Origin: a virus
Lineage: Duplodnaviria; Heunggongvirae; Uroviricota; Caudoviricetes
Virus record (IMG/VR): IMGVR_UViG_638341082_000011
Coordinates: 1-7,786 of that record
Strand: one strand, 5' to 3'
DNA length: 7,786 nt
Numbering within the stretch: the first letter of the stretch is position 1; every line of letters begins with the position of its first letter. A program made the position numbers and the translations under genes. This document shows, one piece after another, positions 1-7,786 of the stretch. The notes beneath the pieces are model-generated. The model saw nothing but the letters and a program-made list of their open reading frames with translations. It ran no database searches and had not been told where the DNA came from.

Positions 1-468
1 ATGCCAGATCAAAAAGAAAGTGAGAACACCAAACTCACTTGTGAAGAACAAAAGGATAATGAACTGGTTTCTCGAGTAATCGAAAATCCAGAGGTCTTAA
101 ACAGGGTTTTGGATAGTCCGCAGGTGCGGGCTATTGTTTGCCAGCATTTTCAGGGGCCTGTTCCGCCACCTTCAATGCTTAAAAAGTATGATCAACTGGT
201 GCCTGGGCTTGCAAATCGACTTGTTGAGTTGACCGAAAAAGAGCAGGCTCATCGCCATAAAACAGTGGCTGATAGCATTGATATTGCCAGAGATGGTCAA
301 ACAAAGGCTTTTTGGTTGGCAATATTGATCATCTTAGCTGCCACTGTCTTTGGCGTCATGGGGGAGACAGTTCTTGCCGGAACTCTCGTTTCAATAGATC
401 TTGTTGCATTGGTTACGGCATTTATTGTTGGAAAACATTATTCTAAGCAGGAACCTGATCAAGATTAG
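1..468 (+). CDS. DUF2335-like small membrane protein; probable host-flank gene, possibly 5'-truncated by the window edge
   Basis: ORF from ATG at 1 to TAG at 466-468. Soluble N-terminal part with PPPSMLKKYDQLVPG...EKEQAHRH segment, then two hydrophobic helices (AFWLAILIILAATVFGVMG and LAGTLVSIDLVALVTAFIVG). Convergent with int and followed by an intrinsic terminator. Family assignment is from memory of the DUF2335 pattern. Confidence 0.6.
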   Translation: MPDQKESENTKLTCEEQKDNELVSRVIENPEVLNRVLDSPQVRAIVCQHFQGPVPPPSMLKKYDQLVPGLANRLVELTEKEQAHRHKTVADSIDIARDGQTKAFWLAILIILAATVFGVMGETVLAGTLVSIDLVALVTAFIVGKHYSKQEPDQD

Positions 469-474
469 TCTCTG

Positions 475-499
475 AACCCCGGTTGATGCCGGGGTTTTT
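475..499 (+). terminator. Rho-independent terminator of the upstream plus-strand gene
   Basis: Perfect stem CCCCGG (477-482) / CCGGGG (489-494) with 6-nt loop TTGATG, followed by TTTTT (495-499). Lies 7 nt after the stop codon. Confidence 0.8.
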
Positions 500-544
500 A
501 CACTAGCAAAGCAATATCAACATTTTTCAGCTGTATTTATTTCG

Positions 545-1663
545 TCAAACAACCAATTTAACCCATTCCTGACCACGAGTATCGTTATAACGATCGGTGG
601 TTGCCTGGACTTTATGTCCCAGTAATGTTTTTGTATCAATACCCTGCGCGCGGTACAGTCGTTCTGACAGGGAGCGTTGTTCATGAAATGTTGGCGGAGT
701 TTTTCCTGCTGGTGGAGTTATCCCAGCCAGATCCCGTGCTTTGGCAAAGTAGTCGCTCAGGTTGTCTTTACTCATCGGCTTTGGTTGTTTCTGGTGCCGA
801 CTATGGATTAGATATGGACTTAATATTCTGTCTCGGCACCCATCAATAACTTCTTTTAACGTTATCCCAATGGCATCACAGCGTAGTGTAAGCGGTAACG
901 CCAGACGCATTCCGGTTTTCCCTTGGGTGATATGCAGGTGTTCGTTCCATACATCTGAAAAACGCATGTGGCAAATGTCATCTCGGCGCTGACCAGTAAC
1001 AATCGCAAGAAGCATTGCGTTACGGATAAAGTGTTTTTCAGGCGTTGCGTTGTAAATTTTTTGCCAGTCTTCCAGGGTGAGCCTGGCTCTGGTTACTTTA
1101 GGGATCGGTTTACGGGTAGCCTCCGGAGGATTCCATCCAGGAGGAACTTCCCCTGCATGCTGTGCTTCTTTATAAATATCAACCCATAATCCACGATTTA
1201 CTCTCGCTGTGCTGACCATGTCTTTATCCAGCCACTCATCCAGTATTAATGCAAAGTCTCTTACTTCCAGTTCTTTCAATGGATGGTTTCCCAGACGGGA
1301 AACCAGGTATGCAGCCATTCGGGCTTTTTCTTTGTGAGTTGTAGTTGCAATATCCCCATTTTTCAGTCGCGTGTCCTGTATTTTCAGATATCGATCAACC
1401 CATGCCTTTAATCTGATACCCCGACGTTTTGTTGCTGACGGACTTTCATCAATTTTGCGCATGAAATATTCAGCTTCTGCTGCAGCTATTCGCTGATTGG
1501 CTGTGGAAGCGATTTTTTCTGCTTTGCCTTTGTCTGTTCCGAGACCGTGAAATTTTCCAGTCACAGGGTTTTTATACTGGTAGTAAACCCTGCCAGTTCT
1601 GCGATCAAACTTTTCGTAAAGACCGGTTACGTCAGTGCTGTTTTTTCGTGGCCTCGGTGACAT
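545..1663 (-). CDS. int: Tyrosine site-specific integrase, lambda Int family
   Basis: 372-aa ORF with ATG at 1663 preceded by AAGGAG. C-terminal catalytic region aligns by eye to lambda Int (TGQR..D...M.FSD, QGKTG, PPTFHEQRSLSERLY, LLGHK, RGQEW). Start overlaps the 3' end of xis as in lambda. Confidence 0.95.
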   Translation of the reverse strand: MSPRPRKNSTDVTGLYEKFDRRTGRVYYQYKNPVTGKFHGLGTDKGKAEKIASTANQRIAAAEAEYFMRKIDESPSATKRRGIRLKAWVDRYLKIQDTRLKNGDIATTTHKEKARMAAYLVSRLGNHPLKELEVRDFALILDEWLDKDMVSTARVNRGLWVDIYKEAQHAGEVPPGWNPPEATRKPIPKVTRARLTLEDWQKIYNATPEKHFIRNAMLLAIVTGQRRDDICHMRFSDVWNEHLHITQGKTGMRLALPLTLRCDAIGITLKEVIDGCRDRILSPYLIHSRHQKQPKPMSKDNLSDYFAKARDLAGITPPAGKTPPTFHEQRSLSERLYRAQGIDTKTLLGHKVQATTDRYNDTRGQEWVKLVV

Positions 1664-1901
1664 GAGTTAAAATCTCCTTCAGTGCATCATCATCGCCAGT
1701 ATGAATTTCCGGCGCAATTCCCGTTTCACCAGGTCCAACAAATACTGCCCGGCGATCTATCAGCCAACGCCCACGAATTTTTTGTGGTCTTGGAACGATG
1801 TATCCTAGTTTTCCGTATTTCACCAGGGTAGTGTTTGTTATTGGGAGACTGAACCGTTTTGGTTTCCACTCATCGAGCGTTATCAGGTACTGTTCGCTCA
1901 T
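1632..1901 (-). CDS. xis: Excisionase (Xis-like, 89 aa)
   Basis: ATG at 1901 with GGAG 8 nt upstream; the GTG at 1910 used by the ORF track is less likely. N-terminus YLITLDEW resembles lambda Xis YLTLQEW. Overlaps the int start by 32 nt. Confidence 0.8.
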   Translation of the reverse strand: MSEQYLITLDEWKPKRFSLPITNTTLVKYGKLGYIVPRPQKIRGRWLIDRRAVFVGPGETGIAPEIHTGDDDALKEILTHVTEATKKQH

Positions 1902-1962
1902 GGCTATCACTCCGGAACGCGCCAGTTGCAGAATACCAACGACAACTGGCGACGGTTGAACA

Positions 1963-4434
1963 TTAAAAATCAGCCTGATTCGGAATCAGTTTTTGCCAGA
2001 TAGCTGAAACGTATTTTGCCTGGTAACGGGCGTCATCAAGTGCATTATGGCGCTCACCTTCGAATGGAATAGCCGTTCTGGCATCGAAGTCTATGGCTTT
2101 TCCCAGCTCAACGATTGTGCGTACATCGCGATCGTTGTAGTAACGCCACGGGCAGGGGATCCCCTGCCGTTCGTATGAACGGCGCAAAATCGTGTTGTCG
2201 AAGTTGGCTCCATTTCCCCAGACCTGAACAAAAAATTCACCGGAGTTTTCGTCGATAAATTCCCGCAATTGTAACAGTGCATCATCTAACGGGATTTCAT
2301 CGGTCATAATGGCAGATTGCGCTTCGCGTGATTGCTTAAGCCACCATTTAATGGTGTCCCGATCAATGACTCCGCCAGCAGTTTCCAGATCGATAGTCTT
2401 ACTAAATTCCGGTCCCATATCTCCGGTTTGCGGATCGAAAAATATTGCACCTATTGAGATAATCGGGGCATCAGGATTTTTTCCCATGGTTTCAAGGTCG
2501 ATCATTAGATGGTCACACGTCCTGCTGGCGGATGTGATTTCGTGATGACTGTTCACCTTAATTGAGTGATCTGCCGTCTCGCCAGTTTCATTATCGCTAT
2601 TGTGATGCTGATTGCCGCCAGTGTTCTTCTTGTTTGGATGTTCAGCGCCTTCCATTTCCTCCGGATCATCTTCCTGAACTTCAACCTGATACTCTTCATC
2701 GAATGTTTCCTGGTATGTTGCGTCGCCCATCACCGCGCCACAATCAGGGCAGTTGCCGCCGCCGGTCTGACCGCAGGCGGTGCAGATCTTTTCCGGTTCC
2801 TGTTGCACTACTGGTTCAGGTTGTTTCGTTTCTGGCTCGTTTTGTAACGCATTTGGGCTGTTTTGTTCCGCTTTCTGGCCGTTCTGTTCCGTTTCTTGCT
2901 GGTTCTGGTTCACAGTATCGCGGGTCTGGATCCCCTTAACCCATTTCGGATCATTCGGGTCGCTAATCCCTTCAATAAATTCACCACGTGATGCAGCAAG
3001 CAACTTATCGGCGTCAGGCTGGCTGATATTGGCTGCCTGCATAATTTTGTTTACTTCGTCAGCGGTAACTTTTACCGGTTCTGGCTGTGCGGTCGTGTCA
3101 GATGCACCAGTATTTTGTTGTGAACCTGAGTATGTACTGTTTTTGCGGGCGAAATATTCTTCTTTCGTGATTTCAGTAGCCCCGGCAGCCAGTGCCTTAT
3201 CCAGACCAGAAAGTTTGTTTGCGCGACCGTATTTTTCGCCATCCTTGTCGGTGAAGAGGAAGTAGAACGGCCCCTCACGCTCTACAGATGGTTCGACTTC
3301 CACTTTGCATTCGGTTTTTTCGTTGTCCGGGATTGCCGTTTCCACTGCATCAGTTTCTGGTACTGGCGACGAGAGAGTATCAGTTGCGATCTGATTTCTT
3401 CCTTCATCTTCAAACACGCCCTTTGTAGTCAGGTATTCAGTAATGTATTTGTTCAGTGCCACAGGGTCTTTGTGAATGTCGATCGGACGCTCGCGGACAA
3501 GGCCAAAAATAGTCTGGCGGTCGTAGCGAAGGGCATCAGGCTGTTTGCGCATTGATGCTGAGATACGCTTCCAGTCTTCGCGGTCGTTGTTGATAACTTC
3601 ATTTTTTGCCCAGCGATGGATGCTGCCGTCAATGTTTCCGGCATCAATGTCACCAGGCCACAGAGCGTAGGCCAGTTCATCATCCAGTGTTTTCCATGTC
3701 TGCTTATATTCGCGACGAATGACTGCAGTGACAGGGGGGATATTTTCTGCTGAGTTTTCAGTGTGCTGTCGGTTGACTCTGGCGCGGGCGAGATCAACAG
3801 CAGACGTGTATTTTCCGGTTTCCTTGCGTTCACCTTCGCGACGTTTTTTCCAGATGCGCATCTCTGCCTGAATTTCGGGCCATTTAGCTCCAGGCTTACA
3901 TTTATGCTTAACCCACCCGATGGCATGCAGCTTAAGTTCCGGATACATGGCGTTAACTTCTGGCATTTTCATCAACGCTTCAACGATATGTCCGTCGAAT
4001 GTTGCCATGTCTTCCTGCAACAGTTCCTGTGCACTAATCACCATATCAACGGTGATGTTTTCACATGTGTCGAACTTAACCATGACAGCGTTCTGCACTT
4101 CAGGGGCCAGCTTGTCAAAAGTGACGTTCATCGGATCTGATTCAGTCTCAACCGGGACAAAGGAAGCTGACTCCTCATCCCAGCGGTTTTCCTGCATATA
4201 TTCAGCATCCCAGGAATCGAGGGCAGGGCGGGGTATACCGGGTTTATCCTCGCAAACAAGAAATTTATAAGCGCAGTCCTGAGCAGCCGGATATTGCTCC
4301 AGGAATTGCCAGGTAAATTTGGCACGGGCGCGGCGTTCGTCGCCAGCTTCAATGGCAGTGGCTACAGCGACTGCACCTTCTTCCTTTATTGCCTGTTCGT
4401 CCGGAATAGCGGCGCAAATAAAGACTTTACTCAT
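1963..4434 (-). CDS. Large multidomain prophage protein (823 aa) with C-terminal DnaQ-like DEDDh 3'-5' exonuclease domain, central Cys4 zinc-ribbon motif and acidic/Q-rich linkers; N-terminal about 550 aa of unrecognised function
   Basis: ATG at 4434 with GAGG upstream, TAA at 1963-1965. Last about 183 aa (nt about 1966-2514) carry three exonuclease motifs: Exo I IDLETMG, Exo II GNGANFDNTIL, Exo III HNALDDARYQAKY. CTACGQTGGGNCPDCG (nt about 2734-2784) is a CxxC-x9-CxxC zinc ribbon. Segment KLLAASRGEFIEGISDPNDPKWVKGIQTRD resembles, from memory only, the central part of RecE/exodeoxyribonuclease VIII-annotated prophage proteins. Sits where K-12 Qin has the ydfE pseudogene. Confidence 0.85.
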   Translation of the reverse strand: MSKVFICAAIPDEQAIKEEGAVAVATAIEAGDERRARAKFTWQFLEQYPAAQDCAYKFLVCEDKPGIPRPALDSWDAEYMQENRWDEESASFVPVETESDPMNVTFDKLAPEVQNAVMVKFDTCENITVDMVISAQELLQEDMATFDGHIVEALMKMPEVNAMYPELKLHAIGWVKHKCKPGAKWPEIQAEMRIWKKRREGERKETGKYTSAVDLARARVNRQHTENSAENIPPVTAVIRREYKQTWKTLDDELAYALWPGDIDAGNIDGSIHRWAKNEVINNDREDWKRISASMRKQPDALRYDRQTIFGLVRERPIDIHKDPVALNKYITEYLTTKGVFEDEGRNQIATDTLSSPVPETDAVETAIPDNEKTECKVEVEPSVEREGPFYFLFTDKDGEKYGRANKLSGLDKALAAGATEITKEEYFARKNSTYSGSQQNTGASDTTAQPEPVKVTADEVNKIMQAANISQPDADKLLAASRGEFIEGISDPNDPKWVKGIQTRDTVNQNQQETEQNGQKAEQNSPNALQNEPETKQPEPVVQQEPEKICTACGQTGGGNCPDCGAVMGDATYQETFDEEYQVEVQEDDPEEMEGAEHPNKKNTGGNQHHNSDNETGETADHSIKVNSHHEITSASRTCDHLMIDLETMGKNPDAPIISIGAIFFDPQTGDMGPEFSKTIDLETAGGVIDRDTIKWWLKQSREAQSAIMTDEIPLDDALLQLREFIDENSGEFFVQVWGNGANFDNTILRRSYERQGIPCPWRYYNDRDVRTIVELGKAIDFDARTAIPFEGERHNALDDARYQAKYVSAIWQKLIPNQADF

Positions 4435-4514
4435 GTTGTTTTAACCTCATTACAGATTTAAGGGTGAACAAATCCCTGCCATTGCTGGCATATAAAAATG
4501 AAACCGGATATTAA

Positions 4515-4718
4515 TTACGGTGCTGTTTTAAGTCCTGCCGGGATTTCGTTATTATCCATGTGAATAACTTTATCGACCGGATAACAGTTACCGGGAATTT
4601 TCTGTTCCACTGCGGCAACCATGCATTCTTTCATTGAGCCGTATACGCCAGTAACCATGTCAACCGGTTCACCGGAAACAAGAAAAACCGTCAGAACAAG
4701 TGCAAATGTAGTATTCAT
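4515..4718 (-). CDS. ydfD: YdfD-like DUF1482 small protein with N-terminal hydrophobic segment (67 aa); Qin YdfD is reported as a lysis protein
   Basis: ATG at 4718 with AGGA 8 nt upstream. Start overlaps the dicB-like stop in an ATGA junction (4715-4718). Translation MNTTFALVLTVFLVSGEP...QKIPGNCYPVDKVIH...IPAGL matches my recollection of Qin YdfD. Synteny dicB then ydfD is as in K-12. Confidence 0.8.
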   Translation of the reverse strand: MNTTFALVLTVFLVSGEPVDMVTGVYGSMKECMVAAVEQKIPGNCYPVDKVIHMDNNEIPAGLKTAP

Positions 4719-4903
4719 TGCCAGCATCCTTTTTGCATCAGGCGTAAACGGGCCAGCATTGAAACAATGCATATTTTATCCAATAGCTCCCGTTCTTGTT
4801 TCCTCTTGTTAATGGCATCTTCAGTAAATACTGGGTTACTGATAGTGACACCAATTTCAAAACAACCTTCAGACGTATTAACGTTTGGTAATAACGTTTT
4901 CAT
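4715..4903 (-). CDS. dicB: DicB-like cell division inhibitor (62 aa)
   Basis: ATG at 4903 with GAGGG 7 nt upstream; the longer GTG-initiated frame from 5008 has no RBS. Translation MKTLLPNVNTSEGCFEIGVTISNPVFTEDAINKRKQERELL.KICIVSMLARLRLM.KGC.Q is near-identical to E. coli K-12 DicB as I recall it. Sits downstream of a DicF-like element. Confidence 0.85.
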   Translation of the reverse strand: MKTLLPNVNTSEGCFEIGVTISNPVFTEDAINKRKQERELLDKICIVSMLARLRLMQKGCWQ

Positions 4904-5072
4904 TATCGCACCCTCAACAATGAATTTTGTGATGCGGCGCCTGGTGCCTCCAGGTGACGTTAACCAGTTAACAATTAACGCCGGATACAGAGAACCCATC
5001 CATAACACTGTTTTTGGTTTTAACTGTTCCGCGTGCGCTCAGCCGCATTCACCGCATCACAAAATTCACTTT

Positions 5073-5130
5073 AAAAAGGGCAGCAGAGCAGTCACGGAGT
5101 AAAACTGATACCACCAAACGTCACCAGAAA
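5073..5130 (-). ncRNA. dicF: DicF-like small regulatory RNA with 3' intrinsic terminator
   Basis: Minus strand reads TTTCTGGTGACGTTTGGTGGTATCAGTTTTACTCCGTGACTGCTCTGCTGCCCTTTTT. This matches the recalled K-12 DicF except GGCGG->GGTGG and CCGCC->CTGCC, both keeping the stem as G-U wobble pairs. Inner stem CAGU/ACUG present, T-run at 5073-5077. Lies about 170 nt upstream of dicB. Ends are approximate. Confidence 0.7.
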
Positions 5131-5465
5131 ATTGATAACAGAGGGCGTTGCAGCGGGGTTGTCACTTAAGCGTATGGTCAACCTGGCAACCCGGTGTCTC
5201 AATGGGGGAGGAATAACCCCGCCATACTTACCGCCGCGCCATTTCGCGGAGTGCCACAACCGGAAGCGCACGGTCGAATTAAATTTAACGACACCGTACA
5301 GTGAGACGAACTTCGCCGTGCGCTTTCGCGTTATGCCCTGGCTTTTCAGGGATATATCCTTTCAGTAAACTGTCAGTACCGGATTCTTATCCGTGTCCGG
5401 CGCACGACCACACGTGGCAGCGTGTTGGTCTCCATTTTTAACCCAGAACCTCAATGGAGGATAAA

Positions 5466-5675
5466 ATGCCAAACAAAAAAAGAAATCCGCTTATTGAAAA
5501 ACAGATTGAATGCCTGGTAAATCAACTCAGGCAATCAGGGTTATTAAAAACTCATTCAGAGTTGAGGCTCACAGAATCAGCATTCGATGATAAATTAAAT
5601 AATGTCCTTTATAATGGCATTATTGATTTTAATCGTTCAGTTGGTCGCCTCGGCCCTGCTGGTGTTTCCTTATAA
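5466..5675 (+). CDS. Hypothetical 69-aa protein, AT-rich, convergent with and abutting the 216-aa gene
   Basis: ATG at 5466 preceded by GGAGG (5456-5460) with 5-nt spacer; the upstream in-frame ATG at 5454 lies inside the RBS. Translation MPNKKRNPLIEKQIECLVNQLRQSGLL... has no recognised family. Visibly more AT-rich than its surroundings. Stop TAA (5673-5675) directly abuts the minus-strand stop (5676-5678). May not be a real gene. Confidence 0.4.
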   Translation: MPNKKRNPLIEKQIECLVNQLRQSGLLKTHSELRLTESAFDDKLNNVLYNGIIDFNRSVGRLGPAGVSL

Positions 5676-6326
5676 TTACCAGTCAATCCAGAGCGGACCG
5701 TGTTCAGCGTAAATATAACTGTACACATCCAGATTATATTTGTGGTCTGTTAAGAACAGGCCGCAAATACATGCCGAAGCTTCCAGGGCAGCGGCTCTGT
5801 TACTGAATAACCATGTGGCAACATTCCAGCGTTTTTCTGCATCCCAGTCTTTCTCAAGGCCTGATACCATGAAGAAACCGTTAGTGTTGCCATCAAATAA
5901 TTCTGTTTCCAGATTTTTAAGCAATGCCTGATGGACTCTTGCCAGGTATTCCGCCGGAATTTCGCCACGAATTCTGATGAGATTGTCATAAACAAACATG
6001 TTCCCCGCATATGGCGATTTTTCTTTCTTGTTTTTTAAACCAGCATCATGAGCAAACTGATCAATTTCTTCTTCCGTTGGTTTCGTATTGATGTTTTGCG
6101 CTGTCGTTTCTGCAATTTTATTTGCCACACTATCTGAGTCGTGTTTATTTACAGACGCACAGAAATACAATCCGGTAAACGCATCGCGCACATTACGAGC
6201 CATATTATCAGTGTCTTTTTTCGTTACCGATTCCAATGCAAGTTCGTTCAGACGATGACGAAGTGTGTGTGCTGCAATCTCCTGGATTGAAGTAGGTAAA
6301 TCTTTAAATTCCATCGTCAACCTCAT
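5676..6326 (-). CDS. Hypothetical protein (216 aa, or 212 aa from the internal start), function unknown; cargo gene in the early-left operon
   Basis: Long intact ORF. ATG at 6326 overlaps the ydfA-like stop by 1 nt (TGATG); an alternative ATG at 6314 (MEFKD...) has GAGG 6 nt upstream. No recognisable catalytic or family motif by inspection. Occupies the position held by ydfB/ydfC in K-12 Qin. Confidence 0.75.
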   Translation of the reverse strand: MRLTMEFKDLPTSIQEIAAHTLRHRLNELALESVTKKDTDNMARNVRDAFTGLYFCASVNKHDSDSVANKIAETTAQNINTKPTEEEIDQFAHDAGLKNKKEKSPYAGNMFVYDNLIRIRGEIPAEYLARVHQALLKNLETELFDGNTNGFFMVSGLEKDWDAEKRWNVATWLFSNRAAALEASACICGLFLTDHKYNLDVYSYIYAEHGPLWIDW

Positions 6327-6478
6327 CAGTCAGAGTTTCTTGCTAACCAGCGATGCGCGCCAGCTTCGGTTTTAAACGTTTTGCTTTTGGTATACGTCAT
6401 CGCGGTGAACGTGCCGTCCTGGTTGGGAAACACGCCGTACACCAGAGATTCGTTGTTACCAAGATCGATAGTATCCAT
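6326..6478 (-). CDS. ydfA: YdfA-like small protein (50 aa)
   Basis: ATG at 6478 with GAGG 5 nt upstream. The 85-aa frame in the ORF track starts at a TTG (6583) that is the -35 of the proposed promoter. Size and position right after the dicA-like repressor match K-12 YdfA (51 aa); the sequence match is from memory. Confidence 0.6.
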   Translation of the reverse strand: MDTIDLGNNESLVYGVFPNQDGTFTAMTYTKSKTFKTEAGAHRWLARNSD

Positions 6479-6554
6479 GTTGACCTCATTTCCCCTTAAC
6501 GCCGGGTAGCGGAACTGTTTGCTGAGAACACCGTGCGGTGTCTTGATGGGTGGT

Positions 6555-6583
6555 AATTTAGTTTTCTCATGACTGTTGGTCAA
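6555..6583 (-). promoter_or_regulatory. Candidate leftward early promoter (pL-like) for the ydfA/dicB operon
   Basis: On the minus strand: -35 TTGACC (6583->6578), 17-bp spacer, -10 TAAATT (6560->6555). An operator copy overlaps the spacer and -10. Predicted by eye only. Confidence 0.45.
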
Positions 6584-6607
6584 GTGCTTTTAATGAGAAA
6601 ACTCAAT
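6556..6607. promoter_or_regulatory. Left operator region: two inverted copies of the ATGAGAAAACT(C/A)AAT motif
   Basis: AATGAGAAAACTCAAT at 6592-6607 on the plus strand and ATGAGAAAACTAAAT on the minus strand over 6556-6570, separated by 21 bp. Same motif as the palindrome at 7125-7140. Confidence 0.6.
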
Positions 6608-6612
6608 ATTTA

Positions 6613-6651
6613 ATGCAAAATAAAGCCAATACATTGAAATGTAAGGCTTTA
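6613..6651 (-). terminator. Candidate intrinsic terminator downstream of the repressor gene
   Basis: On the minus strand: AAAGCCTTACATT-TC-AATGTATTGGCTTT imperfect hairpin followed by ATTTTG. Lies between the repressor stop (6668) and the left operators. U-tract is short and the stem is AT-rich, so strength is uncertain. Confidence 0.4.
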
Positions 6652-6667
6652 AAATTTGTGAAGGGGA

Positions 6668-7075
6668 TTACTGATGTTTGTTACGTTTGCGAGCTTCTAG
6701 TAGCTCGGTGAATAGGCGATTAAAATTCTCAACGCGGGCACGGAGTTCGCTGATTTGTGCTTGCTGCTCTGATTTTGGAAGTGCGCGATACAATCGCAAC
6801 ATCTCCAACTCATCTTCCGATAAGTCTAAGGCGCTGTTGAGTGCAACTGGTGGATCTGGTGTTTTATCCTCGTCACCAAACAGTATCCAAGTTGGTGAAC
6901 ATTGCAATACCTCAGCCAGGCGATGCAAATTTTGCCCACGCGGGGCTGTATGGTCGCTTTCCCATAGTGAAATTGATGAGCCAGATACGCCAGCGGCTTT
7001 GCTTAAATCGTTTTGACTTAAACCAACCTGTTTGCGTCTTTCTCTAATTCGTTGACCTAAAGTTTTCTCGTTCAT
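6668..7075 (-). CDS. dicA: DicA-like HTH (XRE-family) prophage repressor, 135 aa
   Basis: ATG at 7075, TAA at 6668-6670. N-terminal HTH (LGQRIRERRKQVGLSQNDLSKAAGVSGSSISLWE). Segment LQCSPTWILFGDEDK and overall length match my recollection of K-12 DicA. Divergent from a Cro-like gene with operators on both sides. Confidence 0.9.
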   Translation of the reverse strand: MNEKTLGQRIRERRKQVGLSQNDLSKAAGVSGSSISLWESDHTAPRGQNLHRLAEVLQCSPTWILFGDEDKTPDPPVALNSALDLSEDELEMLRLYRALPKSEQQAQISELRARVENFNRLFTELLEARKRNKHQ

Positions 7076-7096
7076 ATTTAGATATCTTAATAACCC

Positions 7097-7126
7097 TTGA
7101 CTTGAGATTCCTTGAGTGATTACTAT
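7097..7126 (+). promoter_or_regulatory. Candidate rightward promoter (pR-like) for the dicC-like gene
   Basis: -35 TTGACT (7097-7102), 18-bp spacer, -10 TACTAT (7121-7126). The -10 overlaps the operator palindrome. The spacer contains two CTTGAG half-site repeats at 7101-7106 and 7111-7116. Confidence 0.5.
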
Positions 7127-7140
7127 TGAGAAAACTCAAT
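7125..7140. promoter_or_regulatory. Right operator: palindrome ATTGAG-AAAA-CTCAAT
   Basis: Perfect 6-bp inverted arms with a 4-bp spacer, overlapping the -10 and start region of the rightward promoter. An inverted partial copy GAGAAAACT is on the minus strand at 7061-7069, spanning repressor codons 3-5. Confidence 0.65.
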
Positions 7141-7152
7141 TTTGGAGGGGTG

Positions 7153-7380
7153 ATGTTTAAATCAGACGTAATTAATTTTTATGGGACGAAAGCCAAAGTA
7201 GCGAAAGCTGCTGGTGTTGATCCATCTGCTGTTTCTCAATGGGGGGAACTGGTTCCTGAAGGTCGCGCGATGCGCCTGCAAGAGGCATCTGGCGGGGAGC
7301 TTCAGTATGATCCCAAAGTTTATGACGAATATCGTAAGACGAAGCGGGCGGGGCGGTTGAACAATGAAAATCACCCCTGA
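7153..7380 (+). CDS. dicC: DicC/YdaS-like Cro-type HTH regulator (75 aa)
   Basis: ATG at 7153 preceded by GGAGGGG (7144-7150); the TTG at 7126 lies inside the operator and is unlikely. HTH segment GTKAKVAKAAGVDPSAVSQW. Divergent from the repressor. Confidence 0.85.
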   Translation: MFKSDVINFYGTKAKVAKAAGVDPSAVSQWGELVPEGRAMRLQEASGGELQYDPKVYDEYRKTKRAGRLNNENHP

Positions 7381-7786
7381 ACAGGTTTGTGAGGCTCTGG
7401 ATGCCTGGGTGTGCCGACCAGGAATGACACAGGAGCAGGCGACGATATTAATCACGGAAGCATTCTGGGCTCTGAAAGAACGCCCGAACATCGATGTTCA
7501 ACGCGTCACGTTTAATGATGGCGAGGTTGATCAACGGGCGCTGGGCGTTAACCGGGTGAAGATATTCGAACGCTGGAAAGCTATCGACACCAGGGATAAG
7601 CGGAAAAAATTCACGGCGCTGATTCCGGCAATTATGGAGGCTATCCGGATTAATGATTTCAGGTTGTATCGTGAAATTAGTGACGGAAAAAGCATCACGT
7701 ACATGATCGCCGGGTTAAACAAAGAATATGGCGATGTGGTGGAGTCCGGGCTGCTTTTTGCAGATCCAGCTGTAGTGGATCGGAAA
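7364..7786 (+). CDS. YdaT-like protein (cII-position gene), 3'-truncated by the window edge
   Basis: ATG at 7364 overlaps the dicC-like 3' end by 17 nt in another frame; the frame is open to the window end (141 codons). Not in the ORF track because no stop is reached. Translation MKITPEQVCEALDAWVCRPG...RVKIFERWKAIDT...ALIPAIMEA resembles YdaT-family proteins from memory. Synteny repressor, cro-like, ydaT-like matches Rac racR-ydaS-ydaT. Confidence 0.6.
   Translation, partial: MKITPEQVCEALDAWVCRPGMTQEQATILITEAFWALKERPNIDVQRVTFNDGEVDQRALGVNRVKIFERWKAIDTRDKRKKFTALIPAIMEAIRINDFRLYREISDGKSITYMIAGLNKEYGDVVESGLLFADPAVVDRK

Follow-up and report, generated by a model that had tools for sequence, protein, structure and literature searches.

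The window analysed here is a stretch of 7,786 nt from a viral (Caudoviricetes) record, and it is 100% identical to positions 1245836-1253622 of the Escherichia coli AST85 chromosome, adjoining potC. Its minus strand carries, in order, a DicA-like repressor gene, ydfA, a gene for a 212-residue protein, dicF, dicB, a DUF1482 gene, an exonuclease gene, xis and int. RefSeq annotation and Pfam scans place these genes in a dicBF-type operon of a lambdoid prophage with a DicA/DicC-type switch. The helix-turn-helix repressor (6668..7075, minus strand) shares 56% identity with K-12 DicA and matches HTH_3 at 60.9 bits. Divergent from its gene, on the plus strand, is a Cro/DicC-like regulator (7153..7380; PF14549 P22_Cro, 64 bits, and RefSeq annotation). 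A promoter-like site (6555..6583, minus strand; 9 of 12 matches in a consensus scan) occupies the gap between the repressor gene and ydfA. Its position is comparable with that of K-12 dicBp, but it is a consensus match only, from a scan in which sites were not in excess of those in shuffled sequence.

The first operon gene is ydfA-like (DUF1391; 6326..6478, minus strand; PF07151, 100.6 bits, and RefSeq annotation), and it is followed by the hypothetical 212-residue gene (5676..6314, minus strand), which has no Pfam match and stands in place of ydfB-ydfC. A long untranslated stretch, in which dicF sits, then separates this gene from dicB. A 69-residue open reading frame is annotated on the opposite strand inside the leader before dicF (5466-5675, plus strand). 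The dicB gene (4715..4903, minus strand), which encodes a protein division inhibitor, is intact: its product matches PF05358 along its full length of 62 residues (132.1 bits; cut-off 27) and is identical to K-12 DicB at 59 of 62 residues, and RefSeq annotates dicB in the identical locus. Thus, the claim of a first-pass annotation of this DNA that the prophage encodes two division inhibitors, dicF and dicB, is borne out, although this is the classical, published state of the dicBF operon and not a new one (PMC5069750). A DUF1482 gene follows at the position of K-12 ydfD (4515..4718, minus strand; PF07358, 81.5 bits, and RefSeq annotation), and the module continues with an exonuclease of 823 residues, an excisionase and an integrase.

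The dicF gene and its two base changes

The only Rfam family above threshold in the window is RF00039 (DicF), which matches the minus strand at 5078-5129 with 66.9 bits (gathering score 48; E 1.9e-13). The match is full-length (model positions 1-52 of 52) and no non-canonical pairs are flagged. K-12 dicF scores 76.7 bits, and the window allele is thus 9.8 bits lower. Together with the K-12 alignment, the match places the 53-nt mature sRNA at 5078..5130, and read on the minus strand from 5130 to 5078 its sequence is UUUCUGGUGACGUUUGGUGGUAUCAGUUUUACUCCGUGACUGCUCUGCUGCCC, followed by UUUUU. This U5 run (5073..5077, minus strand) is the same as in K-12 and forms the intrinsic terminator tail 3′ of the hairpin; a role for termination in setting the 3′ end of 53-nt DicF has been described (PMC5069750, PMC9438474).

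The reference for comparison was the annotated dicF of K-12 MG1655 (NC_000913.3, 1649382-1649434, 53 nt). An ungapped alignment gives 51 identities in 53 positions and exactly two differences. Numbering the RNA so that nt n corresponds to window coordinate 5131-n, these are U18 (5113), which changes GGCGG to GGUGG and the 18-50 pair from C-G to U.G, and U49 (5082), which changes CCGCC to CUGCC and the 19-49 pair from G-C to G.U. The two altered pairs are adjacent in the outer stem and form a tandem 5′-UG-3′/3′-GU-5′. The first-pass annotation had described a minus-strand DicF-like RNA with two outer-stem changes from G-C to G-U, and had named an Rfam covariance scan and a K-12 alignment as checks. 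The K-12 sequence it used agrees with the annotated MG1655 gene, the two substitutions are exactly as it described them, the scan returned a significant full-length match, and the alignment leaves the pairing of the stem intact; operon context agrees with the identification. The locus is dicF, a known RNA in a known operon; the allele here, U18/U49, is rare and derived.

This call supplies a feature that is absent from the RefSeq annotation of the carrier genomes. No dicF feature is present in RefSeq for any of 30 genomes sampled across the ranking, and among the records examined only MG1655 has an ncRNA feature for it. The gene is systematically unannotated in RefSeq E. coli genomes.

The predicted terminator hairpin is retained in a weaker form

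The Rfam consensus structure and the minimum-free-energy and centroid folds agree on a terminator hairpin at 5079..5115 (minus strand). The Rfam consensus and the predicted folds give it an outer stem of nt 16-22 with nt 46-52 (5115-5109 with 5085-5079) and an inner stem of nt 24-28 with nt 38-42 (5107-5103 with 5093-5089). The shape is common to the window and K-12: seven outer pairs, a bulge, five inner pairs and a 9-nt loop. All 12 predicted pairs are standard or wobble pairs in the window allele, each with a probability of at least 0.82; the range is 0.82-0.96 in the 53-, 58- and 72-nt forms alike, compared with 0.85-0.99 in K-12.

The cost of the two changes lies in stability. Predicted minimum free energy is -11.1 kcal/mol for the window and -15.9 kcal/mol for K-12, a loss of ∼4.8 kcal/mol, and the single mutants fall between them (U49 only, -13.7; U18 only, -14.0 kcal/mol). 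Against shuffled sequence the window hairpin has a z-score of -0.47 and the K-12 hairpin one of -1.98, and the window hairpin by itself is not stabler than shuffled sequence. On these models, the stem of the window allele is retained but measurably weaker than that of K-12. A simple promoter/terminator scan was discarded as a test of the terminator: it misses the DicF hairpin in K-12 too, on account of the interrupted stem and long loop, and is hence uninformative.

Leader, processing and alternative helices

A conserved leader lies 5′ of dicF (5131..5267, minus strand), as seen in the identity profile and in the diversity across 109 copies. It corresponds to the extra 137 nt of the 190-nt, RNase III-generated precursor that has been published alongside the 53-nt species (bioRxiv 10.1101/2023.04.14.536235), with its end at 5267 placed by arithmetic only. 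Within it, the 50 nt of 5136-5185, RNase E 5′-end site included, are 100% identical to K-12. A consensus fold of 87 copies predicts a long-range helix on the minus strand between 5266-5272 and 5031-5037 (CGUGCGC/GCGCACG) that encloses the dicF region; the arithmetic 5′ end of the precursor falls inside its 5266-5272 arm.

Duplex energies point to complements of DicF on both sides of the gene. The upstream segment (5210..5240, minus strand) is complementary to DicF nt 30-53 and is a candidate for an alternative helix, with a duplex energy for 5240-5210 of -26.8 kcal/mol (K-12, -29.0); no other 31-nt segment of the minus strand is as extreme an outlier. The downstream segment (5028..5046, minus strand), which also appears in the read-through fold, is complementary to nt 33-51, with a duplex energy for 5046-5028 of -26.0 kcal/mol (K-12, -28.2). 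Both complements stand more than four standard deviations from the mean of the 31-nt segments, and both are present in K-12 too. The upstream helix dominates the predicted 190-nt fold and, because it outcompetes the terminator hairpin, terminator probability there is low, 0.01 in the window compared with 0.26 in K-12. If the folds are right, termination or processing could differ from K-12. The downstream helix is the minimum-free-energy hairpin of the read-through RNA, and we infer that it is a candidate substrate of the RNase III cut that yields a 72-nt form of DicF (PMC5069750). More generally, both flanking segments may act as RNase III substrates or as an antiterminator-like element, in rivalry with the terminator hairpin.

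Since nt 49 faces a G in the ftsZ duplex and in both alternative helices, C49U is the only substitution at this position that keeps every predicted partner paired. A C at window position 5054 (U in K-12) was considered as a downstream compensation for U49 and rejected, as the corresponding nt 77 is in a predicted loop, unpaired.

The spacer between dicF and dicB also gives a sub-threshold Rfam match to STnc100 (4926-5066, minus strand; 34 bits against a gathering score of 47, E 1.3e-4). Scores are similarly weak for K-12 (34.4 bits) and strain 504237 (33.5 bits), and the spacer may be distantly related to this Salmonella sRNA candidate.

Predicted target pairing

In K-12, genetic tests have confirmed that the 3′ region of DicF pairs with the ftsZ ribosome-binding site (PMC5069750). 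With K-12 ftsZ as the target, nt 24-53 are predicted to pair with positions -29 to +1, covering the Shine-Dalgarno sequence, and the target region is itself nearly invariant (-50 to +30 identical in 5327 of 5425 genomes). The partner of nt 49 is ftsZ G-25, a C-G pair in K-12 and a U.G wobble in the window. The predicted hybrid energy is accordingly -26.2 kcal/mol in the window and -27.9 kcal/mol in K-12. The cost of opening nt 24-53 of the sRNA is 10.7 kcal/mol in the window against 14.5 kcal/mol in K-12, and the predicted net interaction is -15.5 against -13.4 kcal/mol. Full-length ftsZ duplexes come to -39.5 (window) and -38.5 (K-12). The predicted manX duplex has its core at nt 36-48 and leaves nt 49 unpaired. 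Full-length duplexes with xylR, pykA and manX were set aside as unrealistically long, and the xylR and pykA partners of nt 18 and nt 49 shift between alleles. These predictions suggest no loss of target recognition in the U18/U49 allele.

Wobble pairs and conservation as evidence of function

The first-pass annotation had also taken the two wobbles as a sign of structural constraint, and this argument did not hold up well. A C→U change opposite G gives G.U automatically, and a count on the 12-pair structure finds that 14 of the 24 transitions possible in the stem still leave a pair. With 29 of the 53 positions unpaired, roughly half or more of random substitution pairs (0.5-0.66, counted from the structure) would break no pair; if both substitutions fall in the stem, 0.15-0.34 would both retain pairing. 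Pairwise against K-12, 2 of the 53 dicF nt differ, compared with 3 of ∼108 nt in the adjoining flanks, and dicF is no better conserved than its surroundings.

No two-sided compensatory change occurs among 17 distinct DicF alleles, a family too shallow for this comparison to speak for or against the stem, in which five one-sided types of change keep a pair and three cells break one (G16A, G50A and G38U). Covariation statistics for these alleles equal their shuffled values, and RNAalifold on 87 distinct precursor sequences found one-sided changes only. When one genome per species was scanned with a loop-region pattern, clear true-dicF hosts appeared only in E. coli, Shigella and E. ruysiae, plus three more dicF copies on contigs labelled Veillonella, Collinsella and Proteobacteria metagenome-assembled genomes. 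The other 40-odd pattern matches were rejected as chance matches, and the scan thus gave no distant dicF homologues usable for covariation. The wobble pattern is at most a weak sign of structural constraint.

A better case for function comes from conservation on a larger scale. Over a 1.7-kb block containing dicF the window is 91.5% identical to K-12, and identity is unevenly spread, at 96-100% from ∼5260 to 4790 and 58-90% outside. Among 109 distinct copies, drawn from viral contigs and E. coli genomes, a conserved island at ∼5260-5020 shows 0.01-0.06 mean pairwise differences per site, compared with 0.2-0.6 in the flanks, and diversity reaches its minimum over dicF (0.012-0.015 differences per site). 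The copies were collected with a pattern fixing nt 22-42, and those positions are conserved by construction; the remainder of the island is not. In size the island corresponds to the published 190-nt precursor plus the downstream spacer. This family-wide island probably marks a functional element and is better evidence of one than the wobbles, though it could partly reflect recent modular exchange and not purifying selection.

Two related prophages depart from the usual arrangement. The prophage of strain 504237 (NZ_CP025862.1) has integrase, exonuclease and dicB in common with the window, to which it is 95% identical over 81% of its length, but positions 4000-5300 of its locus give no DicF match even at E≤1, and its dicF remnant is the last ∼15 nt (CCGCCCCTTTTAAAG). 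With dicF so reduced and dicB present, dicF can evidently be lost while dicB is kept. In strain E66 (NZ_CM173951.1; 4585-4916 of its locus), the prophage at the same site has a truncated dicB followed by a Rac-type kil; kil is another FtsZ-directed division inhibitor, and the E66 dicF carries C43G. The division-inhibitor cargo of the module varies.

Frequency and descent of the allele

Allele frequencies were counted with exact 59-mers (the RNA plus its tail) against 5426 complete E. coli genomes, a record being counted when its best place matched exactly. The K-12 allele C18/C49 accounts for 3055 records, the window allele U18/U49 for 24 and a U49-only allele for 18. The U18-only intermediate has no exact match in these genomes and none in IMG/VR. 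A genome may hold up to seven dicF-like places, and the window allele is the only such place in 12 of its 24 carrier records, AST85 included, with a second place in the other 12. All 24 carriers are human isolates or lack host information. In IMG/VR, U18 occurs in six contigs, all of which also have U49 and match the window module at 96-99.9% identity; no contig there has U49 without U18. The double allele is absent from all 22 GenBank phage records having dicF.

Five carriers were examined in detail, AST85 (identical to the window) and four fetched loci. All five share the module of DUF1391, 212-residue gene, dicF, dicB, DUF1482, exonuclease, xis and int, and all have both the 212-residue gene and the 69-residue reading frame opposite the leader. 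Their immunity regions vary and encode an HTH repressor, a LexA-family protein or RacR. Of the relatives that lack the allele, the E24377A prophage is the nearest, at 95.5% identity around dicF. Because this relative keeps C18/C49, the U18/U49 state is derived within the module and marks one module lineage.

The U49-only allele has a different background. It lies in a Qin-like, nearly K-12 setting from which the window flanks differ by ∼8%, as at positions 4001-4059 of the K_EC180 locus (NZ_CP062203.1), where C49U stands alone. Given this background, C49U most simply arose twice independently, or else was carried over by a short conversion tract, as far as the flanks can tell. All 12 of the U49-only carriers among those listed come from pigs.

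Interpretation and rival explanations

We consider it highly probable that this locus is the dicF of a lambdoid prophage beside potC, present as a rare derived allele. Its two C→U transitions are probably neutral or close to neutral. The biology of K-12 DicF, an Hfq-dependent sRNA, is well described (PMC5069750, PMC9438474, bioRxiv 10.1101/2023.04.14.536235), and by analogy we infer that this allele is expressed, processed and bound by Hfq and that it inhibits division. As in K-12, the DicA-like repressor would control the operon promoter, RNase III and RNase E would shorten the transcript at its 5′ end, and the hairpin and U5 run would end transcription to leave a 53-nt RNA. Nucleotides 24-53 would then base-pair with ftsZ from -29 to +1, across its ribosome-binding site, and prevent its translation, and DicB, encoded downstream, would inhibit division independently at the protein level. 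U18 and U49 are predicted to keep every pair as G.U, at a cost of ∼4.8 kcal/mol in hairpin stability, and to leave the ftsZ pairing intact.

The weaker hairpin could instead mark a drifting, partly impaired copy, in which slightly deleterious transitions accumulate under relaxed selection and which yields less 53-nt DicF, more read-through and poorer repression of ftsZ. Hairpin strength sets the efficiency of sRNA terminators (Morita et al. 2017, PMC5558911), and the drop of 4.8 kcal/mol in stability, the z-score of -0.47, the 9.8-bit lower Rfam score and the confinement of the allele to just 24 of 5426 genomes would all fit impairment. The natural pair-breaking alleles G16A, G50A and G38U indicate that selection on the stem is not absolute, and the strain 504237 prophage has lost dicF outright and retains dicB. 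A second dicF-like place could cover the function in 12 of the 24 carriers, but in the other 12 this dicF is the sole one. All pairs are kept, the rest of the RNA and its processing sites are unchanged, the predicted ftsZ pairing is not weaker overall, and the allele has persisted through up to 4% flank divergence and swaps of the immunity region; impairment is thus unlikely in our estimation. The same loss of stability might be adaptive, with the tandem G.U weakening the terminator in favour of read-through (toward dicB or the 72-nt form) or making the 3′ seed easier to open. Predicted opening energy for nt 24-53 does fall from 14.5 to 10.7, the net ftsZ interaction improves by ∼2 kcal/mol, the competing helices lose only ∼2.2 kcal/mol where the terminator loses 4.8, and terminator probability drops from 0.26 to 0.01 in the 190-nt context. 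These are thermodynamic predictions throughout, however, with no signature of selection. C49U has arisen a second time, on the K-12-like Qin background of 18 genomes, yet C→T is the commonest spontaneous change and its recurrence is unsurprising; the double allele is confined to one lineage, and E. coli genomes and IMG/VR contain no U18-only intermediate. Adaptive tuning of this kind strikes us as very improbable.

Finally, the locus might be dicF-like through recent common descent alone, with no functional RNA expressed in this prophage. The operon is normally repressed (bioRxiv 10.1101/2023.04.14.536235), RefSeq annotates nothing at the dicF position in carrier genomes, and pairwise against K-12 the adjacent 100 nt are at least as well conserved as dicF. 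Across 109 copies, however, the conserved island is centred on dicF and its leader amid diverged flanking genes, the covariance-model match is full-length, and the operon is intact, with repressor, promoter-like site, ydfA and dicB. Mere similarity is, to our minds, scarcely credible, and we return to a dicF with neutral or nearly neutral changes as the reading that the evidence favours.

The significance of this allele beyond correct annotation is slight, as it is a minor variant of a known RNA. Work on DicF and the dicBF operon goes back to 1989, and how widely they occur in E. coli prophages is already on record. One further idea, drawn from thermodynamic prediction and rated by us as rather improbable, is that the tandem G.U makes a naturally ‘leaky’ DicF terminator and shifts the operon toward dicB read-through. 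Stabler sRNA terminator hairpins give higher termination efficiency and a shorter U-tail (PMC5558911), and a weaker one might correspondingly let more transcription through into dicB. If so, the balance between the RNA and protein inhibitors would be altered in this prophage lineage from human isolates. Three members of an allele series (C18/C49, C18/U49 and U18/U49) exist in nature and only U18/C49 needs making; the four together could test how terminator-stem strength relates to the DicF and DicB output of the operon.

Comparison with known systems

The closest well-studied counterpart is the DicF of the K-12 Qin cryptic prophage (b1574; RF00039), which has the same fold, U5 tail, leader and 5′ processing site, lies in the same place in the untranslated stretch before dicB, and has the same predicted ftsZ pairing. 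The window differs from it in the U18/U49 tandem G.U, with a hairpin 4.8 kcal/mol weaker and an Rfam score 9.8 bits lower. Its surroundings differ as well: the 212-residue gene replaces ydfB-ydfC, DUF1482 replaces ydfD, the repressor is 56% identical to DicA, and the prophage adjoins potC with int, xis and exonuclease genes that look intact. The U49-only allele of K_EC180 and other pig-derived E. coli, O139:H1 included, shares the C49→U change and the G19.U49 wobble, but it keeps C18 and sits in a Qin-like background unlike that of the window. The E24377A prophage has the same potC-side module (DUF1391, 212-residue gene, dicF, dicB, exonuclease, xis, int) and is 95.5% identical across dicF and its flanks (∼330 nt on the upstream side, ∼420 nt on the downstream side), but unlike the window its dicF has C18/C49 plus A10G. 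Multiple dicF copies are a feature of the prophages of enterohaemorrhagic E. coli, and the E. coli genomes searched here likewise show up to seven matching places.

Follow-up and report, generated by a model that had tools for sequence, protein, structure and literature searches.

A convergent gene pair in a variable slot of Qin-like (dicBF-type) prophages: a proposed effector and its cognate partner

Genes and features of the locus

The window analysed here is the whole stretch of 7,786 nucleotides given by positions 1 to 7,786 of the IMG/VR virus record IMGVR_UViG_638341082_000011. It carries the early-left backbone of dicBF-type (Qin-type) prophages: repressor, ydfA, DicF sRNA, dicB and a ydfD-like gene were found on one strand and in that order. 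The conserved backbone described in the initial annotation was supported by an Rfam match to DicF (66.9 bits versus a gathering score of 48) and by Pfam matches to DicB (PF05358, E 2e-38), DUF1391 (ydfA, E 1e-28) and DUF1482 (E 8e-23). Between ydfA and DicF lies a cassette of 926 bp, directly between the prophage repressor and the host-active DicF/DicB functions. Blastn of the window against Qin of K-12 detected homology only at 4403-5406 (90.5%) and 6333-6548 (93.1%), so that homology ends at 5406 and 6333 and the cargo module, as proposed, does replace ydfB/ydfC. The function of ydfB/ydfC in the K-12 dicBF operon is likewise unknown (PMC5069750). These genes occupy the identical slot between ydfA and the DicF leader, but their sequences are unrelated to the present cassette genes, both are on the operon strand with no convergent ORF, and K-12 Qin is without the ATGGAGGATAAA ribosome-binding region. 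The features are collected in Table 1.

Table 1. Coordinates of the cassette, its genes and its putative expression signals in the window
Feature	Position	Strand	Basis or detail
Cassette non-homologous to K-12 Qin	5407..6332	no strand	blastn vs NC_000913 Qin
Small gene, 69-aa basic protein	5466..5675	+	ORF; ATG 5466, TAA 5673-5675; phrog_4274
Large gene, 212-aa acidic protein	5676..6314	-	start MEFKDL at 6314; phrog_2151; DicA-controlled early-left operon
N-terminal helical domain of large protein, residues 1-92	6039..6314	-	core 1-55 MEFKDLP...NVRDAFTGLY
C-terminal domain of large protein, residues 98-212	5679..6023	-	AF2, omega, distant relatives
Invariant ATGGAGGATAAA, small-gene ribosome-binding region	5454..5465	+	GGAGG 5456-5460
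Conserved leader upstream of small gene	5379..5435	+	hairpin 1, hairpin 2, CTCCAT
Candidate sigma-70 promoter for small gene (prediction only)	5343..5371	+	TTTTCA-17-TAAACT, 8/12 matches
Promoter-like site, dicA-ydfA intergenic	6555..6583	-	TTGACC-17-TAAATT

Two ORFs fill the cassette where they had first been placed, at 5466-5675 on the plus strand and 5676-6326 on the minus strand. The stop codon of the large gene (5676-5678) abuts that of the small gene, so that the two genes converge stop-to-stop. No intrinsic terminator was found between them, a hairpin at 5650-5662 being terminator-like but weak. Read from its upstream ATG, the minus-strand ORF indeed encodes the 216 aa initially described, but the conserved and annotated start, used by PGAP, the PHROG profile and all homologues and preceded by GAGG 7 nt upstream, gives 212 aa. 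The ATG at 6326, which overlaps the ydfA stop (ATGA), would be an alternative start giving 216 aa. The small ORF had been called AT-rich, which held but to a modest degree: its GC content is 0.362, that of the large gene 0.419 and that of the whole window 0.463.

Judged by its substitution pattern, the small ORF is a real gene under purifying selection. Its dN/dS was 0.17-0.27 against diverged alleles. Only its own frame is open, the remaining frames of the region having 3-8 stops each, and among these other frames the ratio fell below 0.77 in one antisense frame only (0.28-0.53). PGAP annotates the gene in complete genomes, and the homologues (n = 36) all stem from E. coli, E. albertii or Salmonella; the reading frame is thus kept in related prophages. 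It is intact in nearly all complete genomes, and the group-A alleles have an identical start region in 535 of 541 cases. Beside an intact large gene, a small ORF with a frameshift (A7 to A6) occurred in 8 of 73 draft loci and also in a few complete O26 and O145 genomes, and the small protein is therefore dispensable for carrying a repressed large gene.

The large gene, by the same kind of evidence likewise under purifying selection, falls into two parts joined by a linker at residues ~93-100, modelled with low confidence. The C-terminal domain is a family-specific alpha/beta domain with an invariant loop FDGxxNGxF, an AF2 model of pLDDT 72-89 over residues 101-190 (topology b-b-a-b-b-a-b) and an omega of ~0.2; it is the portion of the protein that co-occurs with the small gene. 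For the N-terminal domain omega was 0.4-0.8 and dS was discordant with that of the C-terminal domain, which therefore points to recombination between the two. The N-terminal domain (residues 1-55/90) is common to proteins of 85-201 aa with unrelated C-termini, and PHROGs 1363, 9419, 6937 and 33007 cover residues 5-79 only. One relative of the large protein, P0180, contains an XRE HTH (HTH_3) insert.

The earlier statement that the large protein belongs to no recognisable family agreed with all of our searches, for both proteins. Pfam and NCBIfam returned only noise for the two proteins, their Salmonella relatives and the cassette types B-D described below; PADLOC (PADLOC-DB v2.0.0) yielded no family at E <= 1 for either protein, and sequence profile searches of the PDB gave no matches. 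In PHROGs only families annotated 'unknown function' were hit, phrog_4274 by the small protein (E 1.1e-50 over profile 1-69) and phrog_2151 by the large one (E 5.2e-145, ORF residues 5-216 on profile 1-212). Neither protein matched a well-characterised housekeeping phage family. Fold searches gave generic alpha/beta matches only, none of them to a toxin, antitoxin, immunity or defence protein. The toxin/antitoxin-like, defence or host-takeover role suggested at first found no support in these searches. A Foldseek resemblance to the Prp/YsxB-like (DUF464) cysteine proteases (TM 0.40-0.45 on target and 0.24-0.27 on query; E 9e-4 in BFVD, 0.07 in PDB) was rejected since a conserved catalytic Cys-His dyad is missing: Cys182/Cys184 and the His residues seen in E. 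coli are not maintained among the relatives from Salmonella. A membrane superinfection-exclusion type (SieB, Imm, Cor) was rejected as well, no hydrophobic stretch being visible and the GRAVY values being -0.41 for the small and -0.45 for the large protein; by composition, both would be soluble and cytoplasmic. The small protein showed no similarity to the Qin antirepressor Rem, and Pfam, NCBIfam and PDB profile searches detected no HTH or other nucleic-acid-binding family in it. A literature search found no paper naming either protein, and the dicBF literature found does not discuss the cassette slot.

As for expression, the strong GGAGG ribosome-binding site noted from the outset is present with a 5-nt spacer to the small-gene ATG. 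The ATGGAGGATAAA around it is common to the unrelated small ORFs of cassette types A-D and therefore marks the left edge of the exchangeable cassette. In the leader, hairpin 1 (5379-5400) is invariant and hairpin 2 (5406-5430) has a covarying stem, with G-U wobbles on both strands. The invariant CTCCAT (5430-5435) is the exact complement of ATGGAG (5454-5459) and is possibly an anti-SD element of the small gene. The hairpins are also found in K-12 Qin, which has no small ORF. Leader and SD together are common to types A-D and to the Salmonella pairs, which suggests that the small gene has an expression platform of its own, apart from the operon. The candidate small-gene promoter ends 7 nt before hairpin 1 and has the same position in nearly all E. 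coli variants; in one locus with a different upstream sequence a TAAAAT stands at the matching position. A stricter promoter scan missed this site, and the predicted promoter would be weak. On the other strand, the promoter-like site between dicA and ydfA is overlapped by an inverted repeat (6556-6570/6593-6607). By analogy with K-12 dicBp (PMC10448788), it is presumably an early-left promoter of the dicBp type, from which ydfA, the large gene, DicF and dicB would be transcribed.

Conservation of the pair and variability of the slot

In all 73 IMG/VR loci found via the small ORF, the C-terminal domain and the small gene were present together, convergent and stop-to-stop, and this pairing spans different alleles of dicA, dicB and the N-terminal domain. 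The pair suggested in the initial annotation is thus conserved, even in a different phage backbone. Salmonella prophages with a P2-type int, an HTH repressor and Cox encode large proteins of 206-286 aa whose C-terminal domain is 33-43% identical to ours and whose N-terminal domain is different, together with a convergent small ORF of 64-69 aa that is 46-56% identical to the 69-aa protein. This pair was seen at four integration sites, in loci without any DicF. Identities of the small and large partners track each other (r = 0.91), and dS of the small ORF (0.38-0.54) and of the C-terminal domain (0.42-0.52) agree, whereas that of the N-terminal domain differs. The contrast in isoelectric point is alike in the E. 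coli and Salmonella pairs, with pI 9.4 for the small protein and 4.9 for the C-terminal domain (5.3 for the entire large protein of the window). The two genes are conserved as a unit and co-inherited in two phage backbones.

The slot itself is variable across prophages, the point for which a comparison of dicB-operon loci had been suggested. Behind a single type of N-terminal domain, at least five C-termini unrelated to one another were found, and each of them faces a different, likewise unrelated small ORF in convergent orientation. Distinct cassettes (n = 58) comprised 45 of type A-a, 4 of B-b, 6 of C-c, 2 of D-d and 1 of E-e, and off-diagonal combinations numbered 0, although adjacency alone could give this diagonal table, as the genes abut or overlap. 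The slot is thus polymorphic, and the types of C-terminus and small ORF never mix. The small proteins a-e are mutually unrelated, and b, d and e are not basic. Type E resides in the functional phage mEp460_ev081, where both genes are annotated. A D-like large protein without small partner is found in ~70 Stx-converting phages.

Among complete E. coli genomes the cassette is common: 601 of 5,426 carry it, some with as many as four copies, and its lineages include O157:H7, O26, O145 and O111. Neither gene was present in the GTDB species representatives, metagenomes contained E. coli-like copies only, IMG/VR contained no Salmonella-type small ORF, and the type-A small ORF was absent from 50,697 deposited phage genomes. 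A search of 5.8 billion proteins and HMMER over 1.84 billion representatives found the C-terminal domain only in E. coli and Salmonella prophage proteins, and no annotated relative turned up there.

Likeness to known systems

Like type II toxin-antitoxin systems, the cassette consists of two genes, sits on a mobile element, is found several times in one genome and, in cassette type A, combines a small basic with an acidic partner. However, the genes do not form a co-transcribed operon but stand on opposite strands, stop-to-stop, in all related loci, no such family or fold was recovered by Pfam, NCBIfam, PADLOC, PDB sequence or fold searches, and small-gene frameshifts are seen beside an intact large gene. 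The resemblance to polymorphic toxin-immunity systems is closer in architecture: a conserved N-terminal region precedes unrelated, exchangeable C-terminal domains, and each C-terminal type has its own small gene, a pattern that adjacency alone could produce. As in CdiA-CT/CdiI and Rhs-CT/RhsI, the N/C boundary is sharp and cassettes are exchanged by recombination in conserved flanks. The proteins in this slot are far smaller (112-212 aa) and hydrophilic, however, their partner gene is convergent and not co-directional, Pfam and NCBIfam detected no secretion, delivery or toxin domain, and the neighbours are phage early genes.

Pore-forming colicins (A, E1, Ia) have the larger gene under a repressor-controlled promoter and a small cognate immunity gene directly downstream, on the opposite strand and with its own promoter, and they come in many unrelated matched types. 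Our cassette resembles them in gene organisation and in its multiple unrelated matched types. It differs from them in that there is no similarity in sequence or fold, that translocation, receptor and pore domains are missing, and that its setting is an early operon of a phage, where colicins belong to SOS operons of plasmids; that the small protein inhibits the large one is here a proposal only. In P22 and lambda, the early-left region harbours sieB/esc, which combine superinfection exclusion with self-immunity; SieB itself resides in the membrane, and Esc is produced in frame from within the sieB gene. The site adjoining the immunity region and the idea of a prophage function paired with self-protection are common to both cases, whereas here two separate convergent genes encode presumably soluble proteins and no homology is seen.

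Possible roles of the two proteins

The explanation we favour, tentatively and at somewhat less than even chance, is that the large protein contains an effector domain and the small protein is its cognate binding partner or inhibitor, the two being expressed reciprocally via convergent transcription. The two genes would then make up one functional module, an effector with its cognate partner, housed in the polymorphic slot that dicBF-type prophages possess. Like ydfA, DicF and dicB, the large protein would be expressed under the early-left promoter, and hence under repressor control, upon induction or infection of a non-immune cell. Its N-terminal helical domain may be a common adaptor and its C-terminal alpha/beta domain the specific acting part. 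The small basic protein, encoded on the other strand behind a promoter and leader of its own and presumably expressed in the lysogen, would bind and neutralise, or otherwise specifically control, the acidic C-terminal domain. Since the genes converge stop-to-stop, strong early-left transcription would cross the small gene in antisense and silence it, so that lysogeny would mean small gene on and large gene off and derepression the reverse. Physical interaction, direction of control, expression timing and any toxic, anti-host or anti-phage activity are points that we only infer. In favour of this effector-partner explanation are the retention of the pair in every one of the 73 loci and across the Salmonella divergence and backbone change, the five matched types with no mismatched cassette, the shared leader and SD, the charge complementarity and the nearly always intact small ORF. 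Against it speak the lack, in homology and fold searches, of a toxin, antitoxin, immunity or defence match, the weak predicted promoter of the small gene, an SD that may be sequestered, the non-basic small proteins b, d and e, the frameshifted small ORFs and the solitary D-like large protein of Stx phages. Moreover, co-inheritance and the diagonal table could follow from adjacency alone.

This last point is at the heart of an alternative that we regard as unlikely, though with an appreciable chance, namely that the two are independent accessory genes, with a 'moron' site lying next to the conserved leader and bounded by the large gene on its other side, and that the pairing is physical linkage only. 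Unrelated small genes expressed in lysogeny would have been plugged into a common promoter, leader and SD, and the large protein would be separately early-lytic. That the common leader and SD carry unrelated small ORFs fits well, as do the D-like protein standing alone, the frameshifts beside intact large genes and the lack of a family link between the two proteins; recombination between abutting or overlapping genes is in any case improbable, and the diagonal table is expected anyway. Independence is difficult to reconcile, however, with a C-terminal domain and small ORF that are still intact and convergent after an N-domain swap and a change of backbone, at the identities given above, with the same geometry in five independent combinations, and with charge complementarity in both lineages. 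The last of these, along with strict type-to-type matching and co-divergence of the two proteins, would equally suit co-acting partners, the small protein being a chaperone, activator or second subunit needed by the C-terminal domain on the model of tail-fibre C-termini and their assembly proteins. For two subunits needed at once, convergence, separate promoters and an SD that may be sequestered would be an odd design, and some intact large genes stand beside a frameshifted small ORF; we give this option a slim chance.

A regulatory role has a small chance in our estimate. Here the small gene with its promoter and leader would throttle early-left read-through into DicF, dicB and ydfD, mainly by way of an antisense RNA, of convergent transcription as such or of a small protein that binds DNA or RNA, and would shield the lysogen from leaky division-inhibitor expression. 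The small gene lies beyond the promoter-proximal genes and ahead of DicF/dicB, on the strand antisense to the operon transcript, which would suit such a role, and so would the basic protein, the structured conserved leader and the XRE HTH insert of one large-protein relative. Yet a role in RNA or interference needs no purifying selection at the protein level, whereas dN/dS is ~0.2; the Salmonella loci hold the pair without DicF, the small protein matches no HTH or nucleic-acid-binding family, and the matching of unrelated small proteins with unrelated C-termini would be left unexplained. We consider it very improbable that the roles are reversed as in a classical type II system, with a harmful small basic protein silenced by the anti-SD leader and neutralised by the large acidic one. 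The charges of the type-A proteins, a leader that could sequester the SD and the HTH_3 insert in P0180, XRE HTH being present in many antitoxins, are compatible with it. The non-basic small proteins b, d and e, the absence of a detectable toxin family or fold and the convergent genes in place of an operon are not, and small-ORF frameshifts are rare where they would be expected to be common for a toxin gene.

A further possibility, which we think rather unlikely, is that the locus represents a new kind of polymorphic effector-immunity system, one that temperate phages would use inside the cell. A small 'immunity' protein made in lysogeny would neutralise only the matching C-terminal effector domain, delivered by the early operon of an incoming or co-resident phage; the N-terminal domain would be the common targeting adaptor and the anti-SD leader the switch. 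If so, the cassette type would decide which lambdoid phages develop in a polylysogen, and the system would serve kin discrimination or inter-prophage warfare.

In conclusion, even if the matched-pair explanation is wrong, the data define, within the dicBF operon, an accessory slot exchanged by recombination and a structured leader that is conserved. If it is true, a single adaptor domain would serve at least five unrelated effector/partner combinations, four of which would also use a common expression platform. The cassette would then be a compact, testable system for how co-resident lambdoid prophages control their host or each other, and possibly a source of new protein-protein specificity pairs.

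Position and boundaries of the cassette

The window covers a lambdoid prophage's left arm, of the Qin/dicBF type, with an integration site adjoining potC; E. coli AST85 matches it at 100% identity. Homology with the K-12 Qin DNA ended at 5406 and restarted at 6333, and 5407-6332 is therefore a cassette in the ydfB/ydfC position, in agreement with the cargo module proposed in the initial annotation. That annotation had further described an AT-rich small ORF with a strong ribosome-binding site set against a larger gene, and this, too, was borne out: the TAA stops of the two genes abut directly, and the GC content was 0.362 in the small ORF, 0.419 in the large gene and 0.463 over the whole window. 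The large ORF was present as well, but the start giving 216 residues is probably not the one used. Translation almost certainly begins at MEFKDL (6314, 212 aa), since PGAP, the PHROG profile and all homologues share this start, with GAGG placed 7 nt before it. The ATG at 6326, overlapping the ydfA stop (ATGA), is a possible alternative.

Features of the window
Feature	Position	Strand	Remarks
Integrase, then excisionase		minus	first in gene order
823-aa exonuclease	1963-4434	minus	
DUF1482 (ydfD-like) gene		minus	between exonuclease and dicB
dicB		minus	between DUF1482 gene and DicF
DicF sRNA	5078-5129	minus	Rfam, 66.9 bits
-10-like TAAACT	5366-5371	plus	predicted; TTTTCA 17 nt upstream; ends 7 nt before hairpin 1
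Hairpin 1	5379-5400		invariant
Hairpin 2	5406-5430		stem in at least 4 different, mutually compensating sequences (window, K-12, Salmonella)
CTCCAT	5430-5435		invariant; exact complement of ATGGAG
ATGGAG	5454-5459		invariant except GTGGAG; overlaps small-ORF SD
Small ORF	5466-5675	plus	GGAGG upstream, 5-nt spacer
A7 run	5475-5481		near small-ORF start
Large gene, 212/216 aa	5676-6314/6326	minus	
ydfA (DUF1391)	6326-6478	minus	
TTGACC-17-TAAATT, promoter-like	within 6555-6607	minus	overlapped by 15-nt inverted repeat 6556-6570/6593-6607
dicA-type repressor	6668-7075	minus	
dicC		plus	

The promoter-like site is probably the early-left promoter together with the repressor operator. DNA similarity between the repressor and K-12 dicA was weak (77.6% over 67 nt), which indicates a different immunity type. 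Two observations concern the backbone. The 823-aa 'exonuclease' is a composite with an acidic, Q-rich, low-complexity middle; it matches only part of the exodeoxyribonuclease VIII model (286 bits, cut-off 1269), and PGAP names the entire protein 3'-5' exonuclease. In some related prophages (L067, 808-996; L077, 8582-8669), isrK and C4 antisense RNA replace DicF downstream of the cassette, so that the adjacent sRNA slot is variable as well.

The small gene and its neighbour

The small ORF is a genuine gene. In comparisons with the other allele group of E. coli, which differs at 27-32 of 207 nt, dN/dS was 0.17-0.27 in its frame; every other frame contained 3-8 stops and gave ratios of 0.77-3.9, except one antisense frame at 0.28-0.53. 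PGAP annotates it in complete genomes and its product matches phrog_4274 end to end. It is kept as a reading frame in related prophages. Its start region occurred in 601 of 5,426 complete E. coli genomes, at 747 places and at most four per genome, and in 535 of them the intact allele matched best. Loss of one base from the A7 run (A6) truncates the ORF beside an intact large gene in 8 of 73 IMG/VR loci; among complete genomes this allele matched best in only some 4-5 (O26, O145:H28), again with the large gene intact. This allele could reflect decay, a draft sequencing error or slipped-strand on/off switching.

The large protein is modular, with a helical N-domain (residues 1-55/90) and a separate alpha/beta C-domain (about 98-212). 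It lies outside recognised families, as initially supposed: neither protein had a match in Pfam, NCBIfam, PADLOC or PDB sequence searches. The N-domain recurs N-terminally in many prophage proteins of 85-201 aa whose C-termini are unrelated, among them proteins of Stx2a-converting phages. When 1.84 billion representative proteins were searched exhaustively with HMMER, the C-domain was found in a single 50% cluster from E. coli, in a few truncated fragments of that cluster and in a small set of 206-286-aa Salmonella-type proteins. Once these Salmonella-type relatives were added, AlphaFold2 gave a usable model (pLDDT 72-89, residues 101-190) with predicted topology b-b-a-b-b-a-b. Invariant polar positions are concentrated in the loop FDGxxNGxF and in W.FS...A.E. 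A resemblance to Prp failed the catalytic-dyad test, Cys and His not being conserved.

The two genes are conserved as one unit. The C-domain was present, convergent and identically spaced, in 73/73 IMG/VR loci retrieved through the small ORF, across which identity to the window ranged over 24-100% for the repressor, 55-100% for dicB and 50-100% for the N-domain allele. Synonymous divergence was similar for small ORF (dS 0.38-0.54) and C-domain (0.42-0.52) and discordant for the N-domain (0.13-0.93), showing recombination within the large gene. More distant relatives carry the C-domain fused to an unrelated N-domain, at four chromosomal integration sites and in another backbone (integrase, HTH_3 repressor, Cox, large gene). 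After each of them comes an ORF of 64-69 aa, again convergent, with an overlap of 11-53 nt and 46-56% identity to the small protein of the window. Identities of the partners co-varied over all comparisons (r = 0.91, with non-independent data points), and a basic small protein (pI 9.4) is combined with an acidic C-domain (pI 4.9) in both the E. coli and Salmonella lineages. In one Salmonella-type large protein, P0180 (L253/L254, 3001-3861), an XRE-family HTH_3 separates the N-domain from the conserved C-domain as an insertion, a hint that at least this variant may bind DNA or act in regulation.

A polymorphic slot

Loci retrieved through the N-domain revealed further cassettes, and the slot, which the initial annotation had proposed to compare across prophages for variability, holds at least five types.

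Cassette types
Type	Large protein	Convergent small ORF	Related prophage or phage locus
A	212 aa	69 aa	window
B	112/119 aa	64 aa	L136
C	186 aa	80 aa, zinc-ribbon-like	L161
D	129 aa	about 99 aa	L217
E	121 aa	66 aa	mEp460_ev081

The last is a functional dicBF phage in which both genes are annotated. C-termini of types A-E are mutually unrelated, and hhalign found no relationship between the type-a profile and the b, c and e small proteins. Pairing among distinct cassettes was strictly diagonal (A-a 45, B-b 4, C-c 6, D-d 2, E-e 1; mixed 0). The DNA directly upstream of the small ORF is common to types A-D and the Salmonella pairs, including the invariant ribosome-binding region ATGGAGGATAAA. Together with the diagonal pairing, this defines the exchangeable unit as running from the small-ORF start codon to the N-domain/C-domain junction.

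The N-domain with a type D-like C-terminus also occurs in phage P13374 (ORF16; L256, 2501-2896) and about 70 other Stx-converting phages. There the gene has a different neighbourhood, following exo-region genes rather than ydfA, and no convergent small ORF beside it; the d-type small ORF is absent from these phages.

Expression and possible function

CTCCAT and ATGGAG are complementary, the sole natural variant GTGGAG preserves a U-G pair, and pairing of the SD was predicted by RNAfold (z = -2.4); the leader may thus gate small-ORF translation. Both hairpins are also found in K-12 Qin, which lacks the small ORF, and they may therefore function in the opposite-strand dicBF transcript rather than, or besides, the small-gene mRNA. 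The dicBF transcript is processed by RNases III and E (PMC10448788). Upstream of DicF, a long stem (5261-5273/5316-5328) is preserved in Salmonella prophages, where substitutions on its two sides compensate each other (GCGCACGG/CCGTGCGC versus GCGCACTA/TAGTGCGC). The stem apparently belongs to a more extensive untranslated region of conserved structure (about 5133-5445); Rfam coverage ends with DicF.

The slot has the same layout as polymorphic toxin-immunity loci. In pore-forming colicin/immunity pairs the small immunity gene is convergent and has its own promoter, a likeness shared by the small gene here, with its promoter predicted. We tentatively favor a reciprocally expressed module in which an effector domain has its own small cognate partner or inhibitor. 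The large protein would be made from the repressor-controlled early-left promoter and the small one from its own predicted promoter in the lysogen; on derepression, convergent read-through would silence the small gene. The initial annotation had suggested a toxin/antitoxin-like or defence pair, or a host-takeover factor. The pair itself stood (73/73 loci and the Salmonella lineage); a toxin/antitoxin type was not supported: family and fold support are absent and the genes do not form an operon. Frameshifted small ORFs beside intact large genes and the solitary D-like protein of about 70 Stx-converting phages also count against a strict toxin-antitoxin or immunity reading, as does the fact that adjacency alone can yield both co-inheritance and the diagonal table.

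Independent accessory genes sharing a moron slot are, with this last point in mind, an unlikely but serious alternative. A transcription or antisense regulatory module acting on DicF/dicB read-through appears improbable, and co-acting subunits or a chaperone marginally more so; a reversal of the toxin and antitoxin roles is very improbable. Catalogue entries exist for both proteins, as function-unknown PHROGs and hypothetical proteins (one source uses 'Ybl81'), and neither literature searches by name, accession, PHROG id and DUF1391 nor the dicBF papers yielded any work on the pair or on the polymorphic slot. All in all, the module initially noticed is real and has more structure than the sequence alone had shown, and the cassette may be of the matched effector/partner kind.

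Follow-up and report, generated by a model that had tools for sequence, protein, structure and literature searches.

In the immunity region of the Qin prophage of Escherichia coli K-12, the operator Oc overlaps the -10 hexamer of the dicC promoter, the start of which was mapped by 5'RACE; DicA binds it in vivo, changes of a single base are enough to inactivate it, and in the in vivo assay DicA bound only Oc, not Om or Oa (PMC3441716). Binding of DicC to K-12 operators has been shown as well (PMC11430063), a Reg-Seq study found no active dicA promoter in this strain (PMC7567609), and Rem is the Qin antirepressor (PMC10448788). The P22 repressor acts as a dimer on 18-bp sites, the central 4 bp of which are uncontacted (PMC4267663). 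The Salmonella Gifsy-1, -2 and -3 repressors (GfoR, GtgR, GfhR) are short (~136 aa), non-cleavable members of the same family that are inactivated by small antirepressors, are dimers on elution and bind right-operator fragments in EMSA (PMC3121763).

The DNA analysed here (7,786 nucleotides, positions 1 to 7,786 of the IMG/VR virus record IMGVR_UViG_638341082_000011; referred to as the window) can be assigned with good confidence, the whole of the mechanism proposed below included, to a lambdoid E. coli prophage of the DicA/DicC kind (Qin, mEp460), of which it carries the immunity region; the repeated motif GAGAAAACT very probably marks the repressor and Cro binding sites of its lysogeny switch. 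The genes of the region are as follows:

5078..5129, minus strand: DicF sRNA of the leftward operon (RF00039, 66.9 bits)
6326..6478, minus strand: ydfA, first gene of the leftward operon (DUF1391 match)
6668..7075, minus strand: DicA-like repressor gene, 135 aa (HTH_3, E = 1.2e-16; 56% identical to K-12 DicA)
7153..7380, plus strand: Cro/DicC-like gene, 75 aa, P22_Cro family (PF14549, E = 1.1e-17)

The gene order, with ydfA-...-DicF-DicB running leftward, a 135-aa repressor and a divergent gene of the P22_Cro type, is the same as in K-12 Qin (for dicB, an annotation exists in the AST85 locus, which is 99.9% identical), and the two loci do not differ in their -35 hexamers or in the ydfA leader. 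The identity of the repressor with K-12 DicA extends across 128 aa, and its N-terminal domain is homologous to that of P22 C2 (E = 2e-15), the closest solved homologue of the DNA-binding domain; in contrast to P22 C2, however, the protein comprises only 135 aa, for which a Pfam search retrieved HTH families only and no Peptidase_S24, and its short, helical C-terminal part contains no RecA-cleavage site. Prophage induction is therefore expected to proceed through an antirepressor; no antirepressor gene was found in the 7.8-kb window, and a rem-like gene is annotated as 'rem' at 36287-36538 in mEp460, a phage of the same immunity type. The Cro/DicC-like protein, encoded divergently from the repressor, is 72% identical to K-12 DicC, with an identical C-terminal stretch of 44 aa and a diverged HTH. 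Of the DicA/DicC type, the short HTH repressor without S24 domain, the P22_Cro partner, the ydfA...DicF...DicB operon and the inverted-repeat operators (by sequence and position) were all found. Located next to potC, the prophage does not look cryptic but complete, as the functional phage mEp460 is.

Exact matches to GAGAAAACT occur four times in the window (0.07 expected from 200 shuffles, none of which contained four), at 6560-6568 (minus strand), 6595-6603 (plus), 7061-7069 (minus) and 7128-7136 (plus), all of them inside 580 bp surrounding the DicA-like repressor gene. Three of the four copies are embedded in 16-bp pseudo-palindromes with the core TGAG-N4-CTCA/CTAA; the 16-mer ATTGAGAAAACTCAAT recurs accordingly at 7125-7140 (0 mismatches), 6592-6607 (one mismatch) and 6556-6571 on the minus strand (three mismatches), against 0.11 expected. 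A position weight matrix (PWM) built from diverged relatives only placed the sites designated OR1, OL2 and OL1 at ranks 1-3 in the window and an OR3-like site at rank 4. Every sequence quoted in the first-pass annotation was found where it had been placed, with two refinements: the 'palindrome' at 7125-7140 is symmetric in its arms (ATTGAG/CTCAAT), not in its AAAA centre, and the inverted copy at the leftward promoter is real, the full site extending to 6571 instead of ending at 6570. Arranged by position, the regulatory elements are:

6555..6583, minus strand: predicted PL, equivalent of dicBp, TTGACC-17-TAAATT (promoter scan; -35 conserved with K-12)
6556..6571: OL1-equivalent operator, on the minus strand CATGAG-AAAA-CTAAAT (20.5 bits, rank 3; conserved in relatives)
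6592..6607: OL2-equivalent operator AATGAG-AAAA-CTCAAT (21.9 bits, rank 2; conserved in relatives)
6617..6651, minus strand: terminator-like hairpin with U-run (-12.3 kcal/mol, z = -4.0; conserved in relatives)
7057..7072, minus strand: intragenic 9-mer copy (GAGAAAACT at 7061-7069, repressor codons 3-5, E-K-T; 9.1 bits)
7076..7091: OR3-like operator ATTTAG-ATAT-CTTAAT (PWM 14.1 bits, rank 4; conserved)
7097..7126, plus strand: predicted PR, equivalent of dicCp, TTGACT-18-TACTAT (promoter scan)
7101..7116: OR2-like degenerate element CTTGAG-ATTC-CTTGAG (9.1 bits; weak candidate)
7125..7140: OR1-equivalent operator ATTGAG-AAAA-CTCAAT (position of K-12 Oc; PWM 24.7 bits, rank 1)

Both promoters are consensus predictions of the promoter scan (two found versus 1.5 expected in shuffles): PR with a -35 hexamer TTGACT at 7097-7102 and a -10 hexamer TACTAT at 7121-7126 (spacing 18), PL with TTGACC at 6583-6578 and TAAATT at 6560-6555 (spacing 17). 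The geometry of PR is the same as that of the K-12 dicC promoter; OR1, which aligns with K-12 Oc (TTGTTAGTCATAACTAACAA), reaches from the last two base pairs of the PR -10 across the predicted start, in agreement with the overlap already noticed in the first-pass annotation, and the inverted-repeat operator of K-12 likewise begins at the last 2 bp of the -10 of the Cro promoter. On the leftward side, OL1 overlaps the spacer and the -10 of PL, its CTAAAT half doubling as the -10 TAAATT, and OL2 lies 8 bp upstream of the -35; the two sites thus bracket the PL -35, which bears out the claim that they flank the leftward promoter. The K-12 dicB promoter also carries two Oc-like sites, 35-36 bp apart, flanking the same TTGACC hexamer. 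The OL1-OL2 spacing amounts to 35-37 bp (~3.4 turns), in which an in-phase arrangement for cooperative binding is not obvious. A third operator upstream of OL2 (6611-6626) was rejected (negative PWM score, not conserved). The terminator-like hairpin directly follows the repressor stop codon and would insulate PL from transcription of the repressor gene. When folded as a single sequence, the PL leader had no significant structure (z = 0.31); compensatory changes were observed in one hairpin of this leader.

The OR3-like site had been missed in the first-pass annotation and is the best-conserved additional site. It forms part of an 18-bp near-palindrome (7075-7092) that abuts the repressor ATG and covers the -10-like hexamer TAAGAT; a third element abutting the repressor ATG is also present in K-12. 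With 0.11 extra alleles per column (p = 8e-4) the site is strongly conserved, the distances OR1-OR3 (49 bp) and OR3-ATG (8 bp) are invariant across 189 loci, and it is kept in type-B relatives as well. Alternatively, because it overlaps the conserved TAAGAT hexamer, it may have been kept as a promoter or translation-start signal of the repressor gene. The repressor start codon is not preceded by a Shine-Dalgarno sequence and has a -10-like hexamer 8 nt upstream, which suggests a leaderless repressor mRNA; the lambda cI mRNA from PRM is leaderless. P22 C2 acts on six operators, the arm of which reads ATTTAAG/CTTAAAT, and we take (T)ATTTAG-ATAT-CTTAAT(A) of the OR3-like site to resemble it.

Between OR1 and OR3, the OR2-like element has a single good half-site (7101-7106) that abuts the PR -35, and its PWM score is at background level. 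The two CTTGAG hexamers (7101-7106 and 7111-7116) are positioned as first described and form a direct repeat 10 bp apart; as independent half-sites they are not supported, their conservation equalling that of neighbouring non-coding DNA (p = 0.21), and the second one is wrongly oriented for a symmetric dimer and reads CTTGCG or CTTGCA in relatives. Both together may be regarded as a weak candidate for a degenerate middle operator. The centres of the three right-operator elements (7132.5, 7108.5 and 7083.5) lie 24 and 25 bp apart, OR1 and OR3 having good support, the middle site being degenerate and its conservation not significant. Lambda OR/OL has a layout that the window may share, with divergent PR/PRM, three sites 24-25 bp apart and operators on both sides of the repressor gene; in contrast to lambda, with which the sequences are not homologous, the PL of the window has only two clear sites and the middle OR site is degenerate. 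Since only Oc, not Om or Oa, bound DicA in K-12, it may be that neither the OR2-like nor the OR3-like element binds repressor by itself.

The three strong sites are conserved and specific. In relatives (L086/L298, L087, L299, L300, L339), whose repressors are 75-80% identical and contain the same S-x-S-x-ISL helix, TGAG-N4-CT[C/A]A is present at all three positions, and the spacers between these sites vary. A phylogenetic footprint of 24-47 distinct E. coli sequences revealed 0.25 extra alleles per column in the operator cores (0.17 in the 12-bp core of OR1) versus 0.84 in adjacent non-coding columns (Mann-Whitney p = 8e-4). Throughout the mEp460 genome (45,865 bp), the 12-bp core TGAGAAAACTMA occurs without mismatch only three times, always at PL and PR, and four of the five 9-mer copies lie within the immunity region; the first-pass annotation had made its reading depend on such a positional bias, which was indeed found, the core of mEp460 being confined to the PL/PR operators. 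A scan of viral contigs with the 14-mer TTGAGAAAACTCAA returned mostly unrelated metagenome contigs, the 14-mer being too short to be informative on positional bias. Other types (K-12, Citrobacter, Yersinia, Rosenbergiella and others) each possess their own repeated motif at the same positions, and the motif types co-vary with the recognition helices of both the repressor and Cro. A literature search retrieved neither the core sequence in a phage context nor a description of the operator; the 7 papers containing the 12-mer core were unrelated (human or fish primers and the like). Positional homology with K-12 Oc, conservation, footprint and specificity in mEp460 thus uphold operator-type sites on both early promoters flanking the repressor gene.

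A more elaborate arrangement had been suggested at first, in which the intragenic copy and the CTTGAG hexamers are functional, the repressor is autoregulated through codons 3-5 and a DNA loop connects PL and PR as part of a cooperative system of four or more sites. We consider it unlikely. The fourth, inverted partial copy is indeed an exact 9-mer located 68 bp from OR1 and invariant inside the E. coli clade, two PWM hits of ~9 bits within 70 bp of OR1 exceed local expectation, and a site at +7 to +15 of the repressor mRNA, provided that this mRNA is leaderless, could act as a block on the repressor's own promoter. However, the copy differs from the 12-bp core by three mismatches, lacks a second half-site and is missing from every one of the five diverged type-A lineages in which OR1, OL1, OL2 and OR3 are kept (absent in L298, L299, L300, L339, L086 and L087); autoregulation through these codons therefore loses its footing. 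The 9-mer is accounted for by the codons GAG-AAA-ACT, one of 16 synonymous encodings of E-K-T, and the coding region varies so little (2 of 30 columns) that the invariance of the copy carries no weight. As to PWM scores, neither the OR2-like element nor the intragenic copy could be separated from background (hits at 6047, 19 and 1168), and conservation of the CTTGAG hexamers does not exceed that of background. Looping is unsupported as well: the OR1-OL2 distance ranges between 533 and 538 bp among relatives, a difference of roughly half a helical turn, for which reason PL/PR helical phasing was dropped as evidence, and for related repressors, which are dimers, nothing points to tetramers, octamers or other higher-order oligomers. 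The intragenic copy is thus probably not a conserved operator.

That the Cro/DicC-like protein is the main ligand of the sites and the DicA-like repressor acts through other sequences is very unlikely. The ChIP-seq peaks of K-12 DicC on both sides of dicA, with a palindromic motif TT(A/C/T)G...C(G/A/T)AA, would fit such a division, as would the co-variation of the Cro HTH with the operators and the fact that types A and B have the SAVSQW helix of Cro and the OR3-like palindrome in common and differ in OR1. Against it, the positionally homologous Oc of K-12 is bound by DicA in vivo, operators are common to repressor and Cro in lambdoid switches (PMC10448788), the helix of the repressor co-varies with the core motif too, and a second repeated motif at both promoters, besides the operator core, is not present in the window. 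A narrower variant, in which the 7076-7091 palindrome is primarily a Cro (DicC-like) site that enables Cro cross-talk between prophages distinct at the repressor level, is rather unlikely and slightly less so than the looped arrangement; it is conceivable because palindrome and SAVSQW helix are shared with type B (e.g. Citrobacter braakii) at a different OR1 specificity. If true, the Cro of one prophage would be able to stop the synthesis of repressor in another, heteroimmune prophage of the same cell, and in the E. coli clade the extra intragenic half-operator (+7 to +15 of a leaderless repressor mRNA) might contribute additional control.

Finally, although the regions are AT-rich and the immunity region is mosaic, with recombination boundaries within the Cro gene and at the PL leader, the notion that the repeats are non-regulatory (chance AT-rich repeats or leftovers of recombination between immunity cassettes) has next to no probability left and is effectively refuted already by counts that were never reached in shuffles, by sites that are kept while the flanking spacers vary and by a placement relative to the -10/-35 elements identical to that of the validated K-12 operator.

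The preferred reading is a switch operated by repressor and Cro through shared sites. What was observed are the motifs, their placement relative to the predicted promoters, their conservation, their specificity in mEp460 and their co-variation with the HTH helices; that the proteins bind them, with which dimer stoichiometry and relative affinities, and what OR2 and OR3 do is inferred. The 135-aa repressor most likely acts as a dimer on 16-18-bp sites of the consensus xxTGAG ... CT[C/A]Axx, with two contacted arms and a non-contacted 4-bp A-tract centre; P22 operators have the same 7+4+7 geometry of contacted outer arms and an uncontacted, A/T-rich 4-bp centre (PMC4267663). Of the three strong sites (OR1, OL1 and OL2), OR1 would be occupied across the end of the -10 and the start of PR, the promoter for the Cro/DicC-like gene and the replication genes, OL1 across the spacer and the -10 of PL, the promoter for ydfA, DicF and DicB, and OL2 immediately upstream of the PL -35. 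Occupancy would exclude RNA polymerase from both early promoters, and lysogeny would therefore be maintained. The weaker, strongly conserved OR3-like site on the -10-like element of the repressor's own promoter is a likely target of the Cro-like protein, which is expected on the same sites as the repressor, for the shut-off of repressor synthesis, and likely also serves negative autoregulation at high repressor concentration; the degenerate OR2-like element would lie between OR1 and OR3 at lambda-like 24-25 bp spacing. In contrast to lambda, there is no evidence here for octamer-mediated looping or RecA-mediated cleavage.

The motif comparison with the K-12 dicA-dicC and dicB promoter regions, proposed in the first-pass annotation, revealed the same operator layout and a different operator sequence. 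The core of the window is TGAG-AAAA-CTCA (16 bp) in contrast to TTGTTAGT-CATA-ACTAACAA (20 bp) in K-12, where the arms are positioned 1 bp further from the centre; the recognition helix of the repressor is VSGSSISLWE versus ISHVSVSQWE, that of Cro VDPSAVSQW versus IRLASLYSW. Homoimmunity with Qin is thus not indicated, the arms being unlike those of Oc and the repressor helix not identical; since operator sequence and recognition helices of both proteins differ, the prophage and Qin are predicted to be heteroimmune and to belong to different specificity classes. Compared with P22, the contact residues S-N-V-A-I-S-Q are replaced by S-G-S-S-I-S-L (and N46 by R46), and the arm is TGAG in the window versus TAAG in P22. 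By operators and helices, the locus is to be regarded as a heteroimmune member of the known DicA/DicC, P22-C2-like family.

No new regulatory principle is involved, and the finding is sound but ordinary. Its relevance is that the operator specificity TGAG-A4-CTCA is defined by sequence evidence for an immunity group that is very common among E. coli prophages (of 5,426 complete E. coli genomes, 797 contain 80% or more of the 1.1-kb immunity region) and includes the functional phage mEp460; the prophage controls the DicF/DicB cell-division-inhibitor operon. Known operators would permit the prediction of homo- and heteroimmunity among DicA-like prophages and the design of clean reporter and derepression constructs, and the natural pairs of repressor helix and operator arm in the P22-C2 family would constitute a useful panel for specificity studies.

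The 7,786-bp window comprises the left arm of an E. coli lambdoid prophage together with its immunity region; a prophage adjoining potC in strain AST85 is 99.9% identical to it. Its features are as follows:

545-1663, minus strand: integrase gene
Minus strand: genes for excisionase, an 823-aa exonuclease and dicB
5078-5129, minus strand: DicF sRNA gene (Rfam RF00039, 66.9 bits, E = 1.9e-13)
5676-6326, minus strand: 216-aa ORF between ydfA and the DicF/dicB region
6326-6478, minus strand: ydfA
6583-6578 (TTGACC), 17 bp, 6560-6555 (TAAATT), minus strand: leftward promoter PL, predicted by consensus promoter scan
6668-7075, minus strand: repressor gene, 135 aa
7075-7092: 18-bp near-palindrome TATTTAGATATCTTAATA (core 7076-7091, ATTTAG-ATAT-CTTAAT), abutting the repressor ATG
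7097-7102 (TTGACT), 18 bp, 7121-7126 (TACTAT), plus strand: rightward promoter PR, predicted by the same scan
7153-7380, plus strand: Cro-like gene, 75 aa
Plus strand, beyond the Cro-like gene: YdaT-like gene

The 216-aa ORF, "hypothetical" in the AST85 annotation, matches no Pfam family at E <= 0.01 and stands in place of K-12 ydfB/ydfC. Of 5,426 complete E. coli genomes, 797 contain at least 80% of the 1.1-kb immunity region. The closest sequenced phage is mEp460_ev081 (91.6% identity across 1.1 kb); mEp460 has been described as functional and temperate, with dicB, dicF, dicAC and rem homologues (PMC10448788).

All sequences quoted in the first-pass annotation are present where it had placed them. 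The element GAGAAAACT has four exact matches (6560-6568, minus; 6595-6603, plus; 7061-7069, minus; 7128-7136, plus), compared with 0.07 from shuffles, none of 200 shuffles reaching four. The 16-mer ATTGAGAAAACTCAAT is found at 7125-7140 (OR1, no mismatch), 6592-6607 (OL2, one mismatch) and on the minus strand at 6556-6571 (OL1, three mismatches), with 0.11 expected. According to the predicted promoter positions, OR1 overlaps the last two -10 bases and the predicted start point of PR, whereas OL1 overlaps the spacer and -10 of PL and OL2 lies 8 bp upstream of its -35. Coordinates, shuffle counts and promoter scan thus confirm repeated sites at both early promoters, and the DicF gene at 5078-5129 identifies the leftward operon under these operators as dicBF-type.

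In diverged loci whose repressors are 75-80% identical and share the S-x-S-x-ISL recognition helix (Buttiauxella L086 and L087; viral contigs L298, L299, L300 and L339), all three positions keep TGAG-N4-CT[C/A]A amid diverged flanking DNA. A phylogenetic footprint of 24 distinct right-side and 47 distinct left-side E. coli-type sequences gave 0.25 extra alleles per column for the three 12-bp cores versus 0.84 in adjacent non-coding, non-promoter columns (Mann-Whitney p = 8e-4). The outermost 16-mer positions are variable (...CTCAAC at 7135-7140 in most E. coli copies), so that the functional core is TGAG-N4-CTCA. A PWM built, to avoid circularity, only from 12 sites of the four diverged relatives gave the three sites the top three scores in the window (24.7, 21.9 and 20.5 bits). 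Across all 45,865 bp of the mEp460 genome, exact copies of the 12-bp core are limited to these three places, and four of five exact 9-mers fall inside the immunity region; in this one phage genome the motif is therefore not found elsewhere at similar frequency, the core being restricted to the PL and PR sites. The fifth GAGAAAACT copy (38569-38577, 0.42 expected) lies within a Q-antiterminator gene, has no flanking arms and is probably due to chance. In other immunity types (K-12, Citrobacter braakii, Symbiopectobacterium, Yersinia, Rosenbergiella and E. whittamii among them), the matching positions bear a repeated inverted repeat particular to each type, and both proteins have different recognition helices.

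The K-12 Qin prophage provides the experimental reference. DicA is 56% identical to the window repressor and DicC 72% identical to the Cro-like protein; in the latter pair the C-terminal 44 residues are identical and all divergence lies in the helix-turn-helix half. Likewise, the ydfA leader and both -35 hexamers of the two loci are near-identical, whereas divergence falls exactly at the operator positions. The K-12 element Oc (TTGTTAGTCATAACTAACAA) starts on the final two bases of the dicC -10, as does 7125-7140 in the window; the dicC start site was mapped by 5'RACE, and cloned Oc titrates DicA, brings a reporter under DicA-dependent repression and loses its activity upon one A-to-C change (PMC3441716), so that its role as a DicA operator is experimentally supported. 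At the dicB promoter of K-12, the same TTGACC is flanked by a pair of Oc-like sites spaced by 35 bp (36 bp in the window). The two-sided layout is consequently the known DicA/DicC architecture with another operator sequence. Taken with conservation, footprint, PWM ranks, mEp460 specificity and co-variation, this layout shows the core interpretation of the sites as DicA-like repressor operators at both early promoters to be right; the binding itself we infer.

The solved structure most closely related to the DNA-binding domain is that of the P22 C2 N-terminal domain (1adr, 2r1j, 3jxb; E = 2e-15 to 3e-14). As a dimer, P22 repressor occupies rotationally symmetric 18-bp sites, contacts the outer arms only and reads the central four bp indirectly via a B-to-B' transition, with N46 at the mouth of the central minor groove (PMC4267663). 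The 7+4+7 layout recurs in the window sites, whose A4 centre is almost invariant; the recognition helix is S-G-S-S-I-S-L compared with S-N-V-A-I-S-Q in P22, and N46 aligns with Arg (residue 46, about 6938-6940, minus strand). This position is Arg in all repressors of the window's immunity type (type A; TAPRGxNL), whose operators have the invariant A4 centre, and S, T, K or G in other types. We infer that R46 exploits the narrow A-tract groove.

Whereas the first-pass operator set stands for the three strong promoter sites, it left out the palindrome 7076-7091, the fourth-best PWM match (14.1 bits) and best-conserved non-coding element (0.11 extra alleles per column, p = 8e-4). Its arms, ATTTAG and ATTAAG, are one position off the strong-site arm ATTGAG, and in 189 of 189 type-A loci its centre is separated from OR1 by exactly 49 bp and from the ATG by 8 bp. 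The palindrome overlaps the hexamer TAAGAT (7089-7084, minus strand), which precedes the repressor ATG (7075) by 8 nt; every immunity type compared has a TAnnAT hexamer 8-9 nt before this ATG (9 nt for TAGCAT in K-12 and TAGAAT in the Yersinia/Rosenbergiella types), and none of these types has a Shine-Dalgarno sequence ahead of the start codon. This combination points to a repressor mRNA with little or no leader, as in lambda cI, and to the palindrome as a putative OR3 equivalent. The K-12 dicA promoter was never mapped (PMC7567609, PMC3441716). The K-12 element Oa occupies the position of the palindrome, and neither it nor Om bound DicA in an in vivo assay (PMC3441716). The palindrome is also kept in type-B relatives such as Citrobacter braakii, which have another OR1 and the same Cro helix (SAVSQW), so that it may be preferentially a Cro site; Cro-level cross-talk between heteroimmune prophages through this common element seems improbable. 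Promoter and start-codon signals could account for part of its conservation.

The two CTTGAG hexamers, proposed as a half-site pair, form a direct repeat conserved at background level (p = 0.21): only the first (7101-7106) is in half-site orientation, kept as [C/T]TGAG beside the -35 in relatives, while at the second relatives have CTTGCG or CTTGCA, and many E. coli copies CTTGAA. The two are best taken jointly as a candidate degenerate OR2-like 16-mer (7101-7116; 9.1 bits) whose centre is 24 bp away from OR1 and 25 bp away from OR3, a spacing similar to that in lambda. The copy at 7061-7069 within the repressor codons, suggested as an autoregulatory site, is not supported as an operator: it differs from the 12-bp core at three positions and lacks a second half-site, codes for E-K-T (GAG-AAA-ACT), scores 9.1 bits, comparable to several background positions, and is replaced by GAAATGACG, GAGATAACC or GAGATGACG in diverged relatives keeping all other sites; its invariance in E. 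coli is uninformative since only 2 of 30 neighbouring coding columns vary. Looping finds no support, the OR1-OL2 distance being 533 to 538 bp among relatives with no sign of oligomers above dimers; the related Gifsy repressors elute as dimers (PMC3121763).

Directly past the repressor stop codon, a minus-strand hairpin (6617-6651, UAAAGCC...GGCUUUA then UUUU; -12.3 kcal/mol, z = -4.0), kept in relatives and not flagged by a simple terminator scan, is probably the repressor-gene terminator, insulating PL. A small hairpin in the PL leader (6528-6541, minus-strand transcript, ACACCG-UGCG/CACG-CGGUGU), within the highly conserved ydfA leader, has a fully compensated stem in Buttiauxella (AAUCACU-CAGC-AGUGAUU) and could act as a nut/boxB-like or processing element; the leader's fold, computed from a single sequence, did not reach significance. 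In otherwise near-identical prophages, the natural OL2 arm point variant TGAGTTTTATCA (7 loci; L006, L010 and L022 groups) and its OL1 counterpart TGATAAAACT (3 loci; L008 group) could represent operator-down alleles or reflect decay of cryptic copies.

The 135-aa repressor has no S24 peptidase domain in Pfam, so that a Rem/GfoA-type antirepressor would be expected to bring about induction, as has been demonstrated in Qin and the Gifsy phages (PMC10448788, PMC3121763); the mEp460 annotation lists a rem-like putative antirepressor gene at 36287-36538. Mosaic boundaries of the immunity cassette lie in the Cro-like gene (7153-7380) and the ydfA leader (6480-6550), the latter near-identical to K-12 as far as the first operator, and from these alignments immunity specificity appears to be swapped as a block from mid-cro to the leftward promoter. 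No description of the window's operator sequence was found in the literature searched, which makes the specificity assignment new, though unsurprising: the switch belongs to a known family as a heteroimmune member, and the system is not of a new kind.
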